The notes under the pieces: generated by a model
Told to the model about the DNA's origin: nothing
The model's database searches: none
What the model saw: only the letters and a program-made list of their open reading frames with translations
Virus record (IMG/VR): IMGVR_UViG_3300011435_000001
Coordinates: 8,648-72,647 of that record
Direction: 5' to 3' (one strand)
DNA from: a virus
Lineage: Duplodnaviria > Caudoviricetes
DNA: 64,000 nucleotides
Part shown: positions 1 through 64,000 of the stretch, one piece after another
Layout: each line of letters opens with the position of its first letter
How positions within the stretch are numbered: position 1 is the stretch's first letter
Made by a program: the position numbers and the translations under genes

Positions 1-2
1 AC

Positions 3-371
3 ATGTGGAATCAGGTTGTGGACGGGCAAATTCTCACGCCCACACAGCGCCAGCAGTTGAGGGGCGCGTCCGAGTCCGTTCTAAAGGCACACACGCCCAC
101 GGAACGCATCAAGCAATATATCGAACTGGAAGAGCGCGCCGGTCTCTCACCCGGCACCGTGGTCCCCGTCGGATACCGGGAGCTGGTCTCCGGTGCGGCG
201 CCTGCTCCTGCCGCTTCCGCTGCGGCTGTCTCCGTTTCCGTGTCTCGCCCGACAGTCGAACAGAAGGCTGCCGCTCCGACGTATCCGAGCCTCGCCGCCG
301 TTCCAGCCAACGTGCAGTTTTTCAAGGGAACTGACGGACAACTCCGTGTCAATCCAAACTTCAAACCATAA
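3..371 (+). CDS. Probable virion protein, likely 5'-truncated by the window edge
   Basis: Open frame from the window edge, Ala/Pro-rich; its stop overlaps the ATG of the giant ORF (TAATG). Confidence 0.6.
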   Translation: MWNQVVDGQILTPTQRQQLRGASESVLKAHTPTERIKQYIELEERAGLSPGTVVPVGYRELVSGAAPAPAASAAAVSVSVSRPTVEQKAAAPTYPSLAAVPANVQFFKGTDGQLRVNPNFKP

Positions 372-3300
372 TGGCAATTCCTACACTGCCGACGGTTCCC
401 AACGACCCGTATGCGGGCGCCCCTCTTGCTGAGAGCGCTCTCGCACAGCAAGCCATCACGCCCGGCGCTCCGCTCCTTCCTCAGTATCAGGACGTCTACC
501 TGAACAGGAACCAGCCTGCTCCTGAACCCGCGGTTGTGGAACCCGTCGAAGGCGAAGACCCTTACGCGGGCGCGACTGTAGTCGAGCCGGAGGCCGACCC
601 TTACGCGGGCGCAGCTCCCGTCACCGCCGTCTACGGCTACGACATGGAGAAGCTGAGCGCGACGCCTGTCGAGGTGCTGAAGAAAGACAAGACGGAATTC
701 AATCCGGTAGATTTCTACGCGAAGAACACGGACGCACTTCTAAGAGACCCCGAGGCGTTGAAGAAAGTGGAAGCCGTTTTCGAAGAGCGCGACAAAGAAC
801 GCATGACGCCCTTCGGGCTCGTCAAGGCTGCCGTTACCGCTCCTCTCAACGCAGTCCTACACCCAATCGAGACCGCTAAGAAAACTGTCGGGGTCGCGAA
901 GGCCGGAGCCGAGTTTGTCGGAACGCTTCTCTCGGGCGCGAAGCAAGTCGTGGCCACCGGGGCGGAAGTCGCCGGGAATTTAGCCGAAGGCGATTTGCCG
1001 GGAGCGGCCAAAGGAATTTCTGAAGCCATCGCGGCGGCGGACCTCGCGCAACAGCGCTGGGTGACCATCGTCACGGACAAAGTCGGTCCATCTTTTGGCG
1101 TCATCCCGCGCGGGAAAACTGCACGCGAACGTCTGGCCTTCGACGCGGACTTCAAGCGCGCGGAACTCAAGGCCGCGGAAGGCAACGGTCAGCTCGCGAG
1201 CGACCTCGGCGCATCTCAAGACGAGCTGCGGTCTCTGGGAGTGAATCTCGACCCGGGCGCAATCGAAAGGTTGTCCGTCATCGAGGACCCGCTTTTCTTG
1301 GTGCCCGTTGGTTCTGCAATCGGCGTCACTGGCCGGGCCGGAAAATTTTTACTGGGCAAGGCCACCTCTCCCGCCACAGCGGAAGCCTTTGCCAAGGGCA
1401 TCAACAGCGCGATGGAGCGAGCCGCCGCTTGGCCGATTGCGAAGACCGGCGCAGCAGTTGAAAAAGCCGGAGCGCTTGCGGAGAAAGCCCCCAAACTCTT
1501 GAAGGGCGGAGTAGCACAGGGCGCAACCGGCGGCATGATTGCGTCCGCGATGCACGGGAACTTCATCCCTCTCGCCACCGCACTCGCCGCCCCGACCGCT
1601 TTGAAGTATGGCGGAAAAGCCGTCGCTGCCGTTGGCCGCGGAGTGCAGGCCGCCGCACCGGCTGTTGGTCGCGTCGCTGCGGAAACCGCAAAGGGCGCCG
1701 GAGAAGGCGCAGTTTTGTCCATGCCGCTTTTCCTCGGCTCGAACGAAGAGGAACGCGAGGGCCTGCTCGGCATGATTGCTGGCTCGGGCTTTTTGCGAGG
1801 CAGTCTCGCTGCTACTGGCGTGGCCAAGGGACTCGCTGAACGCGGAGAGCGACTCGCGGGACGCTCGGTCCAGAACAAGCTGGCCGCAAAGATTTTCGAA
1901 GCCGTCGACCAAGGCCCCGTCAAGGACTCCAAGGCATACGGCACCGACACCGCGCTGGATGCGGCGCACCAGCAGCACTCTGCCACGCTGTCTCGCGGGG
2001 AACAGTCCCTGCTGAGCACGGCGCGCGAGTTCTTCCGCGATGCTGGCGTTGAGATTTACGGTCTGGACAAGAACACGTTCGTGGCCAACGTCCCGAACGT
2101 CGCCGGGGCATCCGCGGCAGAGGGCTTTTTCCTGTCCCGGGGCGAGAGGCTCAATCCGGACGGCACACGCAGCCCGGTTTTGCAAGTTCTGTTGAACAAG
2201 GACACCAACGGACTCGGACATGAACTCTACCACGCCTTCAAAAGTCTTGACCCACAAGGAGCTACAGCTCTCGAGGCCCACATCACCAAAACTTGGACCC
2301 CCGAGGAACAAGCTTGGCTCTCAGACTCTTACAACTCCGCAATCAACGGCGGAAAACCTAAGTCCCAGTGGACAGTGCATCTCAATGAAAAACAGATTCT
2401 CGAAGAGGCTGCCGCCGAAGTCTTTGGGCGTGTCGTCAACGCCACCGACCTCAGCGGCGTCCGTCCCAGCATCGTCAAGCGCGCCAGCACTTTTGCCTCC
2501 ACCATCCTCGAAAAGATGGGCCATCCGCTTGCAGGGAAGGCCCTTCCGCAAGGACCCGGTGTCTCAGCCCTTGGCGTCCGACCGGGAACCGCTGAAGTAA
2601 AGGTTTCGCAGGATTTCCTGACCGACATCACCCGCCGGGTGAAGGAAGGCTCTCTGGGCGTCCCCACGCCCGGTGCTCCGCTCGAGGTTGGGGCGGGCCC
2701 TGCTGCCATTTCTAGGCGCCCGAGTGCGCCCCAGCCGTCAGCACCCCCGAAAGCGGCTGAGGCTCCGGCTACCCCTAAGCCCGCTACGCCCGCACCCCTT
2801 CCAGAGGCTGCCGCGGAGGTTCCTGTGCCAGCCGCCCCCGCGGCCCCTACGGCAGAGAACATCCGGGTCACCCCGAAGGAACAGGCCGACTTTGCCGCCG
2901 AGCGGTCCAAGGTCACCAACGCCGACCAAGCCCTAGCCGCCGCCGTCAAAAGCGGGGACCCGGCGCAGGTCACCCACGTCACGGCCATCAACGACTCGAT
3001 GGCGAACGGTCACGCCGTCGAGGTCGTCCACAAGGGCGTCATCCGCGAAGGCGGACCGACCCCCGAGAAGCCTGTGGGACGCGGTGAACGACGCGCCGAG
3101 CAGGCCGAAGCCTACGTCGCCGAGGCAATGGGCGCGGTGCCCGACTCAGTGCGCGAACTGCACCAGAAGCTTTTCTTCGGCACGCGCTGGCTCAAGGCTG
3201 GCAAACAGCTCACGGCGCGGAGTCTGGACAAGGCCCTCGCGAACGTGAAGAACGCTGCGGACATGTCCGCTGGCAAAGTCACGCTGCCTTACGAGGTTGA

Positions 3301-6300
3301 CGCGGCGGGAAAGCTGACGGAGGCGGGCTGGGCGGAAGTTGTGCAGGACTTGAAAGACTATTGGTCCAACCAAGACCGCGGCTTCCGCGGGGACGGCAAA
3401 GCGCTGACTCCCGAAACCCGCACGCGCGACGTCGGGCAGAGCATTCCTCCCGAGGACCCGCGCGGACCTGCGGCGCTGATTTCCACGGAGCGCACGGACT
3501 TTCTGAATCTGGTGCAGGGGCTCAACATTCCGGAGACGGTGCGGGGCCAGAAGAAGGGCGTGATTCCCGGCAACGTCAAGGGACAGCTATTGGCGGAAGC
3601 ACAAGGCAAGAAGCCAGCGAAGCCCGCTGGTTTCACCGAAGCCGACGTGCAGGCGAAAACCTACAAGCCCATCGAGGGTGTAGGAGTGCGCAGCATCGCG
3701 GAAGTCAACCCTCTCCGAAACGATTTACGCGCCAAGGGAGCGCCCGTTGAAAAACTCATCGAAGTCACCGAGAACATCAACGTCAAGAATATCGAGTCCG
3801 TCACTCCGCGCCCCGACGTCACCGGGCGGGGCGGCTCCACGGACATCACGCGCGCGGGTTTCTCAGCGAGACTGGCGGAGAGGTTTCCGGTCAAGGAGCC
3901 CCAGAGCAGCTTTTCTCCCGCAGCAGACTTTGAGAAAAGTCTGGACCCGGTCAAGATGGCGGCAATCCGCACCAAGGGTGGACAGATTTTCACGGGCGCG
4001 TTTCACGGAGAGGCGTATCTGAACCTCGCGGACGCCGTTGGGCGCGGAGAGTTCAAGGAAAAGTTGCCGGAGGGATTCAAGAGTCTGACTGACCTGCTCG
4101 ACTCTGTGATGGGTGGAGAGAAGTTTGATTTCATCGAGGACGGCTTCGTGACCGAGAGCGGAAAATACCTGAACCGCAAAGAGGCCTTCGAGCACGGCAA
4201 GAAAATTGGCCAGCTCAAGGCGGGATACGGTGAGGCGACGCGCAAGGGGCAGTTCGAGAAGGAAGGCGTTCTCGAGTCTGACGAGTTCAACCGAGGGAAA
4301 AGTTTTTCTCCCGCCACCGAGAAGGGGAAAGAGTTCGCCAAGCAGGGCTACGAGTTCACCTTCGATGTGGACGAGCTGGGCGGACGACTGGTGCATGTCA
4401 ACAAAGACGGCCAGCGGGTCGGGTTGGTGGAGTCCGTCCCGGAAGGCGACAAAAAAGCTGAAGTGTCGATGGCCTTCGTGACCCCCGAAGAGCGGGGCAA
4501 GGGCTTGGCTGAGGCGATGTATCGCGAGCTGCTCACCAAGCTGAAGGCTGACGGAATTGAACTGGTCAGCGGGCTCGCGGTGTCACCAGAGCCAATCGCA
4601 ATTCGAAAGAAAATCTTCGGCAGCTTTGAGAGCCTCGCCACCAAGAAATCCGGTGAGAGCGTGGGACCTGTGTCCGTGGAGGAAGCACTCGCCGGTCTGA
4701 CCAAGCTCCGGAAGGGCTTGTTTCCCCCGTTCCCCGCCGTCGACGTGGTTAACAGAATCACGGAAGAGAGCAAGTTTTCCATCAGCCGGGAGAAAGAGAA
4801 AGAGGTCGCGCAGGGTCTATTTGATAGGGGGCTGTTGGCCCACGAGCCCGTAGGCCGACTGACCAAGTCGCCCGTGACGGGGGCATTGTGGATTTCACCC
4901 GACGGAGACCTTTTCCAAGCTGGGTCGATGGGTAACGGTCACGAGTCGTGGGCGATGGATTACATTGTCGGTGGGCTCACCGACAAACTAACGTCCCCGC
5001 TGGGGATTCTTCCGGGAGCCCGAAATGTCCTCGGAACCGCGCTGGCCAAACGAAAAGGATGGCTCCCGTCGTGGGTCGACCGCACCTCTTCGGCAGACTT
5101 GGGTATCTATATAGACGGGAAGCCGAACGCAAAACAGCGGGCGGCTCTTGAGGACTTCGCGTTTGACAGCAAGCTCGCGGTGCTGAACCGCTCGAACGAC
5201 AAGGTCGCCATCTCCAGCACCGAGGAGTTTCTGGAGAGGCGGAACTACGGCAAGGGGAAATTCTCCATCAGCGCGAGCCCAGAGGTCAAATCCTCCCTCG
5301 ACAAGGTCCTCGCCGGAGAACAAGCTGGCGAGACATTCACGTTGAACGGCAGACTTTTCAACCCGGGCGACCGCAAGCTGGACGTGGTCACGCTGGCCAG
5401 CGAAAACTTTCCTCCCGACAAAATCACGCCGGAGGCGATTCAAGCTTTCGTCGACAAGTATCCCAACCTCGCACGCAACCCCGACGTTGTCGCCGGAGTG
5501 TTCAAGCTGGACAATGGTCTCGTCTCGGCGGACCTGAACGTGGTGGTGGACCAAGCCAAGCGCAAGGAATCCCTCGCGTTTGCCAAGGAAAACAATCAGG
5601 AAGCCATCTTCGATTTAGTCAAGGGTGAGGTCATCAACACGGGCGGAACCGGAGAGTCGAGGCTCAAGAGCCCCAAAGACGTGGCGGTTGCCGCAGCACT
5701 CCTGTCAGGTGAATTCAGCGGTGGACCTCCCGTTCGCCGCAAGGAGCCAAAGACCGGCCCGGTAAAACAATTTCTCGGGTCCGCCAAAGAACTGTTTCAA
5801 GACCTGTCCGAAGACGTGACGGAATCTGCGAAAGATTTCTTCGAAGAGATTGCCGACTTCGGGCCGACAATCAAGGGGCGAGAAGCCGACCTCCAAAAGG
5901 AGCTTGCGGCAGCGATGGAGGCGAGGTATCCGAAACTGTCAGAGGTTCCGGAGCCGACGCTTACTCAGAAATCTGTCGAAGACGTGGACTGGAACGAGGT
6001 CCGACGGAAAATTCAGGACTTGCCGGAGGAAGAGTATCGGGCAATTTTCGGAGAACAGCCCCGGGTCACCGTGGAAGGCTTGGCGGAGTCGCTGATGCTG
6101 GACCCCGAGAAGGCTCCAAATTCTTATCCGGCGGAAGAGCGCTCGGTGCTTCGACAGGTTTTTCAGATGGGTCGAGAACAGCTACAGGACCGGGGAGAGT
6201 CTCCGACCTCATTCTCCGTTCGCCGTAAAGAACCGAAGCGCGACAAGCAAGGCCGACCGTTGACCGAAGAGGGCCTCGTGGATTACGAGAGGCTATACAA

Positions 6301-9300
6301 GGAGAAGGTCGCGGCGGAGAGGGCAGCGGAGGCGAAAGAGGCCAAGGCGAAGCCCTCCAAAAAATATCTCGTGCCCGCGGCTCAGAAACCGCCCAAGGAC
6401 AAGCCCACGGGTTGGATTCTCCCGGACGGAGAATACGTCCCGATTAACACAGAGTTTCACCAAGACTGGCTCGGGGAGAACCGAGAGCGAATCAACAAAG
6501 ACTTTGGGACCAACTTTGGCGAGTTCGTTTTTACCGAAGACCGTCAGCAGGCTCTCAACAAGGGCTTCGTTCGCGTCCGAGACCGGGGGGGAGACCTCAT
6601 CGTCGAGCTGCACAAGGACTTTTTCAAGGGGAAGACCAAGAACGCCGTCAAAGAACTTCTGGCGGAGCACGCGGGAGAGCTGAACCGAGTTTCTGTTTCT
6701 CTCCTGAGCGACGAGGGGCAAGTTGTGGACTCCGTTTCCGCACGCCTTTTCGACTCTAAGAATCCAAGAGATGCCGCCCTTTCGATGTTGGACAAGCTGA
6801 ACCCAACAGCAGGGGTTTCGAAGAAAGGCCCTTCTGCAATCCAACGCGCCCGAGCGATGGGCGGAGAGGAATCTTTCTCTCCCGCACTGGCTGGCTCCGA
6901 GCCCAGCCGGGCCTCGCGGGAAAAAGCCGCGAAGGCTTGGAAAGAGCTGGGCACTGAGTCTCCCTACTTCCAAAAGTGGTTTGGCAAGTCGGAGGTCGTG
7001 GACCCCTACGCCCCCGACCAGCCGCTGGTTGTCTATCACGGCACCACGCACGAGTTCACGGAGTTTACCAAGGAGCGCTCCAACATCGAAAACGATTTCG
7101 GTCAGGGCTTCTATTTTTCCAGCGAGCCACAAGAGGTCAGCAAGAACTACGCGGGCGAAGGGCCGGACTTGACCTCGAGAATCGAGCGACGCGCGGAAGA
7201 GCTTTACAACCAAGACGGGGAACTGACCACAGAGGGAGCGCGGGCGCAGGCAGTCAAAGAAGTCAAGGGCACGCACGAGGGCGCGGTCAAGCCTGCCTAC
7301 CTAGCCATCAAGCGGCCTTTCCGCGTCGGCGACAAAGTCAGCGGGCGGGGAGAAACTGTTCTAGAGATGAATGAGCGCGGCACAGGCACGCTTGACAAGT
7401 TTTTGGCGAACCTCGAGCGCAACGCCAACCGATACGACAACACCAAGGCGGCGGAAGGTGTGGCGGAGATTCAGGAGAAGGCGAATTATGAATCCATCGG
7501 AGCGAAAGAGCTGGTGGACGCCATTCGGGACAGCGAAAGCTTCAACGATGCGAACGACGAAAGAGGAGATTTTGCCACGACGGAGATGATTCGGCAGACC
7601 ATTGAGGACTCCGGGTTCGACGGCATCATCGACGAGACGGTGTCTGACAAGTTCCCGCACATGATTTCGCAGGGCGACACGATTCACTACATCGCCTTCA
7701 AGCCCGAGCAGATTAAATCCACGACGGGCAACGTCGGCACTTTCCGCAAGACTAATCCGGACATCCGTTTTTCGGCGAAACTCCCAACCGACAAGGAAGT
7801 GTCCGACGCACTCTTCGTGAACAAGCGCCCCTACGTCGGAGCGCATCGCGACCTCAAGCCCGGCACACCCGTCGGACTGCGCATCGACATTCCCGCCTTC
7901 ACGCAGCACGGCGTCTACGTCATCACGGTTCACGAGAAGGCAAGCGGTGGTAGCGTGGGCAAGCGCATCGGCCACGACAGCGTCGCTACCGTCGACAACC
8001 CGACATTTTTCAGCAAGGAATCCGGCGCCATCAAAATCAAAGAGGGCGCCCCAAAGTTTCCGATTGCGACTGTCGAGGGAGAATTTAATCCCGCACGCGA
8101 AGTGCCGAAGGCGGGCGGAGAGTGGACCGAGGTCGGCTTCAATCCTGTCAAGCACTCCTACTTCTACGAGAAGGGGACCGAGAAGCCTGTGGTGGGTGGC
8201 GAGCAGGCGGTGAGCGCGGGCAACAGCGTGTTCGTGAAGAACGCGGAGTTCGGAGACAAAAAAGATTTCGCTTTCAGCGCCGCCCCTAAAAAAGTCGAGC
8301 GCGAGACAGGCAAGGGCGGGCAGAAGTTTTTCCCGCAGGGCACGCCAGAGTTCAACGCCTACGCCGAGAACAAGATTGCCAAGAGCAAAGAATTTCCCGA
8401 GGCCTTCCCGCTCGAGTTCCGGAAGGATGAGAACGGAAATTATCTGGCGCAGTGGGACGGTGACGTGCTCCCTGCCGCGAAGCCATACAACCTGCTCAAG
8501 TCAGACCTCGCGGAGAAGTCCGGCTCGAAAGAAAAGTTCCTCGACGCTCTCGGAACGAAGTTGGTCAAGGAATACCGCGAAGCCAAGAAGAACCCGGAGA
8601 TTGCTGTCGGCGAGCACTGGTATTCCATCTTCCGCGAGAAGGTCGGCAAGGTCCTCGGTGACGACACGAAACTTTTCGCTGAGCTGTTGGGAGCGACGTC
8701 GCCTCAGCAGGCCGTCGGGCCGAACTTCAAGGACGCGCTCGGTGCTTACAACCAATTTAAGCGCGGGGCCTACGACGCGATGATTGAGAAGTATCGCGAA
8801 GGCAAAAAGAAATTCTTCGACGGGGACCTCGCGGAGTTCACAGAGGCCACGGGCAAGAAGGGCAAGAAAGCAGACTACGCTGCGTTCATGAGCTGGTGGC
8901 AGAACAAGCACAACCTGCTACCGACAAAAGCTGACGGTAAAAAGTTTGGGATGAACTCCCGCGCTGTGATGAAGGTCCTTGACCGCTCGTGGCTCGAGGG
9001 AGTGCAGGGACCAAAGACTCCGAACTTCACGGGCAACCTGTCCGGGACAACCTTCAAGGCCACGATTGACGTTTGGGCCATGCGCGCCCTGTCGCGACTC
9101 GCCGGAGAAGATTCCGGTAAGCCGTGGCGGGTTCAAGCCGCAAACGAGTCCGGCGTGTCGGACCCGGATTTCTATTTCGGGCAGGACGCCTTCCAGAAGG
9201 CAGCCGACGAAATCGGCATCAAGGCCGACGCACTCCAAGCGATTCTCTGGTTCGCAGAAAAAGACCGATGGGAGAAGAACGGCTGGACCGGGGCGGCAGG

Positions 9301-9466
9301 CAAGGCGAAGTCCGACTACAACACGCTTTTGGACCGCACGACGAAGACGCCTGAGGGCTTTCTGGACCTTGCAGACATTGCACCCGACGAGGTGAAACCC
9401 AAGGCCAAGAAGGGTGCTGCAAAAGTGGCAGCCCAGCTCGAACTGAGCGACATTAAGGGAAAATGA
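371..9466 (+). CDS. Giant (3031 aa) polyvalent internal-virion/ejection-like protein with zincin, GNAT, ADP-ribosyltransferase-like and DNA-glycosylase-like modules
   Basis: HELYH...EEAAAEVF zincin motif; GNAT-like VTPEERGKGLAEAMY; ART-like FQKWFGKS..PLVVYHGT..GFYFSS..EQIKS; position at the end of the virion module; coding-like codon bias throughout. Confidence 0.85.
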   Translation: MAIPTLPTVPNDPYAGAPLAESALAQQAITPGAPLLPQYQDVYLNRNQPAPEPAVVEPVEGEDPYAGATVVEPEADPYAGAAPVTAVYGYDMEKLSATPVEVLKKDKTEFNPVDFYAKNTDALLRDPEALKKVEAVFEERDKERMTPFGLVKAAVTAPLNAVLHPIETAKKTVGVAKAGAEFVGTLLSGAKQVVATGAEVAGNLAEGDLPGAAKGISEAIAAADLAQQRWVTIVTDKVGPSFGVIPRGKTARERLAFDADFKRAELKAAEGNGQLASDLGASQDELRSLGVNLDPGAIERLSVIEDPLFLVPVGSAIGVTGRAGKFLLGKATSPATAEAFAKGINSAMERAAAWPIAKTGAAVEKAGALAEKAPKLLKGGVAQGATGGMIASAMHGNFIPLATALAAPTALKYGGKAVAAVGRGVQAAAPAVGRVAAETAKGAGEGAVLSMPLFLGSNEEEREGLLGMIAGSGFLRGSLAATGVAKGLAERGERLAGRSVQNKLAAKIFEAVDQGPVKDSKAYGTDTALDAAHQQHSATLSRGEQSLLSTAREFFRDAGVEIYGLDKNTFVANVPNVAGASAAEGFFLSRGERLNPDGTRSPVLQVLLNKDTNGLGHELYHAFKSLDPQGATALEAHITKTWTPEEQAWLSDSYNSAINGGKPKSQWTVHLNEKQILEEAAAEVFGRVVNATDLSGVRPSIVKRASTFASTILEKMGHPLAGKALPQGPGVSALGVRPGTAEVKVSQDFLTDITRRVKEGSLGVPTPGAPLEVGAGPAAISRRPSAPQPSAPPKAAEAPATPKPATPAPLPEAAAEVPVPAAPAAPTAENIRVTPKEQADFAAERSKVTNADQALAAAVKSGDPAQVTHVTAINDSMANGHAVEVVHKGVIREGGPTPEKPVGRGERRAEQAEAYVAEAMGAVPDSVRELHQKLFFGTRWLKAGKQLTARSLDKALANVKNAADMSAGKVTLPYEVDAAGKLTEAGWAEVVQDLKDYWSNQDRGFRGDGKALTPETRTRDVGQSIPPEDPRGPAALISTERTDFLNLVQGLNIPETVRGQKKGVIPGNVKGQLLAEAQGKKPAKPAGFTEADVQAKTYKPIEGVGVRSIAEVNPLRNDLRAKGAPVEKLIEVTENINVKNIESVTPRPDVTGRGGSTDITRAGFSARLAERFPVKEPQSSFSPAADFEKSLDPVKMAAIRTKGGQIFTGAFHGEAYLNLADAVGRGEFKEKLPEGFKSLTDLLDSVMGGEKFDFIEDGFVTESGKYLNRKEAFEHGKKIGQLKAGYGEATRKGQFEKEGVLESDEFNRGKSFSPATEKGKEFAKQGYEFTFDVDELGGRLVHVNKDGQRVGLVESVPEGDKKAEVSMAFVTPEERGKGLAEAMYRELLTKLKADGIELVSGLAVSPEPIAIRKKIFGSFESLATKKSGESVGPVSVEEALAGLTKLRKGLFPPFPAVDVVNRITEESKFSISREKEKEVAQGLFDRGLLAHEPVGRLTKSPVTGALWISPDGDLFQAGSMGNGHESWAMDYIVGGLTDKLTSPLGILPGARNVLGTALAKRKGWLPSWVDRTSSADLGIYIDGKPNAKQRAALEDFAFDSKLAVLNRSNDKVAISSTEEFLERRNYGKGKFSISASPEVKSSLDKVLAGEQAGETFTLNGRLFNPGDRKLDVVTLASENFPPDKITPEAIQAFVDKYPNLARNPDVVAGVFKLDNGLVSADLNVVVDQAKRKESLAFAKENNQEAIFDLVKGEVINTGGTGESRLKSPKDVAVAAALLSGEFSGGPPVRRKEPKTGPVKQFLGSAKELFQDLSEDVTESAKDFFEEIADFGPTIKGREADLQKELAAAMEARYPKLSEVPEPTLTQKSVEDVDWNEVRRKIQDLPEEEYRAIFGEQPRVTVEGLAESLMLDPEKAPNSYPAEERSVLRQVFQMGREQLQDRGESPTSFSVRRKEPKRDKQGRPLTEEGLVDYERLYKEKVAAERAAEAKEAKAKPSKKYLVPAAQKPPKDKPTGWILPDGEYVPINTEFHQDWLGENRERINKDFGTNFGEFVFTEDRQQALNKGFVRVRDRGGDLIVELHKDFFKGKTKNAVKELLAEHAGELNRVSVSLLSDEGQVVDSVSARLFDSKNPRDAALSMLDKLNPTAGVSKKGPSAIQRARAMGGEESFSPALAGSEPSRASREKAAKAWKELGTESPYFQKWFGKSEVVDPYAPDQPLVVYHGTTHEFTEFTKERSNIENDFGQGFYFSSEPQEVSKNYAGEGPDLTSRIERRAEELYNQDGELTTEGARAQAVKEVKGTHEGAVKPAYLAIKRPFRVGDKVSGRGETVLEMNERGTGTLDKFLANLERNANRYDNTKAAEGVAEIQEKANYESIGAKELVDAIRDSESFNDANDERGDFATTEMIRQTIEDSGFDGIIDETVSDKFPHMISQGDTIHYIAFKPEQIKSTTGNVGTFRKTNPDIRFSAKLPTDKEVSDALFVNKRPYVGAHRDLKPGTPVGLRIDIPAFTQHGVYVITVHEKASGGSVGKRIGHDSVATVDNPTFFSKESGAIKIKEGAPKFPIATVEGEFNPAREVPKAGGEWTEVGFNPVKHSYFYEKGTEKPVVGGEQAVSAGNSVFVKNAEFGDKKDFAFSAAPKKVERETGKGGQKFFPQGTPEFNAYAENKIAKSKEFPEAFPLEFRKDENGNYLAQWDGDVLPAAKPYNLLKSDLAEKSGSKEKFLDALGTKLVKEYREAKKNPEIAVGEHWYSIFREKVGKVLGDDTKLFAELLGATSPQQAVGPNFKDALGAYNQFKRGAYDAMIEKYREGKKKFFDGDLAEFTEATGKKGKKADYAAFMSWWQNKHNLLPTKADGKKFGMNSRAVMKVLDRSWLEGVQGPKTPNFTGNLSGTTFKATIDVWAMRALSRLAGEDSGKPWRVQAANESGVSDPDFYFGQDAFQKAADEIGIKADALQAILWFAEKDRWEKNGWTGAAGKAKSDYNTLLDRTTKTPEGFLDLADIAPDEVKPKAKKGAAKVAAQLELSDIKGK

Positions 9467-9639
9467 AATCGCCACACAAAGAAATCACTCTCGAAGACTT
9501 CGTACTGACCCCCGAGGAGATGAAGACCGTCGTGCAGGGCTCCCAGCGGTTCCTGCCCGCGCGCGAGGACGATGGCGCACTCGCCGACATCGCCCCAGAC
9601 TCAAACATTGACAACACGCCCGAAAGGCGAACCTCTTAA
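9463..9639 (+). CDS. Small hypothetical protein (58 aa, MKSPHKEITLEDF...), not in the ORF track
   Basis: ATGA overlap with the stop of the giant ORF; ends 7 nt before the next ATG. Confidence 0.55.
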   Translation: MKSPHKEITLEDFVLTPEEMKTVVQGSQRFLPAREDDGALADIAPDSNIDNTPERRTS

Positions 9640-9646
9640 CCGTATT

Positions 9647-10267
9647 ATGCCTGAACAACCTCTCGCCCTCTCCCCCGCCGACATTCAACCAATGGGTGGA
9701 GCTGCACCCGCTGCGCCCGTCGTTCCCGAGGAAGCGGCCCCCGCCCCCTCCGGCATGTCCAGCAACCCCGCGGCCATGCTGGAAATGTTGCCCGCAGAGA
9801 TGTTGGACAACGACCTGATTTTTGCCGTGGCCAAGGGACAGCCCGGCGCGGTGAGCGCCCCCAAGAAATCCAGTGACCCCGTGGTCAAGGCGGTCATCAA
9901 GCACGCTGAGCCGCTCGTCGCGGCTGGCTTCGGGATTTACGAGAGCATCGACAAAAAGAATGACGTGCTTTTCAACACCCAGACGGTGGATGTGGGAGAC
10001 CTGCAAGAGGCGGACCAACAGGGACGACTTTTGGAGCTGGCTCCTTTGTTTTCTACCGTGAAGGGAAACGCAGCGCCAGCCGCTGGTGGTGAAGCCTCTG
10101 CTCCCCCCGCCCCGATGGGTGCCACTCCCGAAAGTCAGCCTGCCTCGAGCGTGCAAAACAAGCTCGCCGGTCAGCGCATTCGGAACCTCACGCCCCAAGG
10201 GCCAACGGGAGGCGCGGCCCCCGGCGCAGGCCAAATCCTCAATTCGATTCTGAAGCAGCCGATTTGA
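9647..10267 (+). CDS. Pro/Ala-rich hypothetical protein (probably virion-associated)
   Basis: Start moved to MPEQPL; last gene of the + strand block. Confidence 0.7.
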   Translation: MPEQPLALSPADIQPMGGAAPAAPVVPEEAAPAPSGMSSNPAAMLEMLPAEMLDNDLIFAVAKGQPGAVSAPKKSSDPVVKAVIKHAEPLVAAGFGIYESIDKKNDVLFNTQTVDVGDLQEADQQGRLLELAPLFSTVKGNAAPAAGGEASAPPAPMGATPESQPASSVQNKLAGQRIRNLTPQGPTGGAAPGAGQILNSILKQPI

Positions 10268-10412
10268 GCTTCTGCTTCTCGTGCTTGTGCTGCCGGTTCC
10301 CCTGACAGTGAGGGCACGAGCCCCCGGGACGACAGGTCTTGTCCTGCGCCTTCGACTTGTAGTAGGGCTTCCGTTTTTCCTTGCCGTGCTTGATTGATTT
10401 TTCGAGGCTCAT
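10239..10412 (-). CDS. Small basic Cys/His protein (HGKEKRKPY...CRPGGSCPHCQGNR)
   Basis: Motif pattern I recognise from small phage proteins; converges on and overlaps the + strand gene end. Confidence 0.65.
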   Translation of the reverse strand: MSLEKSIKHGKEKRKPYYKSKAQDKTCRPGGSCPHCQGNRQHKHEKQKLKSAASESN

Positions 10413-10452
10413 CGGTTTTTCTTTTTGCTGAGTCGCCAGTGGGCACACCCTC

Positions 10453-12102
10453 TCACAATCCGCGAATCAAAGTTTTCTTGGCGCGGGTCACGGCCACGTA
10501 GAAAATGTTGGCCTCCTCGTTGGCGGTGTCCGGCGTGTTGCGAAAGCTGCTACTGACCAAGCAGACCGTGTTCCACTCGAGCCCCTTGGCCTTGTGGACG
10601 CTCGAGCAGACAACCGCCGGGGTCCTGTTGCCTTGGCTGTCTTGGAAAATCTCAGTGATGCGAGCCTCGACCTGCGAGACGTTCGCGCAGCCGTCGGAGA
10701 GCGCTTCGAGCGTCGCAACTTGGTCGTTGACCAGCTCGACCTTGTTCTGGACATACTTGCCACCAGCAGCCTGCGCGCGGCGAACCTGCTTTTCTCCCCA
10801 GCGCGCCAGTTTCGACAGGAAGTCGGGGACCGACTTCGCCTTCAGCTTGCGGACCATTCCGACGAGCTGCTGACCAATGTCGCGGCCCTCGACGCGCGCC
10901 GGGGTGCCCCTGCGCAGCAATCCGAGGCAAATGCTCATGAGCGGAGCGTTCAGGCGGCTCAGCACGGCGTCACCGACCACCAGCGACGCGACGGCGGCGG
11001 TCATCGTCATCTCGCGGACTTCGCCTTCGGGGGCGGACGGCGCCGCGGTGTAGTCGGCAACGATGCTGTTGGCGAGGGCCACAACCGACTTGGGGCAGCG
11101 GTAGGTCGTGGTGAGACCGAGCGTGCCCGCGTTCAAGCGCTGCTTCATCAGGTGCATTCCGTCCGACGCTGCACCGCGGAAGCCATAGATGGCCTGACGG
11201 TCGTCACCCACGACGCAAATCCTGCCACCGGGCTTGCAGGAGCGTTCCGCCATCAGCAACTGGGGCATGTTCATGTCCTGCGCCTCGTCGATGACCACCA
11301 GAGAAAAGGTGGGCTTGACCCAGCCAGCCGCTACCGGCAACCAGACCATGTCGTTGAAGGAAATCCGGCCCATGCCGTCCTTTTCGAGGGAGCAGCGCAG
11401 AACGTCAATCGCAATCTGAGCCAGCTTGGCGACGGGGAAGGCCGCTTCCAGTTCGTCGGGCGCGCAGATGTCGCGGGAGTCAGCCAGCTCGAGGACCTCG
11501 TTCAGGCTGGGCACGCTCACGAAACTGTTCTTGCAAAATCCGACCAGCTTGACAACCGGGGTGGTGATTTCTTCCGGAAGACCGGGGGCAACGGCCTCGA
11601 TGCGGGCGAACTCGACGTTGTCCTCGGGCTTCGCGTCGGACCACACGCGCTTGATGAAGCTGTAGCCGAGCCCGTGGAGGGTGCGGACTTCAACGCGGGC
11701 GTCGGTGATTTTTTCCTGCGCCTCGACTTGATTCTTCTTGTTGAACACGGCGTAGAGCAGCTTGCCGGACTCGGGGGCGTGGGAGAAGGCCTGCTTGATG
11801 GTGGTGGTCTTGCCGGTGCCCGCGCGCGCTTGAACGACCATGTTGCCGGTGCCAGTGGCGAACCACGAGAAAATCGCGGTCTGCTCGTCGGACCAATCCA
11901 CGTTGCCGGTGATTTCCTTAAGGGTGGTGGGCTTGGGGGCGCGGTTGCCACCGTTCACCAGCGCGAGGGCGGCCTCGGCCTTCTCGGCGCGAACCGTCCA
12001 GCACTTCTTGACGCCATTCCACCGGGCGCCCATGCGCTTCAAGGCCTCTTTCACCGGGTAGGTATTCCCGGTTATTTCCACGTAGGTCACTGTTTCGTTC
12101 AT
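10453..12102 (-). CDS. UvrD/Rep-family SF1 DNA helicase with a small N-terminal domain
   Basis: Walker A ARAGTGKTT, Walker B VIDEAQD, VGDDRQAIYGFRGA, YRCP, SSVHKAKGLEW, FYVAVTRAK. Confidence 0.95.
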   Translation of the reverse strand: MNETVTYVEITGNTYPVKEALKRMGARWNGVKKCWTVRAEKAEAALALVNGGNRAPKPTTLKEITGNVDWSDEQTAIFSWFATGTGNMVVQARAGTGKTTTIKQAFSHAPESGKLLYAVFNKKNQVEAQEKITDARVEVRTLHGLGYSFIKRVWSDAKPEDNVEFARIEAVAPGLPEEITTPVVKLVGFCKNSFVSVPSLNEVLELADSRDICAPDELEAAFPVAKLAQIAIDVLRCSLEKDGMGRISFNDMVWLPVAAGWVKPTFSLVVIDEAQDMNMPQLLMAERSCKPGGRICVVGDDRQAIYGFRGAASDGMHLMKQRLNAGTLGLTTTYRCPKSVVALANSIVADYTAAPSAPEGEVREMTMTAAVASLVVGDAVLSRLNAPLMSICLGLLRRGTPARVEGRDIGQQLVGMVRKLKAKSVPDFLSKLARWGEKQVRRAQAAGGKYVQNKVELVNDQVATLEALSDGCANVSQVEARITEIFQDSQGNRTPAVVCSSVHKAKGLEWNTVCLVSSSFRNTPDTANEEANIFYVAVTRAKKTLIRGL

Positions 12103-12107
12103 GTGGT

Positions 12108-12135
12108 AAGTTACCACAGGACGGGAACCCGTCAA
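12108..12135 (-). promoter_or_regulatory. Sigma70-type extended -10 promoter, leaderless
   Basis: TTGACG-16 nt-TAACTT preceded by TGn; 5 nt to the ATG at 12102. Confidence 0.7.
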
Positions 12136-12145
12136 GGGACTATTT

Positions 12146-12952
12146 TCACAGTGTTTTCAGCCATTTTTGCACTTTTCCGAAAAACTTTTGGTTGTCGACG
12201 CGGGCCTCGTGCAGTGCGGAAATATGGTGGATGCCTGCTGTGAACACTTGCCGCAGTTTTTCCACGTCCGCGAAATTCTTGGCTTCTGGCCACCCTTCCA
12301 GCGGTCCGTCCCAGAATCGGTTTCCCCAGTCGTATGGACGCCAGAGGACGACTTGTTTTTCGAGCAAGCAGGACCAATAGGCACCGTGGTAGGAGTTCGT
12401 GACGATGGTCGTGGCCCGGGAGATGAACTGAATCGCCTGCTGGAAGCTGTCCCCCTTGTTGGTGATGGCGGCGTAGCGGCTGCCCGCGAATCGCTTGTCG
12501 GCGTGCTCGTAGGCCCGTATCCCATGCGCTTCTCCCTGATACTTGAGGAAGTGAGTGAACACCCCAGACATGGCGGACGCGCAGGGCACATGCTCGAAAC
12601 CGTGGTGCATCGCAAAGCCCGGGTTACGGACGCCAACGGGACCGTGACACTTCGACAGGGCCTTGGACAGCCTGCCGCATTCTGATGGCGGGAAAGCGTC
12701 GAGCTGGTAGTTCATGCCCGCACCCCAAATGGCTACGCGGAAGAATCCGTTCAACTGTTCAAGGCGGTCGGGGAACCCGGGCATGAACATTCCACCCCCG
12801 CCGAGAACGATGGGCGTGCCTTCGGGCAAGTCGCGCGTGTCATTCCAGTCTCGCCTCTCGCAGTCGTCGAATTCGCTGAATCCGTCCGCCGGGCAGCAGG
12901 CAAGGTCGCCAAGGTTTCGCGTGTTGCGCATGTGAAGGAAAACAGGTCTCAT
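12146..12952 (-). CDS. Polysaccharide pyruvyl-transferase-like protein
   Basis: NLGD, VLGGGG, IWGAG, VGVRN, VPCAS, IVTNSYHGAYWSCLL pattern of PS_pyruv_trans-like GT-B proteins. Confidence 0.7.
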   Translation of the reverse strand: MRPVFLHMRNTRNLGDLACCPADGFSEFDDCERRDWNDTRDLPEGTPIVLGGGGMFMPGFPDRLEQLNGFFRVAIWGAGMNYQLDAFPPSECGRLSKALSKCHGPVGVRNPGFAMHHGFEHVPCASAMSGVFTHFLKYQGEAHGIRAYEHADKRFAGSRYAAITNKGDSFQQAIQFISRATTIVTNSYHGAYWSCLLEKQVVLWRPYDWGNRFWDGPLEGWPEAKNFADVEKLRQVFTAGIHHISALHEARVDNQKFFGKVQKWLKTL

Positions 12953-13167
12953 AATTCTTTAATTCTGCTCTGCAACTCCCGCACCCACTGCGTCAGCGTG
13001 AGTGCGTGCAGGCGGGTCACATAAACCCCCTGTTGGTAAAGCCGGTTAGCCACGCCCCCGGAGAAGTAGAAGTAAATCCCCCTCGAGCTTCTGCGAAAGC
13101 GGCACAGTTCAACTTCCTTGTCGCCTGTCGCTTCCCGCAGGGCTGCTGTTATGCTCTTGAGGGTCAT
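12949..13167 (-). CDS. Hypothetical protein
   Basis: Tightly packed ORF, start at MTLKSIT. Confidence 0.55.
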   Translation of the reverse strand: MTLKSITAALREATGDKEVELCRFRRSSRGIYFYFSGGVANRLYQQGVYVTRLHALTLTQWVRELQSRIKEL

Positions 13168-13169
13168 GA

Positions 13170-13454
13170 TTAACCCCGGAGGCACGACCCGCACAGGCGG
13201 GACGGGTGGTTGTATGGTTGACCGCAGAGAATGCAGCCTCCGTTCTTCTCGTCCTCGAACAACAGCGGAATCTTGTCCGCCGCCGCACGCATCGCCTTGC
13301 GCTGCGCCTCTTCGCCCCTGAGCCACGCGGCGTGCAGGTCCGCGTCGTATTCGAAGCCGGAGGGCTTGAAGGTCTTGCCGTTCACTGCCGCCAGCCGACC
13401 CGCGTTGAACGCGATGTCGAGCTGCTCGGACTTTTTAATCTCAGAATTTGTCAT
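13170..13454 (-). CDS. Hypothetical protein with an Rmf-like AFNAG...AWLRG pattern and a C-terminal CxxC..C knuckle
   Basis: Has its own promoter; pattern recognised by eye. Confidence 0.6.
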   Translation of the reverse strand: MTNSEIKKSEQLDIAFNAGRLAAVNGKTFKPSGFEYDADLHAAWLRGEEAQRKAMRAAADKIPLLFEDEKNGGCILCGQPYNHPSRLCGSCLRG

Positions 13455-13459
13455 GGTGT

Positions 13460-13488
13460 AAGGTAACACGGGTCGGGGCGCCCGTCAA
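13460..13488 (-). promoter_or_regulatory. Sigma70-type extended -10 promoter, leaderless
   Basis: TTGACG-17 nt-TACCTT, 5 nt to ATG. Confidence 0.75.
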
Positions 13489-13505
13489 CCCCGTATTTCT
13501 ACGGG

Positions 13506-13877
13506 TCAGAAAGGGCATTCGTCTGTGGTCGCCGGTGCGGGGGCCGCAACCGTGGCTGGGACGGGCGAGAGCACCGTGTAAAAGCTGTCGTCGTTGTTGT
13601 CGCGGGCCAGCTCATTCAAGACCGGGCCCGCGGCGTCTTCGTAGGTGTCTCCGACCGAGACAATCTTCGATTCCTCACCGAGGATGGCATCCGTGCTGCG
13701 GCAGTAGACCGCCCAGCAGTGCAGCACGACAAACTTGCCAGCGGCGACCAGCTCCGCCGCCTTCTTGCGTTCACTCCTGCGCGGCGTCGTGGCCGAGGAG
13801 TGGGCGAAGGCCCGTTGAAGTTCGTTGCGGTAACCGTCGTTTTCCGCTTCCAGTTCCGCTCGTTCGTTTAAGTTCAT
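13506..13877 (-). CDS. Hypothetical protein
   Basis: Has its own promoter 5 nt upstream of the ATG. Confidence 0.65.
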   Translation of the reverse strand: MNLNERAELEAENDGYRNELQRAFAHSSATTPRRSERKKAAELVAAGKFVVLHCWAVYCRSTDAILGEESKIVSVGDTYEDAAGPVLNELARDNNDDSFYTVLSPVPATVAAPAPATTDECPF

Positions 13878-13882
13878 GGTGA

Positions 13883-13912
13883 AAGGTAGCACGGGCGCGG
13901 CGTAGCGCAAGG
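13883..13912 (-). promoter_or_regulatory. Repeated promoter cassette, copy A
   Basis: TTGCGC-16 nt-TACCTT, 5 nt to ATG; 26/30 identical to 14453-14482. Confidence 0.75.
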
Positions 13913-13920
13913 CAGTATTT

Positions 13921-14196
13921 CTACTGTTTGGTGTCTAGGTTGGCGTAGTAGGCGTCCTGTTGCTCCTTGGTGTCGAGCCGGACCACGGAAGCGCGGGTCG
14001 AGGCCTTCGCGCCGATGCGCTTGTAAAGCTTCACCTCCGCGTCGGCGTCGGTGCGGGCGAACACGGAGAACTGGGGTCCTCCGTATTTCATGGTGAACAC
14101 ATACAGCGCGCGGGCGGGCTTCTGGCGCCGGAGGTCGCGCGGAGATTCGACGTTGCGGGTGCCCATGAGGGTGGTGGGGATTTTGTGCTCGCTCAT
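13921..14196 (-). CDS. Hypothetical protein
   Basis: Packed ORF overlapping the upstream gene stop. Confidence 0.6.
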   Translation of the reverse strand: MSEHKIPTTLMGTRNVESPRDLRRQKPARALYVFTMKYGGPQFSVFARTDADAEVKLYKRIGAKASTRASVVRLDTKEQQDAYYANLDTKQ

Positions 14197-14447
14197 AGAA
14201 CGTAAGTGGTGAGTTCGTAGGTGCCGCTGTCCAGACGGTAGAGGACGACCTGAAAGTGCTTGCGGGTGACCCGGCCCTTGTAGGTGAACACCGGCACCGA
14301 CATGCGGCGGGTCTCACCGTAGTTCACTGGCTCGCGGGCGATGTCCGCTGTCCACTGCAAGTCGTGAAAAACGACGCCCGCCTTAGCCGCGTTGGTCGCG
14401 GCGGCTTCGATGGCTCCGGCGAAGGTGTCGTGGTAGATGTTGCTCAT
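14193..14447 (-). CDS. Hypothetical protein (MSNIYHDTFAGAIEA...)
   Basis: Has its own promoter 5 nt upstream. Confidence 0.65.
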   Translation of the reverse strand: MSNIYHDTFAGAIEAAATNAAKAGVVFHDLQWTADIAREPVNYGETRRMSVPVFTYKGRVTRKHFQVVLYRLDSGTYELTTYVL

Positions 14448-14452
14448 GGCGT

Positions 14453-14482
14453 AAGGTAGCACGGGTGCGGCTAAACGCAAGG
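14453..14482 (-). promoter_or_regulatory. Repeated promoter cassette, copy B
   Basis: TTGCGT-16 nt-TACCTT, 5 nt to ATG. Confidence 0.75.
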
Positions 14483-14484
14483 GC

Positions 14485-14937
14485 CTATTGTTCGGAAAGA
14501 ATGGCGGCGTCGTTGACCTGCTTGTTGATGCGGGCAAGGTCGTGGGGGCAGTCGCAGGTGGGCTGCTTGCGGCCTTCCCACGCGTCGCTGTGGGCAGTCG
14601 TGACGGCTTCGAGGGCTCGGTCGCCATCGTTGGGGGCGTCGTAGGAGGAGATGGAGTAGTCGCAGACCAGCTCGCCCGGGCTGTTGCCGAGCACGAGGAA
14701 AAGCCAGCGTTTCTTGGTCTCGCCGCCCTTGCTGTAGGCCACGTAAAGGCGGGACTCGTCGCAGGCGATGAGGTTGGAGATGAACGCGGAGCGCTTTCCG
14801 TCGTATTTGAACCCCTCCTCGCCGTTGTGGCCGGAGAGCAGCGCGAAGCCCGCCTTTTCGAGTGTGCGGAGGAGCGACGCGACTTCAGGGCGCCAGTTGT
14901 TGATTCGGCGGACAGTGAGCGATTCAGTATTTATCAT
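14485..14937 (-). CDS. Hypothetical protein
   Basis: Has its own promoter (TTGACG-17 nt-CATCTT at 14943-14971), 5 nt to ATG. Confidence 0.7.
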   Translation of the reverse strand: MINTESLTVRRINNWRPEVASLLRTLEKAGFALLSGHNGEEGFKYDGKRSAFISNLIACDESRLYVAYSKGGETKKRWLFLVLGNSPGELVCDYSISSYDAPNDGDRALEAVTTAHSDAWEGRKQPTCDCPHDLARINKQVNDAAILSEQ

Positions 14938-14974
14938 GACGCAAGATGCCACGGAAGACTGCGTTCGTCAACCC

Positions 14975-15313
14975 CTATCGTGGGATAGGGGATTTACAGT
15001 CGCACACGTCCCCCGCCCCGGTCGCGTGGCCGGGATAATAGTTGTTGCAACGTGGGCAGGTCACCTCATGGATAACCGAAGCCGCGTAGGCGTAGGTGAC
15101 TCCGTTTTCCAGACACCACAGCTCCCGGAAAAACTTTGCGGCTTGCAGCCGGTGAGCTTGCCTGTCTTCCGAGGGCTGATTGAGGTCGAGCCCGAGCTGC
15201 CAGTGCTTGTGATATTCACTGAACACAAGACGGCTCTCCGGCGTCGTCGCTCCACGCTTCGCGAGCTGAAACTGGTGGGCGGACATGGCGTGCTGAATCT
15301 CGGCGTCGCTCAT
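14975..15313 (-). CDS. Hypothetical protein with a C-terminal Cys knuckle
   Basis: CPRC...CDC; ATGA-coupled to the upstream small ORF. Confidence 0.6.
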   Translation of the reverse strand: MSDAEIQHAMSAHQFQLAKRGATTPESRLVFSEYHKHWQLGLDLNQPSEDRQAHRLQAAKFFRELWCLENGVTYAYAASVIHEVTCPRCNNYYPGHATGAGDVCDCKSPIPR

Positions 15314-15417
15314 TTGAGTTTGGACAGAGCCCAGACCCAAGCGACGATGATAACCACCGGCATCGCGAACACGATGGCGAGGGACCCGAGCACGAGAAGC
15401 AAGTCGAGGATGTTCAT
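15310..15417 (-). CDS. Small membrane protein (35 aa)
   Basis: MNILDLLLVLGSLAIVFAMPVVIIVAWVWALSKLK; overlaps both neighbours. Confidence 0.5.
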   Translation of the reverse strand: MNILDLLLVLGSLAIVFAMPVVIIVAWVWALSKLK

Positions 15418-15509
15418 CGCATTAGTCGGCTGATGGTGTAGCCGATGAAGACGAGCACGCACACGACGTAGACCGCGAGCGTGACGAGTGTGTCAAACAG
15501 GTTGTTCAT
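15414..15509 (-). CDS. Small membrane protein (31 aa)
   Basis: MNNLFDTLVTLAVYVVCVLVFIGYTISRLMR. Confidence 0.5.
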   Translation of the reverse strand: MNNLFDTLVTLAVYVVCVLVFIGYTISRLMR

Positions 15510-15514
15510 ACGTT

Positions 15515-15685
15515 TTATTTCTCCGCAGTCAAGCAGCGGTTGCACAGAATCCTCACACCGTCCGGAGCCAGCGTGGCAGCGTCTCCGACGGAGTCCCAGT
15601 TGAAAATCAGCCGTCGGCAACAGTCGCAGCTCTCGACGATTCCCGACCTGTCGAAGGACAGGACCGTTTTGTTGAATTCGTTCAT
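15515..15685 (-). CDS. Small Cys-rich protein (56 aa)
   Basis: MNEFNKTVLSF...CDCC...CNRC; not in the ORF track. Confidence 0.5.
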   Translation of the reverse strand: MNEFNKTVLSFDRSGIVESCDCCRRLIFNWDSVGDAATLAPDGVRILCNRCLTAEK

Positions 15686-15774
15686 ATCACTTTCTCCACA
15701 TTGACCACGACCAAGCCGCGAGCGGCAGGAACATCAGCACGACCAACAACATTGCGATTAGTATCATAAAAAAT

Positions 15775-15896
15775 TGGTGGGGCCCCTCTGGATTTTCACC
15801 ATCGTCTAGCCCCGAAGGGCACCCGAGTTACAATCCTCAGGCCGTCTCATCGCACTCAGTGTGTGCAATCGCGAGTGTTTCGCAGACCGGAACCCC
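15775..15896 (-). ncRNA. 122-nt tRNA-like RNA with an 8-bp acceptor stem, expanded D arm, long variable arm and encoded CCA
   Basis: GGGGTTCC/GGGGCCCC-A-CCA; CCTGAG/CTCGGG stem with loop GATTGTAA; GCCC-TTCG-GGGC arm; TGG-TGAAAAT-CCA T arm. Confidence 0.65.
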
Positions 15897-15904
15897 GTAA
15901 AAAT

Positions 15905-15977
15905 TGGTGGGTCGGGGAGGGCTTTAACCTCCGTTTCACCGTTAAAACCGGTGCGTCTTGAATGAAACGACCGACCC
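15905..15977 (-). tRNA. Atypical tRNA-Lys(TTT)
   Basis: GGGTCGG/CCGACCC-A-CCA; D stem GTTT/AGAC; CACCG-GTTTTAA-CGGTG; GGAGG-TTAAAGC-CCTCC; 73 nt. Confidence 0.75.
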
Positions 15978-15986
15978 ATATCGTTT

Positions 15987-16058
15987 GAAGGGGGCAGCCC
16001 ACCCCCGAGGTTACCGCCTCTATGCCCGGAGGTCCCGCTCCGGATGGCTGCGCCCTTC
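15987..16058 (-). ncRNA. Putative three-way-junction small RNA
   Basis: GAAGGGcGCAGCC/GGCTGCcCCCTTC closing stem with inner hairpins CCGGAG/CTCCGG and GAGG/CCTC; directly downstream of a promoter. Confidence 0.5.
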
Positions 16059-16071
16059 ACCCGACACCAGT

Positions 16072-16099
16072 AAAGTATCACAACCCGGCATCTTGTCAA
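16072..16099 (-). promoter_or_regulatory. Sigma70 promoter for the ncRNA/tRNA operon
   Basis: TTGACA-16 nt-TACTTT with TGn extension. Confidence 0.75.
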
Positions 16100-16224
16100 A
16101 TGCCTCCGCGTCTTTTTCTGCGACGGGTCCCACGAGGGCGAGGAAGGTAAGCAGGGTGCCCACCGCTCTACGAAGCCGCTCCCGCGCGCATTGCGCCGCG
16201 ATGGTCATGGGGTATTGAGTTTTC

Positions 16225-16256
16225 AAAAAGAAAGGGCAGGGTTCCTTCCCTGCCCC
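16225..16256 (-). terminator. Intrinsic terminator
   Basis: GGGCAGGG/CCCTGCCC 8-bp stem followed by TTTCTTTTT on the minus strand. Confidence 0.75.
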
Positions 16257-16290
16257 GTTTGGCGAGCATGTCCCGGACTCTCTTCCCAAA

Positions 16291-16704
16291 TCAGTCGTTG
16301 TGATGGATGGACCCGTTTTGGTGTCCCGCGCCTCCACCATTCGCAACTCCGCCATTGCCGCCAGCTCCACCGTTGCCTCCCGTGCCCGAGACAGTCGTGG
16401 TCGTGTTGACGCTCGTCTTGGCCGGGCGCAGGAGAGCCGCGCCGCCGACGATGCCACCAGCCGTGGCCACTGCCGGAACGAATCCGGGTCCGCCGGTCTG
16501 GTTGAGGACGGCTTCAATCGTGCCGGGCTTCTTCGGGTCGAACGCGACGATGGTCGTCTGGCTCGGAGCGAAAAGGCTCGCGGTGCGAATGCGGACGATT
16601 TTCAGTCCGTTCACTTCGCCGATGATTTTGGTGCCCGCTTGCGCGGGAGTGATAACCGCCAACAACAGTGTCAGCGCCAGTAGGGTTTTGATGTTGTATT
16701 TCAT
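16291..16704 (-). CDS. Secreted or membrane Gly-rich protein
   Basis: Signal-peptide-like N-terminus (LLALTLLLAVITPAQA), hydrophobic segment, GGNGG tail; promoter-like TTGACG-18 nt-TAACCT upstream. Confidence 0.7.
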   Translation of the reverse strand: MKYNIKTLLALTLLLAVITPAQAGTKIIGEVNGLKIVRIRTASLFAPSQTTIVAFDPKKPGTIEAVLNQTGGPGFVPAVATAGGIVGGAALLRPAKTSVNTTTTVSGTGGNGGAGGNGGVANGGGAGHQNGSIHHND

Positions 16705-16745
16705 CAGTGTTCGTAGGTTAGCACGAGGCACGTCGCCCCGTCAAA

Positions 16746-17729
16746 TCAGAGGGTGCCTTTCCATTCTTTGCGCGCCTTGTGCGCGTCCGCCTCCACCATC
16801 ATTTTGACGAGCGCGGAAAAAGTGGTTGAGGCGTGCCAGCCCAATTTATCCCGCGTCTGCGTGTGGTCCCCGAGCAGCAGGTCCACTTCCGTTGGCCTTA
16901 ACAGCCGTGGGTCGAAGACCACATATTCCTGCCAAGGCTTGGGCAGGTTCGCATACTCGAAGGCGGTGTCGAGAAAATCCCGAACGCTCCAAGTCTGGCC
17001 GGTCGCGACGACGTAATCGCCGGGCTTCTCTTGTTGCAGCATCAGGTGCATGGCCTTGACGTAGTCGCCCGCAAAGCCCCAGTCGCGCTGAGCATCCAAG
17101 TTGCCGAGCGTCAGGTTGTCTTGCAGACCGTATAAGATGCGACCGATGGCGCGCGTGATTTTGCGGGTGACGAAGGTCTCACCCCGCCGGGGACTCTCGT
17201 GGTTGAAAAGGATTCCGTTGCTCGCGTGCATCCCGTGCGCCTCGCGGTAGTTCACCGTCGCGAAGTGCGCCATCACCTTCGCGCAGCCGTAGGGGGAGCG
17301 CGGATAAAAGGGCGTGGTCACCTTCTGCGGGTTCTCGTGGACCTTGCCGAACATTTCGCTCGAGCCCGCTTGGTAGTATCGCGCCTCGGGGCAGCAGGTC
17401 TTCACGGCCTCGAGCATTCGCAACGCACCTAGTCCCGTCACGTCTCCCGTGTAGATTGGCTGGTCAAACGAAACTCTGACGTGCGACTGTGCCGCCAGAT
17501 TGTAAACCTCGGTCGGCTTCACCTTGAGCAGTATCGCGCAAATCGACGCGAGGTCCGTCAGGTCGCTGTAGTGCAGATGAAGCCGACTAAAAATGTGGTC
17601 AATCCGGCCCGTGTTGAAAGAGGAGGAACGGCGTATGGTGCCGTGGACTTCGTAGCCCAGCTCGAGCAGGTGCTCGGCGAGGTAGGAACCGTCCTGTCCG
17701 GTGATGCCGGTGATGAGTGCGGTTTTCAT
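16746..17729 (-). CDS. gmd: GDP-mannose 4,6-dehydratase
   Basis: [77 protein letters not shown]. Confidence 0.97.
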
Positions 17730-17738
17730 TTTCCTTGG

Positions 17739-18821
17739 TTAGTGTCCTCCCGTGATGATGGTCTTGGTCACGCGCAGTTCTTTGTCCGACGGCAGGAACT
17801 TCTTGTAGAAGCCCCGGTCGAAAAACATGTTGAACTCCGGACGAATCCGCGTGATGGCTCCCGTGACACTCGACATTTTGAACTCGAGGATGACGCCGCC
17901 GATTTCGCAGCGCAGGTGTTGCTTGCGCGTGAACATGTCTTGGTCCTTGAAGCCCGGCATCCCGACGATATGCACGTTGCGGTCGAAGCTGTAGCCGCTG
18001 ACGTGGTAGTGGCCCTGCACGAGAATCGCGGGCTTCTCTCCGCCCTGAAAACTCTCAACCATCTTCTGGCCCTTGTAGCTTCGGGCGTAGGAGCTGCCCC
18101 CTCCCGGGTGCTGAATCTTCATGATGGCCTTGTGCTCGCCGCAGGTCAGCTCAACGTCGCCCTCGACGTGGCCAATGTAGACCATGTCATTGCGGCCCGC
18201 GCGCTCGCAGACCATCTGCAAGTAAGCGCCGAAGTTGAATCCCTCTTTTTGCCACCATCCTTCGTGGTCGTCGCCCGTGATGAAGTGCGTGGTGATTCCG
18301 TCCCTTTGCGGGTAGTTGCGCGCGCAGTAAAGGGCCTGCCCGTCGATTGAGGTCTCATAGACGCTGGCTCCGTTAATGCGGGGCACGTAGCCGTCGACGA
18401 TGTTGCCCGCGTGAAATACGTCCTTGATGCCCTCGCGCAGGAAAAGGTCATACTGCGCGTTGAGAGCGTCCAGCCGTTCCTCGCGGCAGCACAGATGCGT
18501 GTCTGATACCAGCCCGATTTTAGTCCAAGCGTCGCCGTCGAAAACGTCGAGCGGGATGGTTCCGAACTCCGTGGGCACCGTCTTGGCTTTTTCGATGAGA
18601 GGGCAACCGGCGGGCTTCTCTGTTGATGTGGGGGCGGGCACAGCCAGTGGCTTAGTGACGATGGCGCTCTCCCGCCTCTTCACACTGTCCGGCACGAACC
18701 GCTGGCGAGCCCGGCGAACGGCAGGCTCGCTCACGCCCCAGATGTGGGCTAGTTCTGCGTCGGTGTGTCCCGAGTCAACGTCGGCACAAAAGTTCGTGAT
18801 GTCTTGCGGTGTCCACTTCAT
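17739..18821 (-). CDS. Calcineurin-like metallophosphoesterase with an N-terminal HTH-like segment
   Basis: SDTHL, HAGNIVDG, ITGDDHE, QHPGGG, GHYH. Confidence 0.85.
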   Translation of the reverse strand: MKWTPQDITNFCADVDSGHTDAELAHIWGVSEPAVRRARQRFVPDSVKRRESAIVTKPLAVPAPTSTEKPAGCPLIEKAKTVPTEFGTIPLDVFDGDAWTKIGLVSDTHLCCREERLDALNAQYDLFLREGIKDVFHAGNIVDGYVPRINGASVYETSIDGQALYCARNYPQRDGITTHFITGDDHEGWWQKEGFNFGAYLQMVCERAGRNDMVYIGHVEGDVELTCGEHKAIMKIQHPGGGSSYARSYKGQKMVESFQGGEKPAILVQGHYHVSGYSFDRNVHIVGMPGFKDQDMFTRKQHLRCEIGGVILEFKMSSVTGAITRIRPEFNMFFDRGFYKKFLPSDKELRVTKTIITGGH

Positions 18822-19405
18822 ATTGCTGTCTTGGGTTTTCGTTTGGGTTTTTCTTCCACTACTAAAATTATTTGTTCCTGCGGCGCCTTGTCGAAGGCGA
18901 GGTCGAAGGCGAGCATGGCCTCGGTGGGCGTGTTGCCCATTCCGATGATGGCGTAGCCGGGCTTCGTGATGTCTCCGTAGTAACAGATGAAACGCGCGCC
19001 GTCGTTCGCGACGGTCGGTCGGAGCTGGACCGAGGGCTTGCTCAGGACCCGCTGGCCCTCCGTCTGCGCCTTCAGAAGCTCCACCTGCGCTGTCTGCACG
19101 GCATGAATCGAATCGTAGAGCCGGTCGTGCGTGGAGGTGTCCCAGCGCGTCTTGTCTTCTAGGAGTTCGTCGATGCGGTTGCACACGTTGGTAAACGTGA
19201 CTGCCGCCGCTGCCGCTGCACCACCGTCAATTTTCCTCGGCGTGTCCTCCTCGGAGAGCTGGAAGATGGAGCGATGACCGAGGATGAAGGGGCTCAGGTT
19301 CTGGATGATGCTGTGCAGCGTCTCTAGCTGCGTGCGCGTCACCGACTCCCGCGTGGGGATAGTCGCGGGAGTCACTTTGTTCTGGCTGTTATGGTCACGG
19401 CCCAT
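18818..19405 (-). CDS. Hypothetical protein
   Basis: 195-aa ORF packed in the operon. Confidence 0.7.
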   Translation of the reverse strand: MGRDHNSQNKVTPATIPTRESVTRTQLETLHSIIQNLSPFILGHRSIFQLSEEDTPRKIDGGAAAAAAVTFTNVCNRIDELLEDKTRWDTSTHDRLYDSIHAVQTAQVELLKAQTEGQRVLSKPSVQLRPTVANDGARFICYYGDITKPGYAIIGMGNTPTEAMLAFDLAFDKAPQEQIILVVEEKPKRKPKTAI

Positions 19406-19896
19406 TGTAGTAAATGTAAGGCATCTGCACAGTTATCGTCAACTAAAGGAACGGTCGGGAAAAGCTTGGCGGCAGCCCGCATCATGAAATCTTTGTCTGC
19501 CGCGCCGCTGCCCGTGGCGAACTTCTTCAGCGTGGTGACCGGGCAGCAGTCCGTCTGAATGTGGTTGGCGGCGGCGAAGAGCCACACGACTGCGCGCAGG
19601 CTGGACCAGAGTTGCGTTTGCAGAGTGTATTTGGAGAACTGGACGTCCTCGAACACCATGAACTCGATGGCTTTTTCCGGCTCGTGGTGACCGAGGTTGT
19701 TTGCCCAAACCCCGGCTAGCTTTCGCTGAAGCGCAGGAATGCGAGGGTCGAGCCGACGGTCCAGACGCTGCTTCGCGGCCTTCTTACGCAGTTCCTCGCT
19801 GATGAGCGTCCACGTGCCTGCGGTAACCTTCCCGTCACGGGCACGGTAGGCCCAGCCACATTGCGAGCCAAGGTCGAGGGCGAGAAGGGTTTTCAC
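19372..19896 (-). CDS. RuvC-like Holliday junction resolvase
   Basis: LALDLG, VFEDV, LKKFATGSGAADK, DDNCADA acidic tetrad; GTG start. Confidence 0.85.
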   Translation of the reverse strand: MKTLLALDLGSQCGWAYRARDGKVTAGTWTLISEELRKKAAKQRLDRRLDPRIPALQRKLAGVWANNLGHHEPEKAIEFMVFEDVQFSKYTLQTQLWSSLRAVVWLFAAANHIQTDCCPVTTLKKFATGSGAADKDFMMRAAAKLFPTVPLVDDNCADALHLLQWAVTITARTK

Positions 19897-20288
19897 TTGA
19901 GAGACCCCGGCGGGACTTCCACCCACTTCCCGTCAGCGTCTAGGACCTCGACCTTCAAGAGCTCATCCTTGGTTTCGTTGATGACGGTTTGCTCTAGCGT
20001 CTCTTCCATCTCGATTTCATATTTTTTGAGCGCCAGCCAAAACCTCATTTTTGGCGTGGCCAGCAGTCGTTTGAATGCCGACGCCTTGTTGTCTGCTTGC
20101 GAACGGGAGTCGGAGGCCCGGCCCATCGCCCCGGACTCACGGTGAATAATCAGAACGCCTGAGGCCACCTTGTTCTTGGCCTGCCCGCCTTTGCCGCTGC
20201 CACAAAAGTAGGACACATCGAAATCTTTTCGCGTAGCGAGAGTGATTTTCTGGCGGGTGTCTTCTTTGGGCTGGTTGATGATTTTCAT
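19893..20288 (-). CDS. Stand-alone RF-1-domain (GGQ) peptidyl-tRNA hydrolase-like protein
   Basis: FCGSGKGGQAKNKVASGVLIIH...DSRSQADNKASAFKRL. Confidence 0.85.
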   Translation of the reverse strand: MKIINQPKEDTRQKITLATRKDFDVSYFCGSGKGGQAKNKVASGVLIIHRESGAMGRASDSRSQADNKASAFKRLLATPKMRFWLALKKYEIEMEETLEQTVINETKDELLKVEVLDADGKWVEVPPGSLK

Positions 20289-20992
20289 TTGGCGGCGTTC
20301 TTCTTGAAGCTCGCGCGCAGCTTCGCGATGATTTGGACGTGCGCTGCGTGGACTGCCTGACGCGAGACGCCCCGGGCCCGCGCAATGTCGGCCATGCTGA
20401 TTTTGTCGTTGTAGATTTTCCGGAGCAGCACCTTCTCTGCCGTGGTCAACTCGCAGCGGCACTTCTTGAGAGCCTCGAGGTTCAGGCCCAGCTCTTCCTT
20501 CTCCATCACGACTTCATCGGTGGAGGGCGCGGAGTCCACGGCGGGCGTGAACTTCTGCGGCGCGCGGGTGCTTTCGCCATCGTGCGTCGTGACCGTTTCC
20601 TCCGCGTATTGCGTGTAGGTCGGAAAAACATCCGCGTGCGAGGAGGGCTCGACGGTGTTCTTCGATTTCCACAGGCCCGCGAGCGCCCCCTTCAAAAAGG
20701 GCATCAGGTAGCGGGTGAAACGGTTGCCGCGCTCCGGGTCAAACCTGTCTATCGCATTCATCAGCGCAGAATTCGCGGCTGAAATCACTTCGTCGTCCGG
20801 AAGACGCCCACGATTTTGACGCCGGGCGAATCGGGCAGCGAATAGCAAATGGTTTCGAATGAGAAACTCCCGAGACTCAGCGTTGCCCTTTTTCGCTTTG
20901 GTGAAGAGTTCTTTTTCTTCTTCCGGCGTGGTGAGTTTGAATCGCAGGTCTTCATTTGCCCGGTAGTAGTTGCTGTTGGTCCCGTCGCTCAT
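20285..20992 (-). CDS. Sigma-70-family RNA polymerase sigma factor
   Basis: EEEKELF, IRNHL, LMNAIDRFDPERGNRFTRY (region 2), SMADIARARGVSRQAV (region 4 HTH). Confidence 0.88.
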   Translation of the reverse strand: MSDGTNSNYYRANEDLRFKLTTPEEEKELFTKAKKGNAESREFLIRNHLLFAARFARRQNRGRLPDDEVISAANSALMNAIDRFDPERGNRFTRYLMPFLKGALAGLWKSKNTVEPSSHADVFPTYTQYAEETVTTHDGESTRAPQKFTPAVDSAPSTDEVVMEKEELGLNLEALKKCRCELTTAEKVLLRKIYNDKISMADIARARGVSRQAVHAAHVQIIAKLRASFKKNAAK

Positions 20993-23250
20993 TTGGTTTT
21001 CTGGTAGTTGCTGTCAGTCCGTTGTTCAGGCACTTCCAGAACCGTCATGTTCTTCGGATAATGTGTGCAGCGGTCAATCTCGTAAATGCGGAACCCCGTC
21101 GTCACGCCTTCCTTCTCAGTAATCTTGAAAAGGTTTCCCTTGCTCAGCGTGAGCAGGTCGCGGTTGAATTTCTCGAAGGGCATTTGGCGCAGAATGTCCG
21201 TGATGCCCGGCACCTGTTGGAACTGTTGGTAGAGGTCGAGCGCGCAGCCCACCCACACGTTGGCGTCGGGCTCAATTTTCGTGAAGTATTCGCGCATCCA
21301 CACGTTGATGACTTGAGCGAGCCCTGAGGTCTTGCTGGACTGCTGAGCGCTCACCACCATCTCGGGATTGTGATACGCCTTGATGCCGCCGAAGCGGGCC
21401 TCTTCCTGAGTCGTGCCGACGCACTGGGGCGGAATCACGTAGTCTAAAAGGTAACGGCAGAACCACGGCAGCTCGCGCGAGAGGATTGCTTGCAGCTCCT
21501 CCTGCGGCGGGAAAACTTCCTTCGGCAACTGCGCGAGGAACATCATCACCTTGTCCTTCATGCTGGCGTCAAGGTCGGGGTAAACGACGCTGTCGCTGTC
21601 CATGTTGCAGGTGATGGCGTACCTCGCCCGGCACCCAATGACGTTGCCAACGCGGAACTTTTCGTTGCACTCCCGCTCGTTGTTGGCGACGCTTTTCTTG
21701 ACGCCCTCACAGAATTTTCTGTAGAGCTGCGAGTTGCCAGTGACCGAGGTGTCGTCCACCAAGTGGAGTGCGAAGTCGAAAAGCTGGGAGTTGAAAGTGG
21801 TCTCACCGAGCAGGTGCGAGGCGGCCTCCGCGAACCCGCCGACAATCTTGCCGAGAATTTCGCGGTTGCCGAAGGTCTTGCCGCAGGCGACCGGACCAGC
21901 GATGTAGATGGCGTGGCCGAGAGTCAGCTTGCGATAATAGCAGCCCTTGTAGAAGTAGCTGGCCCAGCTCAGATAGTAAGGGAGCTGGTCGGGCGTCGTG
22001 AAAAAGTTGTCGTAGTATTTTGAAATCCACGGGAACTGTCCGTCGGGTCCCCAGACGGCGTCGCCGTTCGCGGGGGGCATCGCGTCGATGTTGTGGGTGT
22101 TCAGGTATTGGTGACCGTTGAAAAGAATCCTGCCCTTCGGGAAGAACGCGAAGCTGGCCATGCCCTTCACGCGTTGCTGACTGTGAACGTGCGCGATAGC
22201 CGCCTCCACTTCGGAAAAGTTGTCTCCCTTTTTCTTGCTGACCTCGCGGGTGAGCCCGCGCATCACGACCAGCTCGTTGATGACGTTGTCCTTGTTGAGG
22301 ACGTCCCAGCGACCGCACTCGCGCTTCACGGTGTAGTCTTTTCCGTCGAAGTAAATGTCCTTGACGGCGTTCCCGATTCGGCCTTCCTCGAAGCGCTTCA
22401 CCCAGTCGGCACCGAGCAGCTCAGCCCAGCTCCACCAGCCCTTGCCGGTTTGGCGCGCGTGATTCGAAAAGGAATACATTCCGTTGGCCCCGACGATGGC
22501 GGAGTTCTCTGACTTGGAACCGTCCACCCAGAAGGTCGGCCCCTGCGCGCCTTCGGTGAAGTCGACGGTCCACTCCTTGAAGCGTGGGTATTTGTCCTTC
22601 AGCTCGCGAAATCTTTCGGCGACGATGTGATACGGAATGGTGATGCCCGGCTCGTTGTCCTTCCACGCGTAGCTCCGCACCAGCTTCAGCATCCAACCGC
22701 AGATGCTGCCCCAAGGCACCGGAGTCGGGTGAATCTGTTTCCACTCGCAGCCGTTCATGTAGTAGCGCGAAGGCTCGAGGTAGCCCGCGTCCAAGTTGCT
22801 CAGCTCTTGGATGGGCAGGAACTCGTGGAGATGCTTCAGGATGAAGTTGGCAAAGTTGCGGGAGGAGAGCATGATGGGCCGCTCGAAAATCCAGACGAGC
22901 CGCCAGTTGCCGGAGAGGGACCGCTCCACCCAGTTCGGCTTGATGTCCATGCGGGCGAAGGCCCGCTCGAGTTCTTCCCAAGTGAACTTGGCGTCGTAGT
23001 CGCCCGTGAAACTATTCATCTCGCGGGGCGCGTTCGCGTTTTCTTTTCCGCCCTTCTCGCTCACGCGCCCGTTCTCGTTCACGCCCACGAACGAGGAGTA
23101 GAACATGTAGTCAGTCGCGGGGGCGTTCCCCCACGCAATGCGCGCCGCCTTGTCGGCGATGCAGTTTTCGGGGATGAGGGATTTCTTGTCGAACTCCCAC
23201 GGATTGCCCTCAAAGGTGGTTTGGGAGGAGAGATTCTTTAAATATCGCAC
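20989..23250 (-). CDS. Primase-helicase (AEP-like N-terminus plus SF3-like P-loop)
   Basis: GPVACGKTF Walker A, LVDD Walker B, ITCN; adjacent to DNA polymerase. Confidence 0.75.
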   Translation of the reverse strand: MRYLKNLSSQTTFEGNPWEFDKKSLIPENCIADKAARIAWGNAPATDYMFYSSFVGVNENGRVSEKGGKENANAPREMNSFTGDYDAKFTWEELERAFARMDIKPNWVERSLSGNWRLVWIFERPIMLSSRNFANFILKHLHEFLPIQELSNLDAGYLEPSRYYMNGCEWKQIHPTPVPWGSICGWMLKLVRSYAWKDNEPGITIPYHIVAERFRELKDKYPRFKEWTVDFTEGAQGPTFWVDGSKSENSAIVGANGMYSFSNHARQTGKGWWSWAELLGADWVKRFEEGRIGNAVKDIYFDGKDYTVKRECGRWDVLNKDNVINELVVMRGLTREVSKKKGDNFSEVEAAIAHVHSQQRVKGMASFAFFPKGRILFNGHQYLNTHNIDAMPPANGDAVWGPDGQFPWISKYYDNFFTTPDQLPYYLSWASYFYKGCYYRKLTLGHAIYIAGPVACGKTFGNREILGKIVGGFAEAASHLLGETTFNSQLFDFALHLVDDTSVTGNSQLYRKFCEGVKKSVANNERECNEKFRVGNVIGCRARYAITCNMDSDSVVYPDLDASMKDKVMMFLAQLPKEVFPPQEELQAILSRELPWFCRYLLDYVIPPQCVGTTQEEARFGGIKAYHNPEMVVSAQQSSKTSGLAQVINVWMREYFTKIEPDANVWVGCALDLYQQFQQVPGITDILRQMPFEKFNRDLLTLSKGNLFKITEKEGVTTGFRIYEIDRCTHYPKNMTVLEVPEQRTDSNYQKTK

Positions 23251-23268
23251 TGGAAAGAGTATCCCGGA

Positions 23269-23457
23269 TTAGGGCGTGTTGTCAACTGACGGAGTCTCAG
23301 GTGGTCCAGTCAGAGCCCCCATGAAGGCGTCCTCGTTTGAAAGCTTAGAGTCGCAGGCGGGTCGGCATTCCCAGACGCCTACGACGCCCAGCTCGTTTAC
23401 CCGGTGCAGGTATCCGCCGCACTCAAAGACCGTTCGGTTGCAAAGACGACATTTCAT
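23269..23457 (-). CDS. Small Cys-rich protein
   Basis: MKCRLC...ECRPAC. Confidence 0.5.
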   Translation of the reverse strand: MKCRLCNRTVFECGGYLHRVNELGVVGVWECRPACDSKLSNEDAFMGALTGPPETPSVDNTP

Positions 23458-25469
23458 TATTTCAAATAATGAGGCACTTCTTTCGCCTCCGCGGCGAGCG
23501 GGCAGCCCGGGAGCCACTCAGGGGTTTGCGACATGACGTGCTCAACGTCCTTCGCCTGCACGGACTGGTCAACCTCGTTGATGGCTTCGTCGTGCGCCGT
23601 CCACAGCACCGTGCCGTCTCCGAAGGTCTCGTCGAGAGCAAGGCAGTGTGCGGCGAACACGTCCCGGGAGATGGCTTGAATCATGTTCTCTGTGAGCATT
23701 CCTCCGTAGAAGGCCACGCGCATCAGCCGCCCGTTCTTGATGGCTTCCGCACGCACCTGCAAGCGGTTTCTCCACTGGTCCTTTTCTTCGTCGTAAATCT
23801 TGGTCCACTCCTGCGCCACCTTGCGGTAGTAGAGTGAGCGACCCGACGGCAGCTCAATGGAAAATTCTCCGTCGAGCAGGCTGGCCTTGTATTCCTTGTC
23901 GAGGTGTTTCCACAGCCCGACAATCTTCTGGTTGTTGGCGCGAAAGTTTTTCACGCACTCCTTGGAAAAAGTGCCGTAGCCGGAGACCAGCTTCGGCGAG
24001 CCGTCCTTGTTCAGGATGGGTTGGCCCTCTTCGTTCAGCATCGGAAGGAACTCCGGGTCGTCCTTGGTGATGTCGAGGCCCGCGTGCGTCTGAGCCATCG
24101 CGATGAACTTTTCCCAAGCGGCTTGGTAACCCAAGCTGAGGACCTGCGCCTTGCTCAGCGCGTAGCGGGCCTTGTCTTCTTTCTTCATGTCTCCGCCGGT
24201 CCAGCCCATTTGCTGGCGGGCAAAAGCCTCGTAAGGAGACTGGCCCGCAGCCATCAGGTCAAGCAGCTCTTGATTGCCGGTCACCCAAGCGAGCACTCGC
24301 GGCTCGATTTGGGAAAGGTCGCTGACAATCATCTTCTTGCCCGCGCGCGGGATGAAAAGTGAGCGCATGTCGAGCACGGCAGTGACCCAGCCGGGCAACT
24401 TTTTCTCTTGGTAGAGCGACCGCTCGACTTCTTTCAGCCGGGCGGGCTCGTTCACCAGAAAACCCTTGTCGTCCCGATACAGCGGCTCCTTGCGGAGGTT
24501 CTGCATGTTGAGGCCACCGTCGCCTGCCCAGCGTCCCGTGTGCGCTCCGAAATACTTCAGGCGAAATTGCAGGATTCCTTCCGGCGTGAGACGTTCCTTG
24601 ATGGTCTCGAGCGAGCCGAGGAACATCCGGATGGAGCGCAGCTTGGCGACATTCGCCACCCACGCGAAGCGGGGGGAATAGGCGTTCTCCCAAGCGTCGA
24701 AGGCTTCCTCTCCGTCGTTCGAGATAACCGGCGGAGATGGTATGCCCTCCTTGCGGCAATAGTTGGCAATGCCGACCGGCGACGTGGGCGCAAAGCCCTC
24801 GGGAATCCAAGGCAGCGTGGACTCGCAGTCCTTCAGCATGGTGTGCGCCGTGGAGATGTATTCCCTCAGGCGCTCCTCGTTGATTTGCACGCCGCGCTTA
24901 CCTTGGCGGCTTGTCTGGTCGGCGAGGCGCCGCTCGAACTCAGGCCACTTGTGCCCGTGCTTCACGAAAAGTTCTCGCGTGGTGACGGCGTCGCGCCTGC
25001 CGTATTTCACCATCTCGTCCCACCAGCCCTCGGCCTTTATTTGGTCCGCCGTCTTGCCATTCGCCTTCTCACGCGCGTGCTTGTCCAGCTCGACGCCGAG
25101 CAGGAACTTCGCAGCCTCCTCGAGGCTCCGGCGGTTGCACAGAAAAGCTGACATGTTCGCCGTGCAGAACCAAGCGGCGGGCTTAATGGCGGGAGCAATG
25201 CCCAGTTCCACGAGCCGGTCATGCACTCCGCTGTCGAAGTGCGCGTTGTGGCTGACAAGAGTCTGCCCATTCAACGCGTCGAAGTTGAAGTCGCGAGGGT
25301 GTCCGGCCCAAGTCTCCGTATCATCGGCCACCGTGAGCAAGTAGGCGTCAAAACGCGGGCTGTGCGTGTAAGCGTAGTCGCCCATTTGTGTGATGGAGTA
25401 ACCACCACCTTTCTTGCTTTTGTGATAGAAGGTCTCAAAGTCGAAACCGATGATGCGGGACTCGGGCAT
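23457..25469 (-). CDS. Family A DNA polymerase with 3'-5' exonuclease
   Basis: GFDFET, HNAHFD, HTGRWAG, MQNL, SDLSQIEPRV, KAQVLSLGY, AHDEAI. Confidence 0.95.
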   Translation of the reverse strand: MPESRIIGFDFETFYHKSKKGGGYSITQMGDYAYTHSPRFDAYLLTVADDTETWAGHPRDFNFDALNGQTLVSHNAHFDSGVHDRLVELGIAPAIKPAAWFCTANMSAFLCNRRSLEEAAKFLLGVELDKHAREKANGKTADQIKAEGWWDEMVKYGRRDAVTTRELFVKHGHKWPEFERRLADQTSRQGKRGVQINEERLREYISTAHTMLKDCESTLPWIPEGFAPTSPVGIANYCRKEGIPSPPVISNDGEEAFDAWENAYSPRFAWVANVAKLRSIRMFLGSLETIKERLTPEGILQFRLKYFGAHTGRWAGDGGLNMQNLRKEPLYRDDKGFLVNEPARLKEVERSLYQEKKLPGWVTAVLDMRSLFIPRAGKKMIVSDLSQIEPRVLAWVTGNQELLDLMAAGQSPYEAFARQQMGWTGGDMKKEDKARYALSKAQVLSLGYQAAWEKFIAMAQTHAGLDITKDDPEFLPMLNEEGQPILNKDGSPKLVSGYGTFSKECVKNFRANNQKIVGLWKHLDKEYKASLLDGEFSIELPSGRSLYYRKVAQEWTKIYDEEKDQWRNRLQVRAEAIKNGRLMRVAFYGGMLTENMIQAISRDVFAAHCLALDETFGDGTVLWTAHDEAINEVDQSVQAKDVEHVMSQTPEWLPGCPLAAEAKEVPHYLK

Positions 25470-25472
25470 GGT

Positions 25473-25811
25473 TCAGAGAGTGATTCCGCACGACGGCGTG
25501 CTTTGGACTTTGTTGCGGACGATTTTGCGGATGGCTGCCTCAAGTCGCAGGTGGGCGCACTCCAAAGCGCGTCCGGTGATTTGACGTTTCCACGGCTCGT
25601 CTATTGAAATTTCCGGGTGCAGCGGCTCGCGGACCTTGCTCTCAATCTGACGAATCAGACAATCGACTTCGGCCTCCACGTCGTCGAGAAACTCTTGAGA
25701 CACACGTTTGAATTTTCCGGCACGGTTGGCTTTGCTGCAAGCCAGCGCGTATTCTTTCACGCTGCTTGCCACGGTGAGGTTGGTCCGTTGGTTGCTTTGT
25801 TCACTACTCAT
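25473..25811 (-). CDS. Hypothetical protein
   Basis: Packed upstream of the polymerase. Confidence 0.65.
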   Translation of the reverse strand: MSSEQSNQRTNLTVASSVKEYALACSKANRAGKFKRVSQEFLDDVEAEVDCLIRQIESKVREPLHPEISIDEPWKRQITGRALECAHLRLEAAIRKIVRNKVQSTPSCGITL

Positions 25812-26038
25812 CTGTTTTTGGTTTCTTGGTTGGTGTCTCGGGGAAACTGGACGCTGGAAAAGACCGCCACGCTCGGGTTTATAAGCCTCCGCGCGGATTT
25901 CTGTGTCGTGTTACTGGCTACACTGTTTAGAATTCGGTGGCAGCCACAGCGATAAATAGGCCCCGCGGATGGTATGCCGGGTGCGACTCGGTCGAATCGC
26001 TGGCCAGCCACATTTTCCTTTGATGCGGGGAAAGTCAT
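25808..26038 (-). CDS. Possible 76-aa leaderless ORF
   Basis: TTGACT-17 nt-TACCGT promoter 6 nt upstream; ATGA overlap with the next gene; atypical composition. Confidence 0.4.
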   Translation of the reverse strand: MTFPASKENVAGQRFDRVAPGIPSAGPIYRCGCHRILNSVASNTTQKSARRLINPSVAVFSSVQFPRDTNQETKNR

Positions 26039-26084
26039 TGTTGGACGGTATCAGGTCCGAGGGTTGAAGTCAACTAAAGAGCAA

Positions 26085-26133
26085 GAAAAGGCGCGAGAGT
26101 GGTGGGCCATTTCAAAAATCCACTCCCGCGCCT
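26085..26133 (-). terminator. Intrinsic terminator after the SSB-like gene
   Basis: 14-bp stem AGGCGCGGGAGTGG/CCACTCTCGCGCCT (one G-U pair) followed by TTTCTT. Confidence 0.75.
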
Positions 26134-26147
26134 GAGGCGAACAGGTG

Positions 26148-26987
26148 TTAGCTGCCCGTGATTTGCTTGACGAACGCGCGGAGCGCTTCAGGCGTCTTCG
26201 AGACCGCCTTGATGACCGGCACGTAGGCAGTGTTGCCCGTCGAGTAGGTCTTCAGCCGGGTGCCGAAGGTGTGCAGGAACGACGAGTAGCCGCCCGCGGT
26301 GAGGTAGCCCGCCTGCTTTTCCTGACGGAAAACAGAGGCGCACTCGGTGAACAGTCCGCCCTTCATGTCGAGCGTGGCCAGCGCGTATTGCTGGTCCTCG
26401 AACAGGAACGGGAACAGGATGCGGTCGGCGTCTTGCACGTCCGCCGGTTTGCGGATGAGGAACAAAGCCGTGGCCAGAGTCTGAAACTCGCGGCTCGGGA
26501 TTTTGTTCGCAAGCTTCTGCTTGTGCTCGCGCTGATTGAGCGTGCCGTTCGCCTTCGCCACTTCGGCGAGGGAAAAGCACAGCAGGCCCTGCTCGTCGGT
26601 CCCATACGGGACCTTCTCGACGTATCGGTCCTTGCGGAATCCGATGCAGACCACCGTGAGCAGCTCGCTGCCCGCTTTGATGAGAGAGCCATCACGCACC
26701 ACTGGCGGCGTGTAAATGGCAATCTGGTCCTTCAGGACCACTTCACCCAGAGCGAAGGCGACAGCAAGTCCACTGGACTTCTGGACCACCTTCAGCTTGG
26801 GGAACTTGATTTCCGAGAAGCCGACGTTGTCCTCGTTGAAGGGACAAGCCGGGGCGGGGGCCGCGACCTCATACGACACGGGGTCACCGTTCTCGTCGCA
26901 GGGCTGCGCTTCGGTTTGAGTTTCCGGGGCGATTGGTTCCGTCGCGTCGACGGGCACACCGGGCTTGGAGAACGAGCACTTACTCAT
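26148..26987 (-). CDS. Probable single-stranded DNA-binding protein
   Basis: IKFPKLKVVQKSS motif and position between the nuclease and the polymerase. Confidence 0.55.
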   Translation of the reverse strand: MSKCSFSKPGVPVDATEPIAPETQTEAQPCDENGDPVSYEVAAPAPACPFNEDNVGFSEIKFPKLKVVQKSSGLAVAFALGEVVLKDQIAIYTPPVVRDGSLIKAGSELLTVVCIGFRKDRYVEKVPYGTDEQGLLCFSLAEVAKANGTLNQREHKQKLANKIPSREFQTLATALFLIRKPADVQDADRILFPFLFEDQQYALATLDMKGGLFTECASVFRQEKQAGYLTAGGYSSFLHTFGTRLKTYSTGNTAYVPVIKAVSKTPEALRAFVKQITGS

Positions 26988-27011
26988 TGGTTGTTCTTTC
27001 GTTTTTGGTTG

Positions 27012-28202
27012 TTAACTCGTGGCGTGTTTGCCAGAGTCTTTGTCTGTTGCCATTCGCAACACTGAAAAGGATTGTCCCATAGCCGCCGCACCTTCGTCAA
27101 CTAATGCGGCGCGAAAATCTTCGACGGCCTTGGTCTTCTTGCCGCGCGGTGACGTCAGCTCAATCAGCTCGTCGAGCGAGGTGATGGCGACGTCGTAGAG
27201 GGAGTCGACTTTGTCGGCGTGCTCCGGCGCGATGAAGCGCTTGGCGATTTCGCCGGTCTTCCGCGCGTGCAGAATTTTGATGTTGCGCTTCGGATAGAGC
27301 ACGTAGCCCTCGGGAATAAAATCTTCGTCGTTCGCCGCTTTCGTGGTGGCGTTCTTGCGGAAAGACTCAGCCCAGAGTTTCACCACCTGCGCCAGCTTCA
27401 TCCCTTCGGCCACCTGCTTCGGGTCTTCGAGGGACACCGTGTTTATGTCTTCGGGCACCGCGAGCGGCGCATATTTCTTGCCCACTTGAATCACCAGCTC
27501 CGCGACTTTCGGACAAACACCAACCAGCGAACAGAAAAGACAAGTGCCAACCGTGGCCCGCGCCAGAGAGAAATCCGCAGGATTCTTGCCTGCCTCGACG
27601 GCCCGAGCAACCACGGTCCGCACTCTAAGGTAAAACGAGTCGGGAACCGAGACGTCAAAAAGGTGGTCAGATTCATGGTCAATGTGGGGTTGGAAAAACA
27701 GCACGCGACAGGTCCGCAGCTTCGGGAACATTTTCTTGATGCCAAGCATATAGGAAATCCCCTGCAAGTTGTCCTTGGCGTCGGTCACTGCATTTCTTCC
27801 GAACTTCCAGTCGATGATTTCCGCGTGGGTCTCTTCGGCGTTGATGATGCCGAGGTCGAGGTAGCCGCCGGTGGTGCCCTCCCAAAGTCCTCCTTCGCGT
27901 TCTTGGATTACGGCATCGTCCACGGGCAGATAAATCTCGCGCAGCACCTTGGCTCCCGGGCCAAAGGAGGCAATTCTCTCAAGCGCCAGCTCCTTGCACT
28001 GAGCCACCACAAGGGCCTTGTAGTCGGGGATTCGGTTGTCGTCGAGGTCAGACTCCACTGCGTTGTGCTGAAGCGTGCCCATGATGGAAGCCTCATTTTC
28101 CGACTGCGTGGGCTGATACTTCGGGCAGGCCTCGCGTGCTTGAAGAGTAGACGGAGAGTAGGGGTGATGCTTGCGTTCTGTCTTGTCTGCTTGTTCGGTC
28201 AT
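27012..28202 (-). CDS. PD-(D/E)XK (Cas4-like/DUF2800-like) exonuclease
   Basis: HHPYSPS..CP..GTLQH, GYLD, IIDWKFG, DNLQ, CLFC..C. Confidence 0.8.
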   Translation of the reverse strand: MTEQADKTERKHHPYSPSTLQAREACPKYQPTQSENEASIMGTLQHNAVESDLDDNRIPDYKALVVAQCKELALERIASFGPGAKVLREIYLPVDDAVIQEREGGLWEGTTGGYLDLGIINAEETHAEIIDWKFGRNAVTDAKDNLQGISYMLGIKKMFPKLRTCRVLFFQPHIDHESDHLFDVSVPDSFYLRVRTVVARAVEAGKNPADFSLARATVGTCLFCSLVGVCPKVAELVIQVGKKYAPLAVPEDINTVSLEDPKQVAEGMKLAQVVKLWAESFRKNATTKAANDEDFIPEGYVLYPKRNIKILHARKTGEIAKRFIAPEHADKVDSLYDVAITSLDELIELTSPRGKKTKAVEDFRAALVDEGAAAMGQSFSVLRMATDKDSGKHATS

Positions 28203-28253
28203 ACTGGTTACTTGCTCAAAAGGTGCGCGGAAAACGGAAAAGTCAAACAGCTT

Positions 28254-28505
28254 TCATCGACGGCGGCTCTCCCTGCGGATTGCCTCTGCGTAGCGCTGGC
28301 ACGCGGCGGCGATTTTTTCTTGCGGCGTCCGGGGGCGGGCCAAGAAGAGGAGGGCCTTGCTGACGACTACGCCCACGGCGGGAATAAAGAGGGGTGCCGC
28401 GACCCACCACCAAGACCAAGCAATCTGCCCGGTGAGCTTGAGCGTCAGGAAAATCAGAAACAGCATCCCGGTGAGGCCGATTCCTTGTGCTGGTCTTTCG
28501 TTCAT
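28254..28505 (-). CDS. Small two-TM membrane protein
   Basis: IFLTLKLTGQIAWSWWWVAAPL. Confidence 0.7.
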   Translation of the reverse strand: MNERPAQGIGLTGMLFLIFLTLKLTGQIAWSWWWVAAPLFIPAVGVVVSKALLFLARPRTPQEKIAAACQRYAEAIRRESRRR

Positions 28506-28506
28506 G

Positions 28507-28668
28507 TCAGTGTTTGTAGAGGAACGTGACTGTCGCGGTGATGGCGAGCGCGCAAAGCCAGTAGCACACGTCCGCCGGTTTCTTCTCGATGCCCCAGCGC
28601 AGTGCGTTCAGCAGATACAGGGACATGATGACGTAGTTGAAGATTTTGGGGTCGAGCAAGAATTTCAC
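28507..28668 (-). CDS. Small membrane protein
   Basis: GTG start; FNYVIMSLYLLNALRW...YWLCALAITATV. Confidence 0.6.
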   Translation of the reverse strand: MKFLLDPKIFNYVIMSLYLLNALRWGIEKKPADVCYWLCALAITATVTFLYKH

Positions 28669-28841
28669 CTCGGGCCTTTCTCTTTCTCGGGCAACCGCGG
28701 AGCGCGGACCACGTCGCTCTTCAGGCCGCGCCGGTCGCATTCCGCGATATACGCTTCCGTCTCGGGACGACCGTCTCTCCACAGGGCCTTGGCGATTTCC
28801 CGACCGCTCGTCCCGACCTTGCCTCGTTTCTCTTTGCTCAT
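28665..28841 (-). CDS. Small basic hypothetical protein (58 aa)
   Basis: Overlaps both neighbours; not in the ORF track. Confidence 0.45.
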   Translation of the reverse strand: MSKEKRGKVGTSGREIAKALWRDGRPETEAYIAECDRRGLKSDVVRAPRLPEKEKGPR

Positions 28842-29773
28842 TGCACAGACTCTACTTCAGTGGTTGCCGGTTGTCCAATCATCGCGGACTGAGCGAGGGT
28901 GCCCTTGTAGAATTCGGGGAAGCCGCCGCACACTCCGCGCTTGATTTGCTTGATGAAGTGCTCGTAGAGGTGGTCGCGGATGAAGTCGCCCTCTTCGCGC
29001 TCGAGGTCCTTTTGCAGCTCGCACATGAGGGGGCCGATGTCCTCGGGCCCACCGACCAACGTGCCGTTGTCTCGCAGGTGCTGGACCGCCTTGCGCCAGC
29101 GCGCCTCTGTCTTAAGTTGCGTGACGAGATTCTGCACCACGTCATTCGTGCCGGGGTTCGCCTTCTTCCACTCGCCGCCGTGACGCTCCTTGAACTCGGG
29201 GCTCACGAACTTGCCGATGAGAATCTTTTTGTCGATTCCGAATCGGTTGTAGTTCTTGATGACGAACCCCTCCACCTTGCAGCCGCCGAGGATGGAGTCG
29301 TGGTCCAAGAAGTCCCGGATTTGGTCATCAGAGATTCCCGGCAACGCGCCGACGTAAAAAGTGGGGACAACCTCGAGGCCGAGTCTCTCAGCCTCCGCAC
29401 ACTTGTCGTCATATTGGAGATACGTCTCCGGCCCGGTCATCACGTCGAAAAGGATGATGTGTTGCTTCGGGATGCGCGCGTAGGCTTGCACGTTGTGCTT
29501 CGGCTTGCTCAGATACTCTCCGCGATACACCCAGCCGGGGCGCAAGTCGAGAGAGGCGGCGGTGTCGACAGCGTGGTTGAAAAGCTGCGGCACTGCACCG
29601 ATGTGAATGTCTTGTCCCTTGGAGCGGACTGAGAGCGAGCCGTCGTGGTTGCGGCACATGCTGAACTGTGACCCGTCAACTTTCTCTTCGACGACGACGG
29701 GGCCGCACAGCAGCTCGTTTAGGTAGCGGTGTCCGAGCGTGTAGATGCTCGGGTAGGATGATAAGTTGCTCAT
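28838..29773 (-). CDS. ATP-dependent RNA ligase (Rnl2-like)
   Basis: Motif I EKVDGSQF, GEY, ILFDV, EGFVIK, KFVSPEFKE. Confidence 0.85.
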   Translation of the reverse strand: MSNLSSYPSIYTLGHRYLNELLCGPVVVEEKVDGSQFSMCRNHDGSLSVRSKGQDIHIGAVPQLFNHAVDTAASLDLRPGWVYRGEYLSKPKHNVQAYARIPKQHIILFDVMTGPETYLQYDDKCAEAERLGLEVVPTFYVGALPGISDDQIRDFLDHDSILGGCKVEGFVIKNYNRFGIDKKILIGKFVSPEFKERHGGEWKKANPGTNDVVQNLVTQLKTEARWRKAVQHLRDNGTLVGGPEDIGPLMCELQKDLEREEGDFIRDHLYEHFIKQIKRGVCGGFPEFYKGTLAQSAMIGQPATTEVESVQ

Positions 29774-29893
29774 TGCACGCTGGGGGTTGGTCAGTATTTC
29801 TTGCGGGGGTTGTGTTTGATGGCGGCCAGAAGTTGCTTATGGTCTTCGGCGTTTGCTTTGGTGGTGGCGGCCTTGCGCGGGCTCTTCTTCACT

Positions 29894-30181
29894 TTACGAG
29901 TTGAGTATGATGGCATTGGTTTGTGTGGGGTTGTGGGTGGGCACGAGCCAGCCCGTCTTGAGTCGGTCCACGGCAGCTCCGGCCTGCCAGCCTTCGCGCC
30001 ACACCTTGCGGATTTTACCCGCGCGGGAGTGGAACTCGGGGCAGTCCTTCAACTGTTCGCCTCGGCCTTGGGCGTCGAAGCCCATCTCCCAGTGCGCGAA
30101 GAGTTGTTGCTGGCCTTTTGTCAGGGCCAGCTCGGGGTTGTCGGAAACGCAGATGCGTAGGTTTTCGGAGCTTATTTTCAT
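29894..30181 (-). CDS. Protein with an Rmf-like motif
   Basis: GFDAQGRGEQLKDCPEF...VWREGWQAG. Confidence 0.6.
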   Translation of the reverse strand: MKISSENLRICVSDNPELALTKGQQQLFAHWEMGFDAQGRGEQLKDCPEFHSRAGKIRKVWREGWQAGAAVDRLKTGWLVPTHNPTQTNAIILNS

Positions 30182-30196
30182 TGGTTGTTTTGGTGA

Positions 30197-30397
30197 TTAG
30201 CTGCGCTGGATTCCCTCGCCGCGTCGAGCCCGGTCCTTGGCGTCCTGCGCGCTGGTCGCTCGCACGTCAACCCAGCGGTCGATGCGGAGCCCTCTGCGGG
30301 AAAAGCCGTTAGGCCGGACCACGCAAAACTTGAACTTCAGGTAGTCCCGGCTGTGGACGTCTTCTTCGCGATATTTGGCGACAGAGAACCATTTCAT
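30197..30397 (-). CDS. Small basic hypothetical protein
   Basis: ATGA coupling to the helicase stop. Confidence 0.5.
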   Translation of the reverse strand: MKWFSVAKYREEDVHSRDYLKFKFCVVRPNGFSRRGLRIDRWVDVRATSAQDAKDRARRGEGIQRS

Positions 30398-31884
30398 AAC
30401 ATCGAGAAGATGCCACTCAACTCGTGCTCTGTCAAATGGAGATTTGAAGCCAGCAGGTCCCCGTCGTTGAAGGCGTCCTGCTGGTTCAGGCGTGTCACCA
30501 AGCGGCGATGCACGTGCTCCTGCCGCGTGCCCGCGGCCAGAACTACCCGGTAGAGGGACTTGCTCTTGGCCCCGATGCGCGGGAGTCTCCCGAAAACTTG
30601 GCGGATGTTGACCGCCGAGTTGCAAGGCGAAACGTGGCCAACACGAGGAAAAGAGCCGTCGAAGTCAGCAAGAGTAATACAGATGCCGCCAGCAGCAGAG
30701 TTGCAGTTGATAACACGGTGGCTGTTATTTTGAAAAGCGTCGATGTTGTCATCGCGGCGTGCCTTGCCTTTTGCGCCCACTTGGCTACCGTCGATGCGAC
30801 AGTCGGTTTTGAGTCGCGTGCAGAGTTCATCCAGTGTTTGAGTGAACGTCACGAAGTTAGCCACGCTGTAGCCCTGCTCGTTCGCGTCCTCGGTTAGCTG
30901 CACGAATACGGGAACCATCAGTAGCTCGATTTCTTGTAGCGAGCGGATGATGACGGTGAGATGTGATTCCTTGTCCGTCGCCGCCTTGTCGCGGAGCGCG
31001 CGGATGGAGTCGTCCATCTGTTCGTAAAGCTTGTCAATCGCGCGGCCCTCGGCGAGGTCATACAACTCCGCGGAAATACTGCACTCAGGAAAGTCGGGTA
31101 GGTCTTTGATGCGAACGCGAGTGCCGTGGTCTGGAAAAATTTCTTCGTTGAGCCGCGCCATCGTGCGCTTGCGGTCGTCCTCCTTCCCTGCGAAATAAAA
31201 TCCTCCGTGCGGAGACGGTCGGCAGTTCCACTTGCGCACCCAAGTCCAGAAGCGCAGACCGGCGTCCAGCTCGTGGAGTCCCAGCACATAGCCCAGCGCT
31301 TTGAAGTCAAGCGGGCTGTCGCCAGCGGTGGCTGAGAGTCCGAGAGTTTTCAGGCCCTGTCGCTTCGCCGCAATCAGCATCTCTGCGTTGAGTGAGTCCG
31401 TGGCCTTGCAGCGGTGAACCTCGTCGAACACAGCCGCCTTTACCTCAGGATGAAAAAGAAATCTCCCGTAATTGTGAGGGATGGTTTTTGTTTCAACGCA
31501 GTGACACGCACCGTAAGGACACTTCGGGGTGGTGTCGTCTTCCACCCAGCACTGGCACACGGTGCATTTGAGTCGCGACTTGAGTGGCCCGGTCTTCGGA
31601 AATTGCCAGCGACCAAAGGGAGTCTTCCCGGTCCGAAGCTTCTCGTAGCCAACAACATCGAACTCCACGCCGAGATGCTCACCGGCACGCAGCCAGCCAG
31701 TTTTTGCGACGTCGGGGCAGACTACTAACGTGGGAAGATTTAGTTCTCGCAACACCGCACCGGCGACGTAGGTCTTGCCGGTGCCCATGTCTGAACCATC
31801 GAGGGCCGCGCCATCGCGCCGAAGGCAAGCGAGCAAGTGCCGCGCTGCGTCAGGTTGATGGGGCTTCAGACCCTCTACGTTCAT
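30394..31884 (-). CDS. SF2 helicase with a Cys-rich insertion
   Basis: SDMGTGKT, FDEVH, LSAT, QVFGRLPR; CTVCQC...CPYGACHC insert. Confidence 0.88.
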   Translation of the reverse strand: MNVEGLKPHQPDAARHLLACLRRDGAALDGSDMGTGKTYVAGAVLRELNLPTLVVCPDVAKTGWLRAGEHLGVEFDVVGYEKLRTGKTPFGRWQFPKTGPLKSRLKCTVCQCWVEDDTTPKCPYGACHCVETKTIPHNYGRFLFHPEVKAAVFDEVHRCKATDSLNAEMLIAAKRQGLKTLGLSATAGDSPLDFKALGYVLGLHELDAGLRFWTWVRKWNCRPSPHGGFYFAGKEDDRKRTMARLNEEIFPDHGTRVRIKDLPDFPECSISAELYDLAEGRAIDKLYEQMDDSIRALRDKAATDKESHLTVIIRSLQEIELLMVPVFVQLTEDANEQGYSVANFVTFTQTLDELCTRLKTDCRIDGSQVGAKGKARRDDNIDAFQNNSHRVINCNSAAGGICITLADFDGSFPRVGHVSPCNSAVNIRQVFGRLPRIGAKSKSLYRVVLAAGTRQEHVHRRLVTRLNQQDAFNDGDLLASNLHLTEHELSGIFSML

Positions 31885-32426
31885 CAGAGCGTGACCTTAA
31901 GGATGACCACCGTCCCGTTGGCCAGCGGTCCGTCGACGGGAACCACAACCCCATTTTGCGGCTCGAGGAAAAACCATTGACCATCATTGCGGCGTATGAC
32001 GTTCATCACGTGGTAACCGAGAATTAAACCGTCCTCGGTTGAGATGCGGACGTAGGCCATGCCGACGGCCACGGCGGCGCGGGAATTTTTGTAGTGCCGC
32101 AATGCCCACACGTCCATCCAGTGCTTGGCCTCGCGTGCGAAGTTGTCACAGTCCCAAGACTCCTCAGTATATTTCGTCCACTCTTTGTGGGACATGGCGA
32201 AGGCGACCATCTCTTCGATGTCAGACTGCGTGGGAGAAATGTAAAACGCATCTTCGGGCCCCGTGACGATGCCCAGCTCAGAGCTGTCTCTCGGCATCTT
32301 CCATTGCAGGCACTGCTCGATGGTGGCAGCGATTTCATTCCAGTCGAGGATGGAGTAGCGTTCAGTGGGTTCAGCTTGCGCTGCTAGGGTGACTGCGAGC
32401 AGCAGGCTCGCAACGATTTTTTTCAA
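31884..32426 (-). CDS. Secreted papain/transglutaminase-like protein
   Basis: Signal peptide; WDCDNFA, YHVMN, FLEPQ; TTG start. Confidence 0.65.
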   Translation of the reverse strand: MKKIVASLLLAVTLAAQAEPTERYSILDWNEIAATIEQCLQWKMPRDSSELGIVTGPEDAFYISPTQSDIEEMVAFAMSHKEWTKYTEESWDCDNFAREAKHWMDVWALRHYKNSRAAVAVGMAYVRISTEDGLILGYHVMNVIRRNDGQWFFLEPQNGVVVPVDGPLANGTVVILKVTL

Positions 32427-33057
32427 TGTGCTGTTTCCGTTTCAGCGCGCTGGGGTTATGTGTTCGCAGAAGATGTTCACGCACGGGAGAGTTGTCTTGC
32501 AGCAGGTCGTGGATTTCGGGAGTCGCGAGGACCTTCTCGCGATACCAGCGGTGCCACTGAAGACTGGTTGTGCCCTCTGGCAGGTGTCCGGACGTTATGG
32601 CGTTCTGAGCAAACTCCTTCGCCTCACCGGAGAGCCACGTGCGGAAAAGATAGAACCATTCGGGCTCAATGCAGACAACATACTTGTCGGCCCAGCAAAT
32701 ATCCGACGGGGCCATATTGTTTTCGATGGCGACGCTGCGACTGTGCAGCACGCAACGCAGGGCGGCATCTATTCCACATGTCCGGGAATAAAACCAACGG
32801 TGACCGCGCAGGCGGTTCAGACCGTGCATGAGCGTGCCCACAAAATGCGCGCCGGGCAATGGGTGGAGCTTGCCCTCCTTGCCGTCGATGTCCGCGCAAC
32901 CCCAGTATCCGATGTCGTGAAAGAGAATGCACAGCCAGCCTTCGAGGTCCGGCCAGCAGCGAAAGAGCTTGCGGTAGGCAAGAGCCACGGTGAAGGGGTG
33001 CCAGAGAAACTGGTGGCAGCCGAACAGGAGAGAGCGAGTGCCGATTTTCATAGCCAA
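32371..33057 (-). CDS. HD-domain-like protein
   Basis: H...FHDIGYWG...LHP...WADK. Confidence 0.6.
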   Translation of the reverse strand: MAMKIGTRSLLFGCHQFLWHPFTVALAYRKLFRCWPDLEGWLCILFHDIGYWGCADIDGKEGKLHPLPGAHFVGTLMHGLNRLRGHRWFYSRTCGIDAALRCVLHSRSVAIENNMAPSDICWADKYVVCIEPEWFYLFRTWLSGEAKEFAQNAITSGHLPEGTTSLQWHRWYREKVLATPEIHDLLQDNSPVREHLLRTHNPSALKRKQHIEKNRCEPAARSHPSSAS

Positions 33058-33323
33058 GGTCCGAGCTTGAGTTTCAACCAGACGAGTCGTCCCCTCAGGT
33101 GAACCGCTTTGAAGAACTCGCGCCTCTCAACGGGACCGTGCTTACGGTTGCGGGATTCCCAACAGAGCACTTGACCGGCCACGAGAGGCGGCGGGGCGCC
33201 GACATAGCCCTCGGTGTCTACCAGCCCAAATGGGTCGTCTCGACGGTCGAGTTGAGCGTGTATTTGCCCGCAGTCAGCGAGCGTGTTGTTCTCCTCTTCG
33301 ATTGAAGGAATGTCCCAGCTCAT
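33048..33323 (-). CDS. Hypothetical protein
   Basis: Packed ORF. Confidence 0.45.
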   Translation of the reverse strand: MSWDIPSIEEENNTLADCGQIHAQLDRRDDPFGLVDTEGYVGAPPPLVAGQVLCWESRNRKHGPVERREFFKAVHLRGRLVWLKLKLGPWL

Positions 33324-33856
33324 GTCAGTCTTCGTTCTAGGGTGACAAAGCGAAGCGTCTCGTTGTTGATTCGCATCGGCAGATTGTTGTCCAGAGCCCA
33401 AGCACAAAGCGTGGTGTGATACTGGTCGAGCGTGCCGTCGTTCACAATTACTTCGTCGCAGTCCTCGGGGCCGAAGGTCACCGTCGGGTCCACCGCATTG
33501 CCGGGTCGGTCAATCCACACAATGCGGTCGAAAAGTTTCTCCGCCTTCACCGCATTGATTTCCTTGATGTCCCGCAGTCCCGCGCCGATGTCTCCGCTCC
33601 GCACCACGAGCCGGGCGAGATAGCATTGGTCCGTGAGGCGCAGCTTGTCCAGCTCGTCCTTCCAGAACTGACGGTCCCGGTGGCGCTCTTCCCAAGCTTG
33701 GCAGGGGTGCTTGTCCAGCACGCGCGCCATGTGTGGCAGGCCCGCCCAAGAGAACGAGCCCGCGTATCGCAGCTTCGTGATGAAGCCTAGATAGATGGCG
33801 GCTTCGTCTTTGCCCGCTCGCCCGTATCCGCAGAATAAAATTTTCTTATAGTGCAT
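33320..33856 (-). CDS. Deoxynucleoside monophosphate kinase-like P-loop protein
   Basis: ILFCGYGRAGKDEAA, GLR..E, VWIDRPG, VIVNDGT. Confidence 0.75.
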   Translation of the reverse strand: MHYKKILFCGYGRAGKDEAAIYLGFITKLRYAGSFSWAGLPHMARVLDKHPCQAWEERHRDRQFWKDELDKLRLTDQCYLARLVVRSGDIGAGLRDIKEINAVKAEKLFDRIVWIDRPGNAVDPTVTFGPEDCDEVIVNDGTLDQYHTTLCAWALDNNLPMRINNETLRFVTLERRLT

Positions 33857-34093
33857 AGGAGATGTGGTTTGTAGTGTGCAAGTGCAAGCCATGTCAGGAA
33901 CCATTCGGTGTCATACCAAGCCGCCTCTTGGGCGGGCCGAGGGTGACCCCCGAAGGGTTCTGACCCCGGGGCGATTTCTTTCCGCATTCGAGCGGCAAAC
34001 GATGTGGTAGATTCCATTCGATGCTGAGGTCGTGCTCGCTCGCCACGGTCCGGAAAAATGCAGCCCGGTAGGCTCTGAGCTGTGGAGAAGAGG

Positions 34094-34264
34094 TCACGAT
34101 GGGTTTTGAGGTTGAGCTAGACTTTCGAGCCGGGCTTGCGCCAGCAGAAAAATCTCGTGGAGTTGATTTCCCGTGACTCCGTGGACAACGATTGCGCCAC
34201 CCATGAACATGGTGTTCTGAACTTTGGTGGTGCGGATGATTTCTTTGAGCTGTTCGAGCGTCAT
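34094..34264 (-). CDS. Small hypothetical protein (56 aa)
   Basis: ATGA coupling; not in the ORF track. Confidence 0.45.
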   Translation of the reverse strand: MTLEQLKEIIRTTKVQNTMFMGGAIVVHGVTGNQLHEIFLLAQARLESLAQPQNPS

Positions 34265-34632
34265 TCGGCCCTCCCCTTCGTGCGGAATTCAATTTCTGTG
34301 TCCAGTCGTGCGAAGCACATCAACGCGTAATCCTGCATCGGGCGATACAGCCTCTCCGCGTAGCTGCCGGAGCGGGCAATCAGGTGCTTGTAGTGCGAGG
34401 CCTCGCGCGCAGCCTGATGCAGGCGGCGAATCAACTGGCGCATCGTCAGCGTCCCAATCTTCGCGATGTATTTCTCGTCGCGATTTTTCGGCGGGCGTCC
34501 GTAGACTCTGGTCTCGCGTTCACGCATCGCTCGCTTGCGTTGGCGCGCAGTGTGCTTGGCCTTGGGGTTGAAGAGGTCCACCTCCAGCTTGTGCGAGAGG
34601 TTCGGAGAGATGTCTTTGTCGGTGTCGTTCAT
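34261..34632 (-). CDS. Basic hypothetical protein
   Basis: Promoter-like TTGCGC-17 nt-TACATA upstream. Confidence 0.6.
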   Translation of the reverse strand: MNDTDKDISPNLSHKLEVDLFNPKAKHTARQRKRAMRERETRVYGRPPKNRDEKYIAKIGTLTMRQLIRRLHQAAREASHYKHLIARSGSYAERLYRPMQDYALMCFARLDTEIEFRTKGRAE

Positions 34633-34838
34633 GTCTTCCTACTATGTATCATGCTCACAGCGTAAGCGCAAATGTCACAGAGGGCCCACGTCTCTTTTCT
34701 CTCAGGGTCCGAGATGATGAAGCGCTTTGCGCGCACCTTGTTGCCGTTCGCCTCTACATAGTCAACGACGTTGAACTCCGGCCCCTCTATCTCGACGGAA
34801 TGAAGGCGGCAGAGGGGATTGTCACAGAAGGGGACCAT
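34629..34838 (-). CDS. Small Cys-rich protein
   Basis: CDNPLC...CDIC. Confidence 0.55.
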   Translation of the reverse strand: MVPFCDNPLCRLHSVEIEGPEFNVVDYVEANGNKVRAKRFIISDPERKETWALCDICAYAVSMIHSRKT

Positions 34839-34943
34839 AGAGAGAGGCTTGCATGTTGAAGAAAAACGGGTCTCTGAAGTGCGGAACGGGGACCCACTTT
34901 GGGTGCGCCTTCCTGATTTTCTTTTTGCGTCTCGTTCGGGGCT

Positions 34944-35576
34944 TCACTTCACAGCGGGATTCGGAGTTTTCGGTGCGGGCAGGTGTTCGGGTGGAGTGAA
35001 CACAGGTGCCGCACTCAAGCGCTGCTTGGTGGGCGACTTACGAGGGCCCTGCGGCAGTTCCGTGGGGTGCTGCTTGAGACGCAGGCTCAGCTCGCGGCCT
35101 TCGCTGCCGAGAATCTCCTGCACGATGGCGGGAAGGTTCTCCACGGGCAGACTGGCGTTGACCTGATTGGAAAACCTCGTTGCGTTCCGCGTCATGCGGT
35201 CCTTGAGCGTGAGCCCGACCATGCCTTTGTCTTGCAGGTATCGCAGCAGCACGTCCTGCGCGGCGCCCTCGAAGAACACCGTGCCGACCTCGCGGAAGCA
35301 CTCGGCACCCGTGCCGTCTGCCGTCGCGTTGTCGATGAACAACTGTCGCAGAGTCATGCCGGGGTAAGGGTTGATGAACTGCGGGGCGTCCTCGCGCGTC
35401 TCGATGGTGCTGCCCATGCGCTTGGCCTCGCCGGGCGCCAGCTTCGGGTGAATCTTCTTCAGCTCGAGGTAAAGGTTGTCGTAGTCAATCTTGGCAACGC
35501 CAGTGAGGGGGGCCTCGACGGTGACGGCGTCTTTCACGCCCGGGACACGAAAAGTTCCAATAATGTAGGATGGCAT
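34944..35576 (-). CDS. Hypothetical protein
   Basis: Coding-like codon usage. Confidence 0.65.
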   Translation of the reverse strand: MPSYIIGTFRVPGVKDAVTVEAPLTGVAKIDYDNLYLELKKIHPKLAPGEAKRMGSTIETREDAPQFINPYPGMTLRQLFIDNATADGTGAECFREVGTVFFEGAAQDVLLRYLQDKGMVGLTLKDRMTRNATRFSNQVNASLPVENLPAIVQEILGSEGRELSLRLKQHPTELPQGPRKSPTKQRLSAAPVFTPPEHLPAPKTPNPAVK

Positions 35577-35607
35577 ACAATGAAAAGGTTTCCCTTTCGG
35601 GATGATG

Positions 35608-35841
35608 TCAACCCTCGATTCGCGCCTTCTCGCGGGCACTATTGCCGGGCCGGTCTTCAATCTGCGCCAGCTTCTCGTCGCGGGTCAGGGCGTTGTAAGA
35701 CCTCTGCCGAGACTGGGCTTCCGTCCACTTGCGGCCACGCTTGGCGTGCAGCGTGGCGTTGCTATAGCCAGCGGTCTTTTTCTTTCCCCCGGTGATGAGG
35801 GCGGCGGTTCCGTGTGTCTGCGGGTATTTCTGTTTGCTCAT
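35608..35841 (-). CDS. Small basic hypothetical protein
   Basis: Overlap coupling with the upstream gene. Confidence 0.6.
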   Translation of the reverse strand: MSKQKYPQTHGTAALITGGKKKTAGYSNATLHAKRGRKWTEAQSRQRSYNALTRDEKLAQIEDRPGNSAREKARIEG

Positions 35842-36083
35842 ATTGGTTTCAGTGTGTCGATGTTTACCTTGCGGGTTCCGTAAACTTGTCGCGTCCCCCG
35901 ATTGTCCACTATCAAAAGCTCGCCGTCAAGGAATCGGCGCTGGTTCGCCCTGAATCGCTCTGCCTCCGCGGGAAGACCAGCCACGGATTTTCCGTGGAGC
36001 ACGGAGTCGAGCATCACCGGAGAGGTGGGAAACTCCATCTCCACGTAGCGCGCGAGAATGTCTCTCATCAGGTGCGGGTTCAT
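35838..36083 (-). CDS. Hypothetical protein
   Basis: ATGA coupling. Confidence 0.55.
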   Translation of the reverse strand: MNPHLMRDILARYVEMEFPTSPVMLDSVLHGKSVAGLPAEAERFRANQRRFLDGELLIVDNRGTRQVYGTRKVNIDTLKPI

Positions 36084-36376
36084 GGCAGGTCTTTCCAGAT
36101 GTAGGTGTTCGGCGCTTGAGGCAGAGCCATCCAGTGTGTCCAGATTGTTCCTCGGTCGTGGGGTATTTCGTCCCATGCTTGCTCACTACATCGCCAGTAT
36201 TTGATTTGCCACATTCTCCGTTTTGAGTTCCACGCGAGATAGTTCCCGTCTTCGCTGGGTCGCGCCGAACAAAGTCGCTGGAGCGAATGAGTGCTCCCGT
36301 CTTTGTCGCAGAACGCGGTTGGGCAGTCTGAGTAGGTGCAGGCGTCCGGGTCTGGGCAGTATTTCGGCGCACTCAT
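36080..36376 (-). CDS. DUF551-like phage protein
   Basis: WTHWMALPQAP signature. Confidence 0.6.
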   Translation of the reverse strand: MSAPKYCPDPDACTYSDCPTAFCDKDGSTHSLQRLCSARPSEDGNYLAWNSKRRMWQIKYWRCSEQAWDEIPHDRGTIWTHWMALPQAPNTYIWKDLP

Positions 36377-36804
36377 CGCTCACCTCCATCGTTCGGCCAC
36401 TCCAGTTGGATGCCAAACTCCATCAGATGACCTTCGCGGATTTTTCCAGTCAGATAGCGGATTGTGTCGTTCAGGTCGGTTGTGCAGCCGTGCTTTCTCG
36501 CCTCTGTCAGTTCGCGCAGTTGCATCGCGAGGTGAGCGAAGGCTGTGTAGTGCGCGGCGATTCGTTCCTCCTGAGCTTCCACGCTTTGCGCGAGAGTCCA
36601 CCGCTGGCGCTCTGCTCTGGCCTCGTCGCTGTAGGAAATCTTGACGCGCTCCTGAATCTTCGCGGTTACGTTCCTGTTGGTGATTTCCCCCGCCGCGTAT
36701 TCGTCGAGGTCGTCGAGCTGTCTGTCCAGACATCGGCGAATGGCCTTCTCGGACGTGGACTCGGCACCCTTGATGGTGTAGACAATGCGGAATCGTTTTT
36801 TCAT
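36373..36804 (-). CDS. Hypothetical coiled-coil protein
   Basis: Packed ORF. Confidence 0.55.
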   Translation of the reverse strand: MKKRFRIVYTIKGAESTSEKAIRRCLDRQLDDLDEYAAGEITNRNVTAKIQERVKISYSDEARAERQRWTLAQSVEAQEERIAAHYTAFAHLAMQLRELTEARKHGCTTDLNDTIRYLTGKIREGHLMEFGIQLEWPNDGGER

Positions 36805-36805
36805 G

Positions 36806-37180
36806 TTAGGCATACCAAGAGCTGTAGGTTGAACTGTCCGCCGAAACGCGGCGTGCGTAGTAGCGGCTCTCGAAGGAAAAGCTCGCGCCACCCTTGCCGT
36901 TGTAGTTAACCTTGCGAAAGGTCTCAGGATTGCCGCTGCTGTAGCCACCGCACCACTGGGACTTCGCGAGGAAGTTGCCGGGCGTGGGCTTGACGGTCTC
37001 GCACATGAATCCTGCGGTGCCGGGCACTGAAGAGGCGCCAATCTCGCGGACGTAGCAGCCCTTCGGCGTGATGCGCGTGACCTGAAAGTAGTTGACGTTG
37101 GTCTGGTCGTAGCCCCAAGACATTTCGAAAATGTCGCCGACGGCTACAGGTTTCACGGGAATTGTGGGTGTTTCGTTCAT
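36806..37180 (-). CDS. Conserved phage hypothetical protein
   Basis: VGDIFEMSWGYDQTNVNYFQV motif. Confidence 0.7.
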   Translation of the reverse strand: MNETPTIPVKPVAVGDIFEMSWGYDQTNVNYFQVTRITPKGCYVREIGASSVPGTAGFMCETVKPTPGNFLAKSQWCGGYSSGNPETFRKVNYNGKGGASFSFESRYYARRVSADSSTYSSWYA

Positions 37181-37184
37181 GGGA

Positions 37185-37403
37185 TTAGAGGGAGAGGAAA
37201 AGGGAGTTGCCGAACGGCGTGAGGCGCGCGAGGTCGGCGACCAGCACGTATGCCACGCTGCGCTGCGCGTAGGACGCGAACCACTCGATGTGAACCCCTC
37301 CTCGGTCCACGCTGTAGACCTTGGCGCTGATGCTGTCGCCGTTGGGGGCGCTGAAGACCACACACTCTCCGACTTTGAAGGACCGGGACTTGTTTTTTGT
37401 CAT
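37185..37403 (-). CDS. Small hypothetical protein
   Basis: Own promoter TTGCGT-16 nt-TAGTTT (37409-37436), 5 nt to ATG. Confidence 0.6.
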   Translation of the reverse strand: MTKNKSRSFKVGECVVFSAPNGDSISAKVYSVDRGGVHIEWFASYAQRSVAYVLVADLARLTPFGNSLFLSL

Positions 37404-37446
37404 GCCGTAAACTACCACGGCGCGCGAAGAACGCAAGAAGGAAGAA

Positions 37447-37620
37447 CTACTGATTGGTAGACCGGGGATTCTCGGGTATCGTGTTGGCGAGGGCCTCTTC
37501 AATCGCGGCCCTGATTGCCCGCTGGTTCTCCCCGTCAATGCTGTCCCACCACTCGTCAAAACCTGCGTGGCCCTCGAGCACCTTCAACACCAGCTTGGTC
37601 AGTCTCTTGGCTTCGGTCAT
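37447..37620 (-). CDS. Small hypothetical protein
   Basis: ATGA coupling. Confidence 0.55.
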   Translation of the reverse strand: MTEAKRLTKLVLKVLEGHAGFDEWWDSIDGENQRAIRAAIEEALANTIPENPRSTNQ

Positions 37621-37826
37621 AACAGCAACTCCCTCACGTCCCCGTTCCAATACACCTTCTCGAACTCGGGGCAATCTTTGTTCGCACACCACAGGGCCTT
37701 GTCGCCGTCCCACCAGACGTGGGGCTTCCGGCACTTCTCGCACTTGAGCAGGCCGCAGTGTCGGGCGCGTGGCTCAGTGTCCTCGTCAGGTCCCAGTGGT
37801 GGTGGAGGAGGTGTCGGAGTTTCCAT
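37617..37826 (-). CDS. Small Cys-rich protein
   Basis: CEKC...CANKDC. Confidence 0.5.
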   Translation of the reverse strand: METPTPPPPPLGPDEDTEPRARHCGLLKCEKCRKPHVWWDGDKALWCANKDCPEFEKVYWNGDVRELLL

Positions 37827-37989
37827 TTTCCTTTTTGGGTTTGGGTTTGGGTTTACCCCAGTCAATGGCGTCGTAGTTCTCGTGGAATTTTTTGTTGTCA
37901 GACACACGCGTCTTGCTGCCCTTGCCGGGTCCTCCCTGCATTCCGAAGTCGCGCTGTCTTCCCATCATGCCAGTGTTGGGCGGTGCCAT
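37786..37989 (-). CDS. Small hypothetical protein (GKGSKTR...NYDAIDW)
   Basis: Pattern I recognise from small phage proteins. Confidence 0.5.
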   Translation of the reverse strand: MAPPNTGMMGRQRDFGMQGGPGKGSKTRVSDNKKFHENYDAIDWGKPKPKPKKENGNSDTSSTTTGT

Positions 37990-37990
37990 A

Positions 37991-38197
37991 TCAAATGTCG
38001 TCTCCGTCGTAGTAGTCGTAAGGGTCGAGGTCGTCCGCGTTACGACCGTCCTTGCCGTCCTTACCCGGGACTCCCACTTGTCCGGGAAGTCCCATAGGCC
38101 CCGTGTCACCCTTCTCTCCCTTCGGACCACGACGACACAGCAGTCCTCCGGCAATCAAGCCCAACAGAAAATTGCAGATGAATCCTTCGATGCTCAT
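37991..38197 (-). CDS. 68-aa membrane-anchored mini-collagen
   Basis: Hydrophobic N-terminus, then 10 consecutive G-X-Y triplets and an acidic tail. Confidence 0.65.
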
Positions 38198-38682
38198 GAT
38201 TTTGTTGCGTCGATGTCCTTCTGAGTCACCACCACGGGCGCGAAGACCGTCGGTGCCACCGCTTCACCAGCGAGGCCGGCTTCTTCCATTTGCTTCTGGC
38301 ACTTGAAAAGGAAGTTGATGCCATCGCACACCATCTGTGCCGTCTCGGGCTGACGGGTCGTGGCCAAGAAACCGGGCCGAGGTTCCTTGGTGGCATCGGG
38401 TTCAATGTTCACGCACACCACATACACTCCCGGGCGCGTGGGCTGGCTCACCCACTCGCAGATAAGCCCGCTTGAAGGGAACGGGTAAAACTTCATGCCC
38501 TCCGCTTCCTTGTGTTGTTGTTCCGGAGAAACTTCAGTCTCCGTCTTCTTGTAGTCCGCTCCTTGCACCACCACCTTGTTGCTGGCGTGCTGCACGAACT
38601 GTGCCTTGATGTTGTCGATGTTCGCCGCAGTGGGGTGCAGCGGACGGTGTTTTCCGTTGTGGGTGTTGTTGGTGTTGCTCAT
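38194..38682 (-). CDS. Hypothetical protein
   Basis: Coding-like codon usage. Confidence 0.65.
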
Positions 38683-38851
38683 GGTTTTGTGATGAGGGCT
38701 CTTTGGTTTTCTGCTGCGATGTCCCCGCATTGCGCGAGTCTATATTTTCTGAGCGAGGCGAGGGCTGCCTTCTCTCCCGGAGTCAGGCCAAGCCTCTCCA
38801 CCCTTCGCTCATTGGCTTCCTCTTTCGCCTTGATGCTGCGTGACATTGCGC

Positions 38852-39781
38852 TCACAGTGATGGTGGTCTTTCGTTGGTGAGTTTCTCAAGCGCAGCAGTG
38901 AGGCGCGCGCGTTCCTTCTCAATCTCCTGAATGAGTTTCTCCCCCTTGTCCCGAACGCTGACCACCGCGACTGCAACGGCGTTGTTGTATTCGTTCAAGC
39001 GTGCTGCGAACGGAGAGCCACTACGGCATTGAGGCACACGGGCCGAGGCGGCGCTACAAAAGTATTTGTGAGTAGTCTCAATCCTCTCCACCAAGCTGCC
39101 CGGTGTGGACCTATTGAATTGCTCGAGGTCCTTCTGCGCCTCACGCACACCCTCCACCCACGAGCGTAGACGCCAGTCATCCTTCTCCCTCGCGTGCTTC
39201 TCGAAGGCGTCCAAGTCCAGCTCGGGCTTGTTTAGGTCACGGTGCTGCCACAATTGAGCGCGGTGTTGCTCTATGAAGTCGTGCAGCTCAGCTCCCCAAG
39301 CGTCATCATTCTCGAGGCGCTCGAGTGGTGTTTGCTGCGCCATCTCTGCTGCGCTGAGGTATTCCTCGACTGAACCGTGCGAGAATGGAATGGACAGGAA
39401 AAACTTTTTGAGCAGCACCAGCTTCCAGAAGTCACACTCCAAGGCGCACTCTTCCTTGGTCGTGAATGAGGTGGACACAGGAAAACGTGATGCCGTGTTG
39501 GGCCCGGAGTCTTCGTTGACGCAGTGCTGTAGCCCACGCTTGGCCAGTTGCTCCTTCACCTCCGACGGTATCGTGTAGCCCCAGCAGTCCGCCTTGAACA
39601 CACTGACTGGGCGGCCCTGCCGCATTGGCTCCTTGAAGGCATTGGAGCTTACAGAAAAGCGGAAGTGGAAGGGCGTCGCCTTGCTCGGATGAGAGTAGAT
39701 ATGTCGGTAACTTTGCACGCACTGAACATATGCGACGTAATGACCTCGCGTCAACTTAGAGAGTTCTTTTTGTTGGTGCAA
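38852..39781 (-). CDS. Hypothetical protein (start uncertain), first gene of the minus arm
   Basis: 309-aa ORF with a coiled-coil C-terminus. Confidence 0.55.
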   Translation of the reverse strand: MHQQKELSKLTRGHYVAYVQCVQSYRHIYSHPSKATPFHFRFSVSSNAFKEPMRQGRPVSVFKADCWGYTIPSEVKEQLAKRGLQHCVNEDSGPNTASRFPVSTSFTTKEECALECDFWKLVLLKKFFLSIPFSHGSVEEYLSAAEMAQQTPLERLENDDAWGAELHDFIEQHRAQLWQHRDLNKPELDLDAFEKHAREKDDWRLRSWVEGVREAQKDLEQFNRSTPGSLVERIETTHKYFCSAASARVPQCRSGSPFAARLNEYNNAVAVAVVSVRDKGEKLIQEIEKERARLTAALEKLTNERPPSL

Positions 39782-39817
39782 GGCATGTCGCAGACACTGC
39801 TTGGAGAAGGAGGGTTT

Positions 39818-39936
39818 ATTTTCCGGGGGAAAGGGCGTTGGTATTCGATGATTATCTTTTTACATATATCTTTATACACGAGTTAGTATATGTGTGTGTG
39901 TATAGGTGAACAGTGACGCCCAAATCCCCGGAAAAT
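39818..39936. repeat. Imperfect inverted repeat enclosing an AT-rich core at the strand-divergence point
   Basis: ATTTTCCGGGG (39818-39828)/CCCCGGAAAAT (39926-39936) plus GGGCGT/ACGCCC. Confidence 0.7.
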
Positions 39937-40099
39937 CTAGGGGCCTTGGGGCGCACAGACACAGGGGCGCGAAGATGGGGCTATGCCCCCTTTTAATTTT
40001 GGGGTGGCGTGTGAGACCCAAAAGGCGCAAAGGCGAACTGGATTGACATTCGCCGCTCACGCGGACCTATTGTGTGTGCCACTCGACACAAACGAACCG

Positions 40100-40276
40100 A
40101 TGGACCCCGAGCAGCCCACCAGTGCTGCGGGCTCACCAGCCGAACAGGACAAGGAGGCCGCACTTTTCGAAGCGGCTCCAGCAATTGCCAAGCTGCTCTA
40201 TCAGGAGAGCAAGAGGGTGCGGCGAATGGTGGCACGAAAGTTGTGGTGGCAGAACAACAAGGGCCCCAAGACATGA
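40100..40276 (+). CDS. Small hypothetical protein
   Basis: First + strand ORF after the divergence. Confidence 0.5.
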   Translation: MDPEQPTSAAGSPAEQDKEAALFEAAPAIAKLLYQESKRVRRMVARKLWWQNNKGPKT

Positions 40277-40515
40277 GCGTGGAACCAATCCAGTGGGTCT
40301 TACTGTGCAAGATGAACGACGACCCCGCTGACCAATGGGAGGAATCAGTTCACTCGCCCAAGGACGGATTTACAGACCGGTCTGTGGCGCTGAGAGCGTG
40401 CGCGAAGCTCAGGAAATACACTGAACAGTTTTTCTACTGCGTGGCGCCGCGACACAATTGCGAGACTTACCCGAAGACTGGGCTGCTCCGACTCAAGGCA
40501 GGATTTGAATCGTGA
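40273..40515 (+). CDS. Small hypothetical protein
   Basis: ATGA coupling. Confidence 0.5.
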   Translation: MSVEPIQWVLLCKMNDDPADQWEESVHSPKDGFTDRSVALRACAKLRKYTEQFFYCVAPRHNCETYPKTGLLRLKAGFES

Positions 40516-41156
40516 AGCCAATCGACAAGAATAAGATTGACGTGGCTCAGGCTTTTCTCGTTTACATGGCCTGCGTCGGTGACACCGACAAGACAGCCGT
40601 GGCGCTCGACCTCGAGCCAGAGCAGGTGCGATTGCTTGCGGAGTCTGAGGGCTGGACAGATAAGATTCGGCGCGTGTCCCTCATGTCCAAGAGCGGCAAG
40701 CCCGGCGACTTCGAACGTGCAACCAATCGCGCGCTTGCGTTCGTGCAGGCTCAGTGTATCCGTGAGCAAGTCAATCGACTGTTGCGCGAGGTCACGAAGA
40801 TGACCGACGACGAGCTGCTGAGCCGTGCGTGCGTTCGCACTCGCGATGGTGGACAGCAAATCTCAGCCAAGTTTTTGGTGGACCTTGCGGGCGCAGCCGA
40901 GGCTTGCCATCGCATGGCTTACATGGCCTTGGGCGACACTGTGACTGAGCGAGCAGAGCGCGAAGGCGGAGGCACAGGCGGACCGAACAGCAACGACATG
41001 CACAGTGCAATTATTGCGCACCTAAGCAATCCCGGGCTCAACCCTGAGCCAGTAACGCAACGCCTTATCAACGAGGCAAATGCGGAGATACAGCGTAGGT
41101 CTACAGTAGAATCCCCACTCGATAAGTCGGGGATTGCTGAAGCAGAGGACCAGTGA
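40512..41156 (+). CDS. Possible terminase small subunit (HTH plus helical domain)
   Basis: HTH-like N-terminus ending in LAESEGW, helical core, disordered tail; same strand as terL. Confidence 0.45.
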   Translation: MKPIDKNKIDVAQAFLVYMACVGDTDKTAVALDLEPEQVRLLAESEGWTDKIRRVSLMSKSGKPGDFERATNRALAFVQAQCIREQVNRLLREVTKMTDDELLSRACVRTRDGGQQISAKFLVDLAGAAEACHRMAYMALGDTVTERAEREGGGTGGPNSNDMHSAIIAHLSNPGLNPEPVTQRLINEANAEIQRRSTVESPLDKSGIAEAEDQ

Positions 41157-41540
41157 GCGAACATCGAGCGCCTTAACTCGGCGCGTCGGTGCGCCAAAAT
41201 GGCACAGTGCGTGATTCTCACGCATCCAGATTGGGTGAATACACCCAACTCCAGTTGGTCCGTTGGACCTCGCGTCCGTAAGGCACACAGGACCAGCAGC
41301 TTGCGGGCGCAAGAAGAGTGCCCACACTCGCAACAGAGGCTCTCGGCAAGATTTGCCTATCGGTTTCGAGGTCGCGAGGACCCCACCCGGCCCGGGGGAA
41401 TCCGGGGGGAGGGGGTCGGCTCAGCAGTCGCCGCGCCATGAAAAAATATGCCTTCTCGTGACCTCTACGTCTTGACGCTACCGGAGTTCTACGACATGGG
41501 GGAAATCCCCCCTTTGACTCGACGTCTTCCCGCCCCACTC

Positions 41541-41568
41541 TTGACAACTTTCCGACCTGTGCGACATT
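41541..41568 (+). promoter_or_regulatory. Sigma70-type extended -10 promoter, leaderless
   Basis: TTGACA-16 nt-GACATT, 5 nt to the ATG at 41574. Confidence 0.65.
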
Positions 41569-41573
41569 ACGTC

Positions 41574-42041
41574 ATGATAGAAAACTTCACCTACACCGAC
41601 GGTGGCCGCCGGGCCGATAATTTTCACTTCGAGCGAAAAGACTGCACGGTCCGCGCTCTTGCCATCGCCTCAGACCAGCCCTATTCGTGGGCTCACGGAA
41701 TTCTCAAATCTCTGGGTCGACCGACCGGCAAGGGCTTTCGCTTCTCCACCGCTGCCACTCACTTGGCCCTCACCGAGCACGCCCAACCGAAGCGCGGCTG
41801 TGGTCGCAGCCGTGTGAAAACAGCCATCAGGAAATACGCCAAGGGCCGTTTCATCTTCCGCATCCGCGGCCACGTTTTCGCAGTGGTCGACGGAGTCATC
41901 CACGACAGTAGCGAACCCCGCACTCTCCTCAACTGCACGGTCACCGCTGTGTGGGAGTGGAATGGACTCGCGACTCCCCCAGTTGACACCGCGAAGGTTT
42001 CGTGCGACACTCTGCCATTGTTCACTGTGCCCGCAATATGA
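41574..42041 (+). CDS. Phage protein with a papain-like Cys-His-Asp pattern
   Basis: KDCTVRALAIA...GHVFAVVDG.IHD. Confidence 0.65.
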   Translation: MIENFTYTDGGRRADNFHFERKDCTVRALAIASDQPYSWAHGILKSLGRPTGKGFRFSTAATHLALTEHAQPKRGCGRSRVKTAIRKYAKGRFIFRIRGHVFAVVDGVIHDSSEPRTLLNCTVTAVWEWNGLATPPVDTAKVSCDTLPLFTVPAI

Positions 42042-42298
42042 AAAAACTTTTCCTCACTCTTGCCCTCGCCCTCGCCGCATCGAGTGCGCCCGCCCTCCAC
42101 GTGGAGTGGGACTTCGACGCGCGGTATCTTGACACACTGATTTACTGGAACGACGAACACCGCAGGTGGGACCCGGTGCCGGGACCCTACGAGGTGCGCA
42201 ACGGCAAGTATTTCATCCCGATTGTCGCCGACCAACCGTCGCGGCTCTATCGCGTGGCACGCGTCGACGGAACTCCGCAAGTAATCACATCTCCATGA
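42038..42298 (+). CDS. Small secreted protein
   Basis: Signal peptide MKKLFLTLALALAASSA. Confidence 0.65.
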   Translation: MKKLFLTLALALAASSAPALHVEWDFDARYLDTLIYWNDEHRRWDPVPGPYEVRNGKYFIPIVADQPSRLYRVARVDGTPQVITSP

Positions 42299-42732
42299 AA
42301 CTCCTCCCCCTCTCACTGCTTTTCGTTTGTCTGACTACGTGTGTGCTGTCGGCTGACGAGTCGTTGCCGGAGTTTAAGCGGCTCCCGCACTGGCGGCAGC
42401 ACGAGAAGTGCCTGCCCTTTTCCTACGAGTGCTTGGAAGCGCTCCACGCCAAGGGGATTCCGGCAACGCAAATTTTTTACAAGTGGCAGCAGGCCGGGGA
42501 ACACGGAGAAGATTCCGGGTTCCACGCCGCCGTGCTTTTCCAGCACAAGGGAAAGTTCTGGTTCATGGACAACACGCGCTTCGCTCCGCGCGAGGTCACG
42601 GCGAAGACGGACCACGGCTGCATTATGCAGACGCAACCGTCGAAGCTGGTGTTCATCACCCTCGTCGACCGTTGGGGGAACAAGCAACCAACGCGGCTGT
42701 TATCAGACCGATTCAGGAAGGCGGGAATATGA
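42295..42732 (+). CDS. Secreted transglutaminase/papain-like protein
   Basis: Signal peptide; KCLP, FHAAVLF, FMDN. Confidence 0.6.
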   Translation: MKLLPLSLLFVCLTTCVLSADESLPEFKRLPHWRQHEKCLPFSYECLEALHAKGIPATQIFYKWQQAGEHGEDSGFHAAVLFQHKGKFWFMDNTRFAPREVTAKTDHGCIMQTQPSKLVFITLVDRWGNKQPTRLLSDRFRKAGI

Positions 42733-43016
42733 CCAGCAAATCCATCATCCAATCCTACGTCTATCCAGAGGGCAAGCCCGACACCGAGTGCTACATGGTC
42801 TCGACCATAGAGCGCGACAGCTCCGCTGCCGCACATGCGGGCACCTATTTCGAGACCATCGTTTGGAAGTGGGACACCAAGACGCGTCAGCGCGAGGACA
42901 AAATCTTGCTGGTGGAAAACAGCGTGAAAACGCTCACGCACCATCAGGTCATTTGTGAAACGATTTTCCTGCACGGTATTGAAAGGCTTTGCAGCCCCGA
43001 ACTTGACAACCGCTGA
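42729..43016 (+). CDS. Hypothetical protein
   Basis: ATGA coupling; VSTIER...YFETIVW. Confidence 0.6.
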   Translation: MTSKSIIQSYVYPEGKPDTECYMVSTIERDSSAAAHAGTYFETIVWKWDTKTRQREDKILLVENSVKTLTHHQVICETIFLHGIERLCSPELDNR

Positions 43017-43039
43017 ATCTGTGGCACCTTTCCTGCCAG

Positions 43040-43159
43040 ATGAAAAAGCTGAAACCCATCAAGGTGCGAAGACACTGGGGCACGCTCTCACCTGTGACCC
43101 GGGTCAAGCCGTCGGCGAAAATCTACAACCGAAAATCAACCAAGAATCAAAACCAGTGA
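43040..43159 (+). CDS. 39-aa basic peptide (RRHWGTLSPVTRVKPSAKIYNRK)
   Basis: Promoter TTGACA-16 nt-CACCTT at 43003-43030; not in the ORF track. Confidence 0.55.
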   Translation: MKKLKPIKVRRHWGTLSPVTRVKPSAKIYNRKSTKNQNQ

Positions 43160-43173
43160 GAACACCAGACGAA

Positions 43174-43515
43174 ATGAGTGCGCGACTAGCGGCGCAGGAG
43201 GCCCACCGTGACTCCGCAGTAGAGACCCGCGTAAAAGAGCTGGCCCTCCAGTGGGTTGCCGCCCTCAACGACAGCGTGGAGAAGGCCTTCAACTCGGAGT
43301 GGCCTGTGGAGTCCGTCTCCGTCGCATCCAACCAGCTTGAGGTCGGCTCAACAAAGACGCCCTTTGAGGACGTGATAACGCTGGCTGCGGACCGTGTGAC
43401 GTCGCACTTCCTAACCCAAAAGGGGACCCCCGGGTTCAACGCTTGGAAGCATGTAAGCAAATATGGCTGGGTTTCCGTTGAAGTGGTTTGGGGCACCCCG
43501 CCGAAAGCAACATGA
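43174..43515 (+). CDS. Hypothetical protein
   Basis: Overlap coupling to the recombinase. Confidence 0.55.
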   Translation: MSARLAAQEAHRDSAVETRVKELALQWVAALNDSVEKAFNSEWPVESVSVASNQLEVGSTKTPFEDVITLAADRVTSHFLTQKGTPGFNAWKHVSKYGWVSVEVVWGTPPKAT

Positions 43516-44228
43516 AAGTTTTCGCCTACCTTCGCGTCAGCACCAAGGAACAACTGGACGGCGGCGGATTTGAACGCCAGCTCGAGACCATCAAGTCACT
43601 CTGCGCGCACCGCGGCTGGACCATCGCCCGAGCCCCCTTCCGCGACCAGCAAAGTGGCGGGACGGAATTCGAAGGACGCGCCGGGCTGCAAGAAATTCTC
43701 GCCCTCGCTGGCGGGGACAACGCCCTCGGCATTGATACCGTCGTGGTGGAAAACGCCTCTCGCATTGCGCGCGACCTGATGGTGCAGGAGATTTTTCTGA
43801 GTGAGTGCCGCAAGAGACAAATCAAAGTCGTAGCCGCCGACTGCGGCGAGGAACTCGTCATGGCGGGTGCGGACCCCACGCGGGTTCTGATTCGACAGAT
43901 TCTCGGTGCCTTGGCCCAGTGGGAAAAATCCCAGACCGTCTTGAAGCTGCAAGCGGGGCGGCGCAAGAAGGCGCGCGAGACTGGGGTGCCCTGCGGTGGT
44001 CCCGTGCCCTACGGAAAGAACCCCGGAGAACTGGCGGTCATTGCTGACATTTGGAAACTCCGCAAGGCGGGCAAGTCGATGCGAGACATCGCGAATAAAA
44101 TGCAGGAACTCGGTTACCCGGCGCCCGCGGGAAAAAACTGGTATGGCGTCACGGTGCTACAGATTTTACGGCGCGAAGAGAACCGGCGCTCCGCTGAACT
44201 CAGGTTCTCAATGGACAACGACCAATGA
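43512..44228 (+). CDS. Serine recombinase (resolvase/invertase family) with a C-terminal HTH
   Basis: FAYLRVST (catalytic Ser), QLETI, VVENASRIARD, PYG...SMRDIAN...W. Confidence 0.9.
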   Translation: MKVFAYLRVSTKEQLDGGGFERQLETIKSLCAHRGWTIARAPFRDQQSGGTEFEGRAGLQEILALAGGDNALGIDTVVVENASRIARDLMVQEIFLSECRKRQIKVVAADCGEELVMAGADPTRVLIRQILGALAQWEKSQTVLKLQAGRRKKARETGVPCGGPVPYGKNPGELAVIADIWKLRKAGKSMRDIANKMQELGYPAPAGKNWYGVTVLQILRREENRRSAELRFSMDNDQ

Positions 44229-44391
44229 AGCCAGAGAACACCAAGACTGGTCCAGTGGAGTGGCCCGATGACCCGCTGGAAGTGGAGACGCCGCCGAACA
44301 AGAAGCGCTACCGCCGCGTGAAGAAGTCTGTGAAGAAGGGTGTGGTAGTGGTGCAGCCGCCGAAGACTGAGAAGTCTGACGAGATACTTTT

Positions 44392-44619
44392 ATGAGCCAC
44401 GACGCCGCAAAACAAATCGTGCGCGAATACGACAGGCTGTGCAAGTCGAACGCGGCTTTCCGAGAGTTCGTGGAGTTCTGCCCGAGCGCCTCGATGGAGG
44501 AGAGTCTGGAAAGCTGGAAGTGGGTTTCCGCACTCATCGAGAAAGCGATTCACCGGACGATTCGTGATTTGACGCAGCCGCCCGCGCCGCCTACACTGGG
44601 CAAACAGAAAGACCGATAG
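44392..44619 (+). CDS. Hypothetical protein
   Basis: Packed ORF. Confidence 0.55.
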   Translation: MSHDAAKQIVREYDRLCKSNAAFREFVEFCPSASMEESLESWKWVSALIEKAIHRTIRDLTQPPAPPTLGKQKDR

Positions 44620-44620
44620 C

Positions 44621-44899
44621 ATGAACGCAAAAATACTCACCGCTCCCAATGGCGTGCTCATTCGCGCCGACCACATCATCTCGGTGTCTCCGATTATACA
44701 GTCATCCGAACTGGGCACAGACGGCTTCGAGGTTTACGTCATCGGCTCGGAAGCACCTTACGTGTTCGCGGCGGAGTGGGCCCCGGATTGCATCAGCGAA
44801 AAGAAGCGCAAGGAGAAAACGGTGAATCTGCGGCAGGAGTTCGTGGATGCGTGGGCGGCGGCACTCGGCTGGGGGACCTTACCTTTTTCCAACAACTGA
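44621..44899 (+). CDS. Hypothetical protein
   Basis: Packed ORF. Confidence 0.6.
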   Translation: MNAKILTAPNGVLIRADHIISVSPIIQSSELGTDGFEVYVIGSEAPYVFAAEWAPDCISEKKRKEKTVNLRQEFVDAWAAALGWGTLPFSNN

Positions 44900-44903
44900 C
44901 GTC

Positions 44904-45143
44904 ATGTTTTCCCTCTCTGGAATCAAGCTAGCTAACCGCCCCAAGCAGGTCGCCAAGGCGCGACGCCTCGCCCGCGCGCTCAACGCGAGGGACAAGAAGC
45001 ACCCGAAGAATTTTGAGAAGACGGGACGAGCAATCTGCGACGAACTGAACAGGAACGCGTCCCGGCGCGCGAAGGTTGTGTTCTACGCGGACACCCCAAA
45101 GCCCTACGACATCGAGGAGCTGAGGAAGACAAATTTTTCCTGA
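44904..45143 (+). CDS. Basic hypothetical protein
   Basis: Packed ORF. Confidence 0.55.
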   Translation: MFSLSGIKLANRPKQVAKARRLARALNARDKKHPKNFEKTGRAICDELNRNASRRAKVVFYADTPKPYDIEELRKTNFS

Positions 45144-45144
45144 G

Positions 45145-45174
45145 TTGACAGCGCACCAGTTCGCGCGATATGTT
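45145..45174 (+). promoter_or_regulatory. Sigma70 promoter upstream of tRNA-CAT
   Basis: TTGACA-18 nt-TATGTT. Confidence 0.6.
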
Positions 45175-45197
45175 CAGGTGTAGTAGCTCTTTGAAAT

Positions 45198-45270
45198 TGC
45201 GGGGAGAATGGGATTCAAGTCAGTCTCATAAGCTGACCTCTGGTGGTTCGACTCCACCCCGCCGCAACCA
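45198..45270 (+). tRNA. tRNA with a CAT anticodon (elongator Met or Ile2), atypical
   Basis: TCAGT-CTCATAA-GCTGA; GGTGG-TTCGACT-CCACC; encoded ACCA; acceptor stem with one bulged G; very small D arm GAAT/ATTC. Confidence 0.85.
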
Positions 45271-45273
45271 ATT

Positions 45274-45577
45274 TGTCGGCGGAACCAGCAGCCTTTTCGG
45301 CAGCAATGGACTGCCGACAGAACAGTAGTCGAGACGGGGAGCGCGAAGTCGCGGACATCCCGCGCCCGAAAGGACGCATGGCCCCGAACCACCTCGGCAA
45401 TCGCAGACGGCTCCTGCGTAATGAGAGCCGTGCAATTTTGACGCAACTCCAGCCAAAAGAGCCGACGCATCGCAACGCGAAGACCGGCAAGCGGGGAAGG
45501 TTAAGGAAGCGTTGACGGAAGATGGCTCAGCCGAGGGCTCGCGAAACCTGCGATAGTGCGTCTCAAAAACCCCGCTT
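45274..45577 (+). ncRNA. Putative structured, pseudoknot-containing RNA downstream of the tRNA
   Basis: No credible ORF in 45271-45661; multi-stem hairpin at 45274-45319 and several 6-8 bp long-range helices (see findings). Confidence 0.45.
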
Positions 45578-45661
45578 ACTTTTGCACGCTTGATGTCAAG
45601 GGACCACGAGAGTCTCCAAAACTTTCCAGCCGGGCGCGATACCCGGAGCGTGTGCCAATTT

Positions 45662-46216
45662 ATGGAAAACGAGTTTTGCAAAACTCTGGTCCCAACGGAG
45701 TGCATCTCCTATCCGCGCTCCGGTCACCACGCTCTGGTGGACCTGCTGCGTGTTTACTTCGAGGACTCCTTCGTCTACGGCGAAATCTACCGCGACCCCG
45801 CGGCCACGCTGGGCAATCTTCTCCCTCCGGTCAACTACCAGAAGAACCACGACTTCGGCCTGCTCACTCCCGTTCTGCCCGAGCGGCAGTATCTCGTGCA
45901 GGTCCGCAACCCGCTCGAGTCCATCGAGAGCTGGGAAGTTTTCGACCGGCGTGTCGGGCACATCCCCGAGACGCACGAGGCCCGCTTGGACTTCTGGACA
46001 GCGTTTGTCAAGAAGTGGGTGTTCGCAGACATCCCGAACCGTCTTGTGGTCTGTTACGAGGACCTCGTTGGAGCCCCGCTGGAAACCTGCACGGCAGTTA
46101 TCCAGTTCTTGACGAAGACGCAGAACGTCGACACAACCCATCTGTCGCGCTGCCTAGAACGCAGCCCGCTCAAGCGCCGCCGCCCGCACGTCCCGCGCCT
46201 CTACTTAAAGGCTTGA
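45662..46216 (+). CDS. Sulfotransferase-like protein
   Basis: ISYPRSG (5'-PSB loop), KNHD, VRNPLES (3'-PB), VCYEDL. Confidence 0.8.
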   Translation: MENEFCKTLVPTECISYPRSGHHALVDLLRVYFEDSFVYGEIYRDPAATLGNLLPPVNYQKNHDFGLLTPVLPERQYLVQVRNPLESIESWEVFDRRVGHIPETHEARLDFWTAFVKKWVFADIPNRLVVCYEDLVGAPLETCTAVIQFLTKTQNVDTTHLSRCLERSPLKRRRPHVPRLYLKA

Positions 46217-46250
46217 CTTTTCCCGCCGACGGGGACTTCTTTCGGTAGTT

Positions 46251-46442
46251 ATGCCGAAAGAAATCACTGCACACGACCCTCGTAGTTTCAACGACGAAGA
46301 GGACTACCGCAACGCCGAAATGGGCAAGGGTGCCTCCTGCAACCCGAGCGGCCCCGACCCGTCGACCAAGCCAAAGGGCAAGTTCAACGAGAGCTACGAC
46401 AGCGGAGCCCGTCCGGGCCCCTCGACCAACACCAAGGTCTAA
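46251..46442 (+). CDS. Small hypothetical protein
   Basis: Fills the gap between the sulfotransferase and the epimerase. Confidence 0.55.
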   Translation: MPKEITAHDPRSFNDEEDYRNAEMGKGASCNPSGPDPSTKPKGKFNESYDSGARPGPSTNTKV

Positions 46443-46449
46443 GTCCCCC

Positions 46450-47400
46450 ATGCGTGCAACTGTTGCTGGCGCCACCGGCTTTGTTGGCCGCGCCTTGGTC
46501 AAGCACCTGCGAGAGCACGGCTCGTATGTCCGGCCCGTGAGCCGTAGTCTGGGCTTCGACCTCCGAAACCCCGACGAGGCTTACCTCGCCACGGACGACG
46601 TCGACCACGTCTTCAACCTCGCCGCGCAGGTGGGCGGCATCGGCTTCATCGAAGCGAACGACGCCGACTGCATTTTCTCTTCGGTCATAAACGCGAACCT
46701 GCTCCGCGCGTGCGCCGCATCCCGCAATCCGCCGCGCTACTTCTACGCCAGCTCGAGCTGTGTATACCCCGGAGGGCCTTACCCGATGCAGGAGCAGCAG
46801 GCGCTCCCCGCGATGCCCCACACCGGCTACGGTTGGGACAAGATTTTTTCTGAGCAAATGTGCTGGGCCTTCGAGAAGGACAAGAATGTTCCCGTGGTCG
46901 TCGCGCGATTCCACACGCTTTACGGACCCGGAGACTCGAGGCCAACGGGACGCGAGCACGTCATCGAAGCGCTGTGCAAAAAGTTTGTAGTCGCCAAGTT
47001 GAGCGGGACACGCGAAATCGAAATCTGGGGCGACGGAACGCAGACGCGCAGCTTTCTTTACATCGACGATTGCGTGGAAGGGATTTTGCGAATGGCTGAC
47101 GTTCGCGGCTACGTTCGACATCTCCCCGCGCTGAACCTCGCGCACCCGAAGCCGTATTCCGTCAATGAGATTGTGGACCTGCTCGAGGAAATTTCTGGCA
47201 TCCACCCCTTGCGGCACTATCAAGCGAACGCGCCGACCGGAATCCTCCACAAGACCTCCGACAACGCGGCGCTTCGCGCCGCTCTAAACTGGGAGCCACC
47301 GACGCTTCTCCCCTACGGGCTCGAAAAGACCTACCGGGACCTTTTTGACCGGGCGCTGAGAAACGACGTGTGGCAAACTTCCCATCTCGACACCCGATGA
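46450..47400 (+). CDS. Extended SDR GDP-sugar epimerase/reductase (GME/Fcl-like)
   Basis: GATGFVG, FNLAAQVGGIGFI, YASSSCVYP, YGWDK, IWGDGTQTRSFLYIDDCVEG. Confidence 0.9.
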   Translation: MRATVAGATGFVGRALVKHLREHGSYVRPVSRSLGFDLRNPDEAYLATDDVDHVFNLAAQVGGIGFIEANDADCIFSSVINANLLRACAASRNPPRYFYASSSCVYPGGPYPMQEQQALPAMPHTGYGWDKIFSEQMCWAFEKDKNVPVVVARFHTLYGPGDSRPTGREHVIEALCKKFVVAKLSGTREIEIWGDGTQTRSFLYIDDCVEGILRMADVRGYVRHLPALNLAHPKPYSVNEIVDLLEEISGIHPLRHYQANAPTGILHKTSDNAALRAALNWEPPTLLPYGLEKTYRDLFDRALRNDVWQTSHLDTR

Positions 47401-48158
47401 AGCAGACAGCCGAGCAAGAAACGACGAGAATGCAATCGAAAACATTAAATCCGTTCACTCTCGTGTCGGTGCATGGTTATTATGGTGACTCCGCGCAGAT
47501 TCGGCAGATGCTCCGCTATCAGGAGCACCACCAGTGCCCGCTCATCGTTGTCTCACCCGTCGACTCGCGCATCGACAGGATGGGGCCGCACATCTGCCGC
47601 TTCGCGGGCAAGCGCGCCTACATCGGCGACCTTTCTCTGGAGAGACAGTTCGCACAGATGCGCGTGCTGTTGGAATACCCGTTCGAGTATTTCCTCGCCA
47701 ACGACTCCGACTCACTCTGCATCTCCCCGCGCATACCCGAGTATCTCTACAGCGACCCGCACAACTTCTGGTCGAATGAGGTCAGCGACATGATGCACCA
47801 ACGCAAGCCCGGCTACCGGTGGCCTCGGCAAGCTTTTCAGCCGCCCTACTTTTTCTCCCGCCGAATCCTCGAGGCGATGATAAAGACCGAGGGCACGTTT
47901 GAATATGACCAGCAGACCCCTTTCATCGACTGGCTGATGATGGCGATTTGCTTCGCTGGAGAAATCCCGCACAAGAATTTTCGTGACGGAGTGAGCTGCC
48001 CGACTTCGGACCACCACAGCCGCCGCCACATGTGCAATCACATCACCCATCGCGGAGCGGTGATGTTGCATTCTGTCAAGACTCCGACGGCCCTTCAGGA
48101 TATTGTCTCGGCGCGGCACCAGTTCAATCGAGTGAGGGGCAATGGAATCAAGCTGTGA
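47397..48158 (+). CDS. Putative GT-A glycosyltransferase-like protein
   Basis: DSD motif (ANDSDS), C-terminal MLHSVK; lies in a sugar operon. Confidence 0.5.
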   Translation: MKQTAEQETTRMQSKTLNPFTLVSVHGYYGDSAQIRQMLRYQEHHQCPLIVVSPVDSRIDRMGPHICRFAGKRAYIGDLSLERQFAQMRVLLEYPFEYFLANDSDSLCISPRIPEYLYSDPHNFWSNEVSDMMHQRKPGYRWPRQAFQPPYFFSRRILEAMIKTEGTFEYDQQTPFIDWLMMAICFAGEIPHKNFRDGVSCPTSDHHSRRHMCNHITHRGAVMLHSVKTPTALQDIVSARHQFNRVRGNGIKL

Positions 48159-50050
48159 TTCCCGAGTCGACAAAGGCTCTCATCGAGAAGCTTTCGGTCC
48201 TCCTGCATAAGGAGCAGCCCATCGAGGCCGCTCGTCTGCTACTCAAGGACGCGGGCCGCGAGGACAAGGTCGAAACCAAGACGGAGGCCTACGCGGTGCT
48301 CACCCCCCTGCTGCACTACTGCCTCAACAACGGCGGGCACGCAGAGGCGGCGCAACTGTGCTGGGGCTCGACGCTTTTCACCCCGAAGCCCGAGTCCACG
48401 CAGCGAGTCTGGCGCGCGTTCGACACGGACAGCTTCATCCTGCTCATGGGCGCGGCGTCCATGTCGAAGTCCTACTCAATGGGCGTTCGCCTGATGCTCG
48501 AGTGGATTCGCGACCCGGAGTTCACCACCGTCCAAGTCCTCGGCCCATCAGAGAACCATCTTGAAGACAACCTTTTCTCCCACCTCGTCGAACTCCACCG
48601 CAGCTCCACCATCCCGCTGCCCGGGGTGGTCGGGAAACTTTTTATCGGCCTTGACTCCCGAAAGCGCCGCGGCGCAATTCGGGGAGTTGTGGTTCCACTG
48701 GGAAAAAAAGCCGCAGGACGGGTCCAAGGAACAAAGCGGTTCAACCGAAAGAAACCCCACCCCATTTTCGGTGCTCTTAGCCGGATGTTCGTCTTCCTTG
48801 ATGAAATGGTGAACATCCCGAAAGGGATTTGGAAAGACATCGACAACTTGCTGGCGAACGCGCAGGGCGACGACGGTCTGAAAATCATCGGGGCCTTCAA
48901 CCCGACGGACCCGCAGGACGAAGTCGGCAAGCGCTGCGAGCCGAGCGGCGGATGGGCCGGATTCGACGCAGACCGAGACTTCGATTGGAAGTCCGTCCGC
49001 GGTTGGCGCGTAGTCCGACTCGACGCAAAGTTTTCCGAGAACGTCCAGACGGGCAAGATGATTTACTCTGGCCTCCAGACCAAGGAGGGCTTCGACTTCA
49101 TCATCGCCAACGCGGGCGGCACGGACTCGCCCGGCTACTGGACGATGGCGCGCGGCTGTTTCCCTCCCACGGGTGTCTGCATGGCTGTCATCCCCGGCGG
49201 GATGCTCAACAAGTTCAAGGGTGAGTTCATCTGGCTCGAGACGCCGAACGAGTGCGCGGGCTTCGACCCGGCGCTTCAGGGCAAAGACGCGGCGTATTTC
49301 GCCAAGGGAAAATTCGGAGTCGCCTCCGGCATCAAGCTTCCGCCCACGGTGGACGCGCCGAACGGGGTGACAATCTTTTTCAAGAATCGCGTAGGCCACA
49401 ACGCCCCCCGTTGGGCGCTCCAACTCGAGGCTCTGTTCAAGATGCCGAAGCCGCAGGGGGACTCACCAAGCCAAGAGATGGCGGAGGCGGTCGTCAAGAT
49501 TTGCCGACAGCTTTACGTCAAGCCCGGGTGGCTGTGCATGGACCGCACGGGCAACGGGCAGGGAGTCTACGACATCGTCAAATACATTTGGTCCACCGAA
49601 GTCCAAGGCGTGAACTACTCCGAGGGCGCCACTGACCGAAAAATCATGGCGGAGGACACGAAGACGCCAGACGAACTCTACGACCGGGTGCAGACGGAGC
49701 TGTGGTTTCTGATGCGGAAGTTAATCGAGTTCGACTACGCGAAGGTGCTGCCCTCCGCGGACACCTCCGACCTCATCTCGCAGCTCGGCACCCGCTGGTT
49801 CCGCGCCACAGGAAAAATTTCCAAGGTTGAGTCGAAGGACGACTACAAGCTCCGCAACCAAGCGAACTCCCCGGACGAAGCGGACGCCGTGTCTCTGCTT
49901 TTCTACGGCGCGCGCAACGCGGCGCAGGTCACGTTCGGCATGACCCCGGAGAACACTTCCGCCGAAGGCTTCGACGACGACTACAATTCCCCCGACTATC
50001 GCGTCGACGTCACTAACCAATTTGAGTCGTTACCCGACGACAACTTTTGA
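48155..50050 (+). CDS. Terminase large subunit
   Basis: Walker A variant GAASMSKS, Walker B FLDE, AFNP, nuclease motifs MDRTGNG and SPDEADA; GTG start. Confidence 0.88.
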   Translation: MIPESTKALIEKLSVLLHKEQPIEAARLLLKDAGREDKVETKTEAYAVLTPLLHYCLNNGGHAEAAQLCWGSTLFTPKPESTQRVWRAFDTDSFILLMGAASMSKSYSMGVRLMLEWIRDPEFTTVQVLGPSENHLEDNLFSHLVELHRSSTIPLPGVVGKLFIGLDSRKRRGAIRGVVVPLGKKAAGRVQGTKRFNRKKPHPIFGALSRMFVFLDEMVNIPKGIWKDIDNLLANAQGDDGLKIIGAFNPTDPQDEVGKRCEPSGGWAGFDADRDFDWKSVRGWRVVRLDAKFSENVQTGKMIYSGLQTKEGFDFIIANAGGTDSPGYWTMARGCFPPTGVCMAVIPGGMLNKFKGEFIWLETPNECAGFDPALQGKDAAYFAKGKFGVASGIKLPPTVDAPNGVTIFFKNRVGHNAPRWALQLEALFKMPKPQGDSPSQEMAEAVVKICRQLYVKPGWLCMDRTGNGQGVYDIVKYIWSTEVQGVNYSEGATDRKIMAEDTKTPDELYDRVQTELWFLMRKLIEFDYAKVLPSADTSDLISQLGTRWFRATGKISKVESKDDYKLRNQANSPDEADAVSLLFYGARNAAQVTFGMTPENTSAEGFDDDYNSPDYRVDVTNQFESLPDDNF

Positions 50051-50051
50051 T

Positions 50052-50627
50052 ATGCTGACAATGAATCCCAACATTTGGCCGGACGGCGGATGGTTTTTCA
50101 AGGACGCCGAAGGGACCAAACACCGGGCCAGCAGTTTCCCCGCGCTGGTGAAACTCGTCATTGAGTATCGGCAACGTCGCAGGCAGGACGTCGGAAACCC
50201 CACGCTCGAAATCATGACGCAACTTTGCGGGCGCAACCAAGGCTTCTGCAAAGACACCAACGGGCCGGGTCCGATACCCGAGTCTCCCGACGGTAACATG
50301 ATGGCGAAAGTCCTCAACTTCATGAACTGGCTCATTCAGGAAAAGCGGCTCGGGCACGTGCGACTCATCGACCGCAACGTCGCGCTCGCGCGTGCGAACA
50401 TCTGCGCGCGATGCCCGCGTCAGCGCAGCCTCCCGACAACGTGCGGAAGCTGCAAGGCCAGCGTCGCCACGAGCCGCCGGGGCATCCTCGACGGCAACGA
50501 CCCGGTCCACCAAGGCATCTCTGTGTGCGGAGCGCTCAACGAAGACGTCTGCACCGTCGTCCACCTCGCCGTTCCGAGACGCAGCGATGAAACTTTGCCC
50601 GCGGAATGCTGGCGGAGGAACTGTTAA
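50052..50627 (+). CDS. Cys-rich hypothetical protein
   Basis: RANICARC..TCGSC..CGAL...ECW. Confidence 0.7.
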   Translation: MLTMNPNIWPDGGWFFKDAEGTKHRASSFPALVKLVIEYRQRRRQDVGNPTLEIMTQLCGRNQGFCKDTNGPGPIPESPDGNMMAKVLNFMNWLIQEKRLGHVRLIDRNVALARANICARCPRQRSLPTTCGSCKASVATSRRGILDGNDPVHQGISVCGALNEDVCTVVHLAVPRRSDETLPAECWRRNC

Positions 50628-50857
50628 TGGTTTTTCCCAACCCCTTTCAGGCAATCCGGTCCTTTCACCGTTTGGTGAAAGCCTACTTTCGGGGCGACGC
50701 CTTCTTCGTCTCGGGCCGGGTGCTGAAAAAACGACGCAGAAAATGCAACACCTGCTTCCACCGAGACCCGCAGAGCGACCAGTGCCGCCTGTGCTCCTGC
50801 TTTTTGAGCGTAAAAACCCAGTTGACGACCGAGCGATGCCCAGTTGACAGGTGGTAA
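50627..50857 (+). CDS. Small Cys-rich protein, similar to the C-terminal half of the preceding gene
   Basis: RRRKCNTC..CRLCSCF..K..CP..W. Confidence 0.7.
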   Translation: MVFPNPFQAIRSFHRLVKAYFRGDAFFVSGRVLKKRRRKCNTCFHRDPQSDQCRLCSCFLSVKTQLTTERCPVDRW

Positions 50858-50885
50858 AACCGCAAACCTCTTACTTGTGCCAGAA

Positions 50886-53009
50886 ATGACCAATCTCAAC
50901 ACCAACACCAGCGGCTATACTGGCGACACGCAGGGCGCCGTCTCCCCTCCCGACATCTCATCGAGCCTCAAACCCCGCGCACGCGCCATCAAGGACGCCC
51001 GGCAGGCCGAAAATATCATCAAGTCGATGGAGGTGAACAACCGACACCGGAATATCAAGAACGCCAGAATCATGGCGAAGTATAATTCGGAGCGGCCTTA
51101 CACTCACGACGCTCTGAAGCAGGACGGGCTGGACTGGAAAAGCAATTTCACGACCAAGCCGCTCCCGATGCTCATCGACAAAGTGGCCCCGCGCTTCGTT
51201 TTGTCGGTTCAGTCGATGAAATACCTCACCAACGCGCATTTTCCGGACGACTTGCCGGGCGCGGATAAGAAAACCGAGGCTTTTCGTCGCGAGCTGACCA
51301 ACTTGGTCCGCCAGAAGGCCGGTTGGAGCAATTTGCTGACCGAAGTCGCGCAGGAAAACGCACTTTTCGGCTTCTGCGCCGTCGGTTGGCTCAATCGCTT
51401 CGAGTGGTTCCCGAAATTCGTCCGACAAGACGAGTTTTTCGTCCCGACGGGCACCAAACAGCACTCGGACAGCGCGCAAATCGTCGTCCTCAAGGAGCGC
51501 TACCTCATCCACGAGCTTTTCGGGCTGATTTCCGACAAAGATGCCGCGCAGGCCACCGGCTGGGACATCAAGGAGACGGTCACCGCCATCAACAACGCAG
51601 TCCCCGAGGACCGTCGCGCCCAATACTCGAATTGGGAGCGTCTTTACGAGGATTTGATTCGCGAGAGCAACGTCGGCATCTCGCACGAGCAAGGCGCACG
51701 AATCATCGAGACGTGGCACTTGCTGGCGCGCGAAACTTCCGGAAAAGTCACTCACTACATCTACACGGCACTCGGCTTCAAGGAAATTTACTGCAAGGAA
51801 GACAAGTTCGAGAACATGTCGGACGCCTGCGCGTTCTTTTCCTTCCAGCACGGCAACGGAAACATCCACGGCTCGAAGGGAATTGGCCGCGAGATTTATT
51901 CTCTCGCCGCGATGCTCGACCGCACACGCAACGAAGTGGCTGACCGCCTGAATCTCAGCGGCAAGCTGGTCATCCAAGCGGACGACAAGGCGCTCAAGAA
52001 ATTTAGAATGAGTGTGGTCGGCAATACCATCCTCATCGGCAAGGGCTACGAGGTCCTCGACCGAAAAATCGAAGCCGAGGTCGAACCGTTCCTCCAGCTC
52101 GACCAGTTCCTCACCGCCCTGCTCGACCAAATTGCCGGAGCGACCACGCCCCGCGTGTTCGAGGGCGAACGCGTCACCAAGGCGCAGGTAGACTTTTTCG
52201 CGCAACGCGAGGGCGAGTCGAAGGACAACATCATCGGTAGGTTCCTGAATCAGTTCGTCGACATGATGACGACCATTCAGAAACGCGCCTGTGACCCGAA
52301 CACCAACGAAGCCGACGCGCTCGACATGCAGCGACGACTCCTGTTGATTATGTCCCGGGAAGAACTCGACTATATCGCCAACCAGCGTGTGGCCGAAACC
52401 GTCCGCGACTACACTGACCTCGAGCGGCAGCAGGTTATTCTCATCGCGCAGGAAGGTCGGGGTAACCCGCTCTATAACGCGAAGGAACTTGAACGCCGCA
52501 AGCTCACCGCGCAGGTTGACGAAGAGTTCGCCAACGCCGTGTTGCTCCCTGACAACGACCCGACGGAACAGGCCGAGCAGAGCCGCCAGCAGATGATTGA
52601 GCTGGACTTGCTCACGCGTCACGCAACGCAGATTCCGGTGTCCCCGCGGGACAGCCACATGATTCACTTGCAGCTCTTGGTGCCCGCGCTCGAGTCCACG
52701 GCTCAGGCGATTGTCCAAGACCCTTCACAGGTGGAGACCCTGAAAGCGATGCTCGCGCACGCGACCGCACATTTTCAGATGGCGGTGCAGGCGGGAGTGG
52801 ACAAGAACGAACTCGCCCCCATCAGCGAACTGTTGAACCAGCTCACCAAAGCCCTTCCGGAACTCGAGGCCAACGCTCAGCAGAACGCCGAGCAGCAGCA
52901 GATGGCGGAGGGCAACCAGATTCAGTCGAGCATTGACCAGACCGGCGCGCTCCCAGCGGTTGCAGCGGGCGCGCCTCAGATGGCCTCCCCGTTGACCCCC
53001 ACGCTATGA
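50886..53009 (+). CDS. Portal protein
   Basis: ~700 aa, located between terminase and scaffold; helical, Gln/Ala-rich tail. Confidence 0.75.
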   Translation: MTNLNTNTSGYTGDTQGAVSPPDISSSLKPRARAIKDARQAENIIKSMEVNNRHRNIKNARIMAKYNSERPYTHDALKQDGLDWKSNFTTKPLPMLIDKVAPRFVLSVQSMKYLTNAHFPDDLPGADKKTEAFRRELTNLVRQKAGWSNLLTEVAQENALFGFCAVGWLNRFEWFPKFVRQDEFFVPTGTKQHSDSAQIVVLKERYLIHELFGLISDKDAAQATGWDIKETVTAINNAVPEDRRAQYSNWERLYEDLIRESNVGISHEQGARIIETWHLLARETSGKVTHYIYTALGFKEIYCKEDKFENMSDACAFFSFQHGNGNIHGSKGIGREIYSLAAMLDRTRNEVADRLNLSGKLVIQADDKALKKFRMSVVGNTILIGKGYEVLDRKIEAEVEPFLQLDQFLTALLDQIAGATTPRVFEGERVTKAQVDFFAQREGESKDNIIGRFLNQFVDMMTTIQKRACDPNTNEADALDMQRRLLLIMSREELDYIANQRVAETVRDYTDLERQQVILIAQEGRGNPLYNAKELERRKLTAQVDEEFANAVLLPDNDPTEQAEQSRQQMIELDLLTRHATQIPVSPRDSHMIHLQLLVPALESTAQAIVQDPSQVETLKAMLAHATAHFQMAVQAGVDKNELAPISELLNQLTKALPELEANAQQNAEQQQMAEGNQIQSSIDQTGALPAVAAGAPQMASPLTPTL

Positions 53010-53353
53010 TAATCTTCGCGCCGAAAACCGTCGAGTGGACATCAGACGACGCCGCTCGTCTCAAAGAGTTTTTGAACTCGCCGACCGGCACTCGCATGTT
53101 GGAGGTCCTTGACATCGCTTCGCCCGAAATCACAGACGGCGCGCACGCCCACAAAGCGCTCGTCATGTCTGGCCGAGTGGCGCAGCACAAGGAAACCCTC
53201 GAGACCATTTTCCGCCTGACCTACGAGAACCCGAACGAGCCCGTCGTTCAGGACACGCCGAGCACAAACTACAAGTCGCTCGATGACGACGACGCGTGGG
53301 CGGAAGAAGACAAAGCGGCGCTTGACAAAAGCAAGAATCCGACAACCTCTTGA
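53006..53353 (+). CDS. Hypothetical head-module protein
   Basis: Overlap coupling with the portal gene. Confidence 0.7.
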   Translation: MIIFAPKTVEWTSDDAARLKEFLNSPTGTRMLEVLDIASPEITDGAHAHKALVMSGRVAQHKETLETIFRLTYENPNEPVVQDTPSTNYKSLDDDDAWAEEDKAALDKSKNPTTS

Positions 53354-53381
53354 GTGCAGTTAAAATACGAACCGTGTGCCT

Positions 53382-54716
53382 ATGCCCGACATCACTACTC
53401 CGCCCGCTCCTGACCTAGCCTCCATCCCACCCGGGGTGAGCCTCAACCCAGACCCCGCCGCCGTCGCCGATACCGGCGCCGCGCTGGACGCCCTTTTCAA
53501 GCCCATCGACGTTCCCGAGACCCCGGAACCCAGACCAATTGTGCCCACGCCCGCGGCGCCTCCGGCTGAACCGCCGAAGCCCGTGGCCGGAGCACCCGTC
53601 GTCCCCGAGCTGCGACCCGGAGTTCCAGCCCTGCCCGGGCTGCCCGTCGCCCCTGCCGCTCCCGTCGTCACTCCCGCCGCGCCGGTCGTCCCTGAGCCGG
53701 TGAAGGACGAGTTCGATGCCGTGCAGCTCCCGCCGCACACCAAGTCGGAAGTTGCTCAGTCTTTCGACAAGTTGAAGCAGACCTCTCGCGACCGCCTCGC
53801 CGCGCTTGCCAAGGAGCGCGACGAAGCCGCGGCCCGCGCCAAGGAACTCGAAAGCCGACCGGCTGTCGACCCGAAGGTCGAGGCTGAGCTGAAAGAGCTG
53901 CGCGAGTTTCGCCAGAAGATGGACGTGGAAGCTGACCCGACTTTCAAGGAATACATCCAAGAGAGTCAGGCCAACGACACCGCCATCTGGACCAAGCTGA
54001 AAGAGGCCGGAGCGAACGACGCGACGCTCGAGAAGATGAAGTCCATCGGGACGAAGGAACTCGACTGGGAAATCATCCTCGAGAAACTTCCGCCGGTCAC
54101 CCGGCGCTACGTCGAGAATAAGCTCGCCGTGAACGAGGACCTGCACGACCAGCGCGCTCGCGCCATCGAGGCCGCGAAAAGCAACGCGTCCGAATTCCTC
54201 GCCGAGCGCGAGAAGTCGCAGACGCAGGACGAGCTGGCCCACTACGCGCGCGCGGAGGAACACTTCGGCAAGGTGTCCACGCAGTTGCCGTGGTTCCAAA
54301 TCCAGAAGGTCGAAGCGACTGCGACGCCCGAACAGCGCGCCGCCATCGAAGCGGAGAACAAGTTTTACCTCGCCACCCGTGACCAAGTCACGAAGATGTT
54401 GAAGGACCCGTCTCCCGAGATGCGCTCCATCGCCGCCCTCGGCTACGCACAGATGCTGCGGTTGCAGGAAGAGATTCCCGCGCTCCAAGCGGAGCACGCC
54501 GCCGAGAAGAAAGGGCTGGCCGACGAAGTCGCGAAGCTCACGGCGCAAATCAAGGAGAAGGACGAGTTCATCGCCCGACTCAAGGGGGCCTCTCGCACCG
54601 TTCTTCGCGAGGGCACCGCGCCCGCTCCCGGCGGCGCAGCCGCTCAGCCCACGATTCACGAACACGGCTCAGTCGCTATTGACCGGCTTCGAGCCGAACA
54701 AACGGCGGGCGCGTGA
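53382..54716 (+). CDS. Capsid scaffolding protein
   Basis: Pro-rich N-terminus, long acidic coiled coil, upstream of the capsid gene. Confidence 0.7.
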   Translation: MPDITTPPAPDLASIPPGVSLNPDPAAVADTGAALDALFKPIDVPETPEPRPIVPTPAAPPAEPPKPVAGAPVVPELRPGVPALPGLPVAPAAPVVTPAAPVVPEPVKDEFDAVQLPPHTKSEVAQSFDKLKQTSRDRLAALAKERDEAAARAKELESRPAVDPKVEAELKELREFRQKMDVEADPTFKEYIQESQANDTAIWTKLKEAGANDATLEKMKSIGTKELDWEIILEKLPPVTRRYVENKLAVNEDLHDQRARAIEAAKSNASEFLAEREKSQTQDELAHYARAEEHFGKVSTQLPWFQIQKVEATATPEQRAAIEAENKFYLATRDQVTKMLKDPSPEMRSIAALGYAQMLRLQEEIPALQAEHAAEKKGLADEVAKLTAQIKEKDEFIARLKGASRTVLREGTAPAPGGAAAQPTIHEHGSVAIDRLRAEQTAGA

Positions 54717-55177
54717 AATTTCCAAGCGTGCCGTTGTGGAGGGTGCAGTGGTTCATCACTGACATCCGCAGAGCCCTCTCCAACTTTTTCAACCCCGACC
54801 GCAAGTATCACTTGGAGCGCGTGGGCCGCGCCTCCGAAGACCCGAACTTCAAGTTCGAGATGCTCGATGGGTGCCTCAACGCTCTCATCAGCAAAGAAAC
54901 AGGGTGCATAGTCTTCGAGCGGAAGACCGGTGGGCTATCCCCGATGAACATGGTGTTCATCCTGCTGTTCCTCGAACAGAACCCGAAGGCAAAGGCGTTT
55001 CTCGCAGACGCCCTGATTCCTTTCCAGCACCACGGCATCGCGCCGCGCACCTTCCAAGAGGCGAAGGACGGCAAGACGTGGACGCAGCTTCTCGAAGAGT
55101 CGAAAGCCGGGACGCGCGGGACCCCGTTGAGACGGTGGTCTGAAATCACCGCAGAACTAGAAAAACAACCAAAGTGA
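54713..55177 (+). CDS. Hypothetical protein
   Basis: GTGA coupling on both sides. Confidence 0.6.
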   Translation: MKFPSVPLWRVQWFITDIRRALSNFFNPDRKYHLERVGRASEDPNFKFEMLDGCLNALISKETGCIVFERKTGGLSPMNMVFILLFLEQNPKAKAFLADALIPFQHHGIAPRTFQEAKDGKTWTQLLEESKAGTRGTPLRRWSEITAELEKQPK

Positions 55178-56004
55178 ACACTACGCTTCACGAAGGCAAG
55201 CAAGTTGAAATTCTTCTCCCGTGGTATCGCGAGGTCGCGCCTCAAGTTGCTTTCAGTGTCATGCGTCTCATGGACAAGGGGCGCATTGGTGTCCGCGCTC
55301 GTTGGGGTGACGCGTGCATTTATCACGTTCGCAACGTGCTGGCGGAGGAGTTTCTCCGCTCTGGCGTCGAGTGGAGCTTTTGGGTGGACGGCGACGAGAT
55401 TCTTCCTACGGGCGACGCGAAACTTCACAACGCCCTTACTCAACAGTCTCTTCCTGATGATTTCGCCGGGCTCAATGTCTTGGACCGACTTCTGTCTCAC
55501 GGTAAAACTCTCGTGGGTGGCGTTTATTGGGGCCGCAGTCCGAACAGTAAACCGATTTACGCGGAGGCGATGACCAGCGTGAAGGAGGACGCCTACGCGC
55601 GCAAGGGTCCCTACAATCTCGTCAAGCCCACGGCGTGGATTGGCTTCGGTGCCGTTCTGGTCCACCGCTCGGTTTTCCTCGACATCGAAAAGCGCTATCC
55701 TCACTTGGGGCGCAAGGAGGACGGCACGGGCGGCAATTGGTTTTCTCCGAACGAGCAAGACATCCGCCGCAACTTTGACACCTTCGGGGACATCCTCAAG
55801 GAGGGCTGCGACTCGACCACCAAGCTAGCCAAGCTCCAAGCGCACTACGACACCGCCGTCCGCCAGAGCGCGCGCTTGCCCGTGGGCGCGGGCGAGGACG
55901 TTTCGTTTTGCCAGCGGGCCGCGGACTGTGGTCACGTTCCTCACGTCGACATGGCGCTGTATTGCGGACATTTGGGAGATAGATGTTATGGCAGGCTCAC
56001 ATGA
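55174..56004 (+). CDS. GT2-like glycosyltransferase
   Basis: RNVLA, FWVDGD (DxD), GFGAVLVHRSVF, GEDVSFC, CGHLG. Confidence 0.8.
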   Translation: MNTTLHEGKQVEILLPWYREVAPQVAFSVMRLMDKGRIGVRARWGDACIYHVRNVLAEEFLRSGVEWSFWVDGDEILPTGDAKLHNALTQQSLPDDFAGLNVLDRLLSHGKTLVGGVYWGRSPNSKPIYAEAMTSVKEDAYARKGPYNLVKPTAWIGFGAVLVHRSVFLDIEKRYPHLGRKEDGTGGNWFSPNEQDIRRNFDTFGDILKEGCDSTTKLAKLQAHYDTAVRQSARLPVGAGEDVSFCQRAADCGHVPHVDMALYCGHLGDRCYGRLT

Positions 56005-56738
56005 ACAAAATTCTGCTCGCGCTCCAGTTTTGGGAAAAAGACAAGGCCGACGCGATGCGGAACGCGCGGTTCGTCGCGGACCTTGAGGCGCGGCACTCCG
56101 ACCTCGCTGACTTCCTTTTCTGCGCCCGCTTCGACTGCACGCATGACGCGGCGACGGTTGCGCACGTCAGCAAAAAGTTCAACACGTTCACCTTCATCAA
56201 CAAGAACCGGCGCGCGGAGGGCTGGCCATTCGGCTGCAACGAACTTTTTTACGGCATGGTTGACCACGTCTACACGCAGATTGAGGCAAAGAAAATGCCC
56301 CAGTATAAGGCTGTGCTCGCGTTCGAGGCAGACGGAAACCCGATGGCACCTGACTGGATTTCCCGGCTGCATTCCGAGTGGGACAAGTTTCACGCCAAGG
56401 GGGCGAACATGGTGGGCGCGCTGATTCCGCCGGGTCCGCCGGAGACGGGCGGCAAGCACATCAACGGCAACTGCATGATTTCCGCCGAGCGCGAGTATCT
56501 GCACTGGATTGCCCGCAAGATTGGCGGCTGTCGCCCGACGGCGGGTTGGGATTGGGTTGGCGCGCCGCTATTCCAAAAGGCGGGCTGGGCGAATTGTCCG
56601 GGGATGCGCTCTTTCTGGCGCTCTCCCGCGATGCCCGCGCACGTCTTTGACCGGTTGCGGGCGGAGGGTGTCTTCTTCGTGCATGGGGTCAAGGACTCCT
56701 CGATAATTGACCTCGTGCGGTCTCACATGGTAGGGTAG
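56001..56738 (+). CDS. Putative GT-A glycosyltransferase-like protein
   Basis: FEAD, HINGN, C-terminal FVHGVKD; adjacent to the GT2-like gene. Confidence 0.55.
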   Translation: MNKILLALQFWEKDKADAMRNARFVADLEARHSDLADFLFCARFDCTHDAATVAHVSKKFNTFTFINKNRRAEGWPFGCNELFYGMVDHVYTQIEAKKMPQYKAVLAFEADGNPMAPDWISRLHSEWDKFHAKGANMVGALIPPGPPETGGKHINGNCMISAEREYLHWIARKIGGCRPTAGWDWVGAPLFQKAGWANCPGMRSFWRSPAMPAHVFDRLRAEGVFFVHGVKDSSIIDLVRSHMVG

Positions 56739-56771
56739 GGCCACTGGGACTCCCACTCCGCAAATCCCGGG

Positions 56772-56799
56772 TTGACAAACCCGTAGTTTCTCACATTCT
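56772..56799 (+). promoter_or_regulatory. Promoter for the major capsid gene
   Basis: TTGACA-16 nt-CATTCT, about 165 nt upstream of the start codon. Confidence 0.55.
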
Positions 56800-56968
56800 A
56801 TTTCCCGACCTACCGTTGCCCGGTCAGCGACACAGAGTCTAATCCCTTGGTGACTCGCAAGGCGGACGTTCGGCCTCCCCGTAAAGGCTGAAAAGAAGCT
56901 CCACGCTTCAACACCGTGGAATTGTGAGAAAACCAGTCCCGAAAAGGGACAAAGAAAGATAAACTACT

Positions 56969-58249
56969 GTGGGAGACTGCATTACACCGGCACAAATTTC
57001 TGATATTGCCCAGAAGGATACCCAGCGCTTGGTAGGCGCTATCGCTAAGACGTTGGCTGCCAACGCCCCGTTCATGAATGTTATTTCGGGCGGAGTTTTT
57101 CCGTCCGGCACTTCTGACGAAATCCGCACCAGCGTCCAGCTCCAAGCTGCGCCCGGCGACTCTCTGGCTCTGCCCGAGTTCGTCTGCGACACCGACCTCT
57201 GTGGGACTCAAGGCCATCAGGACTTGACGGACGCCATCAACTTCGTCGTGAAGCTCGAATCGAAACGTGGTTTCGGTCCGCGCGTCTGCGTGAAGAAAGG
57301 CTACTCTGCCTTCAAGACCAGCTACCTCGCCTCTGAGGACTCGCTGAAGAAACTCGTCACGCAGTATATCAACTCCGACATCCGCGCTCAGCTTTACCTG
57401 CGCTCGGCCTCGAAGTTCACTGCTGTTGCCGGTTACGATTTCAACTCGCTGTTCACCGGCGGGACTGAGACCGACATCGGTGTGAAGTTCGCGCCCATCC
57501 TGCCCACCGGCCCGATGAGCTTCAAGGCTCTTCACTACATCGCCCGCTACATCAAGGAGAACTTGTTCGCCGAGATGTTCGACGCTGGCGACAAGGGCAG
57601 CCCGCACTTCCGGGTCATCGCCTCCGCCGACCAGATTGAGCTTTTCCGAGCTGAATCCGGCGTCAAGGACGTCCTCCAGAGCTACGTCACCGGTGGCTAC
57701 AAGCAGGGAGAACTCTCCCTCGCTGGCTACTCGTGGGAAACCGCTCCCGCCTACCGCGGCCTCGCCTTCGGTATCGACCAGCGTCCTCTGCGCGCCACAG
57801 GCTTCAAGGCCAACGGCACGCTGAACCTCGTCGACCCCGTGACGATTGTCACGAACGCGACCCGCAACACCGCTTACGCCAAGCCGAATCCGAGCTGGCT
57901 CACTGCCGACTACGAGGTTTTGTTCCTCTTGGCCGACATGTCCTTCGAGCGTCTCGTCCCCGAGCGCTACGTCGGTGAAGGCTCGTTCAAGTTCGCGCCC
58001 CAGCTCTACATGGGCGAACTCGAGTGGCACTACCAAATCGACAACGACTGCAACGTCTACGGCGATTTCGGTTGGCACAAATACCAAATCATCCGCGCCT
58101 ACAAGCCGATTCGGCCCCAGTTCGTGGTCCCGATTCTGTATCGGCGCTGCACCGCTGACCTCGGCCTGCCCGACTGCGCTGTTCCGTCCAGCTCCAGCTA
58201 CACTGGTTCTGACGCGTTCACCACGGTTGGTGTGACCTGCGAAGCCTAA
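56969..58249 (+). CDS. Major capsid protein
   Basis: 426 aa after the scaffold; strongly biased codon usage; own promoter and a strong downstream hairpin; GTG start. Confidence 0.8.
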   Translation: MGDCITPAQISDIAQKDTQRLVGAIAKTLAANAPFMNVISGGVFPSGTSDEIRTSVQLQAAPGDSLALPEFVCDTDLCGTQGHQDLTDAINFVVKLESKRGFGPRVCVKKGYSAFKTSYLASEDSLKKLVTQYINSDIRAQLYLRSASKFTAVAGYDFNSLFTGGTETDIGVKFAPILPTGPMSFKALHYIARYIKENLFAEMFDAGDKGSPHFRVIASADQIELFRAESGVKDVLQSYVTGGYKQGELSLAGYSWETAPAYRGLAFGIDQRPLRATGFKANGTLNLVDPVTIVTNATRNTAYAKPNPSWLTADYEVLFLLADMSFERLVPERYVGEGSFKFAPQLYMGELEWHYQIDNDCNVYGDFGWHKYQIIRAYKPIRPQFVVPILYRRCTADLGLPDCAVPSSSSYTGSDAFTTVGVTCEA

Positions 58250-58260
58250 GCTTCAGCATC

Positions 58261-58312
58261 GGGGCTGTAACAAATTCTGCACAGTTTTTGTTACAGCCCC
58301 AACTCCTTTTTC
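58261..58312 (+). terminator. Strong hairpin/terminator after the capsid gene
   Basis: 14-bp stem GGGGCTGTAACAAA/TTTGTTACAGCCCC. Confidence 0.7.
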
Positions 58313-58314
58313 TT

Positions 58315-58521
58315 ATGGCTGAATTCGTTGAACACGGACTGCATGACCAAGAATGGCCGACGCTGGCGAAAGCCGCGAACGACCTTTTCTCGCTCGGCCT
58401 GTCCCCCTACAATGACCCGAAAGACGTCCTTGTAGCCATCCTCGACTCTGTCGGCACGGACGCAAAAAACACCGAGACCCTCGACAGCTTGCTCGTCAAG
58501 CTTCTCGCGCACGTCTCGTAA
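58315..58521 (+). CDS. Small virion-associated protein
   Basis: Degenerate copies of the P..D...LL.K module. Confidence 0.65.
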   Translation: MAEFVEHGLHDQEWPTLAKAANDLFSLGLSPYNDPKDVLVAILDSVGTDAKNTETLDSLLVKLLAHVS

Positions 58522-58568
58522 ACACTGTCGGTGTTGCTTTGCACGCAGCAACGCCGGTTCGTAGGAGA

Positions 58569-58599
58569 GGGTTGCGGACACACTCCGCAGCCCTTTTTT
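58569..58599 (+). terminator. Intrinsic terminator
   Basis: GGGTTGCGGA/TCCGCAGCCC followed by TTTTTT. Confidence 0.75.
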
Positions 58600-58641
58600 G
58601 TTCGTTGACGGAAGTAAATCACTCGGACTTATTAAGAGAAT

Positions 58642-58887
58642 ATGTTCACTGACCCGAGGCCCATCTGGGGAGACGAGAACAACGTCCTCCTTCAGAAAAT
58701 CGCGTCACTGCTGACCCCTGATATGTTTGCTGACACTGCACCGAAGCTGGGAGACACGGACAACAACCTGTTGTTCAAAATCTGCCAGAGGCTCAACACC
58801 GACAACTCCGGGAACTTCCCGCCGAGTCTGGGTGACACGGACAACAACCTGCTGTTCAAAATCGCGCGGCTCCTGAACGGCGAATAA
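58642..58887 (+). CDS. Protein made of three (L/W)GD(T/E)(D/N)N(N/V)LL(F/Q)KI repeats
   Basis: Three repeats visible in both protein and DNA. Confidence 0.8.
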   Translation: MFTDPRPIWGDENNVLLQKIASLLTPDMFADTAPKLGDTDNNLLFKICQRLNTDNSGNFPPSLGDTDNNLLFKIARLLNGE

Positions 58888-58889
58888 CC

Positions 58890-59924
58890 ATGTATTCCGA
58901 CGCCTCACCCAAACTCGGGGATACCGACAACGTCCTGCTTTTTAAAATCGCGCAGGGCATCAACGCGGGCGTGAGCGGCATCACGCAAGCCGCCGCCGAC
59001 GCGCGCTACGTGTTCAAGGCGGGCGACGACATGACCGGGGCGCTGAACATCGCAACCTCCGCTGACGAGCCGCAGCTTAAGCTCACGGTCTCCCCGGGCC
59101 AGACCACGGAGGCTTTTCAGGTTTTTGCCTCGGACGGAGTGACACAGGTTTTCGGAATCAACTTCTCTGGCACCACGAACATTATCCGGCATCAGGCCGA
59201 CGCCTCGGGCGCGTCGTGGAATCGTTTCAAGCGAGGCACCGTCGGCGACGCCGACTCGGTGGTCCTCTTGGGCGAACAGATTGCGCAGGACAATTATCAG
59301 GGGTGGACGGGCGCCGCCTACGGAATCGGAGGTCAGTTCCTCTGCCGCGCGCGGGAAAACTTTGCGGCTGCCGCTCTCGGCACCCAGTTTGATTTTCGTG
59401 CGTGCGCCATTGGCTCGGCCTCGTTGGAGGACGTGCTGGTGCTCTCGACCACGTCGCACAATCTCGTCACTGGTGACTACTACCTCCGCGGAAATCCTCT
59501 GCTCCACAACACCGTTGCCTACGGGTCCGGCACGGTCTACACGCTGACCGCGACCTCGGCAGCCGTCGACTTCGGAACTGTCGACCCCATCATTACGCTG
59601 ACGGCGACGGGCACGTATCGCCTGCGTGGGCGTGTGAAGGTCAATCTCAACGGCGCGACGTTCGCCGCGAACCGCACGCTGACCATCAAGCTGCGCCGGA
59701 CGAACAACACCCCCGCGGACGTAGCGGGCTCGGCGACGACGTGGACGGTTCCCATCGTGACGACTCTCACCAACACACTCGCGGTCATCGAGCTGCCAGA
59801 GACTTTTTACACGACCGCAGTCGCAACCGACACCATTCAAATTTTCGCGGACATCAGTGTGCTTCCATCGGCGGGGACAATCTCCATCGACGAAGCCAGC
59901 GTGTCCGCCATCCGGGTAAGTTAA
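58890..59924 (+). CDS. Head/tail fibre-like virion protein
   Basis: N-terminal LGDTDNVLLFKI module, AADARYV..AGDDMTG fibre motif, Thr/Ala-rich beta-type C-terminus. Confidence 0.7.
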   Translation: MYSDASPKLGDTDNVLLFKIAQGINAGVSGITQAAADARYVFKAGDDMTGALNIATSADEPQLKLTVSPGQTTEAFQVFASDGVTQVFGINFSGTTNIIRHQADASGASWNRFKRGTVGDADSVVLLGEQIAQDNYQGWTGAAYGIGGQFLCRARENFAAAALGTQFDFRACAIGSASLEDVLVLSTTSHNLVTGDYYLRGNPLLHNTVAYGSGTVYTLTATSAAVDFGTVDPIITLTATGTYRLRGRVKVNLNGATFAANRTLTIKLRRTNNTPADVAGSATTWTVPIVTTLTNTLAVIELPETFYTTAVATDTIQIFADISVLPSAGTISIDEASVSAIRVS

Positions 59925-60109
59925 TGCAAATTCCAGACAACATCAAAGTGAGCGCGGCCAGTTTCGTCGGCGTGGTGACGCCCAGCGCAAACATTTTCCT
60001 CGACGGCGTCGAGCCTGCGCTCAAGGTTCTCCTGCTCCTCGCGCAGATTGCGGTCGCAGTTACTTCCGCCCTCTACGTTTACTCGAAGTGGAAGAAAAAC
60101 CGAAAGTAA
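59924..60109 (+). CDS. Small membrane protein (holin-like)
   Basis: Hydrophobic segments and a basic C-terminus KWKKNRK. Confidence 0.5.
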   Translation: MQIPDNIKVSAASFVGVVTPSANIFLDGVEPALKVLLLLAQIAVAVTSALYVYSKWKKNRK

Positions 60110-60113
60110 TCAT

Positions 60114-60980
60114 ATGCCCACGAACCCTTTTAATGAGTATCCGATTAACCTTGGCCGAGTTCTGGCTCTGGCATACGGAATCGACGCACGCCCTTACGAC
60201 ACCGAGCTGCAACTTTGGGTCAAGGTGGCGGAGTCCCTTGGCGCCTCCGTCACGCCGTATGATGACCTCGACGCAGTGCTGAGCAGAATCGCTGATGCGG
60301 GGGGTGCGACGCCCTGTCCTCCGTGCCCCCCATGCCCCGCACAAGTCATCTCCGCAGAACCGACAACGGAAGCATTCTTGTCTCAGGTCGAGTTCCAGCC
60401 CTCTAACTGGCAGAATGCTCCGATGTCGGGAGTCACGTCGGTGACAATCAGAGTCGAGAACTACCTTTCCAACATGGATTGGGAGGACTGCCCCGATTTA
60501 ATCTCCCTGTCACTCCCAGAATTGGTCACGTTTGGTGATGGGGTTAAAGAGTGCATGTTTGTTATCGTTGACTTGCCTAATTTCACGACCTTATCAGTTC
60601 CGAACCTGCAAACCTTTGACGGGGGGATTCCCGGGTCTGGAGTCCTAATAATCGACTCTTGCGCCGCTTTGACCAGCCTCTCGTTTCCCGCTCTAGTGTC
60701 CTTCTCATCTGGTTTTCGGGTAACAGATAACCCCTCTCTCACCTCGGTCTCTTTGCCGGTGTGGGTTCCGTCTGTGAACTGCAACGCCGATTTTTCGCTC
60801 AACGCGCTCACTCAATCTGCCGTCGACCACATCTTGGCCCGGCATGTTGCGAGCCCGGCTTGGGGGAGTAATGGAGAAGCGCTGGATTTATCGGGCGGGA
60901 CAAACTCGGCACCGGGGGCGCAAGGACTTTTGGATGTTGCGACCCTGACTGGTCGAGGTGCCGCAGTGGACACGAACTAA
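60114..60980 (+). CDS. Virion protein with leucine-rich (L-domain-like) repeats
   Basis: LISLSLPEL, FTTLSVPNL, LTSLSFPAL, LTSVSLP; N-terminal PYD module. Confidence 0.7.
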   Translation: MPTNPFNEYPINLGRVLALAYGIDARPYDTELQLWVKVAESLGASVTPYDDLDAVLSRIADAGGATPCPPCPPCPAQVISAEPTTEAFLSQVEFQPSNWQNAPMSGVTSVTIRVENYLSNMDWEDCPDLISLSLPELVTFGDGVKECMFVIVDLPNFTTLSVPNLQTFDGGIPGSGVLIIDSCAALTSLSFPALVSFSSGFRVTDNPSLTSVSLPVWVPSVNCNADFSLNALTQSAVDHILARHVASPAWGSNGEALDLSGGTNSAPGAQGLLDVATLTGRGAAVDTN

Positions 60981-60987
60981 GATTTAT

Positions 60988-61188
60988 ATGAGGAAACAAA
61001 AGTTATCAGGCCTCGCGAACTTTCTAGCCGCGGTGGAAGCGGGCGGCCCATCTGGTATTTCAGACTCCAATCTTCGGGAGCATATCCCGCAGGTGTCTTT
61101 CCTTGGGCGAAGACTTGTTCTAGACGTGCTGGAAGCAGCGGGCGCGATTTCTCGTGACGGCACAACTGTCCGAAATATCCAGCGATGA
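60988..61188 (+). CDS. Small hypothetical protein
   Basis: ATGA coupling to the next gene. Confidence 0.45.
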   Translation: MRKQKLSGLANFLAAVEAGGPSGISDSNLREHIPQVSFLGRRLVLDVLEAAGAISRDGTTVRNIQR

Positions 61189-61724
61189 AACCACTTCTCG
61201 CCTCCATCCTCGCTGTCGTCCTCCTGACCGGATGCACAATGCCGCTCAAGCCCGGCAAGTCTTCCGTCATCACAAACCACGGTCAGGTGACGGTCCAGCA
61301 ATCCGAGAATCCGAAAGCCGAGACGGTTCAGGACTACAAGCGCACCACGGACAAAAACGGCGTCGTGACCGAAGAGGTCCACACCGTTATTGGCGCGGCG
61401 CAGAAAGACGTGGCTCGCGAGATGGCCGCCAAGCTCGGCTCACTCCGCCCTGTCATGTGGGTCGGCATCCTCGTGTTACTTTTCGGCATCGCGAGCTTCC
61501 ACCCTTACCTGCGCGCCATCGTGGGAAGCGTCACGACCAGCGTCATCATCGTCGTAGCGGGCCTCGGCATGATTGTGCTGCCCTCGGTCATCGTGGGAAA
61601 CGAAATTTTAATCTTGGGCGCGGGCGTCGGAGCAATCGTGCTCTACTGGTTCTCGCACCGTCACGGAAAACTTCAAGGTCTGGTTGACGCCAACAAAGAC
61701 GGCATCGACGACCGAAAGCAATAA
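61185..61724 (+). CDS. Lipoprotein with three C-terminal TM segments (lysis/spanin-like?)
   Basis: Lipobox LLTGC, hydrophobic helices, DANKDG tail. Confidence 0.65.
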   Translation: MKPLLASILAVVLLTGCTMPLKPGKSSVITNHGQVTVQQSENPKAETVQDYKRTTDKNGVVTEEVHTVIGAAQKDVAREMAAKLGSLRPVMWVGILVLLFGIASFHPYLRAIVGSVTTSVIIVVAGLGMIVLPSVIVGNEILILGAGVGAIVLYWFSHRHGKLQGLVDANKDGIDDRKQ

Positions 61725-62834
61725 ATGAGCTGCAACTCTTGCAATCAATCTAGCTGCTCCGGGGGATGCACGAATCGCTGCACGCCCTGCAACACCGACT
61801 GCGACGCGAACAGCGCCGCGTGCGAGACGTTGCCGAGCGCGCTGCAAAACTTCATCACCTCCTTTTACGGTCCCGGCTTAATCAAGACGGAGGTTGACGG
61901 CGTGGTTGAGTGGGTGCTGCCCTGCGACCTCGACACCGGAATCCCGGGAAACCCCAAGGGTGACGACGAAGGTCTCGCCTGCTACTTCAAGCGGCTTTTC
62001 GAAGACGGTCTAGTCGGGCTGCTCGGTCCGAAGGGTGACACGGGCGCAACCGGAGAAGCTGGTCGCAACGCCTACACGGTGGCGACCTCCGCGTTCGTTC
62101 CGGCTACCATCGCCGGTCAAACGGTGCAGTTCAGCATCATCCCGAGTCCGGTTGTCTCGGAGGGCCAAACGATTTTCATCCCCGGCTCCGGCTGGTATCT
62201 CATCACGGAAGTTTTCCAGTCCTCGGTAATCTTCGCGCAACTGCTCGAGTCAATCCCGACGCCGCTCGCGCTCATCCCGCCCGGCACGTTGGTCCTGCCC
62301 ACGGGGCCGCGGGGTCTGAGCATCACCGGGCCGCAAGGTCTGCAAGGCGTGAAGGGTGACACGGGCGCAACTGGCGCAACCGGGGCGACTGGTTCAACAG
62401 GCGCGACGGGAGCAGTCGGGCCAGCGGGAGCCACTGCCACGAACACAAACGCGGCGGTCATCCCCACGGGCGCCGATTACGAGCTGACGAACGCCTACGC
62501 GCACGTCGTCTTCGGAACGGACGAGCTGGACACACCGCTCGCCACGGCAGGCACGTATCTTTTTCACGTCACGCTTTTCTGTAACAACGCTTCAGGCGCA
62601 CCGAAACAGTGGTCCCTCAAGCTGGTGAACCAGAGCACGGCGACGGACATCGACGACTCGCAGTTCAGCATTGAAATTCCGACCACCTCAGTCACCAACA
62701 TCACTTGGCCAGTTCTGCTGACCACGTCCGTGGACGGTCACGTCATCGAGGTCCAAGCGCTCTCTTCAGTAGGCGGCGCCACGGAAACCATCGTCGCACT
62801 CGACTCTCGCATCGTATATGTCAAATTGTCGTAA
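61725..62834 (+). CDS. Collagen-like fibre protein with a Cys-rich N-terminus
   Basis: G-X-Y runs ([13 protein letters not shown]; [19 protein letters not shown]). Confidence 0.8.
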
Positions 62835-63051
62835 CCAGAACCCGGTCATCCGGGATTCAGCTCTCGGCGACTGCTGCCCAAAGGCGGCGGGCACGAAGCG
62901 TCTCGACAAGGTGCCTCGCACACTGCCGCGACGCACGCACAGCACTGCTTGTGAAAGCGTGTTGCAGGACGAGGCCGGATTCGCCATTCTGGACGAGGTG
63001 TCCGGAGGTTTCATCCACGACGATTTAATGCAAAACCCCGAGTGCCCATGA
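62818..63051 (+). CDS. Small hypothetical virion protein
   Basis: Overlap coupling on both sides. Confidence 0.55.
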
Positions 63052-64000
63052 GCAAAGTTTCAGACTACATCGAAGCAACAGAGTCCGTGACGCCAAACGG
63101 CGGATGGCTTTTCATCGCCGAGCTGCAAGACGACGGCTCCTACATCACGAAGAAAATTGCCCCGCATAACGTGGGCGCAGTCGGTCCTTCGGGCCAGCAG
63201 GGTATTCCCGGAGCCGACGGCGCACCCGGAGCAGCCGGAGCTAATGGAGCCGACGGCACGAACGGCACGAACGGCACCAACGGCACCAACGGCACCAACG
63301 GCACCAACGGCGACAACGCCGAGATGACGCGCTCCTCGACGGACTCCGAATCGGTCGGGACGGGCTCCAAGACTTTCGACTACACGGTGGCAGCCACCAA
63401 CCTCGGCTGGGCCATCGGCACGAGGCTGCGCGCCGCGAGCGCGGGCACCCCGGCGAACTACATCGAGGGCCTCGTAACCGCGGTGAGCAATACGCAGGTG
63501 ACAATCAACTCCGACAACTTCGGAGGCGCGGGCTCGAGTTCGGACTGGAACATTTCAATCGCCGGAGACAAGGGTGCGACGGGCGCAACTGGTGCAACGG
63601 GCGCGACAGGTGCCGCGGGTGAATCCTCGGACTGGCTCGACACTCGGGAAACAATCTGGGCGGGCACGCGCGGCGCATCAACTTTTGTTGGCGACAGCTA
63701 CACCGTTACGACCGTGGCGGACTACACGCCGACCGCAGACATCATGGTCGGGGCGGACTTCCCGTCAGGCGGCGGAGGTGGCGGACGCGTCGGGTTGATT
63801 TCAACTCTCAACTACCCGTTTGGTTGTCGGTTCCAACATTTCACGATTATCAACGTCCCTCAGTCAGTGACCGAGCGCATTTGGATTACGATGACTTCGG
63901 ACACTTCGTCAACCGCGAGCACGATGGCCAACAGCGACACTCCCGCCTTGAGCTACGTGGGTTTTCGCTACTCGACTTCCGTTCCGGACGCCGGGTGGAC
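63048..64000 (+). CDS. Collagen-like fibre protein, 3'-truncated
   Basis: Open from MSKVSDYIE to the window end, with G-X-Y runs; absent from the ORF track because no stop lies in the window. Confidence 0.8.
   Translation, partial: MSKVSDYIEATESVTPNGGWLFIAELQDDGSYITKKIAPHNVGAVGPSGQQGIPGADGAPGAAGANGADGTNGTNGTNGTNGTNGTNGDNAEMTRSSTDSESVGTGSKTFDYTVAATNLGWAIGTRLRAASAGTPANYIEGLVTAVSNTQVTINSDNFGGAGSSSDWNISIAGDKGATGATGATGATGAAGESSDWLDTRETIWAGTRGASTFVGDSYTVTTVADYTPTADIMVGADFPSGGGGGGRVGLISTLNYPFGCRFQHFTIINVPQSVTERIWITMTSDTSSTASTMANSDTPALSYVGFRYSTSVPDAGW
63253..63306 (+). repeat. 9-bp tandem repeat ACGGCAC(G/C)A x6 encoding (GTN)n
   Basis: Read directly from the sequence. Confidence 0.9.

Follow-up and report, generated by a model that had tools for sequence, protein, structure and literature searches.

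Comparison with its relatives shows that a 3031-aa protein encoded by an uncultured phage is built of enzyme cassettes that can be exchanged, with one short Phe-Ser (FS) peptide at the joints. All ten joints carry x-F-S, followed by A, P, I, G or V depending on the junction. We lean towards reading it as a cassette polyprotein of the phage, predicted to be cut at the FS junctions by its own built-in metallopeptidase.

Polyvalent proteins are present in thousands of phages and conjugative elements. To our knowledge, their cutting into separate effectors, predicted since 2017, has never been shown. The cutting prediction becomes directly testable with a defined junction code, of which there are natural variants (FS, FLP, [FY]L[TS], FMP and FQP), and a protease candidate within the chain itself. 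The code also supplies exact module borders for the cloning of many unknown anti-host cassettes.

Layout of the Polyvalent Protein

The gene is an open reading frame on the + strand of the window, by which we mean the whole 64,000-nt stretch of DNA analysed (Table 1). The source is a complete phage genome of ~72.6 kb, with contig ends that overlap by 123 bp; it encodes DNA polymerase, helicases, an exonuclease and tail fibres, and the gene stands at the end of the late block on the + strand, behind those for tail fibres. The full-length chain is ~330 kDa and has no cysteine at all, its whole family being almost Cys-free, while the other ORFs of the phage contain 1.85% Cys.

The product is a member of the polyvalent proteins, in which several unrelated effector or enzyme domains share one phage polypeptide. 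Its domains are zincin-like, T4 Y16D-like, GNAT, ART-PolyVal, L5 gp82-like and a DUF7178 domain with a predicted HhH-GPD fold; ART-PolyVal (PF18760) is a hallmark of the class. One search returned 60 homologues, and 63 loci were collected. The first ~1160 aa and the last ~400 aa are common to the relatives, BLASTP alignments with P0002–P0032 being collinear over aa 1–1164; the middle cassettes are shuffled, gained and lost at the junctions. Eight cassettes of 131–298 aa lie between the conserved ends, and four of them have no assigned function.

In the N-terminal body, domain X ends in ...STDITRAG directly before the first junction, and is predicted to contain an Sm/WYL-like beta-barrel (matches to the WYL domains of PafBC, DriD, BrxR and CapW, Z 5.9–7.4 over ~80–89 residues). 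Module D has an atlas score of 0.85 and 199 features in common with PF26092 clusters, PF26092 is precomputed on its homologues, and a PDB search with it gave no relative. The GNAT module matches PF00583 over aa 1328–1404 (E 4.9e-7, 30.5 bits, cut-off 20.7). Among the four modules without assignment, U clusters only with one segment of a single relative (P0012), and PDB searches found no relative of H or of C, for which the atlas gives only a weak lead to LPD23. The module at aa 1784–1947 has no relative in the 73 proteins compared, and its GGPP-VRRKEPK start repeats the head of the module C that follows.

The ART module matches PF18760 over aa 2217–2458 (E 2.7e-18, 67.5 bits, cut-off 31.2) and has 9117 cluster representatives at E <= 0.001; in other polyvalent proteins, too, ART modules are followed by this tail, as NPDIR-[FY]-[SMQ]-P. 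The L5 gp82-like module matches PF25735 with a score short of the cut-off (E 5.5e-4), and also phrog_586. The C-terminal module, for which Pfam has only the name DUF7178, is modelled with a pLDDT >90 over aa 2651–3004 and is predicted to have a fold like that of HhH-GPD DNA glycosylases. The best match of its model is the 8-oxoG glycosylase Tm1821 (Z 8.8, 186 of 209 residues aligned); about 15 other glycosylases follow at Z 5.3–7.3, among them OGG1, EndoIII, MagIII, AlkA and MutY (Z 5.6–7.3).

Table 1. Features of the polyvalent protein gene. The first position given for each FS is that of its Phe codon; alignment ends are internal BLASTP ends against 73 relatives.
Feature	Position (nt)	Strand	Remarks
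Polyvalent protein gene (P0001)	371..9466	+	3031 aa, cysteine-free
Conserved N-terminal region, aa 1-1163, 120.8 kDa	371..3859	+	common to all relatives
Predicted zincin-like metallopeptidase domain, aa 496-765	1856..2665	+	invariant signature, AF2 fold
H617-E-L-Y-H621; Y654; E679	2219-2233; 2330-2332; 2405-2407	+	
Pro/Ala-rich disordered linker, aa 771-831	2681..2863	+	pLDDT <50 over model residues 276-336
Conserved domain X, aa 835-1163	2873..3859	+	pLDDT about 75-95, many invariant columns
Junction 1, F1164-S1165, RAG-FS-A	3860..3865	+	40 alignment ends <=6 aa
15-aa spacer ARLAERFPVKEPQSS	3866..3910	+	remnant of tail of module found in relatives
Junction 2, F1181-S1182, SS-FS-P	3911..3916	+	15 alignment ends
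Module D, aa 1183-1311, T4 Y16D-like (PF26092)	3917..4303	+	atlas score, homologues
Junction 3, F1312-S1313, KS-FS-P	4304..4309	+	21 alignment ends
Module F, aa 1314-1468, GNAT acetyltransferase	4310..4774	+	Pfam PF00583
Junction 4, F1469-S1470, SK-FS-I	4775..4780	+	7 ends <=6 aa; peak of 12 at aa 1472
Module U, aa 1471-1630, no assigned function	4781..5260	+	rare among relatives
Junction 5, F1631-S1632, GK-FS-I	5261..5266	+	9 alignment ends
Module H, aa 1633-1781, no assigned function	5267..5713	+	widespread in relatives
Junction 6, F1782-S1783, GE-FS-G	5714..5719	+	13 alignment ends
Module aa 1784-1947, no assigned function	5720..6211	+	N-terminal GGPP-VRRKEPK
Junction 7, F1948-S1949, TS-FS-V	6212..6217	+	7 ends <=6 aa; peak of 14 at aa 1950
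Module C, aa 1950-2168, no assigned function	6218..6874	+	widespread; conserved TGWxLPDG...ALNKGFxRxR
Junction 8, F2169-S2170, ES-FS-P	6875..6880	+	22 alignment ends
ADP-ribosyltransferase module (ART-PolyVal), aa 2171-2466	6881..7768	+	Pfam PF18760
Non-junction FS in ART, aa 2249	7115-7120	+	
Junction 9, F2467-S2468, DIR-FS-A	7769..7774	+	7 alignment ends
Mycobacteriophage L5 gp82-like module, aa 2469-2634	7775..8272	+	PF25735, phrog_586
Non-junction FS in gp82-like module, aa 2547	8009-8014	+	
Junction 10, F2635-S2636, FA-FS-A	8273..8278	+	7 alignment ends
Conserved C-terminal module, aa 2637-3031, DUF7178	8279..9463	+	PF23802, E 3.7e-8

Phe-Ser Sites and the Borders of Exchanged Modules

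An earlier note on this DNA had listed ten linkers containing FS at or near the boundaries of apparent modules, and had proposed that FS might mark cleavage or recombination points of a cassette polyprotein. All ten linkers are present, each starting one codon upstream of its Phe. FS occurs 12 times in the protein, only within aa 1164–2635; the two extra ones lie within domains, at 2249 (GFYFSSEP, in the ART) and 2547 (NPTFFSKE, in the gp82-like module). Their number by itself is without significance (12 observed vs 7.6 expected, shuffle p = 0.076). Their placement, unlike their number, is far from chance.

Internal BLASTP alignment ends from 73 relatives pile up at all ten junctions, with 7 to 40 ends within six residues of each, and there are none at the two intradomain FS. 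The 5.1% of the protein around FS holds 37% of these ends. When all 400 dipeptides were ranked by their enrichment at homology break points, FS came first. The enrichment was 9.3-fold among the 14 closest proteins, where 280 of 664 ends lay no more than five residues away, and 4.2-fold over 33 proteins. At junction 8, for example, homologues diverge after ...ARAMGGEES-FS. The position of the linkers at module boundaries is borne out, and the module sizes given in the earlier note were correct (131 to 397 aa). Its cassette idea is supported: alignment of homologues shows modules gained, lost and reordered, with homology breaking at FS. The break points are not always exactly on FS: a 17-aa remnant occupies aa 1166–1180, where relatives carry F-P-x-x-K-P-P-F-x5-S ahead of FS, and VRRKEPK is duplicated at 1788 and 1950.

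In the AF2 models, FS coincides with a predicted domain boundary at two places. Confidence collapses exactly at aa 1165, and again from aa 2634 to 2650 (pLDDT <50), with confidently folded parts on both sides of this last junction. Junctions 1948, 2169 and 2467 lie in a stretch of low pLDDT throughout, in which AF2 resolves no boundary. Where the models are confident, the predicted fold ends at the motif.

The suggestion of recombination points fared differently at the two levels. The exchanged units do end at FS, but comparison of the codons at the ten sites found no shared DNA-level signal: Phe is encoded by TTC or TTT and Ser by TCA, TCT, TCC, TCG or AGC, thus from both Ser codon boxes. Since the codons vary, selection acts on the protein level.

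Lineage Versions of the Junction Motif

When each relative is divided at its own version of the motif, module families of matching size are obtained across clades. A non-circular test of the borders, in which searches were made with module cores only and the flanks aligned afterwards, found F or Y at 130 of 135 aligned junction positions. In 123 of the 130 aromatic positions the second residue was the same as at the first junction of that protein; shuffling gave a mean of 51, and none of 5000 shuffles reached 123. Borders with no more than about 25–30% identity still have the aromatic, and only a few lack it (ALP, LLP and ILA). Serine is lineage-specific: where this protein has F-S, sister clades have F-L-P, [FY]-L-[TS], F-M-P or F-Q-P.

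The same pattern is encountered at individual junctions. The site aligned with junction 1 is AG-[FY]-x-[PTVA] in 71 proteins, with one exception (LQP). Depending on the clade, the border of module D at junction 2 reads FSP, FLP, FLT, FQP or FMP, that of module H at junction 5 reads FS, FL, YLP, FMP or FSP, and that at junction 10 reads FS, FLP, YL or FM. At junction 3, the end of D and the start of GNAT both align across clades. On these alignments, it is the aromatic residue that is the invariant part, and the motif is better written as [FY]-x-[PVTA]. The earlier note had overlooked that the Ser differs by lineage.

An unbiased tripeptide test gave a similar result in the relatives. FLP occurs 5–8 times in many of them (about 0.5 expected), FSP 11 times in P0043 (0.51 expected) and FMP eight times in L047 (0.11 expected, p 4e-13). 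The unexceptional number of FS dipeptides, and linkers that are rich in S, G, K and E, might be taken to mean that FS is a functionless by-product of cassette joining (a recombination scar or a DNA signal), or of chance and linker composition. This would hardly account for the differing codons at the ten sites with no motif in the DNA, the near-constant aromatic at the borders, the concerted switch of the second residue, or tripeptide enrichments that reach p 1e-11 to 4e-13. Sequence comparison already disfavours such a by-product, which we consider very improbable.

In a quick tree, the FS clade is one well-supported group nested among FLP lineages. Motif classes follow the phylogeny with only about five changes, so the concerted signal rests on few independent events. 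We found no paper that describes this junction code.

A Zincin-like Domain as Candidate Reader

The conserved N-terminal part contains the signature H-[ED]-x-x-H...Y...E. Residues H617, H621, Y654 and E679 occur without exception in all 29 proteins aligned, and position 618 is E or D. In one clade H-D-x-x-H replaces H-E-x-x-H; its Asp would be an unusual catalytic base. The AF2 model of the domain (pLDDT about 80–92) shows a sheet together with one helix for HExxH and another for the Glu. All structures that it matches are zincins. With VIA-align (aa ~513–761), the best are of M34 type, at Z 6.0–6.7 over 148–160 residues, a range which the tool terms middling: anthrax LF catalytic domain (Z 6.3, 159 residues), PPEP-2 (Z 6.2, 148 of 185) and PPEP-3 (Z 6.0). 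Neprilysin, PprI and ArdC match more weakly (ArdC Z 3.6). Foldseek with the same model returned nothing at E <= 0.001 (best E 0.02), and Pfam, searched at E <= 0.1 to 1, gave neither MPTase-PolyVal nor another peptidase. Taken together, the models predict a zincin-type metallopeptidase domain at aa ~500–765.

In other long proteins, the zincin HMM co-occurs with [FY]xP enrichment (8 of 14 vs 5 of 130, Fisher p 8e-7), an association that may reflect shared descent. Given that relatives have their own versions of the motif (Phe-Leu-Pro, Tyr-Leu-Thr, Phe-Met-Pro), it is probably the cutting signal of the built-in zinc protease. The putative cleavage points of the earlier note are now much better motivated, by the concerted motif change, the conserved zincin-like domain and the folds that, where confidently predicted, end at the motif.

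The motif might instead be a cleavage site read by a host protease or by an unrecognised protease of the phage, with the zincin acting as an effector on host proteins or only on the N-terminal body. A uniform, lineage-specific motif calls for one reader and leaves its identity unspecified. Pfam and PHROGs scans of about 60 ORFs of the phage found no other peptidase family, but most late ORFs are without assignment, and such a protease could be hidden among them. MPTases as effectors are also allowed for by Iyer et al. (PMC5512222). Several observations make this reading improbable. Firstly, residues 2 and 3 differ between sister lineages at all joints, and a host protease would need hosts that differ likewise. 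Secondly, a head-maturation protease is at odds with the other phage proteins, in which FS is not enriched (59 observed vs 47.6 expected) and from two of which (ORFs 53376-54716 and 56969-58249) it is missing. Thirdly, no peptidase-like element other than the zincin is conserved, and zincin and motif tend to occur together.

Proposed Processing of the Chain

Virion carriage of the protein is suggested by its polyvalent family, its late-block position and its near-total lack of Cys. It would travel in the virion and enter the host with the DNA. A single reader would recognise the motif. The most likely candidate is the built-in metallopeptidase, which would cut the chain into an N-terminal body and separate effector proteins. 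The cut would probably fall just before the invariant aromatic, giving Phe or Tyr at P1' and often Pro at P3'. Zincins akin to thermolysin, lethal factor and the PPEPs usually cut in this way. Cassettes could be shuffled freely because a shared junction code would let those of the same lineage be released correctly.

A further possibility, which we regard as a long shot, is that a cut before the aromatic leaves each cassette with an N-degron (Phe or Tyr and a non-acidic residue), so that release is coupled to a short lifetime. N-terminal Phe and Tyr are primary N-degrons for ClpS/ClpAP in bacteria. Position two of the motif is never acidic at the first junction of 71 of 71 proteins (S, L, M, Q, F, R or K), which is compatible with an N-degron and would not by itself demonstrate that role. 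If true, ADP-ribosylation, acetylation and the like would be confined to the first minutes of infection.

Another view has the motif uncut: a handling or docking peptide between cassettes of a protein that acts as one chain. It might be a grip for a packaging or ejection partner or for domain X, or a hinge for threading so long a chain through portal and tail. An MPTase is also part of phage N4 vRNAP and of plasmid ArdC/TraC1, which travel without being cut (PMC5512222). A docking site, too, would be uniform within a protein and co-evolve with its partner, and the sequences that follow the giant gene in 40-odd loci contained no split version of it. We nevertheless think it unlikely, if less so than a separate protease. 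A motif at each joint between unrelated enzymes, within linkers of low confidence and beside a conserved, intact zinc-peptidase signature, would seem to be the layout of a processed polyprotein, and an invariant aromatic followed by a small residue or Pro would suit a peptidase subsite better than a hinge.

Comparison with Known Systems

Iyer, Burroughs, Anand, de Souza and Aravind (2017) predicted that MPTase domains process polyvalent proteins, whose domains would be released autoproteolytically, and noted that phage N4 vRNAP is packaged uncut despite its MPTase (PMC5512222). The present protein is like those they described in being a giant effector string with ART-PolyVal, GNAT and a predicted metallopeptidase. 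It adds a defined, lineage-variable code, [FY]-x-[PVTA], at the exchange borders; Iyer et al. name no cleavage or linker motif, and the word 'linker' occurs 0 times in their paper (PMC5512222). Its predicted peptidase also escapes the Pfam MPTase-PolyVal model.

The M34 zincins anthrax LF, PPEP-2 and PPEP-3 have the same signature order (HExxH, Tyr, Glu), but in sequence they do not match the phage domain and the distance from Tyr to Glu is different, and the likeness may be just that of the general zincin fold. LF and the PPEPs read primed-side residues, with an aromatic or Pro at P1' and, in PPEPs, Pro at P3'. This preference would agree with cleavage ahead of the Phe of F-x-P.

T4 Alt and internal proteins (cut by gp21) and the inner-body proteins of phiKZ and SPN3US are head-packaged cargo cut by a prohead protease. 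They are injected effectors that include an ADP-ribosyltransferase; the motif is also present in capsid and scaffold, and the head protease is separate. An ADP-ribosyltransferase among the effectors and a short shared motif are common to both, with carriage and processing of the phage protein being predicted; in contrast, FS is not enriched in the other ORFs of its phage, and the Pfam and PHROGs scans of about 60 ORFs recognised no gene for a head protease.

The MARTX toxins of Vibrio have conserved ends and a variable effector array that is swapped between strains. An in-chain cysteine protease, activated by inositol hexakisphosphate, cuts the unstructured linkers after Leu and frees the modules in the target cell. 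The phage protein likewise has conserved ends around a variable set of effectors, whose modules are exchanged at linkers; however, its target is a bacterium, delivery would be by the virion and the site is centred on an aromatic residue. As it has no cysteine, a built-in protease must be of a non-cysteine class, here zincin-like.

In RNA virus polyproteins, short sites (Q|G for picornavirus 3C, LQ|S for coronavirus Mpro) co-vary with protease specificity by lineage. One chain, an embedded protease (here a candidate) and the same short motif at each joint are features in common. Those chains consist of replication and structural proteins that are essential and fixed in order, whereas the middle units of this dsDNA phage protein are accessory and freely shuffled. 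Should the proposed processing be confirmed, dsDNA phages would have an equivalent of the way in which RNA-virus polyproteins and MARTX toxins pair a protease with its junctions.

The giant protein and its phage

The open reading frame 371..9466 (+) encodes P0001, a polyvalent protein of 3031 aa in which four Pfam families are recognised (see table). It is the last gene of a late-gene block on the + strand that spans the contig ends. The contig is 72,647 bp long, of which the window covers 64 kb, and, with 123 bp repeated at both ends, the genome is complete. A family-A DNA polymerase, helicases, an exonuclease and collagen-like tail fibres identify it as a phage genome, and a serine recombinase suggests a temperate or invertible element.

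No close relative was found among 50,697 deposited phages. Searches of known phages with 20 kb of the genome (megablast) and with aa 1-1160 of P0001 (tblastn) gave no match, and aa 1001-3031 (tblastn) gave domain-level matches alone, with 25-38% identity to the ART or gp82-like parts. No relative of domain X (searched as aa 840-1164) was found in 185,579 prokaryote species represented by one genome each.

Features of P0001, of two related giants and of the surrounding genome
Feature	Position	Remark
DPYAGA, three copies	aa 12, 63, 76; window 404-421, 557-574, 596-613	low-complexity N-terminus
+1-frame ATG ORF	window 2220..2600	126 codons; starts 1 base past the first His codon of HExxH
Domain X	window ~2950-3859, aa ~860-1163	lies just before the first junction; contains a small Sm/SH3-like barrel
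15-residue stretch	window 3866-3910	between the first two FS sites
GNAT	aa 1328-1404	Pfam
VRRKEPK, first copy	window 5732-5752	after FS at aa 1782, behind GGPP
VRRKEPK, second copy	window 6218-6238	after FS at aa 1948
ART-PolyVal	aa 2217-2458	Pfam, E 2.7e-18
L5 gp82-like	aa 2525-2620	Pfam, under cut-off
C-terminal DUF7178 module	window 8546-9319, aa ~2726-2983	conserved; pLDDT above 90
DUF7178	aa 2836-2964	Pfam
Radical-SAM domain	P0030, aa 1760-1919	among the cassettes of relatives
GNAT and ART-PolyVal in P0043	aa 1866-2164	each bracketed exactly by FSP (aa 1866, 2001, 2164)
Phage-encoded sigma-70-type factor	window 20285-20992	
Serine recombinase	window 43488-44228	resolvase and recombinase domains, E 1e-23
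2OG-Fe(II)-oxygenase-like protein (DUF6445), stand-alone GNAT, HNH endonuclease	contig L001, 5064-6630, upstream of the window	among the late genes, shortly upstream of the giant gene

Cassette organisation

Sixty homologues from a database search and 63 loci from two scans of IMG/VR were reduced by dereplication to 74 giants; none of the names of the homologue clusters was informative. When P0001 is aligned with these giants by BLASTP, aa 1-1164 and the last ~400 aa are collinear blocks, and between these conserved ends separate blocks are present, absent or reordered from relative to relative. P0001 is organised in cassettes. The earlier note had proposed such a cassette protein, and the alignments bear this out: homologues gain, lose and reorder modules, with blocks that end on Phe-Ser (FS) dipeptides. 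No naturally split genes were found downstream of giant genes.

Modules D, C and H had no matches when their profiles were searched against the sequences of the PDB, and only a weak lead for module C came from the atlas. The C-terminal module matches HhH-GPD DNA glycosylases (Tm1821, Z 8.8; also OGG1, EndoIII, MagIII, AlkA and MutY), as well as a queuine-salvage DUF2419 enzyme (Z 7.3). The HhH-GPD match, which comes from a model, may supply a function for a DUF that terminates nearly every family member. The barrel of domain X best matches the WYL ligand- or ssDNA-binding domains of PafBC, DriD, BrxR and CapW (Z 5.9-7.4 over about 80-89 residues).

The N-terminal region contains no strong transmembrane segments (best 19-residue hydropathy 1.54). 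There is no evidence that the +1-frame ORF is an overprinted gene, as the extent of the open stretch is not conserved (30-198 codons among relatives); in DNA this rich in GC, the frame is probably open by chance.

Break points at FS sites

P0001 contains 12 FS dipeptides, all within aa 1164-2635. On its own, this count does not reach significance (7.6 expected, p 0.076); the evidence lies in the position of the sites. The earlier note had placed ten short FS linkers at or near module boundaries. All ten were located where it had put them, and block ends coincide with them: at each of the ten, 7-40 BLASTP alignment ends fall within 6 residues, while the two intradomain sites, FS 2249 (inside ART) and FS 2547 (inside the gp82-like part), have zero. 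The 5.1% of the chain around FS holds 37% of the alignment ends, and FS ranks first of 400 dipeptides for break-point enrichment (9.3-fold in the 14 closest proteins).

FS had also been suggested to mark recombination points. In the sense of a DNA-level signal this is rejected, since the codons differ among the ten sites: Phe is TTC or TTT, and Ser is TCA, TCT, TCC, TCG or AGC. Because the codons vary, the constraint acts on the peptide. The exchange units of the chain end at a protein-level motif. The same codon variation disfavours an origin of the motif as a scar or by chance.

Two local arrangements are seen at FS sites. The DNA copies of VRRKEPK are identical at 17 of 21 bases, and it looks as if the otherwise unique module aa 1784-1947 was inserted into the head of module C. 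Between the first two FS sites lie 15 residues, ARLAERFPVKEPQSS, similar to F-P-x-x-K-P-P-F-x5-S, the tail of a module found in relatives. This stretch looks like a deletion footprint, and break points are therefore not always exactly on FS.

Structural predictions agree with boundaries at the two ends of the array. In AF2 model 1, confidence stays high as far as aa 1164 and drops below 50 at aa 1165 and beyond. In model 2, a single dip, aa 2634-2650, separates the gp82-like part from the C-terminal domain, whose confidence is very high; the dip begins at FS 2635. Domain boundaries coincide with FS sites at these two places; at aa ~1940-2240 and 2417-2550, which span joints 1948, 2169 and 2467, model 2 is of low confidence. 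The flanks of the joints (ten residues on each side) are more hydrophilic than the whole array.

Lineage-specific forms of the motif

At equivalent places, distant relatives carry F-L-P in one large group and [FY]-L-[TSP] in another, and the most distant relatives carry F-M-P, F-Q-P or F-F-P. In an unbiased count of aromatic tripeptides, these clade variants are the top over-represented words: FLP occurs in 5-8 copies against about 0.5 expected, FMP in 8 against 0.11 (p 4e-13), and FSP in the giant P0043 in 11 against 0.51 (p 1e-11).

To avoid circularity, searches were made with module cores alone (GNAT, D, H, the C-terminal module and domain X), and the flanks were aligned afterwards. The homologous border ahead of the same module depends on the clade: proteins of the FS clade have FSP there, those of the FLP clade FLP, and others FQP or FMP. 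On the outer side of the motif, homology ends within a few residues. Phe or Tyr stands at 130 of 135 aligned border positions. The second residue at 123 of these 130 matches the one used at that protein's first junction, against a mean of 51 after shuffling (none of 5000 shuffles reaches 123). The first junction lies directly behind a conserved ...TDITRAG and reads AG-[FY]-x-[PTVA] in 71 proteins, with one exception, LQP. The motif is uniform along each protein, and its form depends on the lineage.

In a quick tree of the N-terminal region, the 14 FS proteins form one well-supported clade nested among FLP lineages; therefore, all joints switched from Leu to Ser together. Independent switches are few, about five on this tree. 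Such concerted change also speaks against a scar or chance origin, which is disfavoured. Self-cleavage between F and S through the Ser hydroxyl, as in Nup98, was rejected as a general mechanism, since relatives have Leu, Met or Gln in place of Ser at the corresponding borders.

A candidate reader of the junctions

A conserved zincin-like domain (aa 496-765) sits in the same chain as the junctions. All 29 proteins aligned over the shared N-terminal part keep H617, H621, Y654 and E679 unchanged; they have Glu at position 618, apart from one clade with Asp. An AF2 model built from a 30-sequence alignment shows aa 496-765 (pLDDT about 80-92) as a beta-sheet, an HExxH helix and a helix bearing E679. 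The domain has no match in Pfam, and Foldseek with the N-terminal model found none in the PDB at E <= 0.001, the best rows being anthrax lethal factor (LF) at E 0.02. For this domain, the matches that VIA-align listed over 48,161 chains are all zincins: a Certhrax/LF-type domain (Z 6.7), the LF catalytic domain (Z 6.3, 159 residues), PPEP-2 (Z 6.2, 148/185 residues) and PPEP-3 (Z 6.0), with neprilysin, PepO, PprI and ArdC at lower Z. Scores of 6.0-6.7 are middling on the tool's own scale; taken together with the invariant signature, they lead us to read the domain as a zincin without a named family.

Among 144 other long proteins, which came from the same searches, an HMM of the domain co-occurs with [FY]xP enrichment (8/14 vs 5/130, Fisher p 8e-7). 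FDP was left out of the count because it is a motif within ART domains. Of the five exceptions, two carry an HExxH at the corresponding relative position, and the association may be partly due to shared descent.

The motif could also be read by a different protease. FS is not enriched in the other ORFs of the phage (59 vs 47.6 expected) and is absent from ORFs 53376-54716 and 56969-58249, and no other peptidase was found by Pfam and PHROGs in about 60 ORFs. Together these results speak against a head-maturation protease such as those of T4 or phiKZ.

Proposed processing and comparison with other systems

Cleavage at the junctions is likely, with the zincin-like domain as the proposed protease. 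Site choice by zincins usually depends on the side chain at P1'; the one preferred by lethal factor is aromatic or hydrophobic, and PPEPs favour Pro at P3'. Given these preferences, the cut would fall before the aromatic residue. Cutting at each joint would yield an N-terminal body of 121 kDa and nine proteins of 14-44 kDa, with a piece of 17 residues left over. This reading is open to direct test.

The 3031 aa of P0001 include no Cys. The 164,952 aa of all 74 giants include 20, and 59 of these proteins lack Cys altogether; in the other ORFs of the phage Cys makes up 1.85%. This absence hints, indirectly, that the chain passes in unfolded form or by way of the periplasm. Cys avoidance extends to the GNAT, ART and glycosylase-like modules.

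Packaging in the virion and entry into the host together with the DNA have been proposed for polyvalent proteins (PMC5512222) and would apply to this chain as well. Iyer et al. predicted processing of polyvalent proteins and named no cleavage site (PMC5512222), and no description of a junction motif in such proteins was found in the literature searched. Alternatively, the motif could be a docking or threading peptide that is left uncut; N4 vRNAP and ArdC, which retain the metallopeptidase domain (MPTase) yet travel whole (PMC5512222), are in keeping with this. Aromatic residues also occur at module ends elsewhere. The ART module of P0001 ends in NPDIR-FS, and in 75 of 159 internal ART modules of other polyvalent proteins the aligned place is occupied by F, Y or H (patterns R[FY][SMQ]P and L[YH]Q). 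This lends partial support to a broader phenomenon.

Follow-up and report, generated by a model that had tools for sequence, protein, structure and literature searches.

The window analysed here is a 64,000-nt stretch of a 72,647-bp virus record, which has direct terminal repeats and represents a 72.6-kb soil phage. This phage belongs to a lineage from soil and rhizosphere without a close cultured relative, and its helicase shares less than 35% identity with those of GenBank phages. A short set of RNA features lies on the minus strand of the window in the order terminator-like site, promoter, leader hairpin, tRNA-Lys(UUU), an 8-base spacer and a 122-nt RNA. The coordinates of these features, and those of the homologues described below, are collected in Table 1.

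The promoter consists of a -35 element TTGACA (16099-16094), a 16-nt spacer and an extended -10 element TGaTACTTT (16080-16072). An automated promoter scan made no call at this site because TACTTT matches just three of the six bases of TATAAT. The leader hairpin downstream has a minimum free energy (MFE) of -49.7 kcal/mol and a z-score of -3.25, with none of 200 shuffled sequences as stable, and it has no Rfam family match. The cloverleaf of the tRNA-Lys(UUU) has an MFE z-score of -3.73. Its elbow is atypical, with a D loop that lacks GG and the T loop UUAAAGC, and the gene is missed by ARAGORN.

The tRNA-Lys and 122-nt RNA genes carry an identical 13-mer, CCCACCAAUUUUU, at their ends, and both terminate in CCCACCA-AUUUUU. 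Trailers of the CCA-AUUU type are also found behind other tRNA and tRNA-like genes of this phage and in many phage tRNA arrays, and the AUUUUUU trailer of the 122-nt RNA may be a processing site or a weak terminator. The 122-nt RNA lies in the 5' part of a predicted transcript that continues into small ORFs. Other genes of the phage specify an RNA ligase (PF09414, 58 bits) and a protein with an RF-1/GGQ domain.

The closest relative (L082), whose helicase is 86% identical, carries the same promoter at the corresponding position (TTGACA-16 nt-TGgTAAAAT, L082:6109-6137), followed by three different tRNA-like genes. In another close relative the slot is empty and contains no RNA genes. These differing contents indicate that the slot is a fast-changing accessory locus for tRNA-type RNAs. 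Searches with a single-sequence covariance model and by other means found the 122-nt RNA in none of 15 whole related genomes, and it is therefore an accessory rather than a core gene. The same model retrieved nothing from 28 + 80 helicase-flanking loci of related phages.

Table 1. Features of the RNA locus in the window (window positions) and homologues of the 122-nt RNA on other phage contigs.
Feature	Position	Strand	Basis or score	Remarks
Terminator-like site (intrinsic)	16256-16233	minus	Program scan	Upstream of promoter
Sigma-70-type promoter, extended -10	16072-16099	minus	Read directly from sequence	
Structured leader hairpin	15978-16067	minus		About 90 nt; between promoter and tRNA-Lys
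tRNA-Lys(UUU)	15905-15977	minus	Rfam RF00005, 42.7 bits, E 1.3e-7	Encoded CCA
122-nt RNA, judged tRNA-Tyr-derived	15775-15896	minus		Whole gene including encoded CCA
Acceptor 5' strand	15889-15896	minus	MFE fold	RNA positions 1-8; pairs with 15779-15786
D region	15844-15887	minus	MFE fold	4-bp stem GUCU/AGAC enclosing two hairpins
D-region hairpin 1	15871-15883	minus		GCGA-AACAC-UCGC, loop AACAC
D-region hairpin 2	15849-15869	minus		AUUGCAC/GUGCGAU (7 bp), loop ACACUGA
Anticodon-like arm	15821-15842	minus		G26.U44, 5-bp stem, 10-nt loop GGAUUGUAAC
GUA of anticodon-like loop	15829-15831	minus		
Long variable arm	15809-15820	minus	MFE fold	GCCC-UUCG-GGGC, 4-bp stem
T arm	15787-15803	minus		5 stacked pairs (G.A, A.G, U-A, G-C, G-C), T loop UGAAAAU
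Acceptor 3' strand and 3' end	15775-15786	minus		3' strand 15779-15786, discriminator A 15778, encoded CCA 15775-15777
AUUUUUU trailer of 122-nt RNA	15768-15774	minus		
Homologue	L370:7189-7311		91.4 bits, E 2e-18 (single-sequence model; E-values rough, from shortened calibration)	123 nt; 304-kb phage
Homologue	L229:774-886		35.1 bits (single-sequence model)	113 nt; 236-kb phage
Homologue	L369:5886-6006		18.4 bits (single-sequence model)	121 nt; 221-kb phage
Homologue	L367:10038-10129		27 bits (single-sequence model)	92 nt, without D inserts; 40-kb contig

Fold of the 122-nt RNA

The 122-nt RNA folds with an MFE of -50.5 kcal/mol and a z-score of -2.82, and none of 200 shuffled sequences is as stable. 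All 37 predicted pairs are standard in the window copy. The initial annotation of this stretch had described a tRNA-like RNA here from the letters alone, and the minimum-energy fold contains exactly the helices it listed: the D stem GUCU/AGAC, the inner helix AUUGCAC/GUGCGAU, the variable arm GCCC-UUCG-GGGC, a 6-bp anticodon stem with an 8-nt loop, and a T arm UGG-UGAAAAU-CCA extended by tandem G.A/A.G pairs. The second D-region hairpin, GCGA-AACAC-UCGC, is an addition to that list. Of the 8 acceptor pairs in the window copy (GGGGUUCC/GGGGCCCC), two are G.U; the 3' strand runs on into A and CCA. The acceptor/T branch comprises 8 + 5 stacked pairs, two of them G.A. The anticodon-like arm can be drawn in two ways. 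Besides the 5-bp stem with a 10-nt loop, an extra G-C pair gives a 6-bp stem with the 8-nt loop GAUUGUAA, or 7 bp when the basal G.U is counted.

Compared with a standard tRNA, the RNA is altered at three sites. The D loop is replaced by two hairpins whose loops lack GG, the T loop is UGAAAAU instead of the T-Psi-C type, and the anticodon loop has gained three bases in its 5' half.

Standard finders miss this gene, as the initial annotation had expected. ARAGORN made no call on the 122-nt RNA, reporting only a tRNA-Met elsewhere in the window and no tmRNA, and was equally silent on five versions edited in silico, also when the D inserts were deleted. A search against Rfam 15 gave no match to the RNA at gathering thresholds over the whole window or at E ≤ 10 over the region. 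At E ≤ 10, there was no match to the tRNA family RF00005, nor to tmRNA, Y RNA (YrlA) or known ribozymes and introns.

Homologues and conservation of the structure

The lead for a homologue search came from the tRNA cluster of a related phage, which holds a 111-nt irregular tRNA with a UGAAAAU T loop and a CCA-AUUUU end. IMG/VR was scanned for the pattern GGTGAAAATCC followed by 9-14 nt and then CCAATTT. A total of 31 distinct sites were retrieved, 22 of them at the 11-nt spacing required by a 7/5 tRNA. Many of these sites can be closed by a 7-bp acceptor, and about half of the closable ones are oversized (100-182 nt). In a bacterial genome collection, the same pattern gave a near-uniform spacing and few closable sites, as chance predicts. 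This contrast between the viral and the bacterial spacing indicates that the UGAAAAU T loop is characteristic of a class of phage genes for tRNAs and tRNA-like RNAs. The 122-nt RNA carries the feature of this class, a GGUGAAAAUCC T arm with encoded CCA and AUUU, at a spacing of 12 nt. Apart from the chance-like matches, the bacterial collection contained a few phage-like tRNA arrays, one of them on an Acidobacteria MAG contig that bears a 101-nt tRNA-like RNA with a sealed anticodon arm.

Homologues were sought with the single-sequence covariance model among loci from two pattern scans. Four were found, on unrelated phage contigs of which three belong to jumbo phages, with one copy per genome. 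The copies of the three jumbo phages are embedded in tRNA arrays, share the orientation of these arrays and have CCA-AUUU trailers. Neighbouring genes differ in all five phages, and there is no linked partner gene. A model built from all five sequences scores the homologues at 57-108 bits, which is partly by construction since the model includes these same sequences. All five members were seeded by exact T-loop patterns, and conservation of GGUGAAAAUCC is thus by construction, as is that of the acceptor end CCCCACCA in four of the five.

Further searches added no member. A pattern combining the anticodon loop and the T loop, in which the variable base was set to U or N, matched L370 and otherwise gave only chance matches in terminators or coding DNA. 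A pattern with twin ACACU loops matched L370 only, and a relaxed T-loop pattern yielded nothing more. Against GenBank phages, blastn found no match to the window region, and for the homologues it matched neighbouring canonical tRNAs only. Transfer of a Lys plus Tyr-like module is not supported, since the tRNA-Lys of the window shows no notable similarity to its counterparts next to the homologues.

The initial annotation had proposed covariation in homologues as a check on the helices, and compensatory changes were found to maintain them. In the five-sequence alignment, 91% of the cells pair, compared with 71.6% in shuffles, and none of 500 shuffles reaches the observed value. Double changes occur in 23 of the 37 pairs, and slid controls pair at 32-50%. 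This alignment was fitted to the model, and unfitted MAFFT alignments were used as well. From the MAFFT alignment of four members, RNAalifold recovered the acceptor, hairpin 2, the anticodon stem and the 5-bp T stem. The window RNA and L370 are 70% identical overall, and loops are better conserved than stems, with 81% identity in unpaired and 62% in paired columns. MAFFT aligns this pair with a single gap. In this unfitted alignment L370 keeps 36 of 39 pairs, with 10 double compensatory changes compared with 0-2 in slid controls. These double changes include one in the D stem, one in hairpin 1, five in hairpin 2 and two in the variable arm, which reads GUUC-UACG-GAAC in L370.

Conserved loops include AACAC in hairpin 1, ACACU in hairpin 2 and GAU(U/G)GUAA in the anticodon-like loop. 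Further conserved single-stranded motifs are CUAGA after the variable arm and the UGAAAAU T loop. The G.A/A.G positions of the T stem are both A-U pairs in L370, which supports the 5-bp T stem, and A-U is also found in the L229 sequence. Acceptor pairs 1-4 are G-C in four of the five members, partly by construction, and the fifth has C.C at pair 4. L370 has C.C at the eighth acceptor pair (C8-G in the window copy), and the other members read as 7/5. The 8-bp acceptor noted in the initial annotation thus holds for the window copy and not as a trait of the family. Collectively, the alignments indicate that the 122-nt element is a real, conserved, structured phage RNA gene and not a chance fold.

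Tyrosine tRNA ancestry and possible roles

When the arm is numbered from G26.U44 with a 5-bp stem 27-31/39-43, every member has its GUA exactly two bases ahead of position 39. G1-C72, A73 and G26.U44 are likewise present in all five, and each has a long variable arm. In its 5' part, the anticodon loop is two bases long in L229 and L367, compared with five in the window RNA, L370 and L369. The loop of the family is therefore 7 or 10 nt long, and GUA counted from the 5' side is three bases out of register in three members. Immediately before GUA the five members have U, G, A, C and A, and two of them have C or G at position 37, with C in L229. Among the second-tier matches of the family model, 9 of 11 canonical-length matches are phage class II tRNA-Tyr(GUA) genes. 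These nearest relatives, together with the identity set, indicate that the family descends from a bacterial-type class II tRNA-Tyr. This ancestry explains the long variable arm without a link to tRNA-Sec or allo-tRNAs. Judged from the sequences compared, the structure is maintained by selection in unrelated phages with all the marks read by TyrRS kept. All three jumbo phages have, in addition, a tRNA-Tyr whose anticodon loop is normal (CUGUAAA in the two that were read). No other or canonical tRNA-Tyr was found in the window phage.

The initial annotation had left the anticodon ambiguous between GUA (Tyr) and UGU (Thr). The GUA reading is in register throughout the family, and UGU fits only the two closest members. 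A Thr or quadruplet decoder, with an extra G followed by A32 U33 [U/G]GU A37 A38 or with +1 frameshifting through UUGU/UGGU, appears very unlikely. The loops of the two closest members do differ only by U or G at the would-be wobble base, UGU and GGU are both Thr anticodons, and U33 and A37 A38 would be in place. This reading is inapplicable to the other three members, and the nearest relatives of the family model are tRNA-Tyr genes. Moreover, tRNA-Thr has no long variable arm.

By analogy with known phage tRNAs, we tentatively favour a reading in which the 122-nt RNA is a non-decoding or poorly decoding mimic of tRNA-Tyr, acting as a decoy in a contest over the host tRNA-Tyr. Under this reading, a strong host-type promoter would drive one transcript carrying both tRNA-Lys(UUU) and the 122-nt RNA. 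The 122-nt RNA would probably be excised by tRNA-processing enzymes, namely RNase P and 3' enzymes, because the acceptor/T-arm minihelix, A73 and the encoded CCA are retained. It would probably also be recognised and tyrosylated by TyrRS, because the marks read by this enzyme (G1-C72, A73, G34-U35-A36 in the 3' register and the long variable arm) are kept. An anticodon nuclease specific for tRNA-Tyr, for example of the PtuAB type, could then bind it as a decoy or competing ligand, and it may act alongside the co-transcribed tRNA-Lys, whose isoacceptor is a nuclease target. That isoacceptor is also a known target of PrrC. A bacterial Schlafen nuclease cuts tRNA-Lys(UUU) (PMC13056530), the tRNA-Lys of T5 counters PARIS (PMC11464382), and phages overcome retron-Eco7 PtuAB by overexpressing tRNA-Tyr behind a strong promoter (PMC11555353). 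The literature searched described no tRNA-like RNA serving as a decoy for an anticodon nuclease, and the decoy role is proposed by analogy. It is possible, if somewhat unlikely, that the mimic is charged or recognised as tRNA-Tyr, stays unused by the ribosome and traps or outcompetes a host nuclease specific for tRNA-Tyr, being encoded by a mobile RNA gene across very different phages. The rebuilt anticodon loop and the twin D-loop hairpins would then enable capture of the nuclease or competition with it.

A working tRNA-Tyr, charged and reading UAY codons, whose rebuilt 5' loop side and elbow resist a host anticodon nuclease in line with the strategy of resistant replacement tRNAs, is conceivable but on the present evidence rather unlikely. 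The strict 3' register of GUA in all five members, the kept G1-C72, A73 and variable arm, and the intact acceptor/T branch, which is the part read by EF-Tu, fit such a nuclease-resistant decoder as well as they fit a mimic, and count against the mimic to that extent. The same holds for the lack of another Tyr tRNA in the window phage. An 8-nt anticodon loop is compatible with triplet decoding in yeast mitochondrial tRNA-Thr(UAG). Phage tRNAs are proposed to escape nucleases by anticodon-loop changes (PMC10264068), and a phage tRNA-Tyr rescues infection from retron-Eco7 (PMC11555353). Against decoding, position 33 is unconserved, and C37 or G37, found in two members, is counted on the side of the mimic together with the replaced D loop and the changed T loop. 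To our knowledge, no tRNA carries three extra nucleotides on the 5' side of its anticodon. Two hairpins take the place of the D loop, and an aptamer inserted in the D loop of E. coli tRNA-Tyr destabilised that tRNA, which was not stably expressed, whereas the insertion in the V loop was active (PMC5397188). The unconserved base before GUA, the 7- or 10-nt loop and the normal-loop tRNA-Tyr already held by the three jumbo phages beside the homologue lead us to favour a mimic or decoy over a decoder.

A tRNA-shaped RNA with a role outside both decoding and defence is unlikely. Such an RNA might donate an amino acid for non-ribosomal transfer, titrate TyrRS or a tRNA-modifying enzyme, or act as a module for transcript processing or stability. 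Conservation of the AACAC and ACACU loops between unrelated phages suggests a specific partner, the window RNA sits in the 5' part of a transcript entering small ORFs, and irregular soil tRNAs that are charged but unused in translation have been described (PMC5389517). However, no partner gene is linked, with neighbours that differ in all five phages, and in three of the phages the RNA lies in a plain tRNA array and not ahead of mRNAs. The initial annotation had also suggested a precursor whose D-arm insert is removed. That possibility, like a decaying tRNA pseudogene, would account for the rejection of the RNA by tRNA finders and for its absence from close relatives of the phage, but it is highly improbable and largely refuted by covariation. 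The full set of standard pairs in the window copy, the helices kept by compensatory change, and the insert hairpins and loops conserved between unrelated phages all argue against it, and nothing in the RNA matches an intron or a ribozyme. D-loop splicing is not known in bacteria. An unusual tRNA or a tRNA mimic or decoy, as the initial annotation proposed, is still the best class of explanation.

Comparison with known tRNA systems

Irregular tRNAs and allo-tRNAs of soil bacteria and phages have extra loops or five-stem junctions and long variable arms, and are polycistronic (PMC5389517, PMC7609411). The 122-nt RNA resembles them in its non-canonical cloverleaf, long variable arm, polycistronic setting and soil or phage source. 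Allo-tRNAs combine an 8/4 or 9/3 branch with a D stem that is long (about 6 bp) and capped by a tetraloop, and most have G73 or U73, with Ser identity (PMC5389517). In contrast, the D stem of the 122-nt RNA has 4 bp and encloses two hairpins, position 73 is A, and the eighth acceptor pair is unconserved. Irregular tRNAs differ in that their extra hairpins lie between the acceptor and D stems and not inside the D stem; the comparison with both groups was made on their published descriptions. tRNA-Sec, with its UCA anticodon, differs from the GUA and A73 of all five members. Taken together, tRNA-Sec and allo-tRNAs have acceptor/T branches of 8/5, 8/4 or 9/3; the window copy stacks 8 + 5 pairs, L370 has C.C at pair 8, and other members read as 7/5. 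The initial annotation had pointed to tRNA-Sec and allo-tRNAs on the basis of the 8-bp acceptor and long variable arm, and this link is not upheld, given the unconserved pair 8, A73, the lack of a long D stem with tetraloop and a variable arm traced to tRNA-Tyr.

Phage class II tRNA-Tyr(GUA) genes share with the 122-nt RNA the G1-C72 pair, A73, the GUA register, G26.U44, the encoded CCA and a location in tRNA arrays. The GGGG/CCCC start of the acceptor is also shared, and the variable arms are alike (GCCC-UUCG-GGGC in the 122-nt RNA and GCC-UUCG-GGC in phage tRNA-Tyr). The 122-nt RNA departs from tRNA-Tyr in its anticodon loop of 10 nt (or 8), instead of 7 nt with U33 and a purine at 37, in its D loop of two hairpins, in the T loop UGAAAAU compared with UUCRANY, and in being undetected by RF00005 or ARAGORN. 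In the literature searched, whose coverage is incomplete, we found no publication describing a tRNA-Tyr derivative in which twin D-loop hairpins occur together with an anticodon loop enlarged by three, and none describing the UGAAAAU T-loop class.

The strong promoter and the pairing of a Lys with a Tyr-type RNA may be compared with the tRNA-Tyr of T5 and SP15 acting against retron-Eco7 PtuAB (PMC11555353) and with the tRNA-Lys of T5 acting against PARIS (PMC11464382). The altered anticodon loop recalls the phage tRNAs with anticodon-loop variants (PMC10264068), and the window phage additionally has an RNA ligase gene. The described tRNA weapons against tRNA-cutting defences are ordinary, normal-sized, decoding tRNAs with point changes and without extra hairpins or an enlarged loop, whereas in the present family the body of a tRNA-Tyr has been remodelled in three places. 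As a decoy, it would represent a new type of RNA counter-defence. If it is a decoder, it would stretch the known tolerance of the ribosome, with two hairpins for a D loop and a 10-nt anticodon loop, and could be useful for tRNA engineering. Under either reading the gene is one that standard annotation overlooks, and searching for the UGAAAAU T loop with a CCA-AUUU trailer offers an easy way to uncover many more oversized phage tRNA-like genes.

The engineered E. coli tRNA-Tyr carrying the Spinach aptamer is similar in joining a tRNA-Tyr body to a large extra folded domain (PMC5397188). In that engineered tRNA only the V-loop insertion was stable and active, whereas the natural family carries its insertion in the D loop together with a changed T loop (PMC5397188).

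Surroundings of the 122-nt RNA and the corresponding slot in the closest relative

A 90-nt leader hairpin, lying between the operon promoter and tRNA-Lys, is predicted to be very stable (z -3.25), and no Rfam family matched it. The motif GUCGGG, which is acceptor-like in tRNA-Lys, recurs at its 5' end. On the other side of the 122-nt RNA, the ATG of a 26-codon ORF stands immediately 3' of the AUUUUUU trailer. Its product, MILIAMLLVVLMFLPLAAWSWSMWRK, is strongly hydrophobic, and the ORF is preceded by no obvious ribosome-binding site. A 56-aa ORF follows next.

In the closest relative of the window phage, L082, three other tRNA-like genes are located behind the same promoter. In the longest, the acceptor and both the D and T arms are well formed, with approximately 110 extra bases in the middle of the molecule, and the third is of class-II type with an odd anticodon loop. 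Irregular tRNA genes are swapped at this promoter-headed slot from one close relative to another.

Positions of the features discussed (RF00005, Rfam tRNA family)
Feature	Location	Strand	Detail
3031-aa single ORF	window 371-9466	+	
56-aa ORF	window 15515-15685	-	
26-codon ORF	window 15686-15767	-	
Leader hairpin	window 15978-16067	-	90 nt
RF-1/GGQ-domain protein	window 19893-20462	-	PF00472, 49.6 bits
RNA ligase	window 28838-29773	-	PF09414, 58.1 bits
Second RNA cluster	window 45190-45660	+	
tRNA-Met(CAU)	window 45196-45266	+	RF00005, only 23.4 bits
GC-rich stretch	window 45274-45577	+	~300 nt
tRNA-like unit	window 45584-45657	+	74 nt
L082 tRNA-like genes	L082:6109-6550		188, 104 and 99 nt (third: RF00005, 43 bits)
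L199 tandem genes	L199:400-690 (G014:C1:30199-30488)		
L301 array	L301:2300-3257		
G019 array	L380:2161-13501		
G019 tRNA-Tyr	L380 ~7293-7383		
Oversized gene, L215	L215:3567-3691	-	125 nt
Oversized gene, L216	L216:4382-4496	-	

Second RNA cluster and other genes of the window phage

A second RNA cluster was found downstream of another TTGACA promoter, with an unassigned GC-rich stretch separating tRNA-Met from a tRNA-like unit. The latter has a 7-bp acceptor, the T arm CCGGG-CGCGAUA-CCCGG and the end GCCA-AUUUA, and lacks a canonical anticodon loop. The RF-1/GGQ-domain protein and the RNA ligase encoded by the window phage could play a role in translation rescue or tRNA repair. As a first guess, the 3031-aa ORF is a candidate N4-type virion RNA polymerase.

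Irregular tRNAs in further phages and in a MAG contig

Three genes are arranged in tandem in L199, a more distant relative of the window phage. Besides a normal tRNA-Met, they comprise a tRNA of 91 nt whose anticodon arm carries a long insert and a tRNA-like RNA of 111 nt in which the T loop reads UGAAAAU and the variable region contains a long hairpin. At L301, on a contig from an Acidobacteria MAG, canonical tRNAs form a phage-like array that includes one 101-nt tRNA-like RNA. The anticodon arm of this RNA is closed into a hairpin of 13 bp, leaving a loop of 3 nt, and its T loop is also UGAAAAU. Irregular tRNAs seem common in the 304-kb phage G019. Several tRNAs in its array (Lys, Asn, Glu, Cys, and Pro) were called by ARAGORN at 86–99 nt; tRNAs for these amino acids are normally short. 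A tRNA-Tyr with a reduced D arm in this array was not called by ARAGORN.

Oversized tRNA-like genes (100–182 nt) also occur in unrelated phages, many of them marked by the UGAAAAU T loop and the CCA-AUUU trailer (IMG/VR loci L204-L245). Examples include L215, L216, L210, L222, and L237. L215 and L245 form a 125-nt pair in which the D loop contains a hairpin, with compensatory changes in the central helix. These UGAAAAU/CCA-AUUU oversized genes look like a broad class of tRNA-like genes that has no annotation.
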